Below are positions 1 through 64,000 of a stretch of DNA of 64,000 nucleotides, in pieces. A model generated the notes under the pieces. That model was given only the letters and a program-made list of their open reading frames with translations. It made no database searches and had not been told where the DNA came from. The translations under genes were made by a program, and so were the position numbers. Position 1 is the stretch's first letter. Every line of letters starts with the position of its first letter. The DNA lies in assembly GCA_045106015.1 (NCBI GenBank), contig JBGCEE010000032.1, positions 1,668-65,667 of the forward strand. The letters run 5' to 3'. This DNA is from Akkermansiaceae bacterium. Lineage in GTDB: Bacteria > Verrucomicrobiota > Verrucomicrobiia > Verrucomicrobiales > Akkermansiaceae.

Positions 1-1131
1 GTGGCTCTGGCAGGGAGCGAGGGAGGTCTTGTCGCATGGGAACGGACGATGGCCGAGATTTTTGCCGACAACGGCTACGCAACCTCTTGTGTTGGAAAGT
101 GGCACATCGGTGCCTCTGAGGGCCGCTGGCCGACCGACCAGGGTTTCGATGAATGGATTGGACCCCCTCACAGCTATGACGAAGCTCTCTGGGCGGATGA
201 CCCGTGGTATGATCCCAAACGCGATCCGGTCGCATACATGTATGAGGGGAAAAAAGGAGAAGCTGTTAAGAAGACAATCCAACTGACAACAGAAGTCAAA
301 CGGGATCTGGACGTCACCTATCTCAAACGGAGCAAAGAGTTTATCCGTAAGAGCAAAGAGGCAGGAAAGCCCTTCTTTCTTTATTTCAATCATACCTTGA
401 TGCACCTGCCGACGATTCCGCGGAAGGAGTTTTCAGGTAAGTCAGGCCACGGTGAAAGGGCAGATTGCCTCCTCCAGCTTGATCATGACTTCGGTGTTGT
501 TCTCGATTACTTGAAGGAACTCGATCTCGACGAAAACACCATCGTCGTTTTTTCAGGAGACAACGGCCCCGAACAAATGGACCCTTGGCGGGGTTCGGCG
601 GGCCCTTGGGATGGATCGTATTTCACAGGACTCGAGGGTTCCCTCCGGACTCCTTGTATCGTCCGGTATCCCAAGGTTGTGCCGGAAGGGAAGAAAAGTA
701 ACGAAATCGTCCACATCACGGATATGTTCACGACACTCCTCAAGTGGACAGGGTTGCCGGTTCCTGACGATCGGGTAATCGATGGCATCGACCAGCGGGC
801 ATTTCTCGAAGGTAAGCAGGATCGTTCGGACCGGGACGGGTTCCCATACTGGATGGGCGAAAAAATGTATGGAGTGAAATGGCATCAATTCAAAATGGTG
901 ATGGTACTGCAGCGAAGCCTTGATGCGCCCGCTCTTAGTCTCGCCACTCCTCACATCGTGAACTTGGATGTCGATCCGAAGGAACGTCAGGCATATAATT
1001 ATCCGCATGTGCATACGTGGGTGATTGCTCATACCAGCAAGATCGCCCAAGACTTCAAAGCGAGTGTCGCAAAGGAGGAGTTGATTCCGCTCGGAGCCCC
1101 GCTTGATTTCGTTCCCAAGGTAAAACAGTGA
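1..1131 (+). CDS. Arylsulfatase / sulfatase family protein, 5' truncated by the window edge
   Basis: Open from base 1. Sulfatase motifs GKWHIG, YFNHTLMHLP, FSGDNGP and LEGSLRTPCIVRYP. The CxPxR active-site motif would lie upstream of the window. Confidence 0.92.
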   Translation: MALAGSEGGLVAWERTMAEIFADNGYATSCVGKWHIGASEGRWPTDQGFDEWIGPPHSYDEALWADDPWYDPKRDPVAYMYEGKKGEAVKKTIQLTTEVKRDLDVTYLKRSKEFIRKSKEAGKPFFLYFNHTLMHLPTIPRKEFSGKSGHGERADCLLQLDHDFGVVLDYLKELDLDENTIVVFSGDNGPEQMDPWRGSAGPWDGSYFTGLEGSLRTPCIVRYPKVVPEGKKSNEIVHITDMFTTLLKWTGLPVPDDRVIDGIDQRAFLEGKQDRSDRDGFPYWMGEKMYGVKWHQFKMVMVLQRSLDAPALSLATPHIVNLDVDPKERQAYNYPHVHTWVIAHTSKIAQDFKASVAKEELIPLGAPLDFVPKVKQ

Positions 1132-1426
1132 AAAGAACAAGACGCGGTTAATCAACTAACTGCCCGCCAAGATTTCAAAGCGCGCCTTTTGTACGAAGTG
1201 ACAGCACTTTGACTTCGCAAAATATTATAAGGAAACTATTCGGCTCTTGTCACATTAGGGATGAAAGACGTAACCCACTCAAGTTTCTGCTTCAGAGCTT
1301 TTTTCCTGATCGTCTCCAATGCTCTCGTGGCGGCCTTGGCAGTAGCCAAGAAAAATGGTGGCTGATCAGCGAATGGTTTTTTGTTTCTACTCCGCCATTC
1401 GGTTTGCTAAAGAGGTCAGCTCTAAA

Positions 1427-2221
1427 ATGAAAGTTTTCTTCACTCAACTAATCGTTACTGCTGCCACTCTTTTCGTTGTCGGTTGTGATAGGGGTGGTAG
1501 CCCAAACCTCTCCAGTGCGGTAACGTTGGGAGATGTTGGGTCTGTGAAAAGGTTTATAGCAGCCGGGGTGGATGTGAATTCTCCGGCAGACAGTCCTCCA
1601 TTATATGTCGCAACGATGTTCGCGGTAGATCTTCGAAAGGATCCTCGTCCGAACATGCAGGAGAAAGAAAAGAACTACACCAAGATTATCGAGTTACTTG
1701 TCGAGGGAGGAGCGGACCTGGATGCACGGGAAGGTGCAGGACATACGGCGTTGGCTAGAGCGGCAAAGAACGGGCATAAAGAAATCGTACAATTTTTCAT
1801 TTCCGAGGGTGCTGATGTGAATGTGTTGTTGTATGAAAACCGGACAAAAACAGCATTGGATTCGGCCTTGGCAGCGGGCGAATCTGAAATTGCCGAGATA
1901 CTCCGAAAACATGGTGGCAAGACTCGGGCAGAAATTGTGGAAGAAACGGAAGAGGGGGGTGTCGTCGAAAATCCAGATCGTGACAAAGCCGAAGCTTACT
2001 TCACTGCGCTTGGAAACGTTCAATCTGCTCAGGAAGAAGAGAAACTTCTGACCGAGTTCGGCGAGTGGTTGAAGAAAAATGACTACAAGGTCAGCGTTGA
2101 AGAAAGGGATGGAAAGTACAGACTCACTTGCTCTTCTTTTCCGCCTGTTACTCCGTGGATCGAACACACATTCTTCGATCAAAAAAATTTGGAGCGACTC
2201 CCTCGCCTTGGCGAGAAGTGA
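1427..2221 (+). CDS. Ankyrin-repeat lipoprotein with extra C-terminal domain
   Basis: ATG at 1427 gives a signal peptide and lipobox (LFVVGC). Ankyrin motifs AGVDVN..PPLYVA, GADLDAREGAGHTALARAAKNGHKEIVQFFISEGADVN and KTALDSA. The ORF track starts it at 1355. Confidence 0.85.
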   Translation: MKVFFTQLIVTAATLFVVGCDRGGSPNLSSAVTLGDVGSVKRFIAAGVDVNSPADSPPLYVATMFAVDLRKDPRPNMQEKEKNYTKIIELLVEGGADLDAREGAGHTALARAAKNGHKEIVQFFISEGADVNVLLYENRTKTALDSALAAGESEIAEILRKHGGKTRAEIVEETEEGGVVENPDRDKAEAYFTALGNVQSAQEEEKLLTEFGEWLKKNDYKVSVEERDGKYRLTCSSFPPVTPWIEHTFFDQKNLERLPRLGEK

Positions 2222-2230
2222 ACGGATCCT

Positions 2231-2265
2231 AGGACTCGTCGGTGCGGACGGATCGACGAAGTCCT
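2231..2265 (+). terminator. Hairpin downstream of the ankyrin gene (possible terminator)
   Basis: AGGACTCGTC...GACGAAGTCCT, a 10-bp stem with one bulge, 10 nt after the stop codon. No U tract. Confidence 0.35.
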
Positions 2266-2279
2266 GCCCATAAGAGTGA

Positions 2280-2563
2280 CTCTCAGAAGTTTTCGGATCT
2301 ATCGCTGAGCCTGATCAAGCACTCAAGGAAGCTTTTTGTAAGGCATGTGCTTCGGTCGCTTTGGACGATGGGTATTCAGTGACCATGAAGTTTAGGCGGG
2401 CCCTCCCGATTGTAGCCGAATACCATCGCAGGGTGATGATCTTTGCAGGTGATACACGCAGAGGGAAACTAACTGGATCGCTACCGCTTAGGATGAACTT
2501 CGGAGGTCGGGCTCACATCTTGTTATCCCTGAGGAGTCAGCCCGCAAAGAGCTGGAGAAATAA
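2280..2563 (+). pseudogene. Possible degenerate gene fragment
   Basis: Protein-like open frame from 2280 (LSEVFGSIAEPDQALKEAF...MNFGGRAHI). It reads on naturally as LVIPEESARKELEK* after a -1 shift near 2519. No convincing start. Confidence 0.25.
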
Positions 2564-2719
2564 AACAAGATCATTCAGCAAGAAGAATGGGCTTGGACGC
2601 ATCGGTTGAAGCGCTAAGTTTGGGGCCTTAACGCTTTTTCATGCGATTCCTAAGTAGGTGTCAAATGCATTGGCTAAGGACAAAAAACGAAGGACAAGCT
2701 TTATTTAACCACCAACATC

Positions 2720-2875
2720 ATGCTCCATTACGCAATTGTATTTATTATCGTCGCCCTTGTTGCGGGCGTTTTAGGTTTTGGCTCATTATCCGGAACGGCC
2801 GCACTAATCGCCAAAGTGTGCTTTGTCTTATTCTTAGTCTTCGCGGTGCTTTCTTTTCTTAAGAAGAAGGTCTGA
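2720..2875 (+). CDS. DUF1328 (UPF0391 / YtjA-like) small membrane protein, 51 aa
   Basis: Translated by hand, absent from the ORF track: [51 protein letters not shown]. Typical DUF1328 pattern (A.VLGFG...G.AA.IAK..F). Confidence 0.93.
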
Positions 2876-2955
2876 TCCGAAAGTTTAAGCGTAGCGGCAA
2901 ACCCAAACTAAGAAGTCGTATCAATCAGATAGCAGTCCACTTCATAACCGTATTT

Positions 2956-3558
2956 ATGGCCTTCTTTGCCATCATGAATCCCGTCGCCAACGCGTCGCTT
3001 TTTGTCGCGCTCACGCAAGATACTAGCTCAAAGACTCGTCAGCTGATTGCACTGCGTTCGGTGGTCGTGGCATTCGTCATTGTTCTGATTTTCTCCATCG
3101 GTGGTCGTGAAATATTTACGATTTTTGGGATCACACTGCCAGCATTCCGCATTGCTGGCGGATTGATGGTTGGTGTCATTGGCTACCACATGCTGCAAGG
3201 TGCACCATCCAGCCTCCATATGCCTGACGAACAGGATACCGAAGACACTAGTGATGCCTATCTGGACATGGCGATTACTCCGCTCGGAATTCCTGTCTTA
3301 GCTGGACCGGGAACGATCGCGACCGCAATGAACTTCGCTGCAGAATCCAGCCATCTGGAAATCATCATTGTTCTTGCTGCTTTTGGACTGATGTGTGCGG
3401 TTACTTATATCGCATTTGTCAGTGGAGAGTGGCTTTCTAAGATTCTTGGAAAAAATGGAATCAAGGTGATTTCTCGCCTCATGGGTCTCATACTCGCTGT
3501 CGTGGGTGTGCAAATGCTCATCGAGGGAGTCCGTGGTGCCGCTACAGGTTTTTCCTAA
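2956..3558 (+). CDS. MarC family integral membrane protein
   Basis: FAIMNPVAN, FGITLPAFRIAGG, AITPLGIPVLAGPGTIA and SRLMGLILAVVGVQMLIEG are MarC hallmarks. The true start may be slightly upstream. Confidence 0.93.
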   Translation: MAFFAIMNPVANASLFVALTQDTSSKTRQLIALRSVVVAFVIVLIFSIGGREIFTIFGITLPAFRIAGGLMVGVIGYHMLQGAPSSLHMPDEQDTEDTSDAYLDMAITPLGIPVLAGPGTIATAMNFAAESSHLEIIIVLAAFGLMCAVTYIAFVSGEWLSKILGKNGIKVISRLMGLILAVVGVQMLIEGVRGAATGFS

Positions 3559-3664
3559 ATGATCATGCTATAGTTCTATGAGATCGAAGCCTTCTCTTGA
3601 ACAGCGAACGCACGCTCTCAAATTGGAGATTGTTGTGAAATGAACTCTCTTTAAGGTAATTTCT

Positions 3665-4129
3665 ATGAACTCAAATTGGATAGGATTTTTTGGAATTGCC
3701 ATGATTAGTACTTTGGTTTGCGCGTTCAGCCATGCTGCGGAGGTGGCCCAACCGTCGGTGGACACGAAGCTTGAATTTAGGATGGAGCACAGCTCTGCAG
3801 GGAAGAAAGTCGGGTCGATCACTCATACTCGGAGCATCAAAGATCTGACTGGGGCTCCTCTTGTGAATACGTTCAACGGCCTAGATGGACGGTCATACAA
3901 GATGACGATCAGCTATGTGGGCTACGCAAAATTCGAGGTTTCCAAGGAAGGTAAATCGAACCAACAAAAGCCCGGCCATGTTTTTGCTGTTCAAGTTTTA
4001 TCCGGCGAAAAAGGCCTAACGATCGAAACCACTGAGAAGAATGAGACCAAGCTGTTTGTGTATGAGCAATCGCCCCAAACTTTGTATGAAGGTGAAGGAC
4101 TTACTGTGACCATAAGAAATAAAAAATAG
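3665..4129 (+). CDS. Hypothetical secreted protein
   Basis: 154-aa ORF with a Sec-type signal peptide (…AFSHA/AE) and a beta-rich mature part. No family recognised. Confidence 0.65.
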   Translation: MNSNWIGFFGIAMISTLVCAFSHAAEVAQPSVDTKLEFRMEHSSAGKKVGSITHTRSIKDLTGAPLVNTFNGLDGRSYKMTISYVGYAKFEVSKEGKSNQQKPGHVFAVQVLSGEKGLTIETTEKNETKLFVYEQSPQTLYEGEGLTVTIRNKK

Positions 4130-4206
4130 GGAATGAATCGAATGGCGATGATTTCTTATTTCGTTTCCGGTGATCTTTTGAGAAAGAAGGTATTGTGAAT
4201 CAAACG

Positions 4207-5658
4207 ATGAGATACAGTAGATTGCAGGGGTCGATCGTTGCGGCATTCGTGGTGAGTCTAGGACTTTCCGTAGGGGATGCGAGAGAAGCCGAAGACCGGC
4301 CCAATGTTGTTGTATTCTTTTTGGATGATAGCGGATACGGCGATTTTGCCCACAATGGTAATCCGACTATTCGCACCTCACAAATTTCGAAGCTCGTGCA
4401 AGACGGGATGAATTTCACCCAATTCTATGTTACTTCGCCGGCGTGCAGTGCCTCGCGATACTCACTTCTAACAGGTCGGTATCCAGGACGTTCGGGCTTG
4501 GGCACATGGGTGGTCGGACCAGATGCAAAACGTCATATTCATCCTAAAGAGATTACCCTCGCCGAAGGCTTGAGAACGCGTGGTTATAAAACTGGAATTT
4601 TCGGCAAATGGCATCTTGGAAGCCCGAACAAAAAGAATGGCGAGTCTCAAGGTACCCTGCCTTTGGCTCACGGATTTGACGAATGGTTTGGGACAAACGT
4701 TTCCCATGATTATCAGAATGCGATGTTGTTAGAATCAGATCCTAAGGGAAACGATCCAATCGAAGGTTACTCAGTGATTACAAGGAATCTACCGTCCAAG
4801 CATGATATTTGCTCAGAGCTGACGAAACGTTCCACAGATGCAGCCATTGCATTCATTGAAAAAAATAAGTCAGATCCCTTCTTCGCTTACATTCCATTCA
4901 ACATGCCTCACCTAGGAATTCACGCGAGTGAGAAGTTTCTCGGAAAGTCGCGCAGAGGTCTGCTTGGGGATGTGATGGAGGAAATCGATTACAGCGTTGG
5001 TCAAATTCGAAATGCCATTGAAGATGCTAGGCTAACCAAGAACACCCTGATCATTTTTTCTTCAGACAACGGACCGTGGATCAAATTTCAGGATACGGAG
5101 AAACACAGTAGGTATGGGGAGGCGCGCCTTCACGTTGGATATGCTCAACCGTTCCGAGATGGAAAGGGCTCCACTTGGGAAGGGGGGCATCGCGTCCCTG
5201 GGATTTTCTGCTGGCCGGGAAGTATCACTCCGAACTCCGTCGAACTCTCTCCAGCCAGCACCTTGGATATACTGCCGACGATTTTTGCACTAGCAGGTGT
5301 CGATCTTCCGAAGGATCGTTCGATTGACGGTCGTGATATCCGGCCCTACTTGATGCCACAATCCCACAAGCAAAACGTTGCGGATTTCGAATTCTACTTT
5401 TCAGCATCTGATAACAAGCCCTCTGCAGTCCGCATCGGTGCTTGGAAGATGCATACGCGTATCTCTTCTCAAACAGGAAACAACTACGGATTCGAGGCCT
5501 CTCTGAACACACCACTATTGTTTCATGTCGAACATGATCTTGGAGAGAGATTTGATCGTGCTGGAGAACAGACGAAACTCGTTGAGACGGTGCGATCGAC
5601 TTTGAGTAAGTTTCAAATTCAGATCCAGGAAGAAGGTTCTTTCTGGGATTCGAAGTAA
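4207..5658 (+). CDS. Sulfatase (Cys-type formylglycine-dependent)
   Basis: Signal peptide, RPNVVVFFLDDSGYGD, active site CSASRYSLLTGR, GKWHLG, SSDNGP, WEGGHRVP. Confidence 0.95.
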   Translation: MRYSRLQGSIVAAFVVSLGLSVGDAREAEDRPNVVVFFLDDSGYGDFAHNGNPTIRTSQISKLVQDGMNFTQFYVTSPACSASRYSLLTGRYPGRSGLGTWVVGPDAKRHIHPKEITLAEGLRTRGYKTGIFGKWHLGSPNKKNGESQGTLPLAHGFDEWFGTNVSHDYQNAMLLESDPKGNDPIEGYSVITRNLPSKHDICSELTKRSTDAAIAFIEKNKSDPFFAYIPFNMPHLGIHASEKFLGKSRRGLLGDVMEEIDYSVGQIRNAIEDARLTKNTLIIFSSDNGPWIKFQDTEKHSRYGEARLHVGYAQPFRDGKGSTWEGGHRVPGIFCWPGSITPNSVELSPASTLDILPTIFALAGVDLPKDRSIDGRDIRPYLMPQSHKQNVADFEFYFSASDNKPSAVRIGAWKMHTRISSQTGNNYGFEASLNTPLLFHVEHDLGERFDRAGEQTKLVETVRSTLSKFQIQIQEEGSFWDSK

Positions 5659-5680
5659 TATCTCTTACAGTGATCAGTCA

Positions 5681-5911
5681 ATGAGCTCAGACGTGGATAA
5701 ACCCAGAACAAATGGCGCTTGGGGAATGACTTGGGCTGCCATTTTGGATCTGATTGCTTTTGGATTTTTAATTGCCTCAGATGCGGAGTTATCATTGCTC
5801 GCACTGTTCGGAGCTTGCGAAGCAATGTTCATCTTCTTGTCAGTGAAAGCATGGAAGGACTATTTCGAAGCCTACACTCGATATGAAATTGCAAAGTCGC
5901 GAAAGGATTAG
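5681..5911 (+). CDS. Small hypothetical membrane protein
   Basis: 76 aa with two hydrophobic segments. Fills the gap between the sulfatase and the amidase (6 nt to the next ATG). Confidence 0.55.
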   Translation: MSSDVDKPRTNGAWGMTWAAILDLIAFGFLIASDAELSLLALFGACEAMFIFLSVKAWKDYFEAYTRYEIAKSRKD

Positions 5912-5917
5912 GACGAA

Positions 5918-7615
5918 ATGGCTTACGAATTGAAGCCTGTTAGATCGCCGAGGCTTAGGGGTTTGGGGCTTCGCTTATTTACCGGGCTGATAGAGAGTGC
6001 ATGGATACGCCCGATTCTGTTGCCGAGTCTTATGAAGAACATCGGGGTGACGGTGTTTCGGAAACATGTTCCGCACTCGGGACCTACGAATTTTCCCCTC
6101 GTGAAACCATTGGAACTGAAGACTCAAGTCACTGGTACTGATGCCGTTGCGGCGCTTGCTGCGGAAGTGCCGATCTCGACTTCATCTGGCTTCAGCCATT
6201 CATCGACTACCGACTACGCGAGGGCATATCGGAGCGGGAGTATGTCGCCAGTGGACGTTGCTGAGCGAATCATTGATGCAATCGGGGTTTCAAACAAAAC
6301 AGATCCACCTCTCCGAGCGATTATCAAATATGAGCCGGAAGATATACGTCGCCAAGCGAGGGAGAGCGCCGAATTTCTGGCTGGTGGGAGGCCTCGTAGT
6401 ATTCTCGAAGGTGTACCTGTCGCGATCAAGGACGAGTTAGATATGCTGCCCTACTCGACACATGTTGGCACTTCTTTCCTAGGTGAAGAGACTGCCAGTG
6501 AGGAAGCGACGGTCGTAAGTCGACTGCGTGCAGCCGGCGCGCTTCTGGTCGGAAAAACCAACATGTATGAGATTGGTATTTCTCCTACTGGGAACAATCC
6601 GATTCACGGGTTCTGTCGCAACCCGTATGATCTCAATCACGATGCAGGCGGTTCATCGGGAGGGAGTGCGGCTTCGGTAAGCAGTGGAATCGTGCCGTTG
6701 GCCATTGGTGCCGACGGAGGTGGATCCATTCGTGTGCCGTCCGCTCACTGCGGAGTGGTTGGCTTGAAGCCAACCTTCGGGCGAGTGAGTGAGTTCGGCG
6801 CCGCGCCACTTTGTTGGAGCGTTGCTCATATCGGACCGATTGGGGCTACAGCATTGGATACCGCTATTGGCTATGCGATCTGTGCAGGCAAAGACCCTAA
6901 AGATTCGATGTCTCTCGGTCAGCCTAGCGTGCGCTCATCCGATTTTCACAATCTTGATCTGAGGGGAATCACGCTGGGAATTTATCCTGCTTGGTTTGAG
7001 GACGCATCGTCGGAGATTACGGAACAATGTAAGGAAACGCTCGAGGTTCTGAAAACTGCTGGAGCCGTCATTAGAGAAATTACAATTGAGGGTCTTGAGG
7101 AGACACGCGTGGCCCATGCCATTACCACTCTAACAGAAATGGCAACGGCCATGGAGCCTCATTATGCAGAGCACCGAAAATCTTTTGCCCACCCGACGCG
7201 TATTAGTCTCGCAATCGCTCGGAGCTTCACGAGTCGTGATTATGTGCTTGCTCAACGTGTGCGCACAGAGTCGATGCGTGAGTGGGATCGTGTGCTTTCT
7301 GAAGTGGACGCGGTGATCACACCCACCACAGCTTGTGTGGCTCCGTATCTTGATCCGAGCACCCGAGGTTATGGAGAGTCTGATATGGAGACGATGACTG
7401 AGTTGATGCGATTTGTCGTGAGTGCGAATTTTTGTGGACTACCTGCCATTTCGTTTCCTGCTGGCTATAACAGTAAAGGACTTCCAGTCGGGATCCAAGC
7501 CATAGGGCGCCACTGGGAGGAGCATCTACTTCTGCGCCTAGCCAACGTTGCCGAACAGAAAGCCGACAGAAACAAGCCAAAGTCATACCACGAAATTCTT
7601 CCGCCTAGGGTGTGA
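5918..7615 (+). CDS. Amidase-signature enzyme, plant FAAH-like fatty acid amide hydrolase
   Basis: Lys-cisSer-Ser triad motifs PVAIKDE, GGSSGGS and GADGGGSIRVP. Long N-terminal extension resembling Arabidopsis FAAH (comparison from memory). Confidence 0.9.
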   Translation: MAYELKPVRSPRLRGLGLRLFTGLIESAWIRPILLPSLMKNIGVTVFRKHVPHSGPTNFPLVKPLELKTQVTGTDAVAALAAEVPISTSSGFSHSSTTDYARAYRSGSMSPVDVAERIIDAIGVSNKTDPPLRAIIKYEPEDIRRQARESAEFLAGGRPRSILEGVPVAIKDELDMLPYSTHVGTSFLGEETASEEATVVSRLRAAGALLVGKTNMYEIGISPTGNNPIHGFCRNPYDLNHDAGGSSGGSAASVSSGIVPLAIGADGGGSIRVPSAHCGVVGLKPTFGRVSEFGAAPLCWSVAHIGPIGATALDTAIGYAICAGKDPKDSMSLGQPSVRSSDFHNLDLRGITLGIYPAWFEDASSEITEQCKETLEVLKTAGAVIREITIEGLEETRVAHAITTLTEMATAMEPHYAEHRKSFAHPTRISLAIARSFTSRDYVLAQRVRTESMREWDRVLSEVDAVITPTTACVAPYLDPSTRGYGESDMETMTELMRFVVSANFCGLPAISFPAGYNSKGLPVGIQAIGRHWEEHLLLRLANVAEQKADRNKPKSYHEILPPRV

Positions 7616-7664
7616 CTTTTTACGAATTCTCATGAGTCGTAGAATAAGAAGAAGGTGTTCCTTC

Positions 7665-7715
7665 TACCGATTGAAATATCTCAAACTCATCGCTTGTAGT
7701 AATTTTCAATCGGTA
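7665..7715. promoter_or_regulatory. Perfect 12-bp inverted repeat (hairpin or paired operator)
   Basis: TACCGATTGAAA (7665-7676) and TTTCAATCGGTA (7704-7715) with a 27-nt spacer, in the amidase / DUF1111 intergenic region. Confidence 0.5.
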
Positions 7716-7855
7716 AATCGATGACGTGGATATCGAAGTGGTCTAGTTCTTTCAGAAGCTCCCACGACTCAATCTACGTTTTTTCGTGCTACGGCTCATT
7801 TTGGTAGGTATCGTTTAGCTCGCGGTTAACCATCAGGACTTTGCAATCGACTATT

Positions 7856-9766
7856 ATGTTTCAGAAACTCATTCCAAACTCTCTGGCTTTTCTATGTCTT
7901 ATTGGCGCTCCGGCAAGTGCCGGGGGATACAGTGAGATAGGCCAACGAACTGGCGCGAGTCTAGTCGATGGGGTAGCGGTTACGGAAGGGGTGATCCGCG
8001 TCCGCCGCCGACATGAGAACGACATGGATTTTTCTAAATTCAATCCCTTCTATTGGGAGGGGAGACGTGCTTGGTTCAAAGTAGAAGACCATACTTCGCG
8101 TGGAGAAAAGCGAATGGTGTTCACCTTGAGGACCGAATGGCCTCAGGACTTCACTCCCTACCGTGGATCAGATTTTTCTGCGATTTACTTAGGTGATCCG
8201 TTGGCTGACGAAACTTTACGCAGTAAGTTTGCGATCAATGTGCGAATGAAGCACGTAGAGGGATTCACACATTTCGAGGCTGAGCTTGATGAGACCGCTT
8301 TTCATCAGCATCCCGAGGCCCTCCAAAAAGGTAAATTACTGACCTTTGAGTTTCGCTTCTTCAACAACGAGGCACACCCAGGCTGGGCGAAACAGAAAAA
8401 GCGAAACCCGCACAATCTCTCCGCCTACTATTCTGAATTTTTCCGGATCAAAATCGGTGAGCCGGGACTCTACATCGACAATTTCAGTGAGGCGAACGAG
8501 TTTCCCTCCGCCAAACGATATGCGGGTGGTTGGACGACCATCCCAACGGTTCGTGTTGAGCCTTGGACCGCCTTACAGCAAAACGCATTTAATCTCAAAC
8601 CAGCGCACAACTTGGGCTTTCTTGAAGGGCGAACATGGTTCCATACCGATATGGTCAGCGGCAAACACATCAGTAACCCTTCTGATGACAAGCCTTCGGT
8701 TTTTTTCGAAGAGATGGAGAAAGCACGCCGCGGACTTGCCAGCGATACTTACAACGCCCGCTCGTGCATCGAATGTCATGTGCATAACGGGGGTGCGATT
8801 CTGCCCCCGCTTGGTGAACCGATTCACACCACGATTCTGCGCACGACGGATCCGGACTCGCCACATGGCGCCCAAATACAGACAGCAGGTGCGGGAGCCG
8901 AGGGCACGGTTACCATTGGTCGTTACGAAACTCGGAAAGTTGAGTTAGCGGACGGCACGGTCGTAGAGCTTTCCAAACCCATCTTTTACCTCGATGGCAA
9001 GCCCTCGGACGCGATCTCTCCAAGAACACCCCCTGCGATCATCGGCGCGGGCCTGCTGAGTGCCGTAACGGATGAAACTATTCTCGACCTCGCAAAGTCT
9101 TCCTCGGGAGAGCCGCGACTTATCGGAGGTAAGGTTGGGCGCTTTGGCTGGAAAGCAGATCAGCCTACGGTTTATTCACAGATACAAAGCGCGTTGCGGG
9201 AAGATATGGGGGTCAAAGAGCCAGGGTTTGAAAGTCTTGATAGGATTGAAGCCTACGTTTCCCTACTGGGCGTCCCACCACGTACAAACCCAGAAGCCCC
9301 GGAAGTATTGGCAGGTGAACGAGTTTTTCTGAGTTTAAGTTGCAACCAATGCCACACTCCGACCTTGCGGACGGGGGAGTCGAAGTTTCCAGAAATCAGC
9401 CACCAAACGATTCATCCTTTCACGGATCTTTTGTTGCACGATATGGGAGAAGGTTTGAGCGACGATCGTGGTGGGGCACTGGCTTCGAAGTGGCGGACCG
9501 CTCCACTTTGGGCACTGAAAAATAAACGCCATGCGATTCATGACCACGTTGGAACATTTCGTCCCGGCGATACCAAGGTCACCTACGTCGATACGCATTT
9601 AGAAGCTGATAAGAATCCGCTTCAGCTTCTTCATGATGGCCGAGCTCGCAGTATTGCTGAAGCTATCCTCTGGCACGGTGGTGAAGCCGAAGATTCGGTC
9701 AAGGCTTACAAGGCTTTGCCTAAGGCCGATCGCGAAGCTTTGGAGAAGTATCTATTAGATCTTTAG
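7856..9766 (+). CDS. Di-heme oxidoreductase family (DUF1111) protein with N-terminal extension
   Basis: Two CxxCH heme motifs (CIECH, CNQCH). GRFGWKA, HPFTDLLLHDMGEGL, WRTAPLW, LLHDGRARSIAEAILWHGGEA. Signal peptide present. Confidence 0.9.
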   Translation: MFQKLIPNSLAFLCLIGAPASAGGYSEIGQRTGASLVDGVAVTEGVIRVRRRHENDMDFSKFNPFYWEGRRAWFKVEDHTSRGEKRMVFTLRTEWPQDFTPYRGSDFSAIYLGDPLADETLRSKFAINVRMKHVEGFTHFEAELDETAFHQHPEALQKGKLLTFEFRFFNNEAHPGWAKQKKRNPHNLSAYYSEFFRIKIGEPGLYIDNFSEANEFPSAKRYAGGWTTIPTVRVEPWTALQQNAFNLKPAHNLGFLEGRTWFHTDMVSGKHISNPSDDKPSVFFEEMEKARRGLASDTYNARSCIECHVHNGGAILPPLGEPIHTTILRTTDPDSPHGAQIQTAGAGAEGTVTIGRYETRKVELADGTVVELSKPIFYLDGKPSDAISPRTPPAIIGAGLLSAVTDETILDLAKSSSGEPRLIGGKVGRFGWKADQPTVYSQIQSALREDMGVKEPGFESLDRIEAYVSLLGVPPRTNPEAPEVLAGERVFLSLSCNQCHTPTLRTGESKFPEISHQTIHPFTDLLLHDMGEGLSDDRGGALASKWRTAPLWALKNKRHAIHDHVGTFRPGDTKVTYVDTHLEADKNPLQLLHDGRARSIAEAILWHGGEAEDSVKAYKALPKADREALEKYLLDL

Positions 9767-9797
9767 TAGATACCTTGCGAAGAAGGTTCTGGATCGA

Positions 9798-9950
9798 ATG
9801 GCTCAGGAATACTTTGGGGATGAAAGACGAATGGGAAAGAAGGAGGTATCTCCTGAGATTCAAGAGTTGTTCGAGCAAGTGCCCAAGCTTTTCGTCACAA
9901 AGAAGGTAGATCCTGCCGCCGGCATCGAGCCGAAGCCTGAGCATAAGTGA
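9798..9950 (+). pseudogene. Possible small ORF or C-terminal gene remnant (50 aa)
   Basis: MAQEYFGDERRMGKKEVSPEIQELFEQVPKLFVTKKVDPAAGIEPKPEHK*. The frame is also open upstream to 9759 without a start. Confidence 0.3.
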
Positions 9951-10005
9951 TCGCTGCTTTTCAGACTTCATTCCTTTTGCATCTGTGTTACGAACTAGAT
10001 GCAGA

Positions 10006-10992
10006 ATGATCAGACTTATTATTTCTTCATGGCTTGTCGCCTTTGTATCGCTTGGTTTCAATATTTCGGCTGAAGAGGCTGACTCGAGCCATGGCCTTGT
10101 CGGACTTCGGCCGTTGCCTCGCAGTGCGAAGCTGGATCACGGGCACAATCATGGTGGTTCTTGGGCCGGGACTCCCACCTATGAGGAGCAGAAAGGGAAG
10201 TATCCGTTCGTTGCTCAGAATCTTGATACCGTCAAAGGTTGGCTCGATGGCGATTTCAAAACCAAGCGGGTCTTTTTTGAGCATTATTGGGGTCTGAGTG
10301 AAGGACGTGATGATCTCGATCCCAAAAAGAATCTGCTAATCAAAAGCATACGTAACTGGGAGGCAAAGGGTGGAATCGTAGAACACATCCTCATCTGCCG
10401 AGAATACGACCTTGCGATTCAGCGAGGACACAAAGACGCCAAGCCAGGGCCTTTCAAGGAAGATACGCGTATTCTATTTGCGGAAGACTACGAGAGCATA
10501 CGCACAATGTTCACAGAGGCTCACAAACAAAATCTAACCAAGCACCCGAATTACAAATTGATCCAGATGGTGCAGGAGCCATCTTTTTTTGCCAAAGACA
10601 AGCGGTTCCTTCCGATCATGGAGAAGTGTGATGGGATCGCCTACGAGTGCCACCAGTTCAATCGTCACTGGCCCTTGGAAACGGGTTGGGGGAAACCTGA
10701 GAAGGTCATTGAAGGAGCCAAGTGGACACTGGATCAAGGCAAGGAATACATCTTTTATTACGGCCCGATACGATGGAAGGGGAAAGTCTACTACGAGTTT
10801 TTGGAGCGTGACTGGCTGCAGAAATTCTGGAAGGCAGGTCTCCCGAAACATCATGCGAATATGCATTACTATTTGAATACGTTTCCGCATGGAGACGGTA
10901 GAGGTCGCCCAGTTGGACCTGAGACGGATCCGCACTCCACCTTGGGTTTTACGAAGTGGCTTATTGAGGAAATAAAGACGGGTGCTGAGTAG
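10006..10992 (+). CDS. Hypothetical secreted protein
   Basis: Signal peptide then about 300 aa of soluble, aromatic-rich sequence. No family recognised with confidence. Confidence 0.75.
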   Translation: MIRLIISSWLVAFVSLGFNISAEEADSSHGLVGLRPLPRSAKLDHGHNHGGSWAGTPTYEEQKGKYPFVAQNLDTVKGWLDGDFKTKRVFFEHYWGLSEGRDDLDPKKNLLIKSIRNWEAKGGIVEHILICREYDLAIQRGHKDAKPGPFKEDTRILFAEDYESIRTMFTEAHKQNLTKHPNYKLIQMVQEPSFFAKDKRFLPIMEKCDGIAYECHQFNRHWPLETGWGKPEKVIEGAKWTLDQGKEYIFYYGPIRWKGKVYYEFLERDWLQKFWKAGLPKHHANMHYYLNTFPHGDGRGRPVGPETDPHSTLGFTKWLIEEIKTGAE

Positions 10993-11023
10993 GGAAGGTA
11001 TCTGAACTTTTCATCACCTCGTC

Positions 11024-11434
11024 ATGCAGCGTAACCGACTCTTATATCTTGTTCTAACAATCGTCGTGATCGTTGCTGGGCTTTTATCTCGGTCTAGCTG
11101 GTTCGAAATTGCTCCAGACTTTCTCGTCAGCTTTGCGGGTGACACACTCTGGGCACTGATGGTTTTTCTGGGCTTGGGGCTGGTTTTTCGAACCCTACCT
11201 ACAACAGCTGTGGCTGTGATGGCGCTTGCTTTTGCATTCACGATAGAAGTCAGCCAGTTGTATCAAGATGATTGGATCAATCGGATTCGCGCGACTCGTC
11301 TAGGAGCTTTGGTCTTGGGATCGGGGTTCCTATGGTCGGATCTAGTTTGCTACACGGTTGGGGTTTTGGTGGGTGCTTTGGGAGAGCTCTTTTGGAAACG
11401 AAAGGTGATGAAACATGGGTTGAATCATGATTAG
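11024..11434 (+). CDS. DUF2809 family membrane protein
   Basis: AGDTLWALMVF, IEVSQLYQ..WI..IRAT.LG.LVLGSGFLWSDLVCY.VG pattern. Confidence 0.88.
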   Translation: MQRNRLLYLVLTIVVIVAGLLSRSSWFEIAPDFLVSFAGDTLWALMVFLGLGLVFRTLPTTAVAVMALAFAFTIEVSQLYQDDWINRIRATRLGALVLGSGFLWSDLVCYTVGVLVGALGELFWKRKVMKHGLNHD

Positions 11435-11495
11435 TCGGCTTTGCGCTTCAAAGTTTACGAAATGAGCACTGAATTCATTGATCATAGCAACCGAC

Positions 11496-11831
11496 ATGGT
11501 TGATCCTTCCGAAGTCCTGACGCGGCTACCTGTCTGGGAGGCTTTATCCGATTTCTTTTTGGATACCGAGCTGGAAGAAAGAGACTATTTGCGTATTTCC
11601 GAAGTCCTCGTTGCATCGCCTTACTCTGTTGATGAGATCGAAGACATTCTGCGGTGTGAGGTTTACCCAGTGTTGATATGGAATTTAAGAACCGTCGCAG
11701 GAGAGTGGTCGGGTTTTGACTCTGGCTGGCTGAGGGAGCAGATCGAGCCGAGGATGAACGAACGGCCAAAGTTTCGCTGGCCGCTTCTTCAGTGGAATAT
11801 GGTTCGGAATCATTGGGATCGTGTGTCGTAG
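11496..11831 (+). CDS. Conserved hypothetical protein (DUF7079-like)
   Basis: RLPVWEALSDFFLDTEL...SPYS.DEIE.IL..EVYP.L.WNL..VAGEW.GFD pattern. Confidence 0.7.
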   Translation: MVDPSEVLTRLPVWEALSDFFLDTELEERDYLRISEVLVASPYSVDEIEDILRCEVYPVLIWNLRTVAGEWSGFDSGWLREQIEPRMNERPKFRWPLLQWNMVRNHWDRVS

Positions 11832-11964
11832 TTGGTTCGAAAGTATCGTGACCATGACTCCATCGAGAAATCTTGAGGTATCACTCGAATGGTTGTTGAC
11901 TGTGTTTTGAGATAGCTTGTCGCTGAAGGGAGATCATCTCCTTTGGCTCGGCTCAAAAGAAGAT

Positions 11965-12984
11965 ATGATGAAAAGAATGAACGTAGTGGTCTGCGCATTT
12001 TTGGTGATGCTGACAGTATTAGGTTTCTCCCATGCTGAAGAACTCGTGAAGAAGGAGGATCCTTGGCTTTCTTGGCATCGGCCAGCTGACAACAATGCTT
12101 TCATCACAACAATGGGGAACAACCATGACTCGATCCTCTTTGTTGAACCGGAACTCGAATATCCTTACCACTTGATCATCAGTCACACGCCGGAGGCGGC
12201 GCATCTTTGGAGAGCGAAGAAGTTCTCATGGAAAGGTGCCGACTGGGAGCTTGTTTCCGATCAATATAAGATCGCCAAGCACTATGAATACGACGATGGA
12301 GTAAAGGTCGATGGGACCTATTATATTTATGAAGCGGGAAAGGTGTATACCTTTTCAGGTCCGCTTGAAGAGGCCAGCGGTAAGTGGAAGGTGGCTGGAA
12401 GTTTTCCAAAAAAACAATGCGATGACATCGGGATCTACTACGAAGATGGGTTGTTCCACATGTTTGGTGAGCACGGTAATTTTCCACACGGACCCGATGG
12501 GACCAGCTTGGCCCATTTTACTTCGAAAACCGGGTTGGGTGATTGGAAGCTGGTAAATGCCAAGGCCGTCGATCCGAATCCTGATGGAGGGAACAAGTAC
12601 GGCGTAGGCGATGCTACGATCGAAAAGATCGAGGGGAAATACTACATCTTTTGCGATCGCGAATCGAAGGGTAACCCCTACAAGGTCACCGCATGGCGAT
12701 CGGATGATTTGACCAAACCATTTGAGTATCTGGGAAAGGCGATCACACCGCGCTCAGATGAAACGGATGACTGGGACAATCACCGGATCCAAGATGCCGA
12801 TATTGCCTTTAGCCCCGAACTCGGGCGCTACGTCATGACGTGCAACATGATGGATACCGACGGAAATCCAGGCGGTAACTTCCCAACCATGAAAAAGAAT
12901 CAAACTCGGGTAATTGGAATTTTCTATTCGGATAAGAAACTAGAATTGAAAAACGATTCGCCGCCATTCCTCCAATCTAACTGA
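11965..12984 (+). CDS. Secreted five-bladed beta-propeller glycoside hydrolase-like protein (GH43/GH32-like fold)
   Basis: Signal peptide. Repeated blade motifs DDGVKVDGTYYIY, DDIGIYYEDGLFHMF, GDATIEKIEGKYYIF and QDADIAFSPELGRYVM. Confidence 0.7.
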   Translation: MMKRMNVVVCAFLVMLTVLGFSHAEELVKKEDPWLSWHRPADNNAFITTMGNNHDSILFVEPELEYPYHLIISHTPEAAHLWRAKKFSWKGADWELVSDQYKIAKHYEYDDGVKVDGTYYIYEAGKVYTFSGPLEEASGKWKVAGSFPKKQCDDIGIYYEDGLFHMFGEHGNFPHGPDGTSLAHFTSKTGLGDWKLVNAKAVDPNPDGGNKYGVGDATIEKIEGKYYIFCDRESKGNPYKVTAWRSDDLTKPFEYLGKAITPRSDETDDWDNHRIQDADIAFSPELGRYVMTCNMMDTDGNPGGNFPTMKKNQTRVIGIFYSDKKLELKNDSPPFLQSN

Positions 12985-13012
12985 CGGAATGGTATGATTA
13001 GCGGAGGAATTC

Positions 13013-13102
13013 ATGGGAATACGCGCCAAAATAGGAATCGACTTTTTGTTTACTACGCCTTGCTTAGATCGATATGACTTCGTAAAGCAGTGGTATAAAT
13101 GA
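13013..13102 (+). CDS. Candidate 29-aa small ORF coupled to the methyltransferase
   Basis: GGAGG at 13003-13007, ATG at 13013, MGIRAKIGIDFLFTTPCLDRYDFVKQWYK. Its TGA overlaps the next ATG (ATGA at 13099-13102). Confidence 0.3.
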   Translation: MGIRAKIGIDFLFTTPCLDRYDFVKQWYK

Positions 13103-13710
13103 CCCCTGAAGAAACAGCCAAAAGTTATGATACTCTTGCGGATCACTGGAACGGGAAGGACTTTCATCGTGAGAACGGGATGGATCAGCATCTGAGGGCG
13201 ATTCGATTCTCCGGAAGATCGGGATGTGCTATTGATATTGGCTGCGGCAGTAGTGGCAGGATTATCGATCTTCTAACAGAAGTTGGATTTAAAACTGAAG
13301 GTCTGGATATTTCTGAGAAGATGCTAGAGCACGCGAAATCTCGGCATCCGGAAGTTGTGTTTCATCATGCGGATATCGTGACGTGGAATTTCCCAAGGAA
13401 GTACGATTTCATCTCGGCATGGGACAGCGTTTGGCATGTGCCGCTGGAAGACCAAGAAGCGGTGTTACGAAAGCTTTGTGAGAGCCTCTCAGAAAAGGGT
13501 GTATTGATTTTTTCTAGCGGAGGAGTTGATCAGTCTGAGGACGGGTCAAACCCGTTTCTTGGACAGCCTCTTTATCATGCAGCCTTGGGAATTCCGAAGC
13601 TTCTTGCATTGATTGCTGAGTGCGGATGCATTTGCCGACACTTGGAATACGACCAGGCTCACAAGGACGATATTGGTAGGCATCTGTATTTGATTGTCCA
13701 AAAAAGGTGA
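13099..13710 (+). CDS. Class I SAM-dependent methyltransferase
   Basis: Motif I AIDIGCGSSG, GLDISEKML, HADI, YDFISAWDSVWH. Confidence 0.92.
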   Translation: MTPEETAKSYDTLADHWNGKDFHRENGMDQHLRAIRFSGRSGCAIDIGCGSSGRIIDLLTEVGFKTEGLDISEKMLEHAKSRHPEVVFHHADIVTWNFPRKYDFISAWDSVWHVPLEDQEAVLRKLCESLSEKGVLIFSSGGVDQSEDGSNPFLGQPLYHAALGIPKLLALIAECGCICRHLEYDQAHKDDIGRHLYLIVQKR

Positions 13711-13718
13711 CCGATTGG

Positions 13719-14903
13719 TTAGAGCTTTATATCGATTTTTCCGGCTGCTTGGCGTGCTTTCTCTCGTGCTTCTTCGACGTTGGATGCGCGGGCTAAAGTC
13801 ACGGCCATTCGGCGTTTACCGGCAACTGCAGGTTTGCCAAAGAGGCGGAGTTGAGTGTCGGGTTCGCTAAGTGCTTGATCGAGATTTCCGAAGCGGATAT
13901 TTTCTGACTTTCCTTCAACGACGACAGCGCAGGATGCACTCGGCCCGTGAGTGTGAATGTTGGGAATCGGTAGTCCGAGAATGGCCCGCGCATGCAGGGC
14001 GAACTGGCTGAGGTCTTGGGAAATCATCGTGACCATTCCGGTATCGTGGGGACGTGGTGAGACTTCGGAAAAAATGACTTCATCGTCTTTCACGAACATT
14101 TCCACACCGAAAAGGCCGTAACCTCCAAGGTTCGCTGTGACGTCAGCTGCCATTTTTTTCGCGCTAGCGAGAGCCGCCTCGGTCATGGGGGCGGGTTGCC
14201 ATGATTCGCGGTAATCACCATCGACTTGGATGTGGCCTACGGGATCGCAGAAAGAAGTACCGCCCACGTGGCGAACGGTTAGCAAGGTGATTTCATAGTC
14301 GAATTCCACGAAGCCTTCGATGATCACTTTTCCCGCACCGGCTCTGCCACCTGCTTGTGCGTATTCCCATGCGGGTTGCACGTCTGCCGTTGCGCGAAGC
14401 GTGCTCTGGCCCTTTCCGGAAGATGACATGATGGGTTTCACAACGCATGGAAGGCCGATTTTTTCTATGGCGGCAGAGTATTCCTCAAAAGTCCCGGCAA
14501 AGGCATATGGTGATGTGCGGCATCCAAGCTCTTCAGCAGCCATACGCCGGATTCCTTCGCGGTTCATGGTGAGCTGAGTCGCTCGGGCAGTGGGGATGAT
14601 GGTTGCGATACCTTCCTGCTCTACGGCTGCCAAGGCGTCAGTTGCAATGGCTTCGACTTCGGGAACGACTAGGTCGGGTTTCTCAAGTTCAATCACGCGG
14701 CGCAGTGCTTCGCCATCGAGCATAGAGAAGACATGCGAGCGGTCAGCGACCTGCATGGCGGGAGCGTTCGGGTATGCATCGCAGGCAATGACTTCGACAC
14801 CGTAGCGCTGCAGTTCGATGACGACTTCCTTCCCGAGCTCGCCCGAGCCACAGAGCATTACTTTTTTTGCGGAAGAGGTGAACGGTGTGCCGATGGAGTT
14901 CAT
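13719..14903 (-). CDS. purT: Formate-dependent phosphoribosylglycinamide formyltransferase
   Basis: [55 protein letters not shown]...RRMAVTLA. Confidence 0.97.
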
Positions 14904-14964
14904 AATTTGAGAGATGAAAATTTCTGTGATTCGAGGGGTGTGGGGTCGATTTTCCTTACCGTTT

Positions 14965-15684
14965 TTATTCGGTTGGAAGGGGCTCTGCCATCTCTCGATA
15001 GCGCCAAGGAGAATAGCCGTTTGCTTTCAACCAGTCGATGCGGATGGAGCATTGTCTGGCTCGCCAAGTGGGGATGGGGCCTGATTCGAACCCCACTACA
15101 TAGTCCTTTCTCCGCTCCACGAACATCAGGGCATGGCCGGGCTTCAGGATGATGTCCGCCATTTTCAGTTCATCCCAGCTGACAGGATCACAGAGAGCGG
15201 GAAGGTCCTTGGTAGAAACATGCTCGGAGAGTTGCCAGCAGCGTGAGATAAACCCCGAGCAGTCAATTCCAACGCTCTCGTTACTAATGGCAGCATTGTC
15301 GTTTCGGACTTTGTAAGTGTTTGCGATATCGCCGGCTTTCTTCCCATTTGCGAGGCCATCGAGAAAACTTTCAGGAGTGTCGAAGCCACCCCATTTGTAT
15401 GCCATTCCTTTCGCGGTCCGGCCAGGTTTCCACCAGCCGCGCTTATCACCGTGTTCTGCCAGAGTGGTATCTGGCGTTTGGACGGGAATCCCATTACTAT
15501 CTTTTCCGTGACGGATGTGACGCTCTTCAGGCATCCATTCCAAGTTTGCGTAAGAAATGGCAATTCTAACGGCCTCTTCGGGAGTGGGCTTGAAGGCACA
15601 AGAGCCAAGGAGGAGAGCGAGTGTGCTTGTGGCAAGGAAGCCGATTATTGAATGCCGCGCAGAGCCTTTTGGTTGTCGATCCAT
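14965..15684 (-). CDS. NlpC/P60-like (papain-fold) lipoprotein, putative peptidoglycan hydrolase
   Basis: Lipobox [23 protein letters not shown] (catalytic Cys) and KPGHALMF (His). Confidence 0.75.
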
Positions 15685-16559
15685 TTTCTATCGTTCTTTG
15701 AAAGTTTTGATTCGTTAGTGCGAAATCTTTCGCCACCCGGCTCGATCAAGACCATGTTGCCATTTGAATAGGAAACGAGTTTCGCGAATACTTTCCGGCC
15801 GGTCTTGCCTTTCCATTCACGATAGCCCTTGGCCTCGAGGCCTTTTCTCCATGAATCGTATTGCTGATCGGAAGCGACTTTGGCTTGCTTGAGCAAACCC
15901 CATGTGAAGTCGGCCTCACCGCGCTTGTAACCGGTATCCTTCCAGAGTACCTCGCCACTTGGGTTCAGCATCAATAAGGTTGGATGACCTAGAACACGAT
16001 AGCGCTTTTTCATACGTTTCACGTAGTTTTTCACCAAGGTTTGGCGATGGACTTTATCGTCGAGAGAGAGGTCCTTATCGTCGATATTGATATTCGAATC
16101 CACACGAAGCATAACGATATTTTTGGTGGCCCAGCTTCCAAAATCATTGGTCGAGAAAAGTTCTGCGGAGAGTGCGCGGCACATGGGGCTACTGGCAGAA
16201 TTTGTGAACCAAATGAGAATGGGTTTACCTTCACGTGCGGCGGTTTGCCGAGCAATGGTTTCACTTTCCTCCCAAGGCCCTTTTTTCGGTGCGGCCATCA
16301 AGCTTTCCAGTTCGGGGATCCCTGCGTCAGGATTGTCTGGATCGGTGAAAATAATGTCTTCCTGGGGGGTGATATTGATTGGGAGTGGTCTTGCGTTGCC
16401 GCCTGGCGTGACAGGAGTTCCGCCGCTATTACCTCTTAGTTGAGGAGGAATCCCTGTGGGTCCGAATGGTTTGGGTTCCTCTTCATCAGAGGTCCCAGCG
16501 CACCCAACGAGCAAAGTGCTCGCGGCATAAATGCACCATTTTACCATGGACGTGTTCAT
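15645..16559 (-). CDS. Thioredoxin-fold lipoprotein with C-terminal SHD1 domain
   Basis: Lipobox LLVGC. Thioredoxin-like AAREGKPILIWFT..ASSPMC with SxxC instead of CxxC. SHD1-like REWKGKTGRKVFAKLV...LSKNDRKWI. Confidence 0.8.
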   Translation of the reverse strand: MNTSMVKWCIYAASTLLVGCAGTSDEEEPKPFGPTGIPPQLRGNSGGTPVTPGGNARPLPINITPQEDIIFTDPDNPDAGIPELESLMAAPKKGPWEESETIARQTAAREGKPILIWFTNSASSPMCRALSAELFSTNDFGSWATKNIVMLRVDSNINIDDKDLSLDDKVHRQTLVKNYVKRMKKRYRVLGHPTLLMLNPSGEVLWKDTGYKRGEADFTWGLLKQAKVASDQQYDSWRKGLEAKGYREWKGKTGRKVFAKLVSYSNGNMVLIEPGGERFRTNESKLSKNDRKWIDNQKALRGIQ

Positions 16560-16562
16560 GGC

Positions 16563-17618
16563 CTATTTTCTCAGACGGACGGGCGTGCCGCAAGCAAGAC
16601 AGCGAAACCAGTTGAAGACTAAAAGGTGCAAGCAAAGAGGAACAATGAAGCCAAATCCCGGGATACGGTGGGATTTGATATGTTTTCTTGCCACGCTGCG
16701 GATGAACAATTTCTGAGTACAGATGCGGCATTTGCAGGAGGATCCGAGCAGAAAATAGATGAAGGCGATGACAGGTAAGGCGAGAGGAAAAACGATGACC
16801 CATGCAGGAACCCATCCGAATGTTTCCGGATTTTCTCCAGAAAGCAGGAGCAAAAATGCGGCAGCGATGGCGAGCGGAATATTCAATATCAGAATGAGTG
16901 TGAAGAGCGCCCCGAACCGCAGTCGCCATGGATGGGTATGCAAGACCCCGCGAACATACCGTCGAGACTCGGGGTTTTTCCCGCGATTTGTCTTTTCAAG
17001 AGGTGCGCGGATGAGGCCAACCCTGTCAGTTTCACTGGAATCTTTGGATTTCGGAGTTTTACGTTTTTTGGCGTTTGGATCTGGAATGAGTGCTTTCAGC
17101 TGAGAACCATCAAAATCGGCGGGATCATCACGTGTCATCAGGCGTTCCGAATGGCCCGAATCACGACGTTCTGGAAGGTCAGCTTTTAGTCGATCCGAAC
17201 CGTCCACCCGGACGTCTAGTTTTCCAGCGTATCGATTCAGTAAAACTCCCTCGGGAACATCGCTGACTTTAAGCTTTTTTTCGACCATCACCTTGCCAGG
17301 CAGCGGTATGGCAGCGGGCGAGGAAATTAAGAGTTCAGCGACATCTTCATTGTCCTCGTAATTGACGGGACCTCTTGCTTTCGGCAATACGGTTGGTTCC
17401 GCTTCTGCAAGTTCCTTGGCCTTTTCGATCCATCGTTCCAATGAGGATTTTGAAGGGGCCTTACCGTCGATCTCTAATGTTTTAATGGCCTTTTTGATCT
17501 CGCTGATAAGAAAGTCTGGATCCTGCTGAGAGAGAAGTTCTGCATCCCTCACACCAGCGACCGCGAGCAGCTCCAGTGAAGCGTCTCCAATACCAGGAAT
17601 CTCTTTCAGGTTGGCCAT
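16563..17618 (-). CDS. DUF4332-like HhH domain protein with C-terminal membrane / Cys-rich module
   Basis: N-terminal LKEIPGIGDASLELLAVAGV...WIEKAK. Two TM helices near the C-terminus, then CKCRIC and CLAC. Confidence 0.75.
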   Translation of the reverse strand: MANLKEIPGIGDASLELLAVAGVRDAELLSQQDPDFLISEIKKAIKTLEIDGKAPSKSSLERWIEKAKELAEAEPTVLPKARGPVNYEDNEDVAELLISSPAAIPLPGKVMVEKKLKVSDVPEGVLLNRYAGKLDVRVDGSDRLKADLPERRDSGHSERLMTRDDPADFDGSQLKALIPDPNAKKRKTPKSKDSSETDRVGLIRAPLEKTNRGKNPESRRYVRGVLHTHPWRLRFGALFTLILILNIPLAIAAAFLLLLSGENPETFGWVPAWVIVFPLALPVIAFIYFLLGSSCKCRICTQKLFIRSVARKHIKSHRIPGFGFIVPLCLHLLVFNWFRCLACGTPVRLRK

Positions 17619-17622
17619 GGTC

Positions 17623-20307
17623 TTATTTCAAGGCATCCAGCATCTCGCCGAGTTGTGAGAGCTTCGTTTTCCAGCTTTCAAGTCGCTCTTTTTCTTGAGC
17701 GACGACCTGTGGGGGGGCGCGGTCGACGAATGATGAATTACTGAGCTTACCTTCGGACTTTCTAACCTCGATCTGGATCTTCTCGATCTCTTTGGAAATT
17801 CTTGTTTTTTCGGCTTCGACGTCGACGAGTCCTTCCATTGGCATATAGGCTTCACCTCCCGGTGTTACCGCTGCGGGCGTCCCTTTGGGAGGATTGTAAG
17901 AATCATCTACGACAATCTCAGTAGCTCCGGCTAGAAGAGCTAAGACTTCAAGTTCACTCGATAAAAATTCAGCTGCTCCTTTGAAGATGAAGCGTACGTC
18001 TTTTCGAGAGGCGACGTTGTATTCTGCTTTCAGGTTACGGAGGCGGCCAGCGGATTCATAAACGGCTGTTGCTTGTTGGTCGGCCAGCTCGGTTTCTTTT
18101 TCGGAAAGCTCACCAAGCAATGAGGTTTCGGGGAGTGCCTTGCTCATCAGGAACTCACCCTTGGCCACGTAGTCCATACGTTCTGAGAGCTCTTCAGTTA
18201 CATGAGGCATGTATGGATGCAGGAGCTGTAAATAGCGGCTCATCACCGCATCGAATGTACCCAGAGCGGCAGCCCGCGCCTCTGGTGTGGCGGATTCGCG
18301 AAGGTCTGCTTTAACGGCCTCCAGCCACTTGTCGCAGAAGTCGTTCCAAAGGAATTCGTAGAGACGATGGGCGATTTCTCCGAAACGATATTCGCCGTAG
18401 ATATCTTCCAGATCAAAGGCGAGCCGGTCGAGTTTCGACATGACCTGGATGTGATAGACTGGAAGGGTTTTTACGTCGGGGAGTGGGGCGAACTCATTGC
18501 CATCCATCTGGCGGAAGCGGCAGGCGTTGTAGAGTTTGTTGGCGAAATTTCGGCCTTCTTCGACAGAGCTTTCGTCGAAACGCACGTCAGAGCCAATAGG
18601 TGCGATTCGCATGAGTCCAAAGCGCAGGCCATCGGCCCCGTATTTGTCCATGAGGTCGATGGGGTCTGGGGAGTTTCCGAGTGACTTGCTCATCTTGCGA
18701 CCTTTGAGGTCACGAATGATGGCGGTGAAATAGACATTCTTGAACGGCAGCTCGTCGGCGAAGCGATAGCCAGCCATGATCATACGAGCGACCCAGAAGA
18801 AAATAATATCCGGGCCTGTTACGAGATCCGTAGTAGGATAAAATTTCTTCAGAAATTGGGATTCTTCACCGACATCTGACATGGTTGCGAACGGCCAGAG
18901 CCATGATGAGAACCATGTATCCATCACATCTTCATCTCGCTCCCATTCGCCTTCGGATGGAGCTTCGATTCCAACATAAATATCTCCGCATTCAGCATCT
19001 TTGGTCTCTAAAGACTCAGCGTTTTTCAATGCATCCAGTTTGTCTTTTCGATACCAAACAGGGATTTGATGACCCCACCAGAGCTGACGGCTGATGCACC
19101 AGTCTTGGAGGTTTTCCATCCAATGCGCATAGGTCTTTGACCAGCGTGCAGGGCGGAAGGTGATATCTCCAGAAGCGACGGCTTCTGTGGACTTTTCAAT
19201 TTCTGGGTAACGCAGGAACCACTGCATGGATATTCTTGGTTCGATGGGAACACCGGCGCGTTCCGAGTAACCGACGTTGTTATCGTATTCTTCGACTCCC
19301 ACCAGCAGGCCCATTTCTTCAAGTTTTGCGGCGGCCTTCCGACGTGCAACAAATCGGTCGAGGCCATCGAATTCAGGAAGATCCGGCGTATTCATATTCC
19401 CGTCTGGGTGCAATACGTCGATGATTTCGAGGTCGTGTTTCATACCAACCTCGAAGTCGACTTTGTCGTGGGCAGGAGTGATTTTGAGAGCACCGGTTCC
19501 AAATTCTAGATCCACGGCCTCGTCGCCGATGACAGGGATTTCCGCTTCTGGGAATGGGCGCTTGACCACTTTTCCAATCCACTTCGCGTATTTTGGATGT
19601 TTCGGATGCACCGCCACGGCGGTATCTCCCATGAGTGTTTCAGGCCGGGTGGTGGAAATTTCGATGAATTCGCCGGGACTGTCAGCGAGTTCGTATTTCA
19701 TGGTAAAAAGCTTCGATTTGGAAGGTTTCATGATCACCTCTTCGTCAGAAAGTGCGGTGAGTGAAACCGGACACCAGTTGACCATGCGTTTGCCCCGGTA
19801 GATCAGACCTTCGTTAAAGAGGTCGACGAAGACTTGGCTGACCCATTTGGTGTAGGCCTCATCCATCGTGAAGCGCTCGCGTGACCAGTCGCAGGAGCAG
19901 CCGAGGCGTTTGAGCTGTTTGATGATAATGTCGCCGTGCTTGTCTTTGAAATCCCAGACTAGCTTGAGAAACTCCTCGCGACCAAGATCGCGGCGCGTTT
20001 TCCCTTCCTTCTCACGGAGTTCTCGCTCGACCTTTGCTTGGGTTGCAATTCCTGCGTGATCCGTGCCGGGCAGCCAGAGAACCTCTTTGCCTTTTTGTCT
20101 CGCTCGCCGCGCAAGAATATCCTGAATGGAATTGTTCAGAACGTGCCCGAGATGAAGAATGCCGGTGACATTGGGCGGCGGAATGACGATGGAATAAGCT
20201 TCCTTATCGGATTGCTCGTCTGCGCGGAAACAACCGGCTTCCTGCCATGCGGCATACCATTTCTTTTCCACATCTTGTGGTTCATACGCTTTCGCTAGCT
20301 CAGACAT
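17623..20307 (-). CDS. valS: Valine--tRNA ligase
   Basis: PPPNVTGILHLGH (HIGH-like), DWCISRQLWWGHQIP, KMSKSLGN and a C-terminal coiled coil. Likely start MSELAKAYEP at 20307. Confidence 0.98.
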   Translation of the reverse strand: MSELAKAYEPQDVEKKWYAAWQEAGCFRADEQSDKEAYSIVIPPPNVTGILHLGHVLNNSIQDILARRARQKGKEVLWLPGTDHAGIATQAKVERELREKEGKTRRDLGREEFLKLVWDFKDKHGDIIIKQLKRLGCSCDWSRERFTMDEAYTKWVSQVFVDLFNEGLIYRGKRMVNWCPVSLTALSDEEVIMKPSKSKLFTMKYELADSPGEFIEISTTRPETLMGDTAVAVHPKHPKYAKWIGKVVKRPFPEAEIPVIGDEAVDLEFGTGALKITPAHDKVDFEVGMKHDLEIIDVLHPDGNMNTPDLPEFDGLDRFVARRKAAAKLEEMGLLVGVEEYDNNVGYSERAGVPIEPRISMQWFLRYPEIEKSTEAVASGDITFRPARWSKTYAHWMENLQDWCISRQLWWGHQIPVWYRKDKLDALKNAESLETKDAECGDIYVGIEAPSEGEWERDEDVMDTWFSSWLWPFATMSDVGEESQFLKKFYPTTDLVTGPDIIFFWVARMIMAGYRFADELPFKNVYFTAIIRDLKGRKMSKSLGNSPDPIDLMDKYGADGLRFGLMRIAPIGSDVRFDESSVEEGRNFANKLYNACRFRQMDGNEFAPLPDVKTLPVYHIQVMSKLDRLAFDLEDIYGEYRFGEIAHRLYEFLWNDFCDKWLEAVKADLRESATPEARAAALGTFDAVMSRYLQLLHPYMPHVTEELSERMDYVAKGEFLMSKALPETSLLGELSEKETELADQQATAVYESAGRLRNLKAEYNVASRKDVRFIFKGAAEFLSSELEVLALLAGATEIVVDDSYNPPKGTPAAVTPGGEAYMPMEGLVDVEAEKTRISKEIEKIQIEVRKSEGKLSNSSFVDRAPPQVVAQEKERLESWKTKLSQLGEMLDALK

Positions 20308-20396
20308 CGGGCGCGGACTTTCAAGCAGGCAAAGGGATTTGTCCAGCTTGGACGCAACAAGGAATCTGGGTCCAGCTGCAATACTCTCCATACGTT

Positions 20397-20529
20397 TAGA
20401 CCGGTTTCCAAATGGCCTTGCCGAAATCGAGTGGATTTTTTGGGGTTCGAAGAAATTGGCTACGCGATGTCAGGTACCGTTTCGGGCGGACGAAGCCAAT
20501 ATCGGCAATTCCATCCGCAATACGGTCTA
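20397..20529. mobile_element. MITE-like dispersed repeat, copy 1
   Basis: 20397-20505 matches 59846-59954 at 105/109 nt. Perfect 7-bp terminal inverted repeat TAGACCG (20397) / CGGTCTA (20523-20529). No transposase ORF. Confidence 0.7.
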
Positions 20530-20710
20530 TATCTCAGCAATGGATTAGAGAGAGGTTTGTGCGAATCGGACTTCGCGTGGAACTGAACAATATGCAGGGG
20601 AGAGCGCTGAGCGGGTTGGCTAGGGTTTTGTAACGGAAATCTTTTCGAGGTGTGTTTTGATTCCACTTATGAATTGAATGGTGGGACGAATGCGGCACCT
20701 TTGAGGGGAA

Positions 20711-22216
20711 ATGAAACAAACCTTTCTCGCTCTATTCCTTTCCTCGGTGATTCATGCTGCGGAGAAACCTCGTAATGTTGTGTTCATACTCGTTGATGAT
20801 CTAGGGGTGACCGACATTGATATCGACGGTTCGGACCCGTTTTACGAGACGCCTAATCTTGAGAAGTTCGCAAAGACAGCGGTGAATTTTGCCAATGGCT
20901 ATGCGAGTTGTCCGGTTTGTTCGCCGACTCGATCTGCGATCATGACGGGCCGTAACCCAGCGAGAACGGATAATACGAATTTCTTCGGTGCACCGAATCA
21001 ATTCCTCGACGCCATTCCCGAGGACTACGATCCACTCAAAAATTTCATCAAGCCGGGTAAGAAGGGGCCACGGAGGGCTAAATATCCGTTTTGGCCGGCA
21101 CCGTATTTAGGGAGGCTTCCGGATGGCACGACGACGCTAGCCCAGGCTCTGAAAAGCAATGGCTACGCGACCTTCTTTGCCGGGAAGTGGCATCTTGGCC
21201 AAAAAGGCAACTACCCTCAGGACCACGGCTTCGATGTCAACATAGGTGGGCAGAGCGGCGGAGGGCCTTACGGCGGCAAAAAGTATTTTTCACCATATGG
21301 AAATGATCAAATCGAGGATGGCCCCGACGGAGAGCACCTCACCGAGCGCTTGGGACGGGAGACGGCAAATTTCATCAAGGCGAATAAAGATAAACCCTTT
21401 CTGGCCTATCTCTCTTTCTACTCCGTTCATACGCCCCTGATGGCGCCAGAGAAACTGGTGAAGAAATTTCAGGCGAAACGCAAGAAGCTCGGACTGGAGG
21501 ACGAGTTCTCACCGGAGCCACCGCGCAAGAATCGCACGATTCATTCGCATGCCATTTATGCAGCGATGCTGGAGTCCATGGACGCTGCCTGTGGGCAAGT
21601 ATTTGATACGCTCGAAGCTGAAGGCTTGATCGATAATACCCTTGTGATCTTCACGTCTGACAACGGAGGACTTTCAACATCCGAAGGTTCGCCGACTTCC
21701 AATCTTCCCTATCGCGCTGGTAAAGGCTGGCTTTATGAAGGTGGCATCCGTGTCCCTGTGCTAGTCAGAAATCCTGCTACAGGTCATGGCGGGACGGTCA
21801 CTCAGCAGCCTGTTTATTCGACCGACTATTATCCAACGATTCTCGAAGCAACCGGCCTTTCTCAGTTACCGGAGCAACATATGGACGGGACGTCGTTTCT
21901 TGCCCATTTAAAAGACCCCGCAACAGCAGCGAGCGATCGTCCGCTTTTCTGGCACTACCCGCATTGGGGAAATCAGGGAGGGAGCCCCGGGACGGCGGTC
22001 CGCAAGGGTAAATGGAAATTGATCCGTTGGCACTGGCCAGAGCGCACCGAGCTTTTCGATCTCGAGGCGGATCCAGGCGAGCTCAAAGATCTTTTCGCAG
22101 ATGAGTCGGAAGTTGCATCTGAGCTTGGCAAACTCATCGATTCGTTTCTTGAAAAAACAAATGCCCGCCCACCGCATCGCAATCCGGACTTCAATGGGAA
22201 ATTTCCCAAATGGTAA
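20711..22216 (+). CDS. Sulfatase (Cys-type formylglycine-dependent)
   Basis: Signal peptide, RNVVFILVDDLG, CSPTRSAIMTGR, GKWHLG, TSDNGG, YEGGIRVP. Confidence 0.95.
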   Translation: MKQTFLALFLSSVIHAAEKPRNVVFILVDDLGVTDIDIDGSDPFYETPNLEKFAKTAVNFANGYASCPVCSPTRSAIMTGRNPARTDNTNFFGAPNQFLDAIPEDYDPLKNFIKPGKKGPRRAKYPFWPAPYLGRLPDGTTTLAQALKSNGYATFFAGKWHLGQKGNYPQDHGFDVNIGGQSGGGPYGGKKYFSPYGNDQIEDGPDGEHLTERLGRETANFIKANKDKPFLAYLSFYSVHTPLMAPEKLVKKFQAKRKKLGLEDEFSPEPPRKNRTIHSHAIYAAMLESMDAACGQVFDTLEAEGLIDNTLVIFTSDNGGLSTSEGSPTSNLPYRAGKGWLYEGGIRVPVLVRNPATGHGGTVTQQPVYSTDYYPTILEATGLSQLPEQHMDGTSFLAHLKDPATAASDRPLFWHYPHWGNQGGSPGTAVRKGKWKLIRWHWPERTELFDLEADPGELKDLFADESEVASELGKLIDSFLEKTNARPPHRNPDFNGKFPKW

Positions 22217-22271
22217 GCCATCTCTGGAAAGCCGGATTGACTTGCTGGGGTGAGATTACAATCTTGCTTCC

Positions 22272-22637
22272 GTGATTAAAAAACTCCTCTTAGCCATTTT
22301 TATGTCCACTTCATCCATGTCCCAAGCCGGCGGCGAGTTTCGCCACGTCGTGATGTTTCAATTCAAAGAATCCGCCACCGCCGAGCAGGTGAAGTCAGTT
22401 GAAAAAGCCTTCGGCGAGCTTCCTTCGAAGATCGATACAATTGTCGATTACGAGTGGGGAACCTCGGAAAGTGTCGAAGGAAAGAACGATGGATTCACTC
22501 ATTGCTTCTTTGTGACTTTCAAGGACAAGGCGGGGCTTGAAGTCTACATTCCGCACCCTGCACATGTGAAATTCAAGGAGGTGCTGATTCCGATTTTGGA
22601 AAAAGCAATGGTCTTCGATTACACCGCCAAGCCCTAG
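22272..22637 (+). CDS. Dabb family (stress-responsive A/B barrel) protein
   Basis: FRHVVMFQFK, EWGT..S.EG...GFTHCF.VTF, Y.PHPAH..F, VFDY. Confidence 0.92.
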   Translation: MIKKLLLAIFMSTSSMSQAGGEFRHVVMFQFKESATAEQVKSVEKAFGELPSKIDTIVDYEWGTSESVEGKNDGFTHCFFVTFKDKAGLEVYIPHPAHVKFKEVLIPILEKAMVFDYTAKP

Positions 22638-22640
22638 TGC

Positions 22641-22666
22641 TTTCGATCGGCTTCAATGGATCGAAA
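22641..22666 (+). terminator. Putative intrinsic terminator
   Basis: TTTCGATC / GATCGAAA 8-bp stem, 10-nt loop, followed by ACTTTT, right after the Dabb stop. Confidence 0.45.
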
Positions 22667-22863
22667 ACTTTTAGCCTAAAATTTTCATTGAAGGTTGCGT
22701 TTCTTCAAGATGGGGTTTCCTTGATGGCCGCACTTTCAGGCGACTCCAGAACAAACTTAACAAATACGTCCTAAATTTTTTGCATTTTTCAAAAATCTTC
22801 CTTGCCGCCGTCCATCTAATTTCCACACTCATCAACAATACCGAGAGCAACCTTAAAACCTCA

Positions 22864-23640
22864 ATGATTCATAAATTCAGAACCCGCCCACGTCACACTG
22901 TTTCCGCGACCCTCCTAGCGACTTTTCTAGCGACTCCACAAATTTTCGCTCAAGAAAAAGAAGCCACACTCCTCGATCGCTGGGTTCTTGATGGTGGATA
23001 TACGATGATTTTCATCGGTATTGCCGTTGTCGCTTTCATTGGTCTCGCAGTTTACAACTTCATGTCATTGAGCAAAGCGAAGTTCTGCCCAGCTGATCTC
23101 CAAGCTGCTCTCATGGAGCACATGGCTGCCTGTCGCGTCCGTTCGGCAATCGAGCTTGCCGCTTCGCATCCATCCTACCTCGGCCGTCTCGTTGCCTACT
23201 CATTCCCGAACATCGACGCCACCCAGCCGGAAGATCTCGGTCGCGACAAAGTGGAAGACGCGATCGCCGACTTCACCAACACAGAATCCCGCAAGAGTAT
23301 GCAGTGGATCAATTACATCTCCTTGATCGCTCAGGCCTCTCCGATGCTGGGACTGACTGGAACCGTTATCGGTATGGTCAACGCGTTCGGAACCTTGAAA
23401 ACTGCAGGTTCTGCAGATCCCTCCGCGCTGGCGGGTGATATCTCCGTGGCTCTCTTGACCACCCTTTGGGGACTGATCAACGCCATCCCCTGTATTCTCA
23501 CCTACTTCATTCTCAAAAATAAGTACAACGCTCTCGTCGCTGAATCCATTCATGCTGCTGAGGAAATGCTCAATGCAGCCGTAGCAACCGTGAACGCCGA
23601 TACACTTTACGCCAAGATTCCTGAAGGGATCGACGTTTAG
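22864..23640 (+). CDS. exbB: MotA/TolQ/ExbB proton channel family protein
   Basis: QASPMLGLTGTVIGMVNAFG and LAGDISVALLTTLWGL. N-terminal signal peptide. The symbol denotes the family only. Confidence 0.92.
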   Translation: MIHKFRTRPRHTVSATLLATFLATPQIFAQEKEATLLDRWVLDGGYTMIFIGIAVVAFIGLAVYNFMSLSKAKFCPADLQAALMEHMAACRVRSAIELAASHPSYLGRLVAYSFPNIDATQPEDLGRDKVEDAIADFTNTESRKSMQWINYISLIAQASPMLGLTGTVIGMVNAFGTLKTAGSADPSALAGDISVALLTTLWGLINAIPCILTYFILKNKYNALVAESIHAAEEMLNAAVATVNADTLYAKIPEGIDV

Positions 23641-23662
23641 GCCTAAGGAACGCTCAACTGGT

Positions 23663-23681
23663 TGGCGCGGCTCTCGCGCCA
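23663..23681 (+). other. Intercistronic stem-loop between exbB and exbD1
   Basis: TGGCGCG-GCTCT-CGCGCCA, a perfect 7-bp GC-rich stem with no U tract. Confidence 0.55.
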
Positions 23682-23718
23682 CCATCCCGTTTCCTGAAAA
23701 CCTTCTAACAAAACTCCA

Positions 23719-24183
23719 ATGGCAGCCAACAAGCTCAGAAAATCCCGCGCGATCGAAGATGATGATGCGAAGGTCGACATGTCGCCAATGATCGACATGG
23801 TCTTCCTGCTTCTCATTTTCTTCATCGTCAACGCGACGGCAATCATCGTGAAGACGGACCCAAAGGTCCTTCCTCCCGTGGCGAAGAATTCGCTCAAGCA
23901 GAAGGACGGTCGCGGTCGCATCGTGGTGAACATTCGTAAGGACGGTGAATTCACGAATGAGAATTTCGAGATTCTAGAAGCAGGAGAGTCGGACATCTTC
24001 GATCTTGTGAAGAAGCAGAAAGAAGAAATCGACGCGCTTGGTGTTACTCCGAAGCTTCACCTTCGTGGAGACCAAGATGCTGTTTTCAAATATTCACGTA
24101 CCGCGATTCGCGCTGCCGCTGCGGCAGGTGTCGATCAGGTCGTCTTTGCCGTTTATCAGACCCACAAGGGCCTGAAGAAATAA
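23719..24183 (+). CDS. exbD: ExbD/TolR family protein (first copy)
   Basis: DMSPMIDMVFLLLIFFIV with the conserved TM Asp. C-terminal LHLRGD. Confidence 0.92.
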   Translation: MAANKLRKSRAIEDDDAKVDMSPMIDMVFLLLIFFIVNATAIIVKTDPKVLPPVAKNSLKQKDGRGRIVVNIRKDGEFTNENFEILEAGESDIFDLVKKQKEEIDALGVTPKLHLRGDQDAVFKYSRTAIRAAAAAGVDQVVFAVYQTHKGLKK

Positions 24184-24207
24184 TTAAACCCCAGCTAAAA
24201 TTCCCAC

Positions 24208-24669
24208 ATGGCACGCCATAAGAAATCCGTCAGTGAGCCGGAACCAGATCCAGATCTTGATATCTCGTCTCTCATTGACGTTTGTTTCCTCCTTCTGATC
24301 TATTTCCTCGTCACCTCTACGATCACGCCCCGCGAGCAAGATCTTGGAATGGCCTTACCTGCGAGCACGCCAAGTGACGAGCAGCCAAAGATTGAACCGA
24401 TGTTCATCAAAGTGGAGGCAAGCGGCCAGATTTTCACCGGAACGGGTCCAAGCCAACAAGCGATGGATTCCGATGGCAGCGTGCGTGACCTGCCGTTGCT
24501 CTCCAGTCAGTTGGAACTTTACTCTGCTGCTGCCAAGAGCGCCGGTAGCAATCCCTTGGTTCAAATTTATGTGGACCCCGGCTCAACCCAACAACGAGTG
24601 ATCGATGTTCTCAACGCACTTGCCGGAGTGAAAATCACCTCGGTCACCTTCACCGACCTGCTCGAGTGA
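24208..24669 (+). CDS. exbD: ExbD/TolR family protein (second copy)
   Basis: DISSLIDVCFLLLIYFLVTS, then VQIYVDP..TQQRVIDVLNALAG. Confidence 0.92.
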   Translation: MARHKKSVSEPEPDPDLDISSLIDVCFLLLIYFLVTSTITPREQDLGMALPASTPSDEQPKIEPMFIKVEASGQIFTGTGPSQQAMDSDGSVRDLPLLSSQLELYSAAAKSAGSNPLVQIYVDPGSTQQRVIDVLNALAGVKITSVTFTDLLE

Positions 24670-24700
24670 GGCTTTTCCGCACAACACGCACCTAAGAAAT

Positions 24701-24753
24701 TGCGCCGCTGAACGTTCCCTACTTGCGGGGCTCATCAGATGGCGTATTTTTTT
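24701..24753 (+). terminator. Terminator-like multi-stem hairpin between exbD2 and the TPR gene
   Basis: TGCGCC/GGCGTA, CTGA/TCAG and CCC/GGG nested stems followed by A and seven T (24747-24753). Confidence 0.45.
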
Positions 24754-24822
24754 AAAAATTTAAACAAATCACCCATCTTCTCGACTCTCTAAAAAGAACC
24801 CCCCCCTTTTGAAACATCTGCC

Positions 24823-27813
24823 ATGAAAAAACTCCTTCCAATCATTGCCTGTCTTTCTCTTGCGACACCGCTTGTCGCTCAAGATGATCTAGGAACCGTC
24901 GTCAACAAAGCGCTTGCCGCTATGAACGAGGGCAACTGGAAAGAAGCTGCCAGACTCAACACCAGCGCCGTCACACGCTTTGGTAAAAACCCGAAGATGG
25001 CGTTGAACCTCTACGGGCCTCAGTTCGGCGTCATTCTTTACCGCAAGGGCGTCTGCGAAATGAAGCTCGGTGAGTTTGAAAAGGCGATGAAGTCCTTTGA
25101 AACGTGTTACAAGGAATTCCCAAACGACAAGAAATCGGGAGGTGGTAACAACTTCAACAAGATGGCGCTATTGAAATGGGGTGAAGCGGCCATGGGTGCA
25201 GGTGAATACGAATTAGCAATCAAGCAGTGGAAGAAGTTTCTCCAAGAGCGTGACAAAACCCGCGACAAGTATCCGCAGGGTGCCTTCCATGTGAATATGG
25301 CCATTTGTCTCTACAACCTGGGCAAACTTCCTGAGGGAAATGAGCACCTTGAGATCGCCATCAAAAACAAACTGACTTTCCCAACTCCGAATGCTGCGAT
25401 CATCTCCGGCTTTCAGACCCTCGTGGATGCATCGATCGGTGCGAAGGATGAGCAGGCCCTTTTGGATTTTGTGAAAAAGAACCGCGGCGCGCTAATCGTT
25501 TCGCCTTTCGAAATGCAGCGCTTCTCCAAAGTTTTCATGAAACTCGCAGGCGATGCGATTGGAGCGAAGATGCCGAAGACGGCCATGACTCTTTATCAGT
25601 TTGTGCCATCGACCAACGTGGCGATCAATGACCTAGAAGTTCGCATTGCGAGCATGGGTGCCTTGGCGAAAATCACGGATGGACCTTATCGTCTTAGCAA
25701 ACCGCAACTCGAAGCAGAGCTGAAAGCTCTCAAAGAGGAGCAAGCCGGCAACAAAGCGATCGAAATGATCAAACTCGCCGGTGTTGCCTACCTGCACGAA
25801 AGCAATGGCAACGTAATCGGAGCGTATGCATCCTACAAACAGCTTGAAAATTTCTACCCAAAAGCTGAAAAGCGTGAGGATAATCTCTATCATCTCGTCC
25901 GCACCTCTTCCATCCTAGGCAAGGTTCCTGTCACTCAAAAATACGGGGAGCTCTTCCTCAGTGAGTATCCGGATTCGAATTATAAGAACCAAGTTCAGCA
26001 ACTCATGCTTTCGGCCCTTTTCTTCAAGGGTGAATACGAACTCTCCATTGAGATTGCCGCCGATCTCATCAATAACAATAAAGTTGCCGAAGGAACCAAG
26101 GAACACGACCTTGCGCTGTTTGTCCTTGGCGGTTCCTATTTCTACACGGGTCAATACGACAAAGCCACGCCACATATCGACAAGCATCTTGAAATCTATC
26201 CGGAAAGTGACTTTGCGATGCCAGCGATGTATTTCCGTGGTGCGAATGCCTCTCGGCTCCAATACTGGACGAAAGCCGCTCGCTTGCTCGATGAGTTTAT
26301 TGGGAAATACAATGATAGCGACGATCAATCCTACATGCCGCTCGCTCTTTTTGATCGAGCTACCGCGCATTTCACTGAGGAAGAATTTGAAGGAGCTCTT
26401 GCGAAGTTAGAGCAAGTCATCACCCGCTTTCCAGATTCTCCGGTTTTGGATCAAGCCTACAACCTTAAGGGAAATGTGCTTCAGAGTGAGGGTGACAAGG
26501 AAGGGGCTGAAGAGGCTTACCTCAAAGCGCTTGAAATAGCTGAATCACGGAACAACGACGGAGTGTCTTCAGAAGCTCTCTATTATCTTGTTGGTTTGTT
26601 GGGTGAGCAGAAGAAAGGCGATGATCCGAACCCTCGCCTCAAAGATGCTGTGCCTTTTGCCGACAAATATTGGGAGGAATACTCCGCCGGCTCTCCGTAT
26701 AACGCCCAAGTCGCCGTCGCCCAGGTACGTGCCATGTATGCTGTGAATCGGGGACCAGAAGCCTTGGAGCGCTTGCAGAAAGTGATTTCCACCATGGCAA
26801 AACTTCCGGAGGCCGTGGGCTTAGAAGAAGCGATCAATTCCTACACAGAGGTCTATCTGGAGACAAACTCGCCAGATGAGCTCAAGGAGCACTACTACAA
26901 CTTTCCTGGGATCAGTATCCAAGACAAAGCAGCCCGTGCGCTCCTTCGCATTGCCATTATTGGTGTGTTTGAAGGAGTCGGTGAGCAATCCGAAGATGAG
27001 GATCAAACGCGTGCAGCCAAAGCAATGATTACGGTTCTTTTCCAAGAGTTGAAAAGGGATTTCGATCTGAAAGATCTTTCCACCTATATTCTTGTGAAGC
27101 TCGGCGATTATCTTCGCAGCAATACCGCGACACCTCTTGAGGCGTTGCCCTATTATGTCGAGGCAGTTTCGCGTCAGGACAATACCTACCAGTTCGCTGC
27201 CCTTCTCGGACGGGCCGATGTTTACGGAAATTCCTCGAAAAATGAAGATCTTGCGAGAGCGGTTGAGGACTTTGAACGAATTTTTGCGGATTCAGACGAC
27301 AAGGGCCAACGCGACTTCGCTCTTTACCGCATTGTTGAGATTCTAATGAAGAAGGGCGACTACGCGGAATCTGCCAAACGTGCGAATGAGTATCTCAACC
27401 GCGACGAGAAATCCGGACCCACTCACGGCTTCAACAAATACTCACCTGAAGTCGGCCTGATGTTGGCGCAATCCTTCGAGAAGAGAAAGAAGGTGGACGA
27501 TGCCATCGCCATGTATGTCAAAGTATGGTCGGCTCACATGGGCTACATTCCGATCTCCGCTACAGCTATTCTTTCTTGGATGGAGCTTCAGTCCAACCGA
27601 AATAGGAAGTCAGAAGATGCGAACATTCCATCCGACCGCCAAGGCGCATACGAAGGAGGTTACCGTTACCTTGAACTGACCGGGCGCTTTAAGGACAAGA
27701 TGAGCCAAGAGGAAGTCGCTCTCTGGGAGAAGGTCGAGAAATTCACCAATAAATTGGTGGCGGATCCGAACGTCAAATCCATGGAACAAATTGAGAAGGA
27801 GAAAGAGAAATAA
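24823..27813 (+). CDS. Large secreted tetratricopeptide-repeat protein (996 aa)
   Basis: Signal peptide (LVA/QD). Many TPR-like helix pairs, e.g. ALFVLGGSYFYTGQYDKA and AYNLKGNVLQSEGDKEGAEEAY. Confidence 0.88.
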   Translation: MKKLLPIIACLSLATPLVAQDDLGTVVNKALAAMNEGNWKEAARLNTSAVTRFGKNPKMALNLYGPQFGVILYRKGVCEMKLGEFEKAMKSFETCYKEFPNDKKSGGGNNFNKMALLKWGEAAMGAGEYELAIKQWKKFLQERDKTRDKYPQGAFHVNMAICLYNLGKLPEGNEHLEIAIKNKLTFPTPNAAIISGFQTLVDASIGAKDEQALLDFVKKNRGALIVSPFEMQRFSKVFMKLAGDAIGAKMPKTAMTLYQFVPSTNVAINDLEVRIASMGALAKITDGPYRLSKPQLEAELKALKEEQAGNKAIEMIKLAGVAYLHESNGNVIGAYASYKQLENFYPKAEKREDNLYHLVRTSSILGKVPVTQKYGELFLSEYPDSNYKNQVQQLMLSALFFKGEYELSIEIAADLINNNKVAEGTKEHDLALFVLGGSYFYTGQYDKATPHIDKHLEIYPESDFAMPAMYFRGANASRLQYWTKAARLLDEFIGKYNDSDDQSYMPLALFDRATAHFTEEEFEGALAKLEQVITRFPDSPVLDQAYNLKGNVLQSEGDKEGAEEAYLKALEIAESRNNDGVSSEALYYLVGLLGEQKKGDDPNPRLKDAVPFADKYWEEYSAGSPYNAQVAVAQVRAMYAVNRGPEALERLQKVISTMAKLPEAVGLEEAINSYTEVYLETNSPDELKEHYYNFPGISIQDKAARALLRIAIIGVFEGVGEQSEDEDQTRAAKAMITVLFQELKRDFDLKDLSTYILVKLGDYLRSNTATPLEALPYYVEAVSRQDNTYQFAALLGRADVYGNSSKNEDLARAVEDFERIFADSDDKGQRDFALYRIVEILMKKGDYAESAKRANEYLNRDEKSGPTHGFNKYSPEVGLMLAQSFEKRKKVDDAIAMYVKVWSAHMGYIPISATAILSWMELQSNRNRKSEDANIPSDRQGAYEGGYRYLELTGRFKDKMSQEEVALWEKVEKFTNKLVADPNVKSMEQIEKEKEK

Positions 27814-27843
27814 ACCAAATCCTCCCTATATCTGAACCTTTCA

Positions 27844-28764
27844 ATGATCAAACCGATGAAAAAACTTCTCTCAACACTCCTCATTCCCGTCATTTCCTGC
27901 ACCGCGATTGCTCAAGATGCCTTTCAAGCCAGAGCGATTCTCTCCTTTGATGGTGGCGGTAATACGGTTGCTTGGATTCTAGCCGCGACAGACAAAGCCG
28001 TTCGCTACAAGACCAGCGCGAATTCTACGCAATTCGAAGACGCCGGAATCTCGGACTTTTCGAATATCTACCTCATGGAACCTCCGCAATTTTCTGAGGC
28101 CATGGATTTGTATGAAGGAGGTAAGTTCAAAGAAGCGAAGGAGAAGTTCGCGGCATACAAAAAAATCTCCAAACCCATCGCAGCCTTGAAAGGGAATTTC
28201 CATACGCTTTCGGCTTTCTATGAAATGGAGTGCCTGAGGCAGCTTGAGGACTATGAAGCGATTCTCGAGATCCTTAAAAATTTCTTCAAAGAGCCGCTCA
28301 CCCGTGACCATCACCTTCGCCAGCTAGAGCTCTATGTCATGTGGAATGCTGTGAAGTCAGAAGCTTGGGACCAAGTGATTGCCATCGCGGACGAGCGTTA
28401 CGACGAAAACCTTCCTGCCTATCAGTTGGCTCAAGTTGCCTACTGCAAGGGTCTGGCTCTTGAAAAGAAGGGAAAACCACAAGAGGCCCTCGTCGAATAC
28501 GCCGTCGCCATGACTGCAGATGCAGGTGCTTCACGTTTTACGGCCCAGAACGCCGCCTTAAATTCCCTGCGGATTTACAACGCAGATAAAGAAGTCCAGG
28601 CAGCCATGGAAGCATGGGGCACCGAAGATGAAGTCAAAGGCTCGCTTGGCTACAACCGCCTCAGGGAGGCACAGGGAATCGCAAAGGTTTTCCGCAGTTT
28701 CCTGAAAGCTGACAAAGCCCTGGGTGACTACGTGAAATTCCTCGAATACAAGTTCGAGGAATAG
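27844..28764 (+). CDS. Secreted TPR-like protein
   Basis: Signal peptide (AIA/QD). Helical repeats FSEAMDLYEGGKFKEAKEKF and AYCKGLALEKKGKPQEALVEY. Confidence 0.8.
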   Translation: MIKPMKKLLSTLLIPVISCTAIAQDAFQARAILSFDGGGNTVAWILAATDKAVRYKTSANSTQFEDAGISDFSNIYLMEPPQFSEAMDLYEGGKFKEAKEKFAAYKKISKPIAALKGNFHTLSAFYEMECLRQLEDYEAILEILKNFFKEPLTRDHHLRQLELYVMWNAVKSEAWDQVIAIADERYDENLPAYQLAQVAYCKGLALEKKGKPQEALVEYAVAMTADAGASRFTAQNAALNSLRIYNADKEVQAAMEAWGTEDEVKGSLGYNRLREAQGIAKVFRSFLKADKALGDYVKFLEYKFEE

Positions 28765-28902
28765 CCAATCAAGGCCCCCGGGGAATCAAGTGATTCCCGC
28801 GCTTTGTTCCTTTGCGCGACCCGTGGATTGAGATTTTCTCGATCCCGAACTTTCCGCGTAAAAGTTCGATAATTTCACCTGTCATCAGTCCTCTATTGTG
28901 AC

Positions 28903-30534
28903 ATGGTCCTGCCAGCGATGTTCTCCCGCCTGTCCCTCATAGTCATTTCAAGCTTGCTGCTCTTCTCCTGCCAGAAGGAAAGCCAAGTCGATAAGGCGAC
29001 AAGAGAGGGCATTTTGCTGCTGAGTAACTCCAGTGATCCGAAGAGCTTCGATCCGCATATTGTTTCGGGAGTCCTCGAGAGCAATATCATGCGTTCTCTC
29101 TTCGAAGGCTTGGTTCAGTTTCATCCGAGTGAAGATTTGGAAGCCCCTCCAGGGGTCGCTTTAGAGGTCACACCGGATGCAGAATACACGGTATGGACGG
29201 CCAAACTCCGGCCAGATGCAAAGTGGTCGGATGGTGAACCCGTTACCGCAGAGGATTTTGCCTTCTCCTACGAACGATTCCTTAAGCCCGACCTCGGAGC
29301 GAAGTATGCCGAAATGCTCTATTTTATGAAGGGTGCGGAGGCTTTCAATAAGGGCGAAACCGATGATTTTTCCACGGTAGGAGTCAAAGTGATTGACCCG
29401 CTTACATTCACCATCACCTTGCGTGGGCCGACCCCTTTCTTCAAGGAGCTGCTGAAGCACTACACTTGGTATCCCGTGCCGAAACACGCCGTCCTAAAGC
29501 ATGGGAAAATCGACGACATGCGCAATCCTTGGTCCAAGCCATATCGATTGGTTGGCAATGGTCCATTCCGTATCAAATCTTTTCGCCGTAACGATCACAT
29601 TGAGGTTGAGAGGAATCCACACTACTGGGATGCAGAAAATGTGAAGCTAAATGGAATCCGGTTCCTGCCGATTTCAAATGTGTTCACCGAAGCTCGGATG
29701 TTCCGCGACGGGCAGCTTCACATCACATACACCGCAGCTCCTGAGGTCGTAGACTTCATGAGTAAATCGAATCCCTCCGTGCTACGGCAAGAGCCGTACT
29801 TGGGAACCGATTTTTATCGTTTCAATACCACACGAGAGCCACTCAACGACTCCCGTGTGCGACGTGCCTTGAGCATGTCTTTGGATCGCGAGTCTCTTTG
29901 TAAAAGCGTATTCCGAGGTTCGCTGCCTGCCTATGCGATCACTCCTCCGATGGGTGACTACAATCCACCTCGTGGTGTCTCTTTTGAGCCTGAGAAAGCA
30001 CGGAAACTCCTAGCGGAAGCAGGCTTCCCTGACGGTAAAGGTTTTCCAAGATTGAAAATTCTCATCGCTTCTCGCGAAACGGCAGCGACTCTCGCCACTG
30101 CGATTCAAGCGATGTGGAGCAAGCATCTAGGAGTTGAGGTTGAGATCGAAAACAAAGAGTGGACCGCTTATCTCGCAGCCACCCAGAGTTTGGAATATGA
30201 TATCGTGGGTGCTGGTTGGATCGGCGACTTCATCGACCCCCTGACCTTTCTTGAAATTTGGTCTCCTGGAAACGGCAACAACAACACGGGTTGGTCAAAC
30301 TCCGAGTTTGTTGAGAACTTGGAGAAGTCGTTCCAAGCGACTGACCCGGAGCAACGCTACCAATATTTGCATGCGGCCGAGACGATTCTCATGCAGGAGG
30401 CTCCTATTGCCCCCATTGGCTGGCGCGGGAAAAATTTCCTCATCCATCCCTCCGTCAAAGGATGGGATCCGCTTTTGCTCGATAGCCATCCTTACACTTC
30501 TGTCGAACTCATTCCCCAAGAAGAAGCACGCTGA
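28903..30534 (+). CDS. oppA: Peptide ABC transporter substrate-binding lipoprotein (OppA-like)
   Basis: Lipobox LFSC, DPKSFDPH, LFEGLV, AKWSDGEPVTAEDF, GNGPF, NPHYWD, AGWIGDFIDP. Confidence 0.92.
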   Translation: MVLPAMFSRLSLIVISSLLLFSCQKESQVDKATREGILLLSNSSDPKSFDPHIVSGVLESNIMRSLFEGLVQFHPSEDLEAPPGVALEVTPDAEYTVWTAKLRPDAKWSDGEPVTAEDFAFSYERFLKPDLGAKYAEMLYFMKGAEAFNKGETDDFSTVGVKVIDPLTFTITLRGPTPFFKELLKHYTWYPVPKHAVLKHGKIDDMRNPWSKPYRLVGNGPFRIKSFRRNDHIEVERNPHYWDAENVKLNGIRFLPISNVFTEARMFRDGQLHITYTAAPEVVDFMSKSNPSVLRQEPYLGTDFYRFNTTREPLNDSRVRRALSMSLDRESLCKSVFRGSLPAYAITPPMGDYNPPRGVSFEPEKARKLLAEAGFPDGKGFPRLKILIASRETAATLATAIQAMWSKHLGVEVEIENKEWTAYLAATQSLEYDIVGAGWIGDFIDPLTFLEIWSPGNGNNNTGWSNSEFVENLEKSFQATDPEQRYQYLHAAETILMQEAPIAPIGWRGKNFLIHPSVKGWDPLLLDSHPYTSVELIPQEEAR

Positions 30535-30541
30535 TTAGGCC

Positions 30542-31456
30542 ATGTTAAAACTGCTCGTTTCTCGATTTCTCCAAGGCCTGCTCACGTTGTTCGTGCTGGT
30601 GACGCTCACCTTTTTCCTCGTCCGTCTGATGCCAGGCAGCCCGTATACGGAAGAAAAGGCGATTCCTAAACATGCTTTGGAAAGAGCGATGGCCTATTCC
30701 GGTATGGATAAGCCCTTGCCTGTGCAATATCTCAGATACTTTCAGAATTTGCTTATCCACCAAGACCTCGGGCCGTTGATTCGTAAGCCGGGCGTCGAAG
30801 TATCCGAAGTGATTGGTGACTCCTTTCCAGTCTCGATGGCTCTGGGATTTGCTTCTATGGGCATTGCCTTACTGGTTGGAATTCCGGCTGGTGTGATTGC
30901 TGCGGTCCGAAAAAATTCTCCGACAGATTTTGCCTGTCTTGCCTTTGCGATGATCGGGATTTGCTTGCCGAGTTTTGTGATTGGGCCGCTACTTGCGGTG
31001 TTCGCAGGACTTAAACTTCAATCGATCAATGTCGCGGGATGGAATTCTGCAACAGACTGGATTCTTCCGGCAGTCACACTGGGAATGATCAACGCTGCCT
31101 ACCTTGCGCGCTTGTCACGCGGTGGAATGCTGGATGTTCTCAGCCAAGACTACATTCGCACGGCCAAGGCAAAAGGCGTTCCTGGATTTCGTATCATCGT
31201 TCGGCATGCATTAAGAGGTGGGCTCATTCCGGCTGTCGCTTTTATTGGGCCCGCCTTTGCTGCGATGATTTCTGGCTCCTTCGTGATCGAAACAATTTTC
31301 CAAATTCCGGGGATGGGTCAGCATTTTGTCAATGCGGCGAATGACCGCGAATACTTCCTAATTCAGGGTCTTGTGCTCTTTTATGGTTTCCTCATCGTTG
31401 CGGCGAACTTCTTAGCCGACCTCGCTCAGGTCGCCCTCAATCCGAGACTTCGGTAG
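30542..31456 (+). CDS. oppB: Peptide ABC transporter permease (OppB-like)
   Basis: LVRLMPGSPY, SFPVSMALG, EAA loop QDYIRTAKAKG, GSFVIETIFQIPGMG. Confidence 0.93.
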   Translation: MLKLLVSRFLQGLLTLFVLVTLTFFLVRLMPGSPYTEEKAIPKHALERAMAYSGMDKPLPVQYLRYFQNLLIHQDLGPLIRKPGVEVSEVIGDSFPVSMALGFASMGIALLVGIPAGVIAAVRKNSPTDFACLAFAMIGICLPSFVIGPLLAVFAGLKLQSINVAGWNSATDWILPAVTLGMINAAYLARLSRGGMLDVLSQDYIRTAKAKGVPGFRIIVRHALRGGLIPAVAFIGPAFAAMISGSFVIETIFQIPGMGQHFVNAANDREYFLIQGLVLFYGFLIVAANFLADLAQVALNPRLR

Positions 31457-31459
31457 TCG

Positions 31460-32296
31460 TTAGTCCGATTCGAGGTAGGTATCAGCTAAGGCTTTCATCG
31501 AGGAAGCGAGCTCCTTATCACTGAGTGGCTTTTGCCAGATTAGAAAGCGGGCGATTTCACCATCGAAGGATTCTTTTCCGGGATGTTCAATGGCGTCACG
31601 TTCTTGACCGATGGCCATACGGGATGGGTTGGCTTTCGGGTTCACTGGAAATTTTTCAGTGGCAACCACCTCAGGAGTATTCACATGAAGCGTGATGTTC
31701 ACGGTTCCTGTCCCAGCGTCCATGCGGCCGGCGATGATATAGAATTTCTCTCTTTCGAGAACAGGACCGGAGACCTTCGGGTTGTTTTTGTCAAAACGCC
31801 CGAAACTCAAGCCGTTCCGTGCTCCGCACCAGATCGTGTTGTCATCGTCAAGGCAACCCCAGAGGCCTTCGTAGATTTTGCCATTCCGAAGGTTACCGAA
31901 AAATGAATTTACGTTTTTCACGCCGACGCGTTGGTCGTAGACCGCGATCACGGCGATCCAAGTGTGGCCTTTTCCTGTCGTCAATCCATCGAAGATATCC
32001 TCATCCGGGCAGATGAGTTCCTGCTGCTTGAAGATCAAGGCAGGCTTTTTGTTGGCAGCACTCTTACGCAGCGAAGGTCTCCCGCTACCCGCTATAGCCC
32101 GGCCTTCGTTTTGTATCGAAAAGAGCAGACTTTTATGAATCGGTGCCTGATTTTTCCATGAGATCACCCGCCCATCGTCGTCCAGTTGAAGCCCTTTGGC
32201 TGCGTCGAGATCAAGAATGAGTTGGTCCGAAGGGAGAGGTTCATTTCCGGCGAAGGCAGAAACGGTGAGAACGGAGATGAAAAGCAAGAATCTCAT
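31460..32296 (-). CDS. Secreted LamG / concanavalin-A-like domain protein
   Basis: Signal peptide. LDLDAAKGL...VISWKNQA. C-terminal IGQER...FDGEIARFLIWQKPLS typical of LamG-like jelly rolls. Confidence 0.7.
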   Translation of the reverse strand: MRFLLFISVLTVSAFAGNEPLPSDQLILDLDAAKGLQLDDDGRVISWKNQAPIHKSLLFSIQNEGRAIAGSGRPSLRKSAANKKPALIFKQQELICPDEDIFDGLTTGKGHTWIAVIAVYDQRVGVKNVNSFFGNLRNGKIYEGLWGCLDDDNTIWCGARNGLSFGRFDKNNPKVSGPVLEREKFYIIAGRMDAGTGTVNITLHVNTPEVVATEKFPVNPKANPSRMAIGQERDAIEHPGKESFDGEIARFLIWQKPLSDKELASSMKALADTYLESD

Positions 32297-32303
32297 AGGG
32301 AGA

Positions 32304-33812
32304 TCACATCAATTGCGCACCTGCTTCGGCAAGTTCCGAACGCTCACCGCGATTCAATGCGACGTGCGCAGTGAATGGTTGTCCTTTCAAGCGGTTACGC
32401 GTGTAGACGAGGCCGTTGCTACGGCTATCGACGTATGGGTTGTCGATCTGTGCTGGGTCACCAACGAGCACCAGCTTGGAATCACGAGACATGCGAGTGA
32501 CAATGGTCTTAGCCTCTTGAGGTGTGAGTTGCTGGGCTTCGTCTAAGATGAAAAAACGATTTGGGATCGAACGCCCGCGGATGTAGCAGAGCGCTTCGAT
32601 TTCCAAGACACCTCGCTCCATCAACGCTTCATAGGGCTTCATGGTTGGAGTGTCGCTCTTGGTTTGTTTCTGTTGCTTACGCTTTGGCCCAAGTGGAATG
32701 TTCGGCCGCATGAGCAGGTCCAAAGCGTCATGGATGGGTTGCAGCCAAGGGCGCATTTTTTCGTCGAGTGACCCTGGGAGGAAACCCATTTGATCTCCCA
32801 TGGCGACAACTGGCCGACTTACTGTTATTCCGTTGTATTTTCGATTGAACATCTCGTGCAGACCCGCTGCAACTGCAACGAGCGTCTTACCCGTTCCGGC
32901 GTGGCCGTAGCAGGTGACTAGTGAGATTTCTGGATTGAGTAAGGCGTCGATCAAACATCTCTGACCGAGATTGAGAGGTTTCAATGTTTGGCCGTCGGGA
33001 ATTTTCAAAACCTCGGGGATATTGAGCCGAACAAATTTTTTATCGAATCGAAAGCGAGCCGGAATAGTTTGTTTCTCACCGCAACAAAGTAGGACGTATT
33101 CATTTACGGATACACCAACGGATCGTTCTTCATCGAGCCCGATCTCACCTTTGCTCGCAAAGCGATGAAGCTCGGATGCATCCACTTCGACTCGGCGGAC
33201 TTCGTAGTTCGAAACCTCGCGCGCATCGACCTTGTCATTCAGGTAGTCTTGACACTCGATGTGTACGGCGCGGGCCTTCAGTTGGAGATTGATGTCCTTG
33301 GTTACCAATGCAATTTGGCCATCAGGGTTGTGTTGCTTCAGAAGCAAACACGCGGCAAGAATCCGGTGATCCACTCTTTCTCGATCAGGAAAGACTCGGT
33401 AAAATTGGTTGAGTTGGTCGGAGTTGTCGGGACAGGTCGAGGGATCGTAGATGACCAGACGAATCGTTCCACCACCTTCGGTAGACGCACCTTTTGTTAC
33501 TACGCTTGCCGTAGAAAAGATATCAGTTAGGCGCCGATGCACGCGCCGTGCATTTGCTCCGCGCTCCGACTGCTCTGTTTTAAATTTGTCCAACTCGGCC
33601 AATACATCGACGAGAATGCATATATGGTTCTCCTTGAAACGTTCAAGACACGCGGGGTCGTGGAGGAGGACATTGGTATCGAGAACGTAGTTCTTGCCCT
33701 TTTTTGATGGTGCTTTGAGTCCGAACTCTTCGATTGCTTTGGAATTTGAGCGGTTAGCCTTTTTTTTGGCTTTGCCGATGGGAGCGGAATCATCAAAGAG
33801 GGCAGGCTGCAT
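32304..33812 (-). CDS. PIN-PhoH (PhoH2 / YlaK-like) ATPase
   Basis: PIN motif YVLDTNVLLHDP, TKDINLQLKA, Walker A GHAGTGKT, YIRGRSI, ILDEAQQLT, VGDPAQID. Confidence 0.93.
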   Translation of the reverse strand: MQPALFDDSAPIGKAKKKANRSNSKAIEEFGLKAPSKKGKNYVLDTNVLLHDPACLERFKENHICILVDVLAELDKFKTEQSERGANARRVHRRLTDIFSTASVVTKGASTEGGGTIRLVIYDPSTCPDNSDQLNQFYRVFPDRERVDHRILAACLLLKQHNPDGQIALVTKDINLQLKARAVHIECQDYLNDKVDAREVSNYEVRRVEVDASELHRFASKGEIGLDEERSVGVSVNEYVLLCCGEKQTIPARFRFDKKFVRLNIPEVLKIPDGQTLKPLNLGQRCLIDALLNPEISLVTCYGHAGTGKTLVAVAAGLHEMFNRKYNGITVSRPVVAMGDQMGFLPGSLDEKMRPWLQPIHDALDLLMRPNIPLGPKRKQQKQTKSDTPTMKPYEALMERGVLEIEALCYIRGRSIPNRFFILDEAQQLTPQEAKTIVTRMSRDSKLVLVGDPAQIDNPYVDSRSNGLVYTRNRLKGQPFTAHVALNRGERSELAEAGAQLM

Positions 33813-34053
33813 AAATTTGGGAGTGGGGATTATGGATTAGTGGTTGCTAGTTGGGCAGAAATCACACGTATCGTGTGCGGTGCGAAGAAGTTCCAGCGGA
33901 TCGGAAACAGTCCAGATGCCGCTATCAAAAGGCGGCCAGCTGACGACACTTTTAATCAAGATACATGAACTATCTCGATTTCATTGCGGCATGACAATCG
34001 CTAAATGGAAAACCTTCGATTTTTTCGATAGGAAGCATTCTTCAGGTGGCTGC

Positions 34054-34353
34054 CTAGCTCTGAGAAAGCGTGCGTTCGGCTTCCTTCCAGTCGCTCGCTT
34101 GATCGCCGGGAAGACCGAGATCTATTCGGTGGCGATAGATGAGATACGCAGCCTTTGCGATGGCTTCTTTGGAAGGCGCGCTTCTTTTGGGCGTTTTCTT
34201 TTTCGCCGTGGCTTTTTTTGCAACCTTCTTGTGAACCGCTTTTTTCGTCTCTGTTTTTACGATTTTCTTTGCGGCCTTCTTCGTGGCCTTTTTCTTCACG
34301 GCTTTTTTTGTGGCATTTGCAGTCTTCTTTTTCGCTGATTTCTTACTAGGCAT
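34054..34353 (-). CDS. Lys/Ala-rich histone H1-like protein with DUF2934-like C-terminus
   Basis: MPSKKSAKKKTANATKKAVKKKATKKAAKK..., ending IAKAAYLIY...PGDQASDWKEAERTL. Confidence 0.8.
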   Translation of the reverse strand: MPSKKSAKKKTANATKKAVKKKATKKAAKKIVKTETKKAVHKKVAKKATAKKKTPKRSAPSKEAIAKAAYLIYRHRIDLGLPGDQASDWKEAERTLSQS

Positions 34354-34460
34354 AATGAATGAAAGTGGTTGGTTGTCATTAAGCACAATGAGTGCCGGGG
34401 CAGGGCTTAGATCGCTTTTTCCGGCATTGCCAGCAAGATTCATTGGTTTATGATATAGAG

Positions 34461-35723
34461 ATGGAACAGGAGGTACGCTGGAGCGATACGCGTGATGCGG
34501 ATGGCTACCGTCTCCCCGGTGCCGAGCATCTCGGGCGCTGGGCTACGGTTGCTATGCTCGTGTCCATTCTTCTGCATGTCGTGGTCTTTTTCGCCTTGGA
34601 CCGTGTGAAAATCGCTTTGGGAATTCAGTCCACCACCGAAGAGCTTGCCACCGGCCCAGTAGACATTCGGCAAGTGGCTGTGAAGCCTTACGAGCCACAA
34701 ACCGCGCTGCCCGAGGAGAAAGCGATCACGCCGCCAAATGATTCTGCAGCGTTGCTTGAGGAAGTGGACCTCCTTGATCTGTTGCCTGAAAACGAAGAGA
34801 TCGATATCGCCCCAAGCGTCGTGGATGCCGAATATGCGTTGAAAATGTCTAATCCATTGGCTGAGGGCGAGCTGGACGCACCGATGACCGATGTTTCATC
34901 TAATTTTGATATTGAGGCGGACTTGCCTGAGTTTGGGCGTATCGAAGAAGATTTGAAGCCTGCTGCAGTCGGGCAAATTACCGTCGATCCCGGAGCTGTG
35001 CAGATCGACGATGGTGAGATGACAAATTTTACCGAGGACCTGATTAAAAAGGGCAACGAAGGTTTGGTGGAGAACGGGAAACTCGACGGAATTGAATCGC
35101 TTGATGATTTGCTCGACCTACCACCCAACTTATTGCTTTCCAAGAAGACACTTCTTCCTAGTGACCTATTGTTTGAATTCAACAAATCAGAGCTGAAAGA
35201 AAGTGCGAAAATCGGCCTGATGAAACTGGCTTTGTTGATGGACAAAAATCCGAATCTATATTGTTGGATTGAGGGACATACGGATCTCATCGGCACGGAT
35301 GAAGCGAATATTGAACTTTCGCAGCTTCGCGCTGAATCCGTGAAAGATTACCTTGTCGAATCCATGCGGATGAACCCTGAAAGGATCATTACCCGTGGCT
35401 TCGGTGAAACTCGACCGCTTGTCACCGAGGGCAGTGAAGTCGAACAAGCACCGAACCGGAGGGTGGAGATCAAGATGCGTAAAAACCCCCCAGCAGATGC
35501 ACCTATTATGGTTGTTCCCAAGCCGACAACGATTGTGGAGAAACCCAAAGTCGTTGAGCCACCCAAGGAGCCGGCACCCCCTAAGGCGGTATTGGTTAAG
35601 CCCAATCGTGACGTGAGGCCTGCGCCTGAAGCAAACCCTCCGAAAGCTCTTGTCGTGCCACAAAGAGCTCTCCCTGTTGAGGATGAAGACCGTGTTCTGA
35701 AAGCTGTTCCTGTAGAGCCTTGA
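34461..35723 (+). CDS. Single-TM OmpA/MotB-domain protein
   Basis: N-terminal TM helix, long acidic linker, OmpA domain (LFEFNKSEL, IEGHTD, LSQLRAESV, GFGETRP, NRRVEI) and a Pro-rich tail. Confidence 0.9.
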   Translation: MEQEVRWSDTRDADGYRLPGAEHLGRWATVAMLVSILLHVVVFFALDRVKIALGIQSTTEELATGPVDIRQVAVKPYEPQTALPEEKAITPPNDSAALLEEVDLLDLLPENEEIDIAPSVVDAEYALKMSNPLAEGELDAPMTDVSSNFDIEADLPEFGRIEEDLKPAAVGQITVDPGAVQIDDGEMTNFTEDLIKKGNEGLVENGKLDGIESLDDLLDLPPNLLLSKKTLLPSDLLFEFNKSELKESAKIGLMKLALLMDKNPNLYCWIEGHTDLIGTDEANIELSQLRAESVKDYLVESMRMNPERIITRGFGETRPLVTEGSEVEQAPNRRVEIKMRKNPPADAPIMVVPKPTTIVEKPKVVEPPKEPAPPKAVLVKPNRDVRPAPEANPPKALVVPQRALPVEDEDRVLKAVPVEP

Positions 35724-36796
35724 GCGTTTCCTCCCAATCTTTTCTCGGGCTGAAGTTTTCCGAGGTCGAGGGTCTTCTATCCGAAGATGGTGTTCTGAGA
35801 CATCACGCTAGGCAGTTGTGGCGAGCTGTCCACCGAGACCACATGACGGATGTGGAAACTGCTGATTTGTCTCCTCCATTGAAACGATGGGCCACGGCGA
35901 ATCTGGGTATAGGTAAAAGGTTTTTTATCGAACGACCCGAGCAAGTTCAGGAAATTCATAGTAACGACGGACGGACACGGAAATACCTGCTGCGTCTTGC
36001 TGACGGCCAAGTAATTGAGACGGTTCTCATGGGCTATGACGGGCGCTTTACCGCCTGTCTCAGCTCGCAGGCGGGATGCGCGATGGGTTGTGTGTTCTGC
36101 GCGACTGGTCAAATGGGGTTTGTGCGCCATCTAACAGTGGGTGAAATCGTTGCCCAAGTGCGTCATGTCAGAAGAATGCTGGCGGAGAGCCATCCACATC
36201 GCCGACTGAGGAACATCGTTCTCATGGGCATGGGAGAGCCCTTGCATAATTACGATTCGGTGATGAAGGCGATGGGAATAGTCTCAGATGTTCGAGGGGC
36301 TTCGATCGGTCCGTCCAAGATTGCCATCAGTACGGTTGGCTTGGTTCCAAGCATCCTGCGTATGGCAGAGGAAGGTCGCCCTTACCGCCTTGCAGTTAGC
36401 CTCCATGGCTCGACTGAGGAGGAACGTTCATCGCTCGTTCCAACGAGTAAAAAGTGGAATTTGGAAACATTGATTGGGGCATGCCGGAGTTATTGCGAAA
36501 GCACGGGGAAACGAATCTTTTTCGAATGGACGCTCATCGAAGGGAAAAATGATTCACCAGATACCGCTCGGCGATTGGTCGCTTTGCTAGAGGGAATTGA
36601 CAGTCACGTGAATATCATTCCGTTGAATCCGACCAAGGGTTACGAAGGCGCGCCAAGCGATAGTGGGGCGGAGTTTCAGCGAATCATTCGCGAATCCGGG
36701 ATTCCCTGCACCTTTCGGCAACGCCGGGGTATCGATGTCGCGGCAGGCTGCGGAATGTTGAAGGCGGAGAATCAGAAAAAATCTGCGACTAGTTAG
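35720..36796 (+). CDS. rlmN: 23S rRNA (adenine-C2) methyltransferase, radical SAM RlmN family
   Basis: CLSSQAGCAMGCVFCATG (CxxxCxxC), MGMGEPLH, NIIPLNP, DVAAGCG. Confidence 0.93.
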   Translation: MSVSSQSFLGLKFSEVEGLLSEDGVLRHHARQLWRAVHRDHMTDVETADLSPPLKRWATANLGIGKRFFIERPEQVQEIHSNDGRTRKYLLRLADGQVIETVLMGYDGRFTACLSSQAGCAMGCVFCATGQMGFVRHLTVGEIVAQVRHVRRMLAESHPHRRLRNIVLMGMGEPLHNYDSVMKAMGIVSDVRGASIGPSKIAISTVGLVPSILRMAEEGRPYRLAVSLHGSTEEERSSLVPTSKKWNLETLIGACRSYCESTGKRIFFEWTLIEGKNDSPDTARRLVALLEGIDSHVNIIPLNPTKGYEGAPSDSGAEFQRIIRESGIPCTFRQRRGIDVAAGCGMLKAENQKKSATS

Positions 36797-37519
36797 TCAC
36801 AAAGCCTGTTTGAGAATCGCCTCGACGATGGGCTTGCGCATGGGTTGCTTGTTCCAATCTTTGCGTTTCTTGCCCCTGTCGAAGCCGGAGAGGTGTTTCT
36901 GGTAACCCGTGTGACCTGGATGTTTTTCTTCGGGGCCGAATTGAGCGAGGACAAATGTGTGCATGTCATTGATCGGGATGCCATGCCGCTTCATCACGCT
37001 GGCGGCGATTTTGTTATACTCAATTTCTGAGTTTGGATCATACATGTTTCCCATATATCCGGGAAAGGCATTCACAGTGACCATGGGAGTTGTCGAGGCC
37101 CAGATGAGCTTTGCTCCAGTTGCTTTGAGACGCTGCGCCAATTGTTCCAAATTTTTCCCGTATTGCTCCGGTGAAGATACTCTCACCCCCCCGGAATATT
37201 TGCTCATCGCACGGATTTCTGTGCTTTTCGGGTCTTTGTAAAATAGATCGCCGAGCCCGTAGTTGAAATAGATGACATCCCACTTGGTATCACCGAGGAG
37301 TTCATCGATCTTGTTCAGTGCGGTTCCAGTGTCATTCGCTATAACACTTGGTAATTCGATTTGAACCTTATCCCTGAGGTCTTTCCCCACGGCGGAAAAG
37401 AGATTTCTCTGAACCTGGTCCCCGAGAACCAAGACCTTTGGCAACTCCCCTTGCGCTGCGACGCAAAGCGGAAGCAGCAGCAGGGCAAGGATGGCGGACC
37501 GTGAGAATGTTCTCCCCAT
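36797..37519 (-). CDS. SGNH/GDSL hydrolase family protein
   Basis: KVLVLGDQ (Ser replaced), WDVIYFNYGLGDL, AKLIWASTTP, YNKIAASVM...PINDMH. The catalytic Ser and His look altered. Confidence 0.75.
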   Translation of the reverse strand: MGRTFSRSAILALLLLPLCVAAQGELPKVLVLGDQVQRNLFSAVGKDLRDKVQIELPSVIANDTGTALNKIDELLGDTKWDVIYFNYGLGDLFYKDPKSTEIRAMSKYSGGVRVSSPEQYGKNLEQLAQRLKATGAKLIWASTTPMVTVNAFPGYMGNMYDPNSEIEYNKIAASVMKRHGIPINDMHTFVLAQFGPEEKHPGHTGYQKHLSGFDRGKKRKDWNKQPMRKPIVEAILKQAL

Positions 37520-37521
37520 GA

Positions 37522-38868
37522 CTAAGCTAGGATTTCGGTAAGTTCACCCGTGCTGTCTGCAAATTTTTCGACCGGCGCATCCACAGCATTGAGCATGGAG
37601 ACAAATAAATTGGAAAGCGGCACCTTGCGACTGTCGTCAAAGTTGTGAAGGTTGCCGTGTTTGAAGCCGAGCTTGCCACCACCTGCAATTTGGATCGGAT
37701 AGAGTTTGGTGCTGTGAGAAGCATGTGGGTGGGCAGAGCCCCAAAGGACGACGGTGTTGTCTAGCATGTTGCCGTCACCTTCTTGAGTATCACGCATGCG
37801 TTTGAGGAAATAGGCGTGTTGTTCGGCGCGCCATTTCTCCCACTGCAGAGAAGCCTCATCGGGCCGCTTGTGTGCGATATCGTGAGTCGCACCGGTATAC
37901 CCAAAGAGTTGATTGGCAAAGTTTCCGACAGGATTTCCCGTGGAGTGTTCACTTTCCGTCATGAAGCTGGCGAAGCGAGTTGAGTCAGTTTGAAGGGCGA
38001 GGTAAAGCAAGTCATACATGCATTTGATGTATTCGGCAGGGTCTTGATAGCTTGCCTCAAGGTTGAGGCCCTTGGTATCGACTTTAGGCAGTGGTTCGTG
38101 AGTCCACTGACTGGTGCGTTCGACGCGTTTTTCAAGAGCACGAACCGAGTCGAGATATTCATCCATTTTCTGCTGATCCTCTGCGCCGATCTTGCCGTGT
38201 AAGGATTTGTAATTCTCCATCATCAGGTCAAGTACGCTGGCCTCGCGCTTGAGTTCTCCCCGCACGTCGTTGATGGTTTTGTTTGCGTAAGGCCTGAAGA
38301 GTTTATTGAAGATTTCCTGCGGCCGATGCATGGCTGGTATGGGTTGACCAGGACCGTAATGCGAGAGGGTTTTAGACATGCCGTAAGAGCCCGTGCCACC
38401 TTCTGTGCCGAGCACGATTGAAGCGTAGCGGGTGTCTTGCCCTTTCATTTTCGCGGCGAGTTGGTCGACGGAAATGTTGTTTGTTTTCTCAGGTCCAGAC
38501 ATATCAGCTCCGGTGGAAAAGACGTCGCCGCTGCTGTGGCCGCCTAAACCATAGCCGCCGGGGTGGTCCAATCCACGGAGATAAGTGATATCACTTTCAA
38601 GCGATTGAAAAGGTGCGGAGGCGTTTGCAAAAGTGAGTGGGCCTGAATCATGGCGCGGGAACCAACTAGACGGGTGTGCTTTGCCATCTTTGGTGTTTGG
38701 ATCGTAAACACCGTATCCAATATAGCTGACCACCATGCGCTTGGGCTGTTTTGCGCCACCAGCTAGTCCTCGTGCCCAACTCATACTGTTGAGGAAAGGG
38801 AGAGCAAGGGCGACCCCGCCGCCTCGCAATACGTCTCGACGATTCATATTCCAGGATTTAGTTCTCAT
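37522..38868 (-). CDS. DUF1552 domain protein
   Basis: Tat-like NRRDVLRGGGVALALPFLNSM, ISVDQLAA, MLDNTVVLWGS, PIQIAGGGKLGFKHG, LSNLFVSML. Confidence 0.93.
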   Translation of the reverse strand: MRTKSWNMNRRDVLRGGGVALALPFLNSMSWARGLAGGAKQPKRMVVSYIGYGVYDPNTKDGKAHPSSWFPRHDSGPLTFANASAPFQSLESDITYLRGLDHPGGYGLGGHSSGDVFSTGADMSGPEKTNNISVDQLAAKMKGQDTRYASIVLGTEGGTGSYGMSKTLSHYGPGQPIPAMHRPQEIFNKLFRPYANKTINDVRGELKREASVLDLMMENYKSLHGKIGAEDQQKMDEYLDSVRALEKRVERTSQWTHEPLPKVDTKGLNLEASYQDPAEYIKCMYDLLYLALQTDSTRFASFMTESEHSTGNPVGNFANQLFGYTGATHDIAHKRPDEASLQWEKWRAEQHAYFLKRMRDTQEGDGNMLDNTVVLWGSAHPHASHSTKLYPIQIAGGGKLGFKHGNLHNFDDSRKVPLSNLFVSMLNAVDAPVEKFADSTGELTEILA

Positions 38869-41441
38869 TTTTCTGTTTGGTTGGTAGTAGTTTCTCTGAA
38901 CGAATCACTGAGACAGACAGCGACGATCATATCTTTAAATCCATAGTCCGATTTTTTTGCCTCCGCAAGTAGTGCCTCCACGTCGAACCTGTCACGATAG
39001 GTCAATTCGCGCCCGATGCCGTAGCTGAGAAGCCGACGTATTACGTTTTCCGCGACATCTTCACTACGGTCCTTCAGAAGGTATTTCTTGAGATCTTCTA
39101 TTCCAGAAACTTCCGGTCCGTGTGGCACTCGTGCAATGGAGTCGACGTCTTCCGTATTGACGGTTTTCAGATAGGCCTTGTATCCATCCAAGTCTTTGTG
39201 GGTGTTTGGATCAAACCGTGAAATACGAGTTCCGTTCTTAGGGATCTTGGTTTGGAACTGACCGATCGCGTTATACTCTTCAAAGGGAATTCCCCAGGGA
39301 TCGAGGCGTACGTGGCAGTCGTTACAACTTTCTTGTTCGCGGTGCAATGCGAGCAGATCTTTGATGGTGACGGCATTGTCAGCAGAATCGCCTGTGGTAT
39401 CGGAGAGTGCAGGTACTTCTGCTGGCGGGGGTTTCACCTTATCGCCGAGAATCGCCTCTCGGAGCCACACAGCACGATAGATCGGATGAGGCGCAGAACC
39501 GGTTCCGTTGCCAACGAGGACGGAGCCTTGAGTTGGTAAACCGCCGATTCGACTTTCCGCTTTTAGTGCTACTGGGCGGAACGCGATACCCTTCACTCCT
39601 TCGACACCGTAGTGATTGGCCAGTGGTTCATTGAGCCAAGCGAAGTCAGAATCAACGACATTCATGACACTGGCGTTGCGACGAATCAATTCGGCGATAA
39701 AGCCGACGGTTTCCTCATGCATGAAATCGCGGATGGTGGGGCGGAACAGGACCTCTTGGCCCGTCCGTTCTCCGCGAACCACGGTATAGAGAAAGCGTGG
39801 GAAGAGTTGTAGGTTGACGTTGATGACTTTCATCTTGTCGATACTCAGCCATTGAGTCGTGAAATTATCGACGAAGTCCGAGGATCGCTCATCTTCCAGT
39901 AAGCGTTTGACTTGTGTGGTGATGACCTCGGGGTCATTCAAGCGCTTTTGCTCCGCAAGTTGCAATAAATCTTCGTCTGGCATCGTTCCCCAAAGTAGAT
40001 AGGAAAGTTTTGATGCGAGCTCATACTCGGGAGTAGCGATGCCTTCTACGGCTTGTGTGTGATAGAGAAACTGGTGGGAGATCAGCACCATGGAAAGAGT
40101 TTCCCGCATGGTCTCTTCAAGAGTTTCGAACTTTGGGCTGAGATATTTATAAAGTCCCGCAAAGCGATCGATTTCTTCAGTTGTCGAAGGGCGTCTGAAA
40201 GCGCGGTCTAGAAATCTCTTGATCACCTCCCGCACGTAGGCATCCGGATTTGAATCCCGAACTGGCGAATCGAAAAGAATACGGGTGTGATGTTCGGGAG
40301 GCCATACATCTGTGATTGGTCCTTCAAATTCAATCTCGCGCACAACTGCCCGTGGTAAATCGTACTGCATCTTACCATTACTAGAACTATAGTAGTCCAT
40401 CAGGCGTCCGTCATCGAAGAGATTCTGTGGATAGATGTAGCGTTGGTTTGGCTCTTGGCCGTTTTTGGTCACTCGACCGACTTGGATTGGGTAATTTTCA
40501 ATACGGCCGCGAAATTCAAAATCCTTGAGATCGTCGACGGTATTATTGAGGTAGACGGTTCCGACTGGGTGGTAGTCACCAGTGCCGGCGTCATGGCGTA
40601 GATGGCTTCCCATGACCATGCGAAGAGGGACTTCATCGTATCCTTCTGGGAGAATGGCCGCAGCCTTGATGCGGATTCTGAATTCACCTGTTTCCGGCCA
40701 TTCTTTGAATGAAACTCCGCGTGATACGGAACGCCTTCCACCTCCATGCACCCCCACTTCATCATCGTGGGCAGCTGCGAAAGCGGGGCCTCTCGGTTCG
40801 AACGTCCATTTCTGCCGATAAACTTTCGGTTCGCCTGGGTCGACAATCGCGCTGGCCATGGCGCGGCGGGCGTTTTTCAAGTAGCGGTCGATTTGCTCGG
40901 GCCCCAGTAGCATAAGATCTGCCGTATTGTTGAAGTGGTAGGGCTTTTCCGGGTCTTCAGGAAGCGTCTTCGTTAGGTCGAGCTCGAATCCAAGTAGATC
41001 TCGCATAGTATTCTGATACTCGAAATTGCTGAGTCTGCGTGCCGTTGTCTGTGGAGCTTGGCTGCTCGCTTTTTTCACATAGTCTCGCAGACCGGAATCA
41101 ATCCACTCAGCGACTACCTCTCGCTCCCTCGCGTTCGGTTGTTTCTCGTCTTCGGGAGGCATTTCCTTGTAGTTGAGGACGTCGAGAATCTCTTCCCATC
41201 GTTCAAGCTCTTCGCCTCTGGAAAGGTCGCCATCGAGGCTGTGGAGAGTGATCTTGCCTTTGCTTTTGTCTGGCCCGTGGCACTTGATACAGTAGGTCTC
41301 AAAGAAGGGCTGAATCTGTGATTTGAAGTCTTCTGGCGATGCGTTGCCATCCACGAGGCCAAGGAAGCCGGTAACTGTCGCAAGCGGCAGAATTCGCATG
41401 AAGCTGAAGCGTCTGGAAGATATGTTATCGAAAAGTTTCAT
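38865..41441 (-). CDS. DUF1592/DUF1588/DUF1587/DUF1595/DUF1585 planctomycete-type cytochrome c domain protein
   Basis: CIKCHG heme motif, RRLSNFEYQNT, YELASKLSYLLW..MPD, NFTTQWL, CNDCH..LDPWG. Start uncertain (41399-41501). Confidence 0.92.
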   Translation of the reverse strand: MKLFDNISSRRFSFMRILPLATVTGFLGLVDGNASPEDFKSQIQPFFETYCIKCHGPDKSKGKITLHSLDGDLSRGEELERWEEILDVLNYKEMPPEDEKQPNAREREVVAEWIDSGLRDYVKKASSQAPQTTARRLSNFEYQNTMRDLLGFELDLTKTLPEDPEKPYHFNNTADLMLLGPEQIDRYLKNARRAMASAIVDPGEPKVYRQKWTFEPRGPAFAAAHDDEVGVHGGGRRSVSRGVSFKEWPETGEFRIRIKAAAILPEGYDEVPLRMVMGSHLRHDAGTGDYHPVGTVYLNNTVDDLKDFEFRGRIENYPIQVGRVTKNGQEPNQRYIYPQNLFDDGRLMDYYSSSNGKMQYDLPRAVVREIEFEGPITDVWPPEHHTRILFDSPVRDSNPDAYVREVIKRFLDRAFRRPSTTEEIDRFAGLYKYLSPKFETLEETMRETLSMVLISHQFLYHTQAVEGIATPEYELASKLSYLLWGTMPDEDLLQLAEQKRLNDPEVITTQVKRLLEDERSSDFVDNFTTQWLSIDKMKVINVNLQLFPRFLYTVVRGERTGQEVLFRPTIRDFMHEETVGFIAELIRRNASVMNVVDSDFAWLNEPLANHYGVEGVKGIAFRPVALKAESRIGGLPTQGSVLVGNGTGSAPHPIYRAVWLREAILGDKVKPPPAEVPALSDTTGDSADNAVTIKDLLALHREQESCNDCHVRLDPWGIPFEEYNAIGQFQTKIPKNGTRISRFDPNTHKDLDGYKAYLKTVNTEDVDSIARVPHGPEVSGIEDLKKYLLKDRSEDVAENVIRRLLSYGIGRELTYRDRFDVEALLAEAKKSDYGFKDMIVAVCLSDSFRETTTNQTEK

Positions 41442-41584
41442 CAAAGAACTGCCGGGGAGCACACAGGCACCCATTACGGCTTTTACAGTAACGCCAATCA
41501 AGCGGGTTGTCTTTCAAAAGGTAGAGGCCCAACTATACCGAAAATTTGGATAGTTGGACTCACCCAAATTTAGTCTCACGAAGC

Positions 41585-41628
41585 GGAAGACGAGCGAGGG
41601 AATTGAGCGAAGAGAGCTTCTGTCTTCC
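41585..41628 (-). terminator. Hairpin after dgoA
   Basis: GGAAGAC / GTCTTCC 7-bp inverted repeat 8 nt downstream of the dgoA stop. Confidence 0.3.
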
Positions 41629-41636
41629 TGGTCGCA

Positions 41637-42269
41637 TCATGAATGCCTATTCATCAAGGCGATCATTGATTTTGCATTGGCAGCGACTTTCTCCGAAGTG
41701 TCTCCTGCCTTGTAGAGATTGGAACCCAGCCCCACTCCTTTTATGCCGATCGAGAGCCAGTTTTCGAGATTGTGTTCGTTCACACCACCGACTGCGAAAA
41801 TTCCGATTTCTTTTGGTATGACTGCCATCATATCTTTCACACCCGCGACGCCAACGACCGAGGCTGGGAAAATTTTCAGAGCGTTTGCTCCGGCGTTGAT
41901 GGCTTCGAAGCACTCGGTGCAAGTCAGTGCTCCGGGAATGGAATACATGCCCATTGTTACGGTTTTTTCGATCACTTCCACATTCACTGAGGGTGAAACA
42001 ATGAACTGCCCACCTGCGGACTGGACGTTCTCCACATCCTTGGCGCTGAGCACGGTCCCCGCACCAATTGCCATTCTCCCTTCAAAGTGATTGGCCAGCA
42101 GTTCGATGCTTTTTAATGGTTCCGGTGAATTTAAGGTGACCTCCATGGTGGTGATGCCGGAGTTGAACAAGGCAGTGCCAATTTCGATCGCCTCAGATGG
42201 CATCAGGCCACGGAGGATCGCCACCATTGGGAGTTTGTCGATTTGTTCGGCAACGAATGAATTCTTCAT
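41637..42269 (-). CDS. dgoA: 2-dehydro-3-deoxy-6-phosphogalactonate aldolase
   Basis: PMVAILRG, EVTLNSPEPLKSI, IGAGTVL, ALKIFPA, AVGGV. Overlaps dgoK by 4 nt. Confidence 0.92.
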   Translation of the reverse strand: MKNSFVAEQIDKLPMVAILRGLMPSEAIEIGTALFNSGITTMEVTLNSPEPLKSIELLANHFEGRMAIGAGTVLSAKDVENVQSAGGQFIVSPSVNVEVIEKTVTMGMYSIPGALTCTECFEAINAGANALKIFPASVVGVAGVKDMMAVIPKEIGIFAVGGVNEHNLENWLSIGIKGVGLGSNLYKAGDTSEKVAANAKSMIALMNRHS

Positions 42270-43135
42270 GGGCGTTTTAGTTCGATGTGAGCTCTCACGG
42301 TTGCGGATTCACTGTCCACGGGGATGCTTTTGATGTGAATCTGCTCAAGTGCCAAGGCATAAGACTTGATCAATGGTCCAGAGCCACACAGATGGACCGT
42401 GCCCTGTGCCTTCTGTGCCAAGATTTCGTTAGCAATAAGAAAGCCAGAAAGGCAGGAGTGAAACCCATTTGCGGAAACCTTTGAAAAGACGTATTCCGTT
42501 CGCAATCGAAAGAGCCGATCTAGGCCACTACCTTCGTTTGCCATGTGACATCCATGAAGAAACCCATCGCCGTCGAATGTCGTGCTGGTAATTTGTTCTT
42601 TGAAGATACTGTTTTCACTAAGCGAATGAAATAAATCGCCAGTCATATGCGTTCTGACGCTGGCAATCTTACCGTTTTCGATTTTGACCCATTTTGAATG
42701 AGTTCCCGGCAAGCAGATGAGGCGCGCATCGGGTTTTTCAAGCAAGATGCCGAACACTTGAATCTCTTCTCCTCGCATTACATCAATGGCCCCATCATGC
42801 GTTTCGTGCTTGATGCCTCCGTATACGCGAAGATTTGGAAATTCTTGAATGGATTTATAATTACTGGAAAAGTTATCGATTCCCGTCGGTGTGGAGGCAT
42901 ACTCCGTTTCAATCCATCCGTTTTTCGAGCCAGCCATGCCAGAAATGCGGATGGGAATATCAAACCCAACTTCAAAATTTCTGAGCACTTTGGTCATCTC
43001 TTCGTGGAATTCATCCTTTCGCCCTGCCAATTGCTTGACCCCCATATCTGATTCGTAGTTATTCAAAACCTTCCCATCGGCATCGAGCAACCATGCCCGT
43101 AGCCGGCTGCTTCCCCAGTCACATACAATCCACAT
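42266..43135 (-). CDS. dgoK: 2-dehydro-3-deoxygalactonokinase
   Basis: CDWGSSRLRAW, SGMAGSKNGW, DVMRGEEIQ, LPGTHSKW, MTGDLF, LSGFLIANE. Confidence 0.93.
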   Translation of the reverse strand: MWIVCDWGSSRLRAWLLDADGKVLNNYESDMGVKQLAGRKDEFHEEMTKVLRNFEVGFDIPIRISGMAGSKNGWIETEYASTPTGIDNFSSNYKSIQEFPNLRVYGGIKHETHDGAIDVMRGEEIQVFGILLEKPDARLICLPGTHSKWVKIENGKIASVRTHMTGDLFHSLSENSIFKEQITSTTFDGDGFLHGCHMANEGSGLDRLFRLRTEYVFSKVSANGFHSCLSGFLIANEILAQKAQGTVHLCGSGPLIKSYALALEQIHIKSIPVDSESATVRAHIELKRP

Positions 43136-43194
43136 GAGGTTGTTGATAGATGAGAGGCGCAGTCTTGTGAACGTTAGATCCGAAAATTTTCTCC

Positions 43195-44343
43195 ATGAGA
43201 ATCACTAAGCTTCATTTATACAAAGTCCCGCCTAGGTGGGTCTTTCTGGAAATTGAGACTGACGAAGGTGTGTCTGGCTGGGGTGAGCCAGTGATCGAAG
43301 GTCGAGCCGAAACCGTCATGGCGGCGGTTCGAGAACTCGAGCCGATGTTGATCGGTCAAGATCCAGAAAAGATCAATGATTTGTGGAATGCGATGTATCG
43401 AGGTGGTTTCTATCGAGGCGGTCCGATTCTTATGTCGGCGATTGCTGGGGTGGATCAAGCCCTTTGGGATCTGAAAGGCAAAGCCCTCGGTCAGCCCATC
43501 ACTGAGCTTTTGGGCGGGAGAGTTCGTGAGAAAATGAAGTCATACTGCTGGGTTGGTGGTGACAATCCCGAAGATGAAATATCGCAAATCGAGAAAGCAC
43601 GTGCGAAGGGACTGGACACATTCAAGTTGAACGGTTGTGGAGCGCTGCCGCAGATCGCCTCGCATCGAGAGATCGATGAAATCGTCAATCGTATCTCAGC
43701 GATCAGGGCGCACTTTGGAAACGAGATTGATTTTGCATTGGATTTTCACGGACGTGTTTCACTTTCCATGGCAAGAGTCCTTTTAAGGGAGTTGGAGACT
43801 ACGCGGCCCTTGTTCGTCGAGGAGCCAGTGCTCCCGGAATACGCGCGTTCCTACAGAGAGCTGGCCGATTTGACATCAATCCCGCTTGCCGCAGGGGAAC
43901 GTGCCTATAGCCGATTTGATTTTCTGCCCATTCTTGAGTCAGGCGGCTTGAGTATCATTCAACCGGACTTGTCGCATGCAGGCGGAATCACCGAGTGCCT
44001 AAAAATTGCGTCTTTGGCAGAAACTTTTCATGTTTCGCTGGCCCCACATTGCCCCCTTGGGCCGATCGCTTTGGCCTCTTGCCTCGCGGTGGATTTTATT
44101 TCACCGAACGCCGTGCTGCAGGAGCAATCAGTCGGCATCCACTATAACGACGGTGTTGAGCTGACGGATTATGTTCGGAACAAAACTGACTTTGGCTCCA
44201 AGGACGGCTGGATCGCACCGCTGCGGTTGCCTGGATTAGGCGTGGATATCGATAGAGAGTTTGTGATCGAACAGAGCAAGGTCAAACATGACTGGAAAAA
44301 TCCGGTGTGGCGCCACGAGGATGGTTCTATTTCAGAATGGTAA
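43195..44343 (+). CDS. dgoD: D-galactonate dehydratase
   Basis: [71 protein letters not shown]. Confidence 0.96.
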
Positions 44344-44347
44344 GAAT

Positions 44348-46063
44348 ATGATCAATCAATTTTCCGGAACTACTGCGAATATCGTAAATCACATGCAAAC
44401 CCTTGACTGGGTTGTCGTCGTATTCTGGGTGCTGGGCACGAGTTTGTTCGGCTATTGGTTTTCCAAATACGTGAAAACAGCCAGAGACTATCTGGTCGCA
44501 GGCCGCAAGCTGAAGTGGTGGCAGATTGGTATTGCGCAGGCTGCCGATTCGGTAGATGCAGGAGACTTTATTGCCATCGCCGGCATGGCGTATCTGAAAG
44601 GCTTCACAGGGCTTGGGTATATCTGGATTGGTATGGCCTTCGGAACCTACATTCTCGCACGCCATCTGGCACCGATGCTTTATCGAAGTGGAGTCGTGAC
44701 CAACGCAGAATTTCTCGAACTGCGTTTTACTCCCTCCATGCGAAAGGCTTCGGCATTGATTCAGATCCTTTATCGTTTCATTGCGATGGCTTTAGTAGGC
44801 TACGCGTTGGCCACCATGTTCAAGGTGGTGATGGGTGTTGAGATGACCCATGGAATTCTAATTTCCATGAGCATCACAATTCTTTATGTGTTCGCTTCTG
44901 GGCAGTTGGGTGTGGTGATGGCCGCGATACCTCAAGTTGCACTGATGCTGCTCGTTTCAGGTATCATCTTTTTTTCCGTGTATATGGATATCGGGGGTGT
45001 GGAGGGGTTCAAGAGTCATCTTCCGGAATATGGTGACATGTTGCACCTGACCTACTACACGGAGGACGGGCTGAACCCCTCACTTTACCTCTGGGGCCTA
45101 ATTCTTGTTCTCTTCACCTACCCATTGGTCAATCAGACCGTGGCGCAGCGAATCGTTTCGGCTGCAAGTGAATCGGATGCGCGGAAAGGCAGTATGATTT
45201 CACTGCTTCCTTGGTTCATTGTGACTGGCGTGGCGATCCTTGCTGGAGTGGTAGGAACGGTTCTAGTTCCGGACTTACCTGCGGAAACGAGAAACGACCT
45301 GTATCCCATTTACATGGTGAAATATCTATCGCCTGGGATTCTGGGCTTGGGAGTTGCCGCTTTGGTCGTTGGCAGCATGTCTACGGGTGCGGGAATTGGA
45401 ACCGCGATTTCTGGCCTCATGGCAAATGATGTTTTCAACATTCTTGATAGCGAGAAATACACGGCTGCGCAGAAATTAAGATGGAGCCGAATTTTTTCAA
45501 CCGCAGCGATTGTTTTCGGTTCGATCCTATCGTCACAGGTCTCGAACTTCGGAGGGATGGTTCCGTTCTATGTGACATTTTCGGGAACCTTTGTTCTTCC
45601 ACTCACGGTCCCGTATCTGGCCGCTGCCTTTTTCCCTCAAGCAAGCCGCCACTCAGCACTTGCATCGCTTATCACAGGGTGTGGGGTCGGACTGATCCTC
45701 TTTAATGCTACCGAGTACCTACCAGTCTACATGACACAACCGCAGTGCCGCCCGCTTTGGGTTCTCGGTGTGGCGCTCGTTACCATGGTAGTCTGGTCGC
45801 TTGTGGAAAATGCGGTGAAAGGTCCGATTCCAAAGAGTCAGCTTGCGAGCCGTTTCAATACCTTTGATTTTGGGAAAAACATGACGCCCGATGAGGCCAA
45901 AGAACTCATGGAAGACGGAGGTTTGGAAGACTGGAAAGCGAAGGCCAACATCCAGTATGAAACTCTTGGAATACGAAGTGATGTTCCTTGGTTTTCCCGC
46001 CCCGGGTTTTACGAAATTTCCACGGTTGTACTGATGATCGCCATCATGATCTGGCTCTGGTAA
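44348..46063 (+). CDS. Sodium:solute symporter (SSS) family transporter
   Basis: Many TM helices. YLVAGRKL, TNAEFLELRF, VNQTVAQRIVSA, LVVGSMST. Confidence 0.9.
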   Translation: MINQFSGTTANIVNHMQTLDWVVVVFWVLGTSLFGYWFSKYVKTARDYLVAGRKLKWWQIGIAQAADSVDAGDFIAIAGMAYLKGFTGLGYIWIGMAFGTYILARHLAPMLYRSGVVTNAEFLELRFTPSMRKASALIQILYRFIAMALVGYALATMFKVVMGVEMTHGILISMSITILYVFASGQLGVVMAAIPQVALMLLVSGIIFFSVYMDIGGVEGFKSHLPEYGDMLHLTYYTEDGLNPSLYLWGLILVLFTYPLVNQTVAQRIVSAASESDARKGSMISLLPWFIVTGVAILAGVVGTVLVPDLPAETRNDLYPIYMVKYLSPGILGLGVAALVVGSMSTGAGIGTAISGLMANDVFNILDSEKYTAAQKLRWSRIFSTAAIVFGSILSSQVSNFGGMVPFYVTFSGTFVLPLTVPYLAAAFFPQASRHSALASLITGCGVGLILFNATEYLPVYMTQPQCRPLWVLGVALVTMVVWSLVENAVKGPIPKSQLASRFNTFDFGKNMTPDEAKELMEDGGLEDWKAKANIQYETLGIRSDVPWFSRPGFYEISTVVLMIAIMIWLW

Positions 46064-46079
46064 AAAGACTCTCAAATTT

Positions 46080-47096
46080 ATGAAACATACTATTCAATCT
46101 CTCTTCGCTGTCGTGATGGCTATCACCTGCAGCGCTGAAAATTATAAGACCATTGGTTCCCTCGAAAGCCACGATCCACAGTTCGACAAGCTGGTCTCCC
46201 CGGATGCAAAAATCGAGATCATCGCCGAAGGCTTTTCATGGATTGAAGGCCCGTTGTGGTTACCCACTGAAAATTGCCTGATCTTTTCAAATATCCCTCC
46301 AAACAAGATTTGGAAATGGACAGAAAAGGAGGGCGCTACGGTGTATTTGGAAAAGAGCGGTTATCTTGGCAAAGTACCACGTCCCGGAGTGACCGGCGCC
46401 TTCGACCAAGCTGGATCAAACGGCCTCATTCTCAGCCCGCTTAATCAGCTTGTCCTTTGCCAGCATGGCTTACGTCAGATCGGTATGATGAAGGCTCCCT
46501 TGAATGACCCGAAGCCGAACTACATTCCTCTAACTGACCAGAACGACGAAGAGCAGCGCTACAACAGCCCGAACGATGGATGCTACCACCGCGATGGCAG
46601 TCTATTTTTCACGGATCCACCTTATGGACTGCCGAAAGGAGCCGACGATCCAACTAGAGAGACTGACTACTCTGGAGTCTACCGGCTTGCTAAAAATGGA
46701 AAGGTAACCCTGATCGATGATCAGTTGGAACGCCCGAACGGTATCGCTTTGTCACCGACGAACGACACGCTTTATGTGGCGAACTCTCACGGGCCGAACG
46801 CCATTTGGATGGCCTACGATCTCAATGAAGATGGCACGGTGAAGTCCAAGCGTGTTTTTAGAGATGTCACCAAAATGGTCGGAACGCGGAAAGGCATGCC
46901 GGATGGTCTGAAGGTTAATGATGCAGGGTATATTTTTGCGACAGCTCCTGGTGGTGTTTGGGTTCTCGACCCGAAAGGAAAGCATCTTGGAACCATTGTG
47001 ACGAAGGAGTTTGCAAGCAATGTGGCATTTGGCCCGGAGCAGAAAACTCTCTACATCACTGCGGACATGTTGCTTTTGCGCGTGAAGCTTAAGTAA
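46080..47096 (+). CDS. SMP-30 / gluconolactonase family protein, secreted
   Basis: Signal peptide. EGPLW, GSNGL, YNSPNDG, RPNGIALSP, PDGLKV. Confidence 0.93.
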   Translation: MKHTIQSLFAVVMAITCSAENYKTIGSLESHDPQFDKLVSPDAKIEIIAEGFSWIEGPLWLPTENCLIFSNIPPNKIWKWTEKEGATVYLEKSGYLGKVPRPGVTGAFDQAGSNGLILSPLNQLVLCQHGLRQIGMMKAPLNDPKPNYIPLTDQNDEEQRYNSPNDGCYHRDGSLFFTDPPYGLPKGADDPTRETDYSGVYRLAKNGKVTLIDDQLERPNGIALSPTNDTLYVANSHGPNAIWMAYDLNEDGTVKSKRVFRDVTKMVGTRKGMPDGLKVNDAGYIFATAPGGVWVLDPKGKHLGTIVTKEFASNVAFGPEQKTLYITADMLLLRVKLK

Positions 47097-47111
47097 GAGG
47101 AAGCCGACTGT

Positions 47112-48260
47112 ATGAAATTTCTAACAATTACTACTGTTGCAAGTTCTCTGCTTACGAATTTCGTCCTCGCAGACAATGAGAAACTGAGGGTAGGGAATGC
47201 GCAAAGCCCAGCTGAGGCAAAAGAAGAGCTCAAAGAATTTAAGAAAACATTTTCCAACCTTGATGAATGGAAGTTGCGCAAAGAGATCCTTCTCAAGGGC
47301 ATACTTCACGGTGCAGGCCTGTCAGAGCTCCCGCCGAAAACACCGCTCAAAGCAACGTTTTCGAATAAGCGAATTTACAAAGGTTATCAGATTGAGAGCG
47401 TGGCGTTTCAAAGTTCACCCGGATTCTATGTTACCGGCTCACTATACCGACCGACCGAATTTAGTGGTAACTTGGCAGGCATCTTGTGCCCGCACGGGCA
47501 CGGTGGCCGGTTCAAGGAAAGTCGACAGAAACGTTGTGCTGTACTCGCGCGTATGGGTGCTGCAGTTTTCCTTTTTGACATGGTAGGCTACGGAGATTCA
47601 AAGGAAGCCGGATGGTCGCACAAGGAGACTCCACAGGTGCTCAGGCTTCAGACATGGAACAGCATTCGAGCTCTCGACTTTATTCAATCTTTGCCGAAGG
47701 TGGATGCCGAAAGGATAGGAATGACCGGTTGCTCTGGGGGAGGCACGCAGACGTTTCTCCTAGCTGCGATCGACGAACGCGTTGCGGTGAGTGTTCCGGT
47801 TTGCCAAGTGTCCGCACATTTTTTTGGAGGTTGTGTTTGTGAAAGTGGAATGCCGATTCATCAGAGTCCGGAGCATAAGACGAACAACGCAGAAATCGCA
47901 GCACTAGCCGCGCCGCGCCCACAAATGCTTGTCTCCAACGGTGACGATTGGACCAAGCACAATCCTCGCGTGGAATTTCCCTACATCAAGTTTGTCTATG
48001 AGTTGTATGGTGCTGCGGATCGAATCGAACACGCGCACTTTGCCGATGAAAAACACGACTACGGGGAATCAAAGCGCATGGCCGCCTATCCATTCTTGGC
48101 AAAACATTTGAAACTCAATTTGAAGGCGGTGATGGACGAGGATGAAAAAATCGACGAGTCCTTTGTTGAAACAGAAGATCGCTCTGCAATGTTAGTTTTC
48201 GGAAAAGACCATCTCTATCCAAAAAACTCGGTGGCACCAAACACTCCCTTACCCGAATAG
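47112..48260 (+). CDS. Secreted alpha/beta hydrolase (acetyl-xylan-esterase-like)
   Basis: Signal peptide. [17 protein letters not shown], nucleophile motif [21 protein letters not shown]. Confidence 0.85.
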
Positions 48261-48317
48261 ATTGGTCCGTTTGGCAGGAGAAAATAACCCGTCGCATTTC
48301 TATTCGAATTCAAAATA

Positions 48318-48371
48318 GTTCTTGTCCTTTCGTAACTTTCAGGATTTACTGAAAACAACGAAAGGAAGAAC
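48318..48371 (+). promoter_or_regulatory. Nested palindrome: candidate operator and RBS-occluding hairpin
   Basis: GTTCTT/AAGAAC (6 bp), CCTTTCGT/ACGAAAGG (8 bp) and TTTCAG-N6-CTGAAA (6 bp) nested. The 3' arm contains AAAGGA and ends 2 nt before the ATG at 48374. Confidence 0.6.
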
Positions 48372-48373
48372 CA

Positions 48374-48832
48374 ATGAAACTAACGAATCGAATGGAGTGG
48401 ATCGAAGTGTATTATGACGGCCGGTGCGGGATGTGTTGTAGTTTTCACGAATGGATCAATCGCCAGCCGCGGGCTTTTAAAATCGTCTTCATTCCGTATC
48501 AGGCAGAAAAGGCAGAGCAGGTCTTCCCCGGTATTGGTAGCCTCGACCCCTCTCGGGAAATGGTGGTTCGAACGAGTGACCATGAGCTTTTCCGGGGAGC
48601 TGAAGCTTGGGTTTGGTGCTTGAATAGTTGTGCGAACCATCAGCGGGCAGCGCAGAAGTTGAGTGGTCCAAAACTTCTTCCTCTTGCCATACGTGCTTGT
48701 CGGGTTCTTGCGGCAAATCGCCACAGCCTCAGCAAAGTATTTTTTTACGGGAAGGACAAGGTAGTGAGGGAGAAGCTTCATCAGATGCCAGCGCCCGATT
48801 GTAAGAAGGGCCATTGTGCGACTCAGAGTTGA
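48374..48832 (+). CDS. DCC1-like thiol-disulfide oxidoreductase (DUF393)
   Basis: VYYDGRCGMC (DGxCxxC), FIPYQ, GAEAW. Confidence 0.9.
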   Translation: MKLTNRMEWIEVYYDGRCGMCCSFHEWINRQPRAFKIVFIPYQAEKAEQVFPGIGSLDPSREMVVRTSDHELFRGAEAWVWCLNSCANHQRAAQKLSGPKLLPLAIRACRVLAANRHSLSKVFFYGKDKVVREKLHQMPAPDCKKGHCATQS

Positions 48833-48860
48833 ATGTGAAGAAAAATTGAAAGGCTGAATA

Positions 48861-49265
48861 GTGAATCTCCAAGATATACATCTTCTACTTCGTCTGGCTG
48901 GTCTTGTGCTATGCGGATTGGTTCTCGCGAATTTTGTTGCGGCGAAGCGCTTTCAGTATGCTGAAAATCTTCGGTCAACGGACGTGATCATTCGCCAGAT
49001 TTTTCATGTCCATAGCGCGTATATCATCGCTATCATTGGTGGGTTGGCAGTTCTGTGTTTGGGATCGCCAGAGCTCTTAACCGAAGGAAAATTCAGCCGT
49101 GTGTTCTGCATCTTCTTCGCCCTGTTCTGGAGCAGCCGAGTGCTCGTTCAGTTGAAGTATTACGACAGGGATCTACGCCGTTCGAACCGCTTCTGGGATG
49201 TCTTTTTCCTCTGCGTATTTGGTTTCCTTGGTGTCGTCTTCACCCTAACTGCACTGCTACCATGA
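48861..49265 (+). CDS. Hypothetical 4-TM membrane protein (paralog A)
   Basis: GTG start, 134 aa. IRQIFHVHSAYI and FWSSRVLVQLKYYD motifs are shared with the next gene. Confidence 0.8.
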   Translation: MNLQDIHLLLRLAGLVLCGLVLANFVAAKRFQYAENLRSTDVIIRQIFHVHSAYIIAIIGGLAVLCLGSPELLTEGKFSRVFCIFFALFWSSRVLVQLKYYDRDLRRSNRFWDVFFLCVFGFLGVVFTLTALLP

Positions 49266-49696
49266 AAAATTTGTTAGAAATTGGAACGCTGATCGGAGGC
49301 TGGTCGTTGGTCATCCTATGTATCGGTAGTTTTTGGATTCCTCAGAAACTGGGATGGAAGGAGAAGCTGGCTGGGTTGACTCCGCTGATGCGAGAGCTTT
49401 GGTGGACCTACTCAATCTACGTCTTGAGCAGTCATGTATTCTTTTCGGTCTTACTTCTGTTTCATCGTGATTGGCTAATGGGTGGGAGCGGATCGGCCAT
49501 TGCGATGAACGTTTTTATGCTGCTTTGGTGGTCGGTGAGACTCTGGTTGCAGTTCTTTGGATTCGATTTCTCTGAGGTCGAAAAAAATTTGAGCAACCGG
49601 CTAGCGAAGGGCCTACTGACGCTACTTTTTATTGGGCTCGTGGTTCTGAATGGCGGGCTACTTTGTTGGAATGTTGGTTGGTTCGAATTTCTTTGA
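49262..49696 (+). CDS. Hypothetical 4-TM membrane protein (paralog B)
   Basis: ATGA overlap with paralog A. LMRELWWTYSIYV and WWSVRLWLQFFGFD motifs. Confidence 0.8.
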   Translation: MKNLLEIGTLIGGWSLVILCIGSFWIPQKLGWKEKLAGLTPLMRELWWTYSIYVLSSHVFFSVLLLFHRDWLMGGSGSAIAMNVFMLLWWSVRLWLQFFGFDFSEVEKNLSNRLAKGLLTLLFIGLVVLNGGLLCWNVGWFEFL

Positions 49697-49700
49697 ACCG

Positions 49701-50606
49701 ATGATTGGTCTTATCGCATCGCTGACGCTCGTAGGCGTTCTTGCTGGTCCTGCTTTAAGGAAAGTTCAGCGAGTCTCGTGGAGGCGACTGTGTGGATGGG
49801 CTGTCTTGTTGCTACTCGTTTGGTGTGCGGACTCTTTGATGGCCGAAAGTGATCCGGTCCTACGCATGATTGGGATCTGTTGTGTCTTACTCGGTGGGAT
49901 GAAGGGACTGGTGTATGCGGAGTGGGCAGGAGATCGTCCACTGGCTCTAGGTCGATATTTGTTGTTCGCGTTCTGCTGGTTTGGAATGGATCCGAGTGCC
50001 TTTCAAAAGCGTCGGACAGGGCTGAGTTGGAAGGCGGATATCACAGTTGGCCTGACTCTCATGTTGGTTGGCACCTTATTGGGATGGCTGGTTTGGGTAT
50101 CTGGGTGGCGTCAGCTTTTGGTCATGTTTTTACCCATGAGTTTGGGATTTCACTTTGGAGCTCTGAGAGTTCTCAAAGGAGTCCTGCGATTATCGGGATT
50201 TCCTGTTCGAACGCTTTTCCCGAACTTGCTGGAGGCTCGTGGAGTAGGTGATTTTTGGAGCCGGAAGTGGAACGTGGGCTATTCGCAAATGATGCAACGT
50301 GTGGTGGGGCGTCCGATCACGGCGGTTGCGGGATCGAATTCAGGATTGATGGTCGTTTTCCTTGTTTCAGGACTTTTGCATGAACTGGCCATCACCTTAC
50401 CTGTGCGATCGGGGTTCGGATTGCCGACCCTGTTTTTCGTCGTCCACGGTCTGCTGGTCTTAGCTGAAAAGCACTGGAAAATTCCCATGGGTCGGGTGCC
50501 AGCTCTATTGCTTGTTGGGTTACCGCTTGGCCTCTTGTTCCCAGAGGATTTTAGAGACCAAATCATTGTCAGGTGCCTGTCGGTTTTCGAATATTTACCG
50601 GGGTAA
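49701..50606 (+). CDS. MBOAT family O-acyltransferase (wax synthase-like MBOAT_2)
   Basis: DFWSRKWNVGYSQMM and FLVSGLLHELA (catalytic His). Multiple TM helices. Confidence 0.88.
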   Translation: MIGLIASLTLVGVLAGPALRKVQRVSWRRLCGWAVLLLLVWCADSLMAESDPVLRMIGICCVLLGGMKGLVYAEWAGDRPLALGRYLLFAFCWFGMDPSAFQKRRTGLSWKADITVGLTLMLVGTLLGWLVWVSGWRQLLVMFLPMSLGFHFGALRVLKGVLRLSGFPVRTLFPNLLEARGVGDFWSRKWNVGYSQMMQRVVGRPITAVAGSNSGLMVVFLVSGLLHELAITLPVRSGFGLPTLFFVVHGLLVLAEKHWKIPMGRVPALLLVGLPLGLLFPEDFRDQIIVRCLSVFEYLPG

Positions 50607-50621
50607 GAACGCTTGTGCGTC

Positions 50622-50649
50622 GGGAAATTCCGTGCTCGAAGAATTTCCC
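50622..50649. promoter_or_regulatory. Perfect 9-bp inverted repeat upstream of the metal ATPase
   Basis: GGGAAATTC-N10-GAATTTCCC. Imperfect pairing extends outward to CTTGT/ACAAG (50612-50664). Confidence 0.45.
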
Positions 50650-50672
50650 ACGTGGCGCTACAAGGGTCGTGT

Positions 50673-53036
50673 ATGAAGGGGGAAGAGAGATCGTCCGATT
50701 TGCTTGGAGATGTGATTCATGACTTAGCAGATCAGCAGGGTGTCGTGAAAGTTCGCGCGGACCCCGAGCATGGGCGTCTCGAAATTGATTTTGACCCAAA
50801 AGAGATGAGCGAAGGCGAACTGCGAAAAATCGCCGGTGAGGATGCTAGCGAGTTGGCGGAGGAATTGAGGAAGTTAAGTTTTCGATTGGAGAATTCGGGA
50901 TGCGAAGCAGGTGCGCTTCGATTGGAGAAAAAGGTTAGCAATGTCCATGGTGTTCGGCATGCGACGGCAACTTACATCGGTAAGGTCCTGTGCCTGACTT
51001 TTGATCAGTCCATGGCGGCGGAGGACGAAGTGGTTGCTGGTATTCAGCAAGCTGGGGCTGAAGTAAAACCACTGGAATTTGGTAAAGGGGGTAAGACTTC
51101 GTTTGCCGACAAACTAAAAGCGGGTGAGCTTAACGAGGAAATCTCGTGTGGTCTTGGATTTGCTTTTTTGATTGCTGCGTTTGTGTCCGAGAAAATTGCT
51201 GGCATGGGTGTTTTGGCCATTGGATTTTATGTGGGTGCGTATGTATTCGCAGGCCAGGAGGGAGTCAGATCTGCGATTGCGTCTCTTAAGGAGAAGGTCT
51301 TGGACGTGGATGTGTTGATGGTACTTGCAGCCATCGGTGCGGCCATCGTCGGTGCTCCATTTGAAGGTGCACTGCTTTTATTCCTTTTCAGTTTTTCGAA
51401 CGTTCTACAACGCTATGCGATGGAGCGGACACATCGGGCAATCGAGTCTTTGCTCACGCTTCGGCCGGATGAGGCGTTGGTGAAGCGTGGGGGTAGGACG
51501 GTCCTTGTTCCCGTGGAGGACCTAGAGATCGGGGAAACGGTTGTGGTAAAGCCGGGAGAGCAGATTCCGGTGGATGGGGAGCTTTCCGAGGGTAGCACGC
51601 ATGTGAATGAATCCTCGCTGACTGGTGAGTCGATGCCAGTGGCGAAACACAAGGGTAGCGAACTCTTTGCAGGGACGATGAATCAGAGCGGAGGTATTGA
51701 ACTTAGGGTAACGAAGCGCTCCGAGGACTCGGCACTGGCGCGCATGGTTAAGCTTGTCGCCGAGGCTCAAGCTGAGAAGTCGAAAACCCAACGTTTTTTG
51801 GAAACTGCCGAGCAGTATTATGCGATGGGAGTCATTCTTTTTACGATAGGTGTATTCTTTTTACCTTGGTTGATTTGGGAAGAATCATTTTCCCAATCGT
51901 TTTACCGAGCGATGACAGTGATGGTAGTGGCTTCTCCCTGTGCGCTGATCATCAGTACTCCTGCAACGGTTTTGTCAGCGATTGGTGGGGCAGCAAGAAG
52001 GGGGATTCTTGTCAAAGGAGGTTCGCATTTGGAGCAGGCAGCAACGATTGATATAGTCGCGGTGGATAAGACAGGAACCCTCACAGAAGGAAAGCCTTCA
52101 CTGACGGAAATCGTGACCTTGCAAGGGGCTTCAATAATGTCGCCATCGCTGGGTGAAGATGCTCGAAGTCTTCTCCGTATGGCTGCGGGATTGGAAACAA
52201 GATCAGAACATCCGCTTGCGCACGCGATCGCAGATGCTGCTTCTTCCTTGGGTTTAGATATTCCAGAGGCATCCGAGTTTCAGTCGATAACTGGCAAAGG
52301 AGCCGAGGCGACTCTGGAATCCGAACGCTATGTCATCGGTAGTGAAAGATGGTTTCGCGATTCGCTGGCAGAAAATGTTGAAGAGCTTTCGAGCTCCGCC
52401 CATGAATTTCAGAAGAAAGGGCGAACTTGCGTTTGGCTTGGGGTGCGAAAGGGGAACAAGCTTTCGGTAAAAGCGGTATTCGCTATGGCGGATACGGTTC
52501 GCCAAGAAGCGAAGACTCTCGCGAAACAGCTTCATGTTTTGGGGATCAAAAAATTCGTCATGCTCACGGGGGATCAGAAGGTGGTCGCTGATACGATTGC
52601 TGCTGAGGTTGGGATTGATGAAGTTCATGCGGAGATGCTTCCCGAGAATAAACTGGAGGTGATTCGCGAACTGAAGAAAGAAGGAAAAGTCCTGATGATT
52701 GGGGATGGCGTGAACGACGCGCCGGCCTTGGCGACATCGGACCTGAGTATGGCGATGGGTGCGGCGGGAACGGATGTTGCGATGGAAACCGCAGATGTCG
52801 TGCTGATGGGGGATCGTTTGGAATCGATTCCACTGCTTTTGAATCATGCGAGGAGAGCCAGACGTGTTCTTATACAGAATCTCGCTTTCGCGACAGGCGT
52901 GATCATTGTTCTTGTGATCGGTGCGCTTGGATTTGCTTTGCCATTGCCCGTGGGTGTCGTGGGACATGAAGGCAGCACGGTGTTAGTTTGTCTCAATGGC
53001 TTGCGCCTTCTTTTGATCGGCAGGTCTGCAGTGTAG
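50673..53036 (+). CDS. Heavy-metal P-type ATPase, P1B-4 signature
   Basis: SPC (VASPCALII), TGES, DKTGT, SEHP, GDGVND and HEGST in the last TM. Confidence 0.93.
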   Translation: MKGEERSSDLLGDVIHDLADQQGVVKVRADPEHGRLEIDFDPKEMSEGELRKIAGEDASELAEELRKLSFRLENSGCEAGALRLEKKVSNVHGVRHATATYIGKVLCLTFDQSMAAEDEVVAGIQQAGAEVKPLEFGKGGKTSFADKLKAGELNEEISCGLGFAFLIAAFVSEKIAGMGVLAIGFYVGAYVFAGQEGVRSAIASLKEKVLDVDVLMVLAAIGAAIVGAPFEGALLLFLFSFSNVLQRYAMERTHRAIESLLTLRPDEALVKRGGRTVLVPVEDLEIGETVVVKPGEQIPVDGELSEGSTHVNESSLTGESMPVAKHKGSELFAGTMNQSGGIELRVTKRSEDSALARMVKLVAEAQAEKSKTQRFLETAEQYYAMGVILFTIGVFFLPWLIWEESFSQSFYRAMTVMVVASPCALIISTPATVLSAIGGAARRGILVKGGSHLEQAATIDIVAVDKTGTLTEGKPSLTEIVTLQGASIMSPSLGEDARSLLRMAAGLETRSEHPLAHAIADAASSLGLDIPEASEFQSITGKGAEATLESERYVIGSERWFRDSLAENVEELSSSAHEFQKKGRTCVWLGVRKGNKLSVKAVFAMADTVRQEAKTLAKQLHVLGIKKFVMLTGDQKVVADTIAAEVGIDEVHAEMLPENKLEVIRELKKEGKVLMIGDGVNDAPALATSDLSMAMGAAGTDVAMETADVVLMGDRLESIPLLLNHARRARRVLIQNLAFATGVIIVLVIGALGFALPLPVGVVGHEGSTVLVCLNGLRLLLIGRSAV

Positions 53037-53037
53037 A

Positions 53038-53352
53038 TCAGCGGCGTTGCAGTTCGCTTGAAGGGAAGAGCAGCCTCGCCATGCCGTTGAAAAGAGTCAT
53101 GAGCACCTTGTAGCAAACGAATAGGACTGCAGCGACCATGCCGATGGCGACAAAGAGAATAAGAAGCACAAAGCCAAGGATGAACCAGAGTGGCCACCAG
53201 CGGGAATCGAGCTTTCTCATCTTTCCTTGTAAGGTGCCCCAGCTCTGCCAGCGACTGCGTTGACGCTTGGATTTCTGAGCGGGATTTGGCTCCACAGCGA
53301 CCCCGTCGATCTCGACGACTTCGGCTTCGATGGTGGGTTCCTCACGGCTCAT
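53038..53352 (-). CDS. Hypothetical membrane protein
   Basis: MSREEPTIEAEVVEIDG...WWPLWFILG with a C-terminal hydrophobic hairpin. A TATACT -10-like hexamer lies 8 nt upstream (53361-53366). Confidence 0.7.
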   Translation of the reverse strand: MSREEPTIEAEVVEIDGVAVEPNPAQKSKRQRSRWQSWGTLQGKMRKLDSRWWPLWFILGFVLLILFVAIGMVAAVLFVCYKVLMTLFNGMARLLFPSSELQRR

Positions 53353-53406
53353 ACGGCAACAGTATACCGTGTGGGCGGAACTACGCACCTATAGAAAGCA
53401 AAAATC

Positions 53407-53476
53407 AAAAAAAGTGCGGCCCGACCGATCATCCCCAAGGAAAACCCAATAACCAGAGGAGTCTCAGTCGGACCGC
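53407..53476 (-). terminator. Intrinsic terminator with a 35-nt loop
   Basis: Minus strand GCGGTCCGACTGA pairs with TCGGTCGGGCCGC (13 bp, two G-U pairs that work only on this strand), followed by AC and seven T. Confidence 0.75.
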
Positions 53477-53520
53477 CTATAGATGAGGACAGCACGGAAC
53501 ATGCCAAAGTCGTTTTCGTT
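53407..53520 (-). ncRNA. Candidate small RNA (about 115 nt)
   Basis: Bounded by an extended -10 (TGCTACTAT) and a 13-bp stem plus U7 terminator. No long ORF. The 5' end is inferred. Confidence 0.5.
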
Positions 53521-53525
53521 TCGAA

Positions 53526-53534
53526 ATAGTAGCA
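53526..53534 (-). promoter_or_regulatory. Extended -10 promoter element
   Basis: Minus strand TG-C-TACTAT. No consensus -35 at 17-nt spacing. Confidence 0.4.
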
Positions 53535-53586
53535 AAGGCTTTCAATTCTCTATTGGACGATTCGACGAGGAAGCGCAGTCGAAATC

Positions 53587-54504
53587 TCAAACCATTGCAG
53601 CGCGTGCGAGTTCCTCACGACGGAAATTCGTTGGAGAATTCCCGGTGAAACGAGCAAAGCTGCGGTTGAACTGGGAAAGTGATTGGTAACCGATTTGGAA
53701 TGCGATTTCGGACACACGTGTTTCAGAGCGGAGCAGTTCTTTTTTCGCCCATTCGATGCGGCGACGGTTGACGTAGTCGGTGAGGGTCAGGCTGGTGGCG
53801 TCTTTGAAAACGCGGCAGAAATGAGACTCACTGAGCCCTGCCTGTCTGGCGACCAGCGAGAGGGGGAGCGGGTCGGCCAAGTTATTATCGATAAATTTTT
53901 TCGCGCGAGCTACGGCCGCAGGTTCGCTACCATTGCTGATGATCGCTAGCTTTTCGGCATGTTTGCCGAGTTGGCTGGCGAAGGTGGCGAGCAAGGTGAC
54001 CATGCTTTGGTAGCGCTCGGGTTCGACAACGGCGGTCTGTAAGTAGGCTTCCTTTAGTGCTGTGGCATCGCTTTCGCTAAGGCCTTGGCGCAGAAGTGTT
54101 TTTGTAACGGTTTCGAATTTTTTTGGAGTGGGAGTTTTATGAAAGACTTGTCCGGTGCGAAGCATTCCGATCAGGACACCGCTGCAAGAGACTGGGACCG
54201 CAGTGGCGGCCATGCCGGTGAAACAATGGCAGGTGGTTGGGCCGTGAATTTTTGCCTCTTCGTTTAGGCGGTTGTTTACCGAGATACAAGATTTGCAGGC
54301 GGTGGAGCAGAGGTTGAGTTTTTCACAAAAGGCGCTGCCGTTCGTAGAGTTTCTACAGGTGTCTTCGATTCCTGAATCTGGATCGACAAAGCGTAGCGGG
54401 AGCCCAGTAGCGCATCTGAATGCGTTTTGGTAGGTCGTGAAAAGCTCCGAACCTAGCACTTTTTCGTGCATGGCCTTCTTGAACTGTTCCGGATCGTTAA
54501 TCAT
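53587..54504 (-). CDS. AraC family regulator with N-terminal PocR-type sensor domain
   Basis: AF..ATGLPL, FC...C..C, CHCFTGM...AVPV, LRTGQVF. C-terminal AraC double HTH (LSESHFCRVFK, IAFQIGYQSLSQFNRSF). Confidence 0.92.
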   Translation of the reverse strand: MINDPEQFKKAMHEKVLGSELFTTYQNAFRCATGLPLRFVDPDSGIEDTCRNSTNGSAFCEKLNLCSTACKSCISVNNRLNEEAKIHGPTTCHCFTGMAATAVPVSCSGVLIGMLRTGQVFHKTPTPKKFETVTKTLLRQGLSESDATALKEAYLQTAVVEPERYQSMVTLLATFASQLGKHAEKLAIISNGSEPAAVARAKKFIDNNLADPLPLSLVARQAGLSESHFCRVFKDATSLTLTDYVNRRRIEWAKKELLRSETRVSEIAFQIGYQSLSQFNRSFARFTGNSPTNFRREELARAAMV

Positions 54505-54577
54505 GTGTAAGCTCAAATTTCCTGAGAACGTGAGGGAAACTAGATGAGTTTCCGATCTTGTGCAACTTTTCATGAAC

Positions 54578-56935
54578 TTACGGATTTTGAGGGTATTTTT
54601 TTTCGTTTTTCAGGCCGATGGCAACGATTCCGAGGCAGATGGCAGAGCTGAGCGGCATAATGATGGCTGCGATCAGAGGGCTCATAAGGCCGAGTAGAGC
54701 CGCACTGATGGCAGCGGCGTTGTAAATGAGGGCAAAGCTAAATGCGGTGGCGACGGTGAGGTGCCGCCGACGAGCCAGTTCGAGTAAGCCAGGCAGGAAA
54801 CGAAGGCTCTGGCCGAGGAAAAAAAAGTCGGATTTTGTCTCTAGCAAACTGCGGTCGACAACGGGTGTGCCTGTGGCGAAGGCGGCATTGAAGGCAAGGG
54901 AGTCGTTGGCGCCATCACCGAGGTAGAGGGTGTCGCGGCGATCGATTTGGCGGACAAGTTCCTCTTTTTCCGCAGGTTGCAGAGTCGAATGGGCATCTGC
55001 GAGGTCAATACCCAGCAGTTTCGCGGTGGATTGCACTTTCTCGTTACGATCACCAGAGAGGATGACGAGACGGTGGGTGGTTCGAAGTCGCTCCAGTGCT
55101 TCTCTGGCATCGGGGCGGAGGCTTTCCTCGAAATGGAAGCAGGCGATGGTTTTGCCAGCGTGGCAGAGTTCGGCGTCATGTGGGGAAAAAGTTCCGGTGT
55201 TTTCAGAAGCCCAGCCAGGCCGGCCCAGTGTCCATTCGCCGGATTTGTCAGTGAAGCGCCTGCCCATGCCGGGGACGTCCTCGATTTCGATGGGTGCGGA
55301 GAGCCGAAGTTCGGTGAGGCTTTTTTTCCCAAGAGATTCGAGAAGTGTCCTTGAAACTGGATGGAGCGATGCATGAGACAAGCGGGCAAGGGCTAGGCGG
55401 GCTGGGTCTGTGAGTGTTGAGATGGAATCGGGGTTGGTGAGGACGGGGCGCTCTAGGGTGAGGGTTCCGGTTTTATCGAAAATGATGGTTCGAATGCGGC
55501 AGAGTCTTGCCCAAAGTTGGGACTCGCGGATGAAGACACCGGCGCGCTCCATGCGCGAACCTGCGAGTTCATCAGCGAAGGGCAGAGCTACGCCGAGGGC
55601 GCAGGGGCAGGAGACCACAAAAACCGAGATCATGACCTGCAGCGCGGTCGCGAATCCGGCAGCAGGAATCCAAAAGGCAAAGCCAGCAATGCCGATGAGA
55701 ATGATGGCGATGATATAGTATTTGAGAACCTTTTCGAGGGCTGGAATGCGGGTGGGAGAGCGTGTGGATTCGGTGAGTTTACAGAGAAGTGAGTCCTGCC
55801 ATGTTTCTGAAGAGATTAGAATGACGGGGTCTTTACCCAAGTGAATCGCCCCGGCGGGAACATGACGCCCAGCACGGAACGTCTCTGGTTCTGCTTCACC
55901 ATTGATCCACTCTAGCGAGAACTCCGCAGCGTCGTCAGCGAGGGTGGAACTAACAGGAAGGGATTGGCCCGAGTTGACCTCGATGCGGAGACCGGGTTCG
56001 ATTTCGGAAAGTGGAATGGGCTCGGGTCGGTCAGGTGAACGAATCGAATCAGGAACCGGGCGACGGCGCTGAAGGCGGTTCCGGTTTTTTTCAACAGCGG
56101 CCAGCTGGAGGTAGCGACCCGCGAGCATTAGGAAGACGAACGTGGCAACAAAATCAAAGTAGAGGAGACCTTCGACGCCGAGAGCCCAACCGATTAGCGA
56201 GCCACAAAAGGCGAAAATGATTCCCAAGGCGATGGGTAGGTCGATATGAGGGATTTTCGCGCGAGCGGCTTGCCAAGCACGGCGGATGAAATAACTACCG
56301 CCTACGAGCATCGCAAGCGTGGCGGAGAGAAAGGTTACGAGCTGGAAGATTCCGGCAAAGGCAAAATCGTCTTCCATGCCGAGGTAGCTCGGGAGAGTGA
56401 AGACCATTCCGTTCATGGCGAAGGCCGCACAAAGCCCAAGCTTCACGGCCAGTTCGCGCGACTCGCTGCGCAGGGTTCCCGAGCGTTTGGGTGTGATGGA
56501 ATAACCGAAAGATGCGACTTCGTGGGCGAAGGCGACAAGATCGGTTTGGCCGGATGTCCATTTGAGGTTCAGATTACCCGTTGCTGGATGGGCAGATGCT
56601 TCAATTGCACCTTCGTATCGCTGGAAAACTTTCTCCACCAGCCAGACGCAACCGACGCATGAGAGGCCTTCCAAAGAGAACTCCGCCTCGGCGAGATCAC
56701 CATGTTCCAGAAGCTCTTCGGTTTCGTTTTTTCGCGCTACCAACCACTCGAAGTCTTGTGATTCGAATGGTGTGCTCCTGACGGGTCGGATGGTCTTATT
56801 ACTACGAAGATCGTAGAAGCGATCCAGCCCTTCGTCTTGAATGAGATCGTAAACGAATTCGCAGCCACGGCAGCAGAACTTCTCCAGCGAGCCGGTCGCT
56901 GAGAAAGGTGTGGCGCAGTGGACGCAGGTATTCAA
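54578..56935 (-). CDS. ccoI: Copper-transporting P1B ATPase, cbb3 oxidase maturation (CcoI/FixI)
   Basis: N-terminal CVHC...FCCRGC, HMA GLSCVGC, SCPCALG, DKTGT, GDGAND, YN and MPLSS. Confidence 0.9.
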   Translation of the reverse strand: MNTCVHCATPFSATGSLEKFCCRGCEFVYDLIQDEGLDRFYDLRSNKTIRPVRSTPFESQDFEWLVARKNETEELLEHGDLAEAEFSLEGLSCVGCVWLVEKVFQRYEGAIEASAHPATGNLNLKWTSGQTDLVAFAHEVASFGYSITPKRSGTLRSESRELAVKLGLCAAFAMNGMVFTLPSYLGMEDDFAFAGIFQLVTFLSATLAMLVGGSYFIRRAWQAARAKIPHIDLPIALGIIFAFCGSLIGWALGVEGLLYFDFVATFVFLMLAGRYLQLAAVEKNRNRLQRRRPVPDSIRSPDRPEPIPLSEIEPGLRIEVNSGQSLPVSSTLADDAAEFSLEWINGEAEPETFRAGRHVPAGAIHLGKDPVILISSETWQDSLLCKLTESTRSPTRIPALEKVLKYYIIAIILIGIAGFAFWIPAAGFATALQVMISVFVVSCPCALGVALPFADELAGSRMERAGVFIRESQLWARLCRIRTIIFDKTGTLTLERPVLTNPDSISTLTDPARLALARLSHASLHPVSRTLLESLGKKSLTELRLSAPIEIEDVPGMGRRFTDKSGEWTLGRPGWASENTGTFSPHDAELCHAGKTIACFHFEESLRPDAREALERLRTTHRLVILSGDRNEKVQSTAKLLGIDLADAHSTLQPAEKEELVRQIDRRDTLYLGDGANDSLAFNAAFATGTPVVDRSLLETKSDFFFLGQSLRFLPGLLELARRRHLTVATAFSFALIYNAAAISAALLGLMSPLIAAIIMPLSSAICLGIVAIGLKNEKKYPQNP

Positions 56936-56973
56936 AGATTCAAAAGTAAGTTTTACCTCTCCCTGATGGAGCT

Positions 56974-57669
56974 CTAGTGGCAGCAGGAGGGAAGGTCAGA
57001 TTTTGTATCCGTCGGCGATTGGGAAAACGGAAGAGTGCCCCAGAGACGGAAGGCGATGAGACAGGCAGCGGCGATTGCGAAAGTGCGCTGGATGGGGACG
57101 AGATTGAACCGCTTGCCGATGTGGCGGAAACTCTGCTGGGCGATCCAGAGGAGCGGTACGGTCCCGAGACCGAAGGCGAGTGCGAATTCAGCACCCCGCA
57201 TGGCCGAGCCAGTGAGAAGTGATGCGCCGAAGAGTAGATAGAGGGGGCCACATGGGAGAAGTGGCGTCAGAGACCCAAGGGCAATTCCGCTGCGGATGGG
57301 CGATAATCTGCCGAGCCGGAAGCGCATCTTGGCTGTCCATTTCATCAGGGATGGAGGACGAGGAAGCTTTTTCTCCAGCCCGAATCCAAAAATCAGAAAG
57401 ACAACGACAAGCACCCATGGGAGGAGTGCAGCGGGTGAGGAGAAGAACCATTCGAGAGGCTGGCGCCCAATCGCCCCGCAGATGGCTCCGATGGTTCCGT
57501 AAGCGGCGAGGCGGGAAAGATGGTAAGAGGTTGTGGCGATGAGCCTTTGAGTTTCCGTTGCAGGCATGGCCGAAAGGCCACAGGCGATGGGTCCGCACAT
57601 ACCGACGCAATGGACGCTGGTCACGAGACCAGCGACAAGCGCTCCGACAGTAGTTTGGACGGGATCCAT
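56974..57669 (-). CDS. DsbD_2 / sulfite exporter TauE-SafE-like protein of cco clusters
   Basis: SVHCVGMCGPI, YHLSRL..YG..GA..G, LLPCGPLY, FGLGTVP. Confidence 0.9.
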   Translation of the reverse strand: MDPVQTTVGALVAGLVTSVHCVGMCGPIACGLSAMPATETQRLIATTSYHLSRLAAYGTIGAICGAIGRQPLEWFFSSPAALLPWVLVVVFLIFGFGLEKKLPRPPSLMKWTAKMRFRLGRLSPIRSGIALGSLTPLLPCGPLYLLFGASLLTGSAMRGAEFALAFGLGTVPLLWIAQQSFRHIGKRFNLVPIQRTFAIAAACLIAFRLWGTLPFSQSPTDTKSDLPSCCH

Positions 57670-57675
57670 CGTAGA

Positions 57676-57816
57676 TTATTTCTCGGATGTCACTTCGATG
57701 CGTTCCGGCGTGTGTTTCACGGCGATGAAGATGAGGCTGGACCATGCGGCCATAAGAAGTGCGAAGGCGCCGATTACAAAGAGCCAAGGACGGATGTTTG
57801 CGGATTTCTTTTTCAT
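57676..57816 (-). CDS. 46-aa single-TM protein (CcoH/FixH-position gene)
   Basis: Translated by hand: MKKKSANIRPWLFVIGAFALLMAAWSSLIFIAVKHTPERIEVTSEK. ATGA overlap with the ccoG stop. Confidence 0.8.
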   Translation of the reverse strand: MKKKSANIRPWLFVIGAFALLMAAWSSLIFIAVKHTPERIEVTSEK

Positions 57817-59210
57817 TTCAGTTGGTTGGGGTTAGGTCCCAGGAATTTGATTGTCTGGGTGATGGTTTGTTTGCCTGGGTCGGCGGAGATTTGCAGAGTC
57901 AGCTCAGTGGGGCCGGTGTAGGTTTCTCGATCGTTGAGAATGATGAGTGGGCGACTCGTTTCTGCCAGAGCGTTGAGCGTAATTGATTCGCCAGTGCCAC
58001 TGAGAGTGAATCCCTCCGGAGGATCTTGGAGGGAGAAGGTGTATTCAACAGGTTGGTTGCGCTTGTTGAGCAGGCGGAGCTGATAATGATTTCTAACAGA
58101 GCTCTGATCAACGAAGAACGGGGCGCCTTTCATCCGCGATAGATCGACGTGGAAGGGCCTTGCTCGGAAGTAAGCGGTCGTCCCCATGGCGGCGAGGCCC
58201 AGCATGCCGAGGACAGCGTAGAGAAAGATACGCGGGCGGATGATACGGCGTTTCTTACCTTGCAGTCCGGAAGTCGAATCGTAGCGGATCAGGCCTTCGG
58301 GGCGTTTGACTTTCCGCATGATGTCGTTGCAGGCATCGATACAGGCTGCGCAACCGATACATTCCATTTGGAGGCCGTTGCGGATGTCGATACCCGTTGG
58401 GCAGACCTGCACACAGCGGGTGCATTCGATGCAATCGCCGGCGTTGGGATCAGAGGCCTTTCCGCGAGGTTCCCCGCGCTTGGAGTCATATCCGATGATG
58501 ACCGTTTCCTCGTCAGTCAGCGCGGATTGGATGCGTCCGTAGGGGCAGAGGATGATGCAGAATTGCTCTCGGAACCAGGCGAAACAGAAGTAGAGGGTGC
58601 CTGTGAGGGCGATGATGATGGTGAAGGTTGCTCCGTGCTGGAGCGGTCCTTCCTGCATGAATTGGTACAGGCGCGGCAAGGAGACGAAGTAGCTGATAAA
58701 CACATGGGCGATTAGGGTTGAGGCGATGAAATAGAGTCCGTATTTAACGGCCCTACGTATGGTTTTTCTCGTGCTTGAAGGAGCTGCAGCGAGGCGGCGC
58801 CGTGCGGTGGCATCGCCATCGATCCAGCGTTCAATGCGCCGAAAGACATGTTCCAGGAAAACGGTGTAAGGGCAGGCCCATCCGCACCAGAGGCGGCCGA
58901 GGAGCGCGGTGATAAAAAAGAGTGAGAAACCGAGCCCGCTGATGAGGAAAAAGAAGACCCAGAGGTCTTGGGCTAGGAGGGTCAGGCCAAAGATATGGAA
59001 GCGGCGGTTTTCTACATCAAAGAACAGAGCGGGGGCTCCGTTGATCGGAATCCAAGGCATCAGTACGTAGACGGCAATGAGCAGAATTCCAAATAGCCGC
59101 CGGAACAGCGTGAAGCGACCTTTGACGTCCGCTGGGTGGAGGACGAAATGAGACCCGTCCGGATTAATCGTCGTCAGCGAGACAAGATTTGGACTTTTGT
59201 TTTTTTGCAT
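57813..59210 (-). CDS. ccoG: Cytochrome c oxidase accessory ferredoxin-type protein CcoG/FixG
   Basis: GRLWCGWACP, REQFC...CPYGR.QS, CIECTRCVQVCPTGIDIRNGLQMECIGCAACIDAC. Confidence 0.96.
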   Translation of the reverse strand: MQKNKSPNLVSLTTINPDGSHFVLHPADVKGRFTLFRRLFGILLIAVYVLMPWIPINGAPALFFDVENRRFHIFGLTLLAQDLWVFFFLISGLGFSLFFITALLGRLWCGWACPYTVFLEHVFRRIERWIDGDATARRRLAAAPSSTRKTIRRAVKYGLYFIASTLIAHVFISYFVSLPRLYQFMQEGPLQHGATFTIIIALTGTLYFCFAWFREQFCIILCPYGRIQSALTDEETVIIGYDSKRGEPRGKASDPNAGDCIECTRCVQVCPTGIDIRNGLQMECIGCAACIDACNDIMRKVKRPEGLIRYDSTSGLQGKKRRIIRPRIFLYAVLGMLGLAAMGTTAYFRARPFHVDLSRMKGAPFFVDQSSVRNHYQLRLLNKRNQPVEYTFSLQDPPEGFTLSGTGESITLNALAETSRPLIILNDRETYTGPTELTLQISADPGKQTITQTIKFLGPNPNQLK

Positions 59211-59351
59211 GGGCTCCGGCACGGCAAAAAACATGGCATTTCCCGTGGAACCATGCTCCGCATGAGGTCTCGGAAAGTGCGCGGAATTTGCGCGATGAAG
59301 CGAAAAATTCCTCTATCTCAAGTGAATTTTGAGGTTTTTCTTAGCCAGTTC

Positions 59352-59750
59352 CTATCCCAATTCCTCTTCGATGAATTCGAGGACTAGGTCGACGAGTTCG
59401 TCCATGCCGGGCGGGAGTTCTTCTTCGATGGTGGTGAGGTAGTCGGCTTCGGTTTCGCTGTAGTCGCTGCGGTCTTGGGGGCGGGTCTGGCACCAGCGGC
59501 TGGCGTTGAGGGGATCAACGATGGTTGCGGCACCGACGAGATCGAAGGAATTGATCACGCGTTGATGGTCCAGTCCGCTTTGCCAGAACTCATGGAGGCA
59601 GTCACCACTTTCCAGAATTGGCACGGTTTCATAGACATCCATGAGGGCGCGTTCCTCGCGGTTGAGGGGACGGTCGGCGGCTTCGCTCTCGAGGCGATCC
59701 ACGAGAACTTCGACTTCGTCGGGCCATTCAATCGGTTCTTGGGCAAACAT
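59352..59750 (-). CDS. Acidic hypothetical protein (DUF4375-like)
   Basis: 132 aa, Glu/Asp-rich, with GDCLHEFW and SFDLVGA. Family call tentative. Confidence 0.7.
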   Translation of the reverse strand: MFAQEPIEWPDEVEVLVDRLESEAADRPLNREERALMDVYETVPILESGDCLHEFWQSGLDHQRVINSFDLVGAATIVDPLNASRWCQTRPQDRSDYSETEADYLTTIEEELPPGMDELVDLVLEFIEEELG

Positions 59751-59845
59751 CTTGCTGGGACTTAGAACAGAGGAGCTCTCCTTGCAAAGCGAAACGAAAA
59801 AATTTCATCTCACGGAGGTAAGAATAACCAATTCGCTTTGGTGGG

Positions 59846-59988
59846 TAGACCGGTTTCCAAATGGCCTTGCCGAAATCGAGTGGATTTTTTGGGGTTTGAA
59901 GAAATTGGCTACGCGATGTCAGGCAGCGTTTCGGGCGGACGAAGCCAAGATCGGAGTTGTTCGTCATTCGTGGATGTTCAACGGTCTG
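59846..59988. mobile_element. MITE-like dispersed repeat, copy 2
   Basis: 59846-59954 matches copy 1 at 105/109 nt in the same orientation. Left end TAGACCG, right end CGGTCTG (59982-59988). Confidence 0.7.
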
Positions 59989-59992
59989 ACAA

Positions 59993-60706
59993 CTATTGAC
60001 CAAGTTTTTCGATACGTTCATGAAGTTGTTTGGCTATGTCATTCCAGCCGCTTCGGTTGTCCGGACAATTGCCGAAGCTGACCGGTTCTCCAATCTTGAT
60101 GCGGAGTTTTGTCGGCTTGATGAAATGGCCGCCGGGTGGCCAGGCGTGGGCACAGCCTTCAAGTTTGCAGGGGACGACGGGGATTTTGCTTTCTGCAACG
60201 AGACGGCCAATTCCGCTTTTGAAGGGTTGCATTTTACCAGAGCGACTACGAGTTCCCTCGGGAAAAATGATGAAAACGGCGTTCTCCTTAATTAAGCGTT
60301 CACGCATTCGTTCGAGATCGTGAGCACCGGTCCCTCGGCGGCGGATGGCCAGTGCGTTGAGAAACCAAGCTGCAAATGCGGCAGTGGGGAGATTCTCGAA
60401 AAACGTGTCACTCGCAGCCACTGGGGAGATTTGGTCACGCCATTTCGGAGGAAGCATCGAGGCGAGCAGAGGCGCATCAAGGTGACTGGTATGGTTCGCA
60501 ACGAGGATGAACGGAGGTGAATTCGGGAGGTTTTCGCGGCCGCTGACATCGAGTCTGTTCCAGATTCGAAATATCAAGCGGAGGCTTCCCCACCAGAACA
60601 GGCGGCAGACGCTGGCGGCCAACCCATGTTCACGCTGAAGACTGCGGTGTCGTTCGATACCTTGGAGGTCTTTGTCGCGAGCCGGTTCGAATTCCCATCC
60701 GTTCAT
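59993..60706 (-). CDS. Lysophospholipid (1-acyl-sn-glycerol-3-phosphate) acyltransferase family
   Basis: ANHTSHLD (HxxxxD), FPEGTRS, FKSGIG. Confidence 0.93.
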   Translation of the reverse strand: MNGWEFEPARDKDLQGIERHRSLQREHGLAASVCRLFWWGSLRLIFRIWNRLDVSGRENLPNSPPFILVANHTSHLDAPLLASMLPPKWRDQISPVAASDTFFENLPTAAFAAWFLNALAIRRRGTGAHDLERMRERLIKENAVFIIFPEGTRSRSGKMQPFKSGIGRLVAESKIPVVPCKLEGCAHAWPPGGHFIKPTKLRIKIGEPVSFGNCPDNRSGWNDIAKQLHERIEKLGQ

Positions 60707-60708
60707 AT

Positions 60709-61722
60709 TCAGCCTCCGGTGATGATTCTCTCAGGTTGCGATTGCGCAAGGGTTCCAAGAGTGAGGGAAAGGAAGTGGTAATACATCGGAGTGACGATGA
60801 TGAGGCTGTCAAAGCGATCTAGTAGCCCACCGTGGCCGGGAAGTAGTCGGCCCAAATCCTTCACTCCCAGATCGCGTTTGATTGAAGAGAGGAGTAGGTC
60901 TCCGAATTGGCCGAAGGCGCTGATACCAAATCCCATGATAAGGAGGTTTCGCCAACTGTCCATCGGAGTGCCCGGAAAGATTACCCAGTGGCCTAGGGCA
61001 ATGACAAGCGTCGTTGTCAGGATGAGAGCTCCAAGCGCGCCGGAAATGGTTTTTCCTGGACTGATGTTGGGAGTCATTTTCGGGCCACGGAAGAGGCGCC
61101 CGCAACAGAAGGCGAAGATATCGTTTAGTTCGACAGTCACCAATAGTAGCAGCAATAGAGGACGATAAAGAGGATCAGCCGTGAAGAGGGCAAGATAGCC
61201 CAATGAGAAACCGAAGAAAAGATAGCCCATAATTCCTAGGCCGACACGCTGGATGAAACCTTCGGGCCTGTCTTGTGGGATGGTAATGATGGCAATTAGG
61301 CCGATACCAAGAATTGGGGCAGCGAAAAATAACCGTGGGAAGTTATCGATGACTGCGAACGAGATGAGACAGAGCCCAAGAACGGCAGCGAGACCAATCA
61401 GTTTTTCCCTAAAGATACCGGTAGCACGGGCGAACTCACGGAAACAAAAAAGGCTGAGAATAAAGACTCCGGCAATCACCCAAGCGGAGCCTAGTAAGAT
61501 GGGGATGATCAGGCCGAGACAGATCCAGATCCAAGAACGCCAGCGAGCCCAAAGTTCCGCATAGGTATTTTTCGATACTCCGACGGTCGCCTGGAATATT
61601 TTGAAAACGATGGGAGCGACCGAGAGGGCCACGGTGATGGCGATGACCGCGCCGGTGGTGAATGGGTGGGCGAAGGCGTCCTCGTAGCCAAAGAACCGCT
61701 CGATCGTTTCTTCACTGATCAT
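60709..61722 (-). CDS. Phosphatidate cytidylyltransferase (YnbB-like CdsA family)
   Basis: ELNDIFAF, SPGKT, GDLLLSSIKRDLGVKD.G.LLPGHGGLLDRFDS. ATGA overlap with the upstream gene. Confidence 0.93.
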   Translation of the reverse strand: MISEETIERFFGYEDAFAHPFTTGAVIAITVALSVAPIVFKIFQATVGVSKNTYAELWARWRSWIWICLGLIIPILLGSAWVIAGVFILSLFCFREFARATGIFREKLIGLAAVLGLCLISFAVIDNFPRLFFAAPILGIGLIAIITIPQDRPEGFIQRVGLGIMGYLFFGFSLGYLALFTADPLYRPLLLLLLVTVELNDIFAFCCGRLFRGPKMTPNISPGKTISGALGALILTTTLVIALGHWVIFPGTPMDSWRNLLIMGFGISAFGQFGDLLLSSIKRDLGVKDLGRLLPGHGGLLDRFDSLIIVTPMYYHFLSLTLGTLAQSQPERIITGG

Positions 61723-62390
61723 GATTCCTGGTTCAGAATTCGTGCGCATTTCCGAAGGCGGCGTATGGATGTGATCACGCAACCGGCGATAATGACCACC
61801 AATGCCACGCCAAAGGCTCCGATATCAAAAAAAGCTTCGATAGAGAACTGCCAGGACCACGGAGCGAATGCCGTGTATAAGGCTGCTGTGGCAATGAGAA
61901 TCATGCGGGGGACTTTCGACATGGGCCCGCTGAAATCGGCTGGTGCCCCAAGCGAACATCCTTGGACTCTCACATAAGCGGTGAAGACCGCTGCGATCGC
62001 CGCGATGTAGCCAAGCTCTGGGGTGCTGCCCGCGGCGTATCCCGCTCCAATTAGAATCGCACTGTCGGATAGCCGGTCTGGGACTTCATTGAAGAGCTCA
62101 CCACTCCGCGAGGCGATACCCGTGTGAACTGCCACCATGCCGTCGAGCATATTACACGCGCCGCGCAGCAATAATAGGAAGCACGCGCTCAGAAGAAGGA
62201 GGATGTGTTGTTGACAACCATGACTAAAATAGAGGGCCATTCCGGAACCAAGGCTGGCGAAGAAGCTGGCGACGGAAATGGTATTTGGTGAGATGCCCAT
62301 GCCTGCCAACCAGCGAGTGGCTGCCGCCGAGGCGCCGAGGTTGCGAGCGGCGAGTGGGCGACGCTCGGGAATATAGTCGTTCTCGCTCAT
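61719..62390 (-). CDS. CDP-alcohol phosphatidyltransferase (YnbA-like)
   Basis: RRPLAAR, GISPNTIS, NMLDGMVA...GELFNEVPDRLSD, GPMSK. Confidence 0.92.
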   Translation of the reverse strand: MSENDYIPERRPLAARNLGASAAATRWLAGMGISPNTISVASFFASLGSGMALYFSHGCQQHILLLLSACFLLLLRGACNMLDGMVAVHTGIASRSGELFNEVPDRLSDSAILIGAGYAAGSTPELGYIAAIAAVFTAYVRVQGCSLGAPADFSGPMSKVPRMILIATAALYTAFAPWSWQFSIEAFFDIGAFGVALVVIIAGCVITSIRRLRKCARILNQES

Positions 62391-62743
62391 GATGGTTTCA
62401 ATCCCATGAGAAACATGCCGCCGACGAGGAGTCCCATTCCGGCGATGTTTAGAGGTCGGATTTGTTCGCCGTAGATCCATGCCGCACCGATGGCCGAGAA
62501 AATAAAGCTCGTGGCATAGATGGGATATAGAACGGACAGTTGGCCGCCGCGTTTGAAGGCAGCGATGAAAAGAATCATTACAGCGATATAGCATCCCACG
62601 CCTCCCAAAAGGCGAGGGTTGAGAAGATAGCTCAACGGACCTTCGGTAGCGCGGGCAGCTCCGGATTTATAAAGAAACTGGCCGGTCGCCCCGAGCAACG
62701 ATGCGAGGAGAAAATAAAGCATTGATTCCACCGGAGTTTTCAT
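62387..62743 (-). CDS. Small DMT-superfamily (EamA half / SMR-like) transporter
   Basis: GATGQFLYK.GA, FKRGGQLSVLYPI, G..LLVGG. Four TM helices. ATGA-type overlap with the next gene. Confidence 0.85.
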   Translation of the reverse strand: MKTPVESMLYFLLASLLGATGQFLYKSGAARATEGPLSYLLNPRLLGGVGCYIAVMILFIAAFKRGGQLSVLYPIYATSFIFSAIGAAWIYGEQIRPLNIAGMGLLVGGMFLMGLKPS

Positions 62744-62867
62744 ACCTTTTTAACCACTAATATGACGATTGATAGAGCATGCTTCCTTGTCAAGCATACC
62801 GATTTGTTGATGAGCTCCTAGCTCGCGCTGTATTTGCGTCTAGTGATTTCTCGTTCAGATTGCAGAT

Positions 62868-63020
62868 ATGGCGAAGCAGGTGAAAAAAAGCGACTTACCT
62901 CAGAAGGAGTGTGTTGTTTGTGGGCGGCCGTTCGCTTGGAGGAAAAAGTGGTCGAAGGTTTGGGATGAGGTGAAGTATTGTTCCGAAAAGTGCCGGGGTG
63001 GTCGATCAGTTCGGAAGTAG
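62868..63020 (+). CDS. DUF2256 family small protein, 50 aa
   Basis: Translated by hand: [50 protein letters not shown]. Characteristic LP.K.C..C.RPF.WRKKW...[10 protein letters not shown]. Confidence 0.95.
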
Positions 63021-63977
63021 TTTCACGATGGCTTTGCCGAGGGCGTCACCGACGAGGTAATAGCTCTCTGCATTTCCATACCAGTGGTGGCCGTGGCCGG
63101 GATTCGGCGATAGTTCACGAGGGCGGGCAAACTCCGCTGTTGGGACAAAAACGGCTCCGGTAATTTTGGCTGCTGCGTCTTTCTGAGCTTTGCGGAATTG
63201 GCCCATGCCGCTATCGGGTTTGGCTGGACCGTTGTTTCCGAGTTCGCCGATGATGATGGGGAGATCGGAGGTCTCGAATTCTTTGCGAATGTCGTTGGCG
63301 AGGTTGATGAGGTTTTTCTCATACTCTGCGGTGGCTTCTTTTGAGACCATATCATTCCAGCCCTGCATCCAGATGAAGCCGCAGATCTCGTATTTGGCAT
63401 CGCCGAGATCTTTTAGAGCTTCTCGCACTTCGCTGATCATCTGATTATAAAAGGGACCGGTTTCACCGCCGGAGCTTGGGGGTCTGAAATCCTGGAACAG
63501 GCTTTTGCCGCCCCATGCGGTTTTGATCAATAAAACGGGCTCTTGGACGTGATTTCCGACGATATGCCCAAAGCTTAGCTCTGGACCGATATGGCTTGAA
63601 TTACCGTAGCCCGTGTAGCCAATGGTAAGCCCACCTTTTCGGACCTTGCCCTTCACTTTGTAGCTGATGGTTACATCATCGCGGACGGTCCAATTGCCAT
63701 CCTGGTCCTTGAGGTGCGCCATCAATTCCTTGCTTTGGGAATTTTCCATTGACCAGACGAGATTTCCTTTCCCGCCGTTGTAATATTCTTCGTGGTCCAT
63801 GGAGACAACGCCTTGGCCCTGCATGTTTGACTGACCGGCGAGAATGAACACTCGGATTGGCCCGTCGGAAGCAAAGGCGGGTGAGATCGCAAGAAGCGCG
63901 ACGAATAATGAGACGAAAGAGAAAGGGGTTTTGCGGATCATGTACCCCATGGTTTTCACAAAACCCTTTGAAAGCAA
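63006..63977 (-). CDS. Sialate O-acetylesterase (SASA) family carbohydrate esterase
   Basis: Signal peptide. [41 protein letters not shown]. Start uncertain (63941-63977). Confidence 0.9.
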
Positions 63978-64000
63978 GATTGTTGATTGGCTTTGGTGAA

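What the first reader, a model, noticed from the sequence alone, without database searches (positions are those of the whole stretch)
53407..53534. Candidate sRNA directly downstream of the PocR-AraC regulator
Seen on the minus strand: an extended -10 TGCTACTAT (53534-53526), about 45 nt of low-structure sequence, then a 13-bp stem with G-U pairs enclosing an unusually large 35-nt G/U-rich loop (GACTCCTCTGGTTATTGGGTTTTCCTTGGGGATGA), then U7. The next gene has its own TATACT, so this unit looks independent. It also holds a 12-codon ORF (MFRAVLIYRRSD, 53502-53464) whose stop lies in the 5' arm of the stem. Inference: an activator-dependent sRNA (no consensus -35), conceptually like FnrS, with the loop (anti-SD-like CTCCT) as seed. 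The alternative is a leader-peptide attenuator.
Basis: partly seen in the sequence, partly recalled or inferred. Interest (0 to 1): 0.7.

Follow-up and report, generated by a model that had tools for sequence, protein, structure and literature searches.

The report
Conserved sigma-54-driven hairpin small RNA

Summary
The hairpin plus U7 (53477-53407, minus strand) is real and far more stable than chance (-35.1 kcal/mol, z -5.1). Homologues were found in 30 other loci, 27 distinct sequences in all. They were reached by three independent routes: AraC orthologues, a DNA pattern scan of metagenomes, and the neighbouring genes C3 and FAH. They share a 14-bp outer helix with compensatory changes, an inner helix, a nearly invariant apical region (GGUUAUUGGGUUUUCCYUGGGG) and a U-tract. 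They lie in at least five unrelated gene contexts, sometimes facing the downstream gene. No Rfam family matches.

What is conserved is a canonical sigma-54 -24/-12 promoter (TGGCAT-N5-GTGCT, 53506-53491). It places the start at about 53480, 3 nt before the stem.

Best reading: an independently transcribed, activator-dependent (bEBP/sigma-54) sRNA of about 74 nt whose body is its own terminator hairpin and which acts in trans through the invariant loop.

No RNA-seq data were available, and the target and partner are unknown.

This is a new RNA family of a known kind. Interest is moderate.

The parts
53491..53506 (-). Predicted sigma-54 (RpoN) promoter, TGGCATGTTCCGTGCT. The -24 GG is at 53505-53504 and the -12 GC at 53493-53492.
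   Evidence: The same TGGCAY-N5-NTGCT box sits 12-15 nt before the stem in all 14 loci of this type and 28-29 nt before it in 4 more. The strict pattern occurs 19 times in the 101 loci then held, and 18 of those lie directly upstream of the RNA.
53407..53480 (-). Predicted sRNA transcript, about 74 nt. The +1 is inferred at A53480 (plus or minus 2), 12 nt after the -12 C. The 3' end is in the U-tract.
   Evidence: Covariance model R1 scores 90.8 bits, E 1e-22, for 53408-53479. Fold is -35.1 kcal/mol, z -5.06. The start is inferred from promoter geometry and has not been measured.
53464..53477 (-). 5' arm of the outer helix (GGCGGUCCGACUGA).
   Evidence: 14 pairs, 4 of them with compensatory double changes, and 98.5% of cells paired.
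53415..53428 (-). 3' arm of the outer helix (UCGGUCGGGCCGCA). It doubles as the terminator stem.
   Evidence: The U-G pairs make the structure specific to this strand; the reverse strand scores only 14-36 bits with the model.
53433..53454 (-). Nearly invariant apical region, GGUUAUUGGGUUUUCCUUGGGG. It holds the 12-nt loop UUAUUGGGUUUU (53452-53441) and its closing pairs, and is the proposed interaction surface.
   Evidence: It is conserved in homologues found without using this sequence: L001, L009, L011, L014, L064, L102-L104 and, with one extra U, L111-L112.
53407..53413 (-). U7 tract of the intrinsic terminator.
   Evidence: A T-rich tract follows the stem in all homologues, though it is short or interrupted in some (L009, L011, L102).
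53526..53534 (-). It is not part of the unit.
   Evidence: Not conserved in alignment A1 or in the other loci. Not called by the promoter scan.
53464..53502 (-). The 12-codon ORF MFRAVLIYRRSD. It is not a gene; it lies mostly upstream of the predicted start site.
   Evidence: Its ATG is the AT of the -24 box plus the following G. No equivalent ORF exists in any homologue.
53038..53352 (-). Downstream gene 'C3': a 104-aa conserved hypothetical protein with a hydrophobic segment read as one membrane helix (topology not run through a predictor). It has its own -10 (TATACT, 53366-53361) 8 nt before the ATG, which implies a near-leaderless mRNA.
   Evidence: The C3 ATG is 50-60 nt after the RNA end in 11 loci. 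The family has 109 clusters and no Pfam match.
53587..54573 (-). Upstream gene: PocR sensory domain plus AraC-type HTH regulator. It is the last gene of a FixG/CcoG - DsbD_2 - CcoI-like ATPase - AraC string.

Best explanation
The unit is a stand-alone small-RNA gene.

Shown or directly read from the sequences:
1. A canonical sigma-54 promoter (53506-53491) is conserved directly upstream.
2. The body is a single long imperfect hairpin whose pairing is kept by compensatory changes. It has G-U pairs that exist only on this strand and is followed by a U-tract.
3. The element recurs in unrelated gene neighbourhoods and orientations in related bacteria.

Inferred:
- RNA polymerase with sigma-54, opened by an as yet unidentified AAA+ enhancer-binding activator, starts at about A53480, 3 nt before the stem.
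- It terminates at U7, giving a transcript of about 74 nt that appears only when that activator is switched on.
- The RNA acts in trans through the nearly invariant 12-nt G/U-rich apical loop (UUAUUGGGUUUU) and its closing pairs. The most likely mode is pairing with A/C-rich stretches of target mRNAs. The hairpin plus U-tail would be the stability and chaperone module.
- In the window the same hairpin probably also ends the ccoG-ccoI-araC transcript.
For: Structure
- The fold has z -5.06 on the minus strand, against -21.3 kcal/mol on the plus strand.
- On 26 homologues, 95.8% of cells are paired and 6 pairs have double changes. 0 of 500 shuffles reach the covariation score, and slid controls pair at most 59.7%.
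- An independent MAFFT plus RNAalifold run gives the same structure, with 5 compensatory pairs.
- Reverse-strand model scores are 14-36 bits against 63-100 bits.

Independence
- Of 67 AraC-orthologue loci, only 5 carry the element, and in 2 of them it lies 2.2-2.5 kb away.
- It also lies after LeuB-like, ADH, MetF and Mpl genes. Genes on the opposite strand follow it in L076, L075, L089 and L069.
- It was recovered without any RNA-sequence criterion upstream of C3 (L102-L104) and upstream of FAH in Luteolibacter yonseiensis (L111).

Promoter
- TGGCAY-N5-NTGCT is present in 18 of 18 loci of types A and B at fixed distance.
- 18 of the 19 strict matches in the 101 loci then held are directly upstream of the RNA.
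- bEBPs with GAFTGA or GSFTGA motifs occur in related Luteolibacter/Verrucomicrobia loci L023 and L030.

Other
- No known family matches.
- The downstream gene has its own -10 at 8-10 nt from its ATG.
Against: - There is no transcript evidence. No RNA run could be listed for the window or for two related loci.
- rpoN and the activator are not in the window.
- The sigma-54 match in the window alone is not significant: 4 loose matches against 1.95 expected. Its weight comes only from conservation.
- No target was found. Duplex scans of the window and a complement search of all loci gave nothing near gene starts.
- The helix sequence is more conserved than pairing alone requires, which fits protein recognition at least as well as a base-pairing seed.
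- The loop conservation among the 24 metagenome hits is partly by construction, because the search pattern specified it.
- One subgroup (type C) has no sigma-54 box, so sigma-54 control is not universal in the family.
Confidence: 0.6

Rival explanations
1. The RNA is made as described, but it works by binding or sequestering a protein, or as the RNA part of a small RNP, and not by pairing with mRNAs. The conserved helix, internal loop and apical loop would together form the protein's recognition site.
For: - Many helix positions are invariant, not only paired: C7, G8, G13, C15, G17 and their partners in A4. Meanwhile the flanking intergenic DNA cannot be aligned.
- The internal loop is mostly a tandem GA/GA.
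- No complementary target was found nearby.
Against: - No candidate RNA-binding protein is consistently adjacent.
- The internal-loop GA/GA is not kept in L011, L014 and L064.
- There is a single binding module, not the repeated motifs typical of sequestering RNAs such as CsrB or CrcZ (established knowledge).
Confidence: 0.2
2. The element is a cis-acting 5' leader or attenuator of the downstream small membrane-protein gene C3. Sigma-54-driven transcription would stop at the hairpin unless a factor allows read-through.
For: - RNA-C3 adjacency holds in 11 loci with a constant 50-60 nt gap, even where the upstream gene differs (AraC, TetR, rhomboid).
- The U-tract is weak in some members (L009, L011, L102).
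- Sigma-54 promoter plus leader terminator has a precedent in the Klebsiella nasF/NasR system (my own knowledge).
Against: - The same RNA occurs without C3 in at least five other contexts, and opposite-strand genes follow it in four loci.
- The predicted start is 0-3 nt before the stem, so there is no upstream RNA to form an antiterminator.
- C3 has its own -10 at 8-10 nt from the ATG, and the 50-60 nt gap is just the length of one promoter.
- In L108-L110 the sigma-54 box and 5' arm are deleted, yet C3 is intact.
- Distant C3 genes have no such element.
Confidence: 0.12
3. The hairpin is only the intrinsic terminator of the ccoG-ccoI-araC operon, and the upstream 'promoter' is a chance match.
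For: - It is the first terminator-like structure after the araC stop, 110 nt downstream.
- The sigma-54 match in one window is not significant by itself.
Against: - 62 of 67 AraC-orthologue loci have no such hairpin.
- The element is conserved in sequence in unrelated contexts. Ordinary terminators do not keep their loop sequence across genera.
- The sigma-54 box co-occurs with it in 18 loci.
Confidence: 0.03
4. One reading: a sigma-70 extended -10 at 53534-53526 drives an sRNA of about 125 nt, or a leader-peptide attenuator that uses the 12-codon ORF.
For: The letters TGCTACTAT and the ORF are present.
Against: - Neither is conserved in any of the homologous loci.
- There is no -35, and the promoter scan makes no call there.
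- The ATG of the ORF is part of the conserved -24 box.
- No alternative (antiterminator) pairing is predicted in the 136-nt fold.
Confidence: 0.03

Closest known systems
Qrr sRNAs of Vibrio (Rfam RF00378)
   Same: They are small RNAs transcribed from sigma-54 promoters that need a bEBP (LuxO). They end in a terminator hairpin with a U-tail and carry a highly conserved unpaired region used as seed.
   Different: There is no sequence or structure homology. The best Rfam score is 20.2 bits against a gathering score of 50, on L074 only, with no hit on the window. Qrr RNAs have four stem-loops, are about 100 nt long and are usually multi-copy. This RNA is a single hairpin of about 74 nt in a different phylum.
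Other sigma-54-dependent regulatory RNAs: GlmY, CrcZ/CrcY, NrsZ, Myxococcus Pxr (my own knowledge; papers listed)
   Same: Promoter class and logic: the RNA appears only when a signal-sensing AAA+ activator is on. CrcZ and GlmY act by binding proteins, which matches the protein-binding rival explanation.
   Different: They are all unrelated in sequence, longer and multi-hairpin. None is reported from Verrucomicrobia, and none matched in Rfam.
FnrS
   Same: It is a short, activator-dependent sRNA ending in an intrinsic terminator, and it sits near respiratory genes.
   Different: FnrS uses a sigma-70 promoter with an FNR box and has a C/U-rich single-stranded seed. Here the promoter is of the sigma-54 type and the conserved surface is a G/U-rich hairpin loop. 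There is no Rfam FnrS match. A search for an FNR box was not run.
Ordinary Rho-independent terminator
   Same: A GC-rich stem followed by a U-tract. It very probably terminates transcription, including that of the upstream operon.
   Different: The stem-loop is about 64 nt with an internal helix. Its loop sequence is nearly invariant across genera and gene contexts, and it has its own promoter abutting the stem.

Membership tests
Sigma-54 (-24/-12) promoter | GG and GC dinucleotides exactly 10 nt apart within TGGCAC-N5-TTGCW | tested here: met
   Window 53506-53491 reads TGGCATGTTCCGTGCT. The same box is present in 18 homologous loci.
Sigma-54 (-24/-12) promoter | Position conserved relative to the transcribed element across species | tested here: met
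   The distance from the -12 C to the stem is 12-15 nt in 14 loci and 28-29 nt in 4 loci. 18 of the 19 strict matches in the 101 loci then held are upstream of the RNA.
Sigma-54 (-24/-12) promoter | The organism encodes RpoN and a bEBP; a UAS for the activator is present | tested here: inconclusive
   No bEBP or RpoN-box motif in the window or in RNA-bearing loci. bEBPs with GAFTGA/GSFTGA are present in related loci L023 and L030. No UAS was identified.
Sigma-54 (-24/-12) promoter | Experimentally mapped, rpoN-dependent start site | not testable with these tools
   No RNA run could be listed.
Intrinsic terminator | Stable GC-rich hairpin immediately followed by a U-tract | tested here: met
   A 13-15 bp stem followed by U7 at 53413-53407. 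The generic scan missed it only because its loop limit is 8 nt.
Conserved structured RNA | Pairing kept by compensatory changes on one strand only | tested here: met
   5-6 pairs with double changes, 95.8% of cells paired, and 0 of 500 shuffles reach the covariation score. Strand asymmetry.
Qrr sRNA (RF00378) | Covariance-model score at or above the gathering score (50 bits) | tested here: not met
   20.2 bits on L074. No hit on the window.
   No Rfam hit on the window region at E up to 10.
   No search for this box was run on 53500-53586; the sequence is available.
Leader-peptide attenuator | Conserved short ORF | tested here: not met
   The ORF is absent from all homologues; its ATG is part of the -24 box.
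Leader-peptide attenuator | Translation of the ORF chooses between alternative hairpins | tested here: inconclusive
   Only the MFE and centroid fold of the 136-nt region were inspected; they show no alternative pairing. Suboptimal structures were not enumerated.
Riboswitch or cis-regulatory leader | Constant association and co-orientation with one class of downstream gene | tested here: not met
   At least five different downstream gene classes, and opposite-strand neighbours in L076, L075, L089 and L069.
Hfq- or ProQ-dependent base-pairing sRNA | Chaperone binding and validated mRNA targets paired to the seed | not testable with these tools
   Only local duplex scans were possible, and they found nothing.

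The most novel reading that the evidence does not exclude
This is the first defined riboregulator family of Verrucomicrobiales. It is a minimal, single-hairpin sRNA whose terminator is its whole body. In one clade it is under sigma-54/bEBP control and is kept as a fixed module with a leaderless small membrane-protein gene (C3) next to P-type ATPases and cbb3-oxidase maturation genes. The RNA, alone or together with C3, would form a signal-dependent switch for metal or respiratory homeostasis, possibly by binding a protein and not by pairing with mRNAs.
Probability: 0.2. Interest if true: 0.7.

Novelty: new member of a known kind. Interest (0 to 1): 0.55.

Why it matters
To my knowledge, and in the full-text searches run here, Verrucomicrobia have no characterised regulatory RNA. 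They are abundant in soil, water, plant-associated and gut habitats.

A short RNA that is nearly invariant in its loop across genera, has a recognisable sigma-54 promoter and is present in cultured strains gives a concrete entry point. The cultured carriers are Luteolibacter algae KCTC 22040 and L. yonseiensis. Three questions become directly testable:
- which signal and activator switch the RNA on;
- what it binds;
- whether its tight linkage to a conserved small membrane protein is functional.

The family could also be added to RNA family databases so that these intergenic regions stop being annotated as empty.

Tried and rejected
- **Rfam.** Permissive searches of the window region and of two homologous loci, plus a gathering-threshold search of the whole window, gave only noise (miRNA and CRISPR-repeat models, Qrr at 20 bits).
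- **tRNA/tmRNA.** None found.
- **Generic promoter and terminator scan.** It calls nothing at the element, because it has no sigma-54 model and a loop limit of 8 nt.
- **RNA-seq.** No RNA run could be listed for the window (twice) or for L074 and L098.
- **Target search.** Duplex folding of the loop against the whole window, and a search for the loop complement (AAAACCCAATAA, up to 1 mismatch) in all 113 sequences, found only the antisense of the RNA itself and scattered chance hits.
- **Activator search.** GAFTGA, Walker A and RpoN-box motifs were sought in all six frames. None is in the window or next to the RNA.
- **K-turn reading of the internal loop (GA/GA).** Considered, then dropped as a defining feature because L011, L014 and L064 do not keep it.
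- **SRP RNA, 6S RNA and ANTAR-type leaders.** Considered from memory and rejected because their defining motifs (GGAA tetraloop with AGCAGCC; a roughly 180-nt bubble; two hexaloop hairpins) are absent.
- **Mobile or viral origin.** The loop pattern is absent from viral contigs.
- **Literature.** Five full-text searches found no description of this RNA.

Full report
**What is in the sequence**

All coordinates in this section are on the minus strand. The PocR + AraC-HTH regulator gene (53587-54573; Pfam PocR 3e-21, HTH_18 4e-23) ends 110 nt before a long hairpin followed by U7.
- TGCTACTAT at 53534-53526.
- The 12-codon ORF at 53502-53464.
- The 13-bp stem with two U-G pairs.
- The 35-nt 'loop'.
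- U7 at 53413-53407.
- TATACT at 53366-53361.

Folding shows the 'loop' is not open. It contains an inner helix and a 12-nt apical loop, UUAUUGGGUUUU. The 74-nt unit 53480-53407 folds at -35.1 kcal/mol, z = -5.06, with 0 of 200 shuffles as good. The complementary strand reaches only -21.3 kcal/mol.

**Surroundings**

The genes upstream on the same strand are FixG/CcoG (57813-59234), a DsbD_2 membrane protein (56974-57669), a CcoI/FixI-like P-type ATPase (54578-56935) and the AraC regulator. Downstream lies a 104-aa hypothetical protein with a hydrophobic segment read as one membrane helix, called C3 here (53352-53038). It converges on a second P-type ATPase (50613-53036, plus strand). AraC orthologues place the window in Verrucomicrobiota, in Luteolibacter/Akkermansiaceae-type bacteria.

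**Homologues**

- *Via AraC.* I fetched 67 loci that encode AraC orthologues. Reading the DNA behind each stop codon showed a clearly homologous hairpin in only three of them: L011, L014 and L064. A covariance model built from the four sequences found two more in the same set. In L001 and L009 the element lies 2.5 and 2.2 kb beyond araC.
- *Via a DNA pattern.* A scan of metagenome contigs with the loop pattern gave 34 stretches, and 24 of them are full-length matches at 63-90 bits.
- *Via neighbouring genes.* That scan forces the loop sequence, so I also looked for members without any RNA criterion. C3 homologues led to L102, L103 and L104, all with the RNA 50-55 nt before the C3 ATG. Homologues of the FAH gene that follows the RNA in another subgroup led to L111 (Luteolibacter yonseiensis) and L112, again with the RNA upstream.
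- *Loop conservation.* In these independent members the apical region GGGUUA(U/A)UGGGUUUU(U)CC is still conserved.

**Structure**

- On 26 model-aligned sequences, 95.8% of cells are standard pairs and 6 pairs show changes on both sides.
- 0 of 500 column shuffles reach the covariation score, and sliding the partners drops pairing to 33-60%.
- A separate MAFFT alignment of 25 distinct sequences with RNAalifold gives the same structure. It has a 14-bp outer helix with 4 compensatory pairs (for example G-C to A-U in 6 sequences and C-G to U-A in 4) and an inner helix with a G-C/A-U/U-A pair.
- Several positions are U-G in most sequences, and the reverse strand scores only 14-36 bits. The structure therefore belongs to an RNA read from the minus strand of the window.

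**Independence from neighbouring genes**

The element occurs in at least five contexts:
- (A) ATPase - AraC - RNA - C3 - convergent ATPase. Variants have a TetR or rhomboid gene in place of AraC.
- (B) LeuB-like - RNA - DEAD-box helicase.
- (C) alcohol dehydrogenase (or other genes) - RNA - FAH - PqiA - PqiA - PqiB.
- (D) MetF - RNA.
- (E) Mpl - RNA.

In four loci the next gene is on the opposite strand. This pattern fits a stand-alone gene. It does not fit a terminator of araC or a leader of one particular gene.

**Promoter**

Instead, every type-A locus has TGGCAY-N5-NTGCT, the sigma-54 -24/-12 consensus with GG and GC exactly 10 nt apart. The box ends 12-15 nt before the stem in 14 of 14 loci. 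Four type-B loci have the same box 28-29 nt before the stem.

Across the 101 loci held at that point, both strands, the strict pattern TGGCAY-N6-TGCT occurs 19 times, and 18 of those are directly upstream of the RNA. In the window the box is 53506-53491. With the usual geometry this puts +1 at about A53480, 3 nt before the stem. The predicted product is therefore about 74 nt and consists almost entirely of the hairpin and its U-tail.

Sigma-54 promoters are strictly activator-dependent (established knowledge). No bEBP lies in the window or beside the RNA. Canonical bEBPs with GAFTGA or GSFTGA motifs do occur in related loci L023 and L030, so the machinery exists in this lineage.

Type-B and type-C members carry an extra 5' mini-hairpin (UGUCGCGACA, or GUCGCAAGAC with a GNRA loop). 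Type C has a CTTGCN -35-like element instead of a sigma-54 box. Promoter type therefore varies within the family.

**The short ORF**

Its ATG is the AT of the -24 box plus the next G. Where the box reads TGGCAC or TGGCTC there is no ATG, and in L064 the ATG is followed at once by TAA. The ORF also lies mostly upstream of the predicted start. The leader-peptide idea is rejected.

**Relation to C3**

In 11 loci the C3 ATG lies 50-60 nt after the RNA, and a TAnnnT hexamer sits 8-10 nt before the ATG. That suggests a near-leaderless C3 mRNA from its own promoter, and the gap is simply one promoter long.

- In L108-L110, a lineage seen on many contigs, the sigma-54 box and the 5' arm are deleted while the 3' half and C3 remain.
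- Distant C3 genes have no RNA upstream.
- Because the RNA starts at the stem base, no upstream segment is available to form an antiterminator.

A cis-attenuator role is therefore unlikely, though not excluded.

**What it is not**

- No Rfam family matches.
- No tRNA or tmRNA is present.
- The loop pattern is absent from viral contigs.
- Full-text searches found no description of this RNA.

**What remains open**

- *Expression.* There is no expression evidence.
- *Target.* No target was found.
- *Mode of action.* The helix is more conserved than pairing alone requires, so a protein partner is a serious alternative to mRNA pairing.
- *Loop conservation.* Among the metagenome hits it is partly imposed by the search pattern.

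**Verdict**

The promoter, start site, length, seed and analogy were wrong.

The best-supported description is a new, conserved, single-hairpin sRNA family of Verrucomicrobiales. In this lineage it is transcribed from a sigma-54 promoter.

My probabilities are about 0.8 that it is an independently transcribed conserved RNA. I give about 0.6 for the whole statement, including trans action through the loop.

Noticed in passing
L108 3888-3948 (same in L109 and L110): This looks like a decayed copy of the RNA. Only the 3' half (GGGTTATTGGGTTTTCCCTGTGGCTGATCCGTCGTGCCGCTTTTT) survives upstream of C3, and the 5' arm and the sigma-54 box are deleted. The lineage is widespread: its C3 protein, P0002, is listed on 78 contigs.
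   Followed up: partly
window 53038-53352 (-) and promoter 53361-53366: C3 is a conserved hypothetical protein of about 100 aa. It has an acidic N-terminus (EPTIEAEVVEIDG), a basic stretch, a hydrophobic segment read as one membrane helix (no topology predictor was run) and a C-terminal ELQRR. The family has 109 clusters and no Pfam domain. A -10-like hexamer 8-10 nt before the ATG in all relatives suggests a leaderless mRNA.
   Followed up: partly
L084 4495-4520 (-); L101 4595-4618; L074 5227-5240 (-); L111 2826-2837: Family members outside the window's subgroup carry an extra 5' mini-hairpin between the promoter and the main hairpin (UGUCGCGACA, or GUCGCAAGAC with a GNRA tetraloop). The FAH-linked subgroup has a CTTGCN -35-like element and no sigma-54 box.
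   Followed up: partly
window 53462-53463 with 53429-53430 (-): The internal loop between the two helices is a tandem GA/GA in most members and resembles a k-turn. It is replaced by AA/GA, AG/AA or AU/GA in L064, L011 and L014.
   Followed up: no
window 53559-53586 (-): An inverted repeat, GATTTCGAC-N11-GTCGAATC, lies directly after the araC stop codon and has no U-tract. It could be an RNA stem in the araC 3' end or a protein-binding site about 60-90 bp upstream of the sigma-54 box.
   Followed up: no
window 53509-53522 (-) and equivalent positions in the loci: An A-rich tract (GAAAA-N2) immediately upstream of the -24 box recurs in nearly all sigma-54-type members. It may be an extension of the promoter or a site for a DNA-bending protein.
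   Followed up: no
L023 about 1683-1824 (-); L030 7610-7751 (+): Canonical sigma-54 enhancer-binding proteins (GESGTGKE Walker A plus GAFTGA or GSFTGA) are encoded a few kb from the AraC orthologue in two related genomes.
   Followed up: no
window 54578-59234 (-): A FixG/CcoG - DsbD_2 - CcoI-like P-type ATPase - PocR/AraC gene string (cbb3 oxidase maturation type) lies upstream. A second P-type ATPase without an HMA domain (50613-53036, +) converges on C3. The C3 plus convergent-ATPase pairing is conserved in most related loci.
   Followed up: partly
L105 2920-2970; L106 2920-2975; L107 2925-2965: Distant C3 genes that lack the RNA share a different conserved upstream string, TTTTCCA-N9-10-CATTC(G/C)(C/G)TTTGC/GTTGC. 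It may be their promoter or operator.
   Followed up: no
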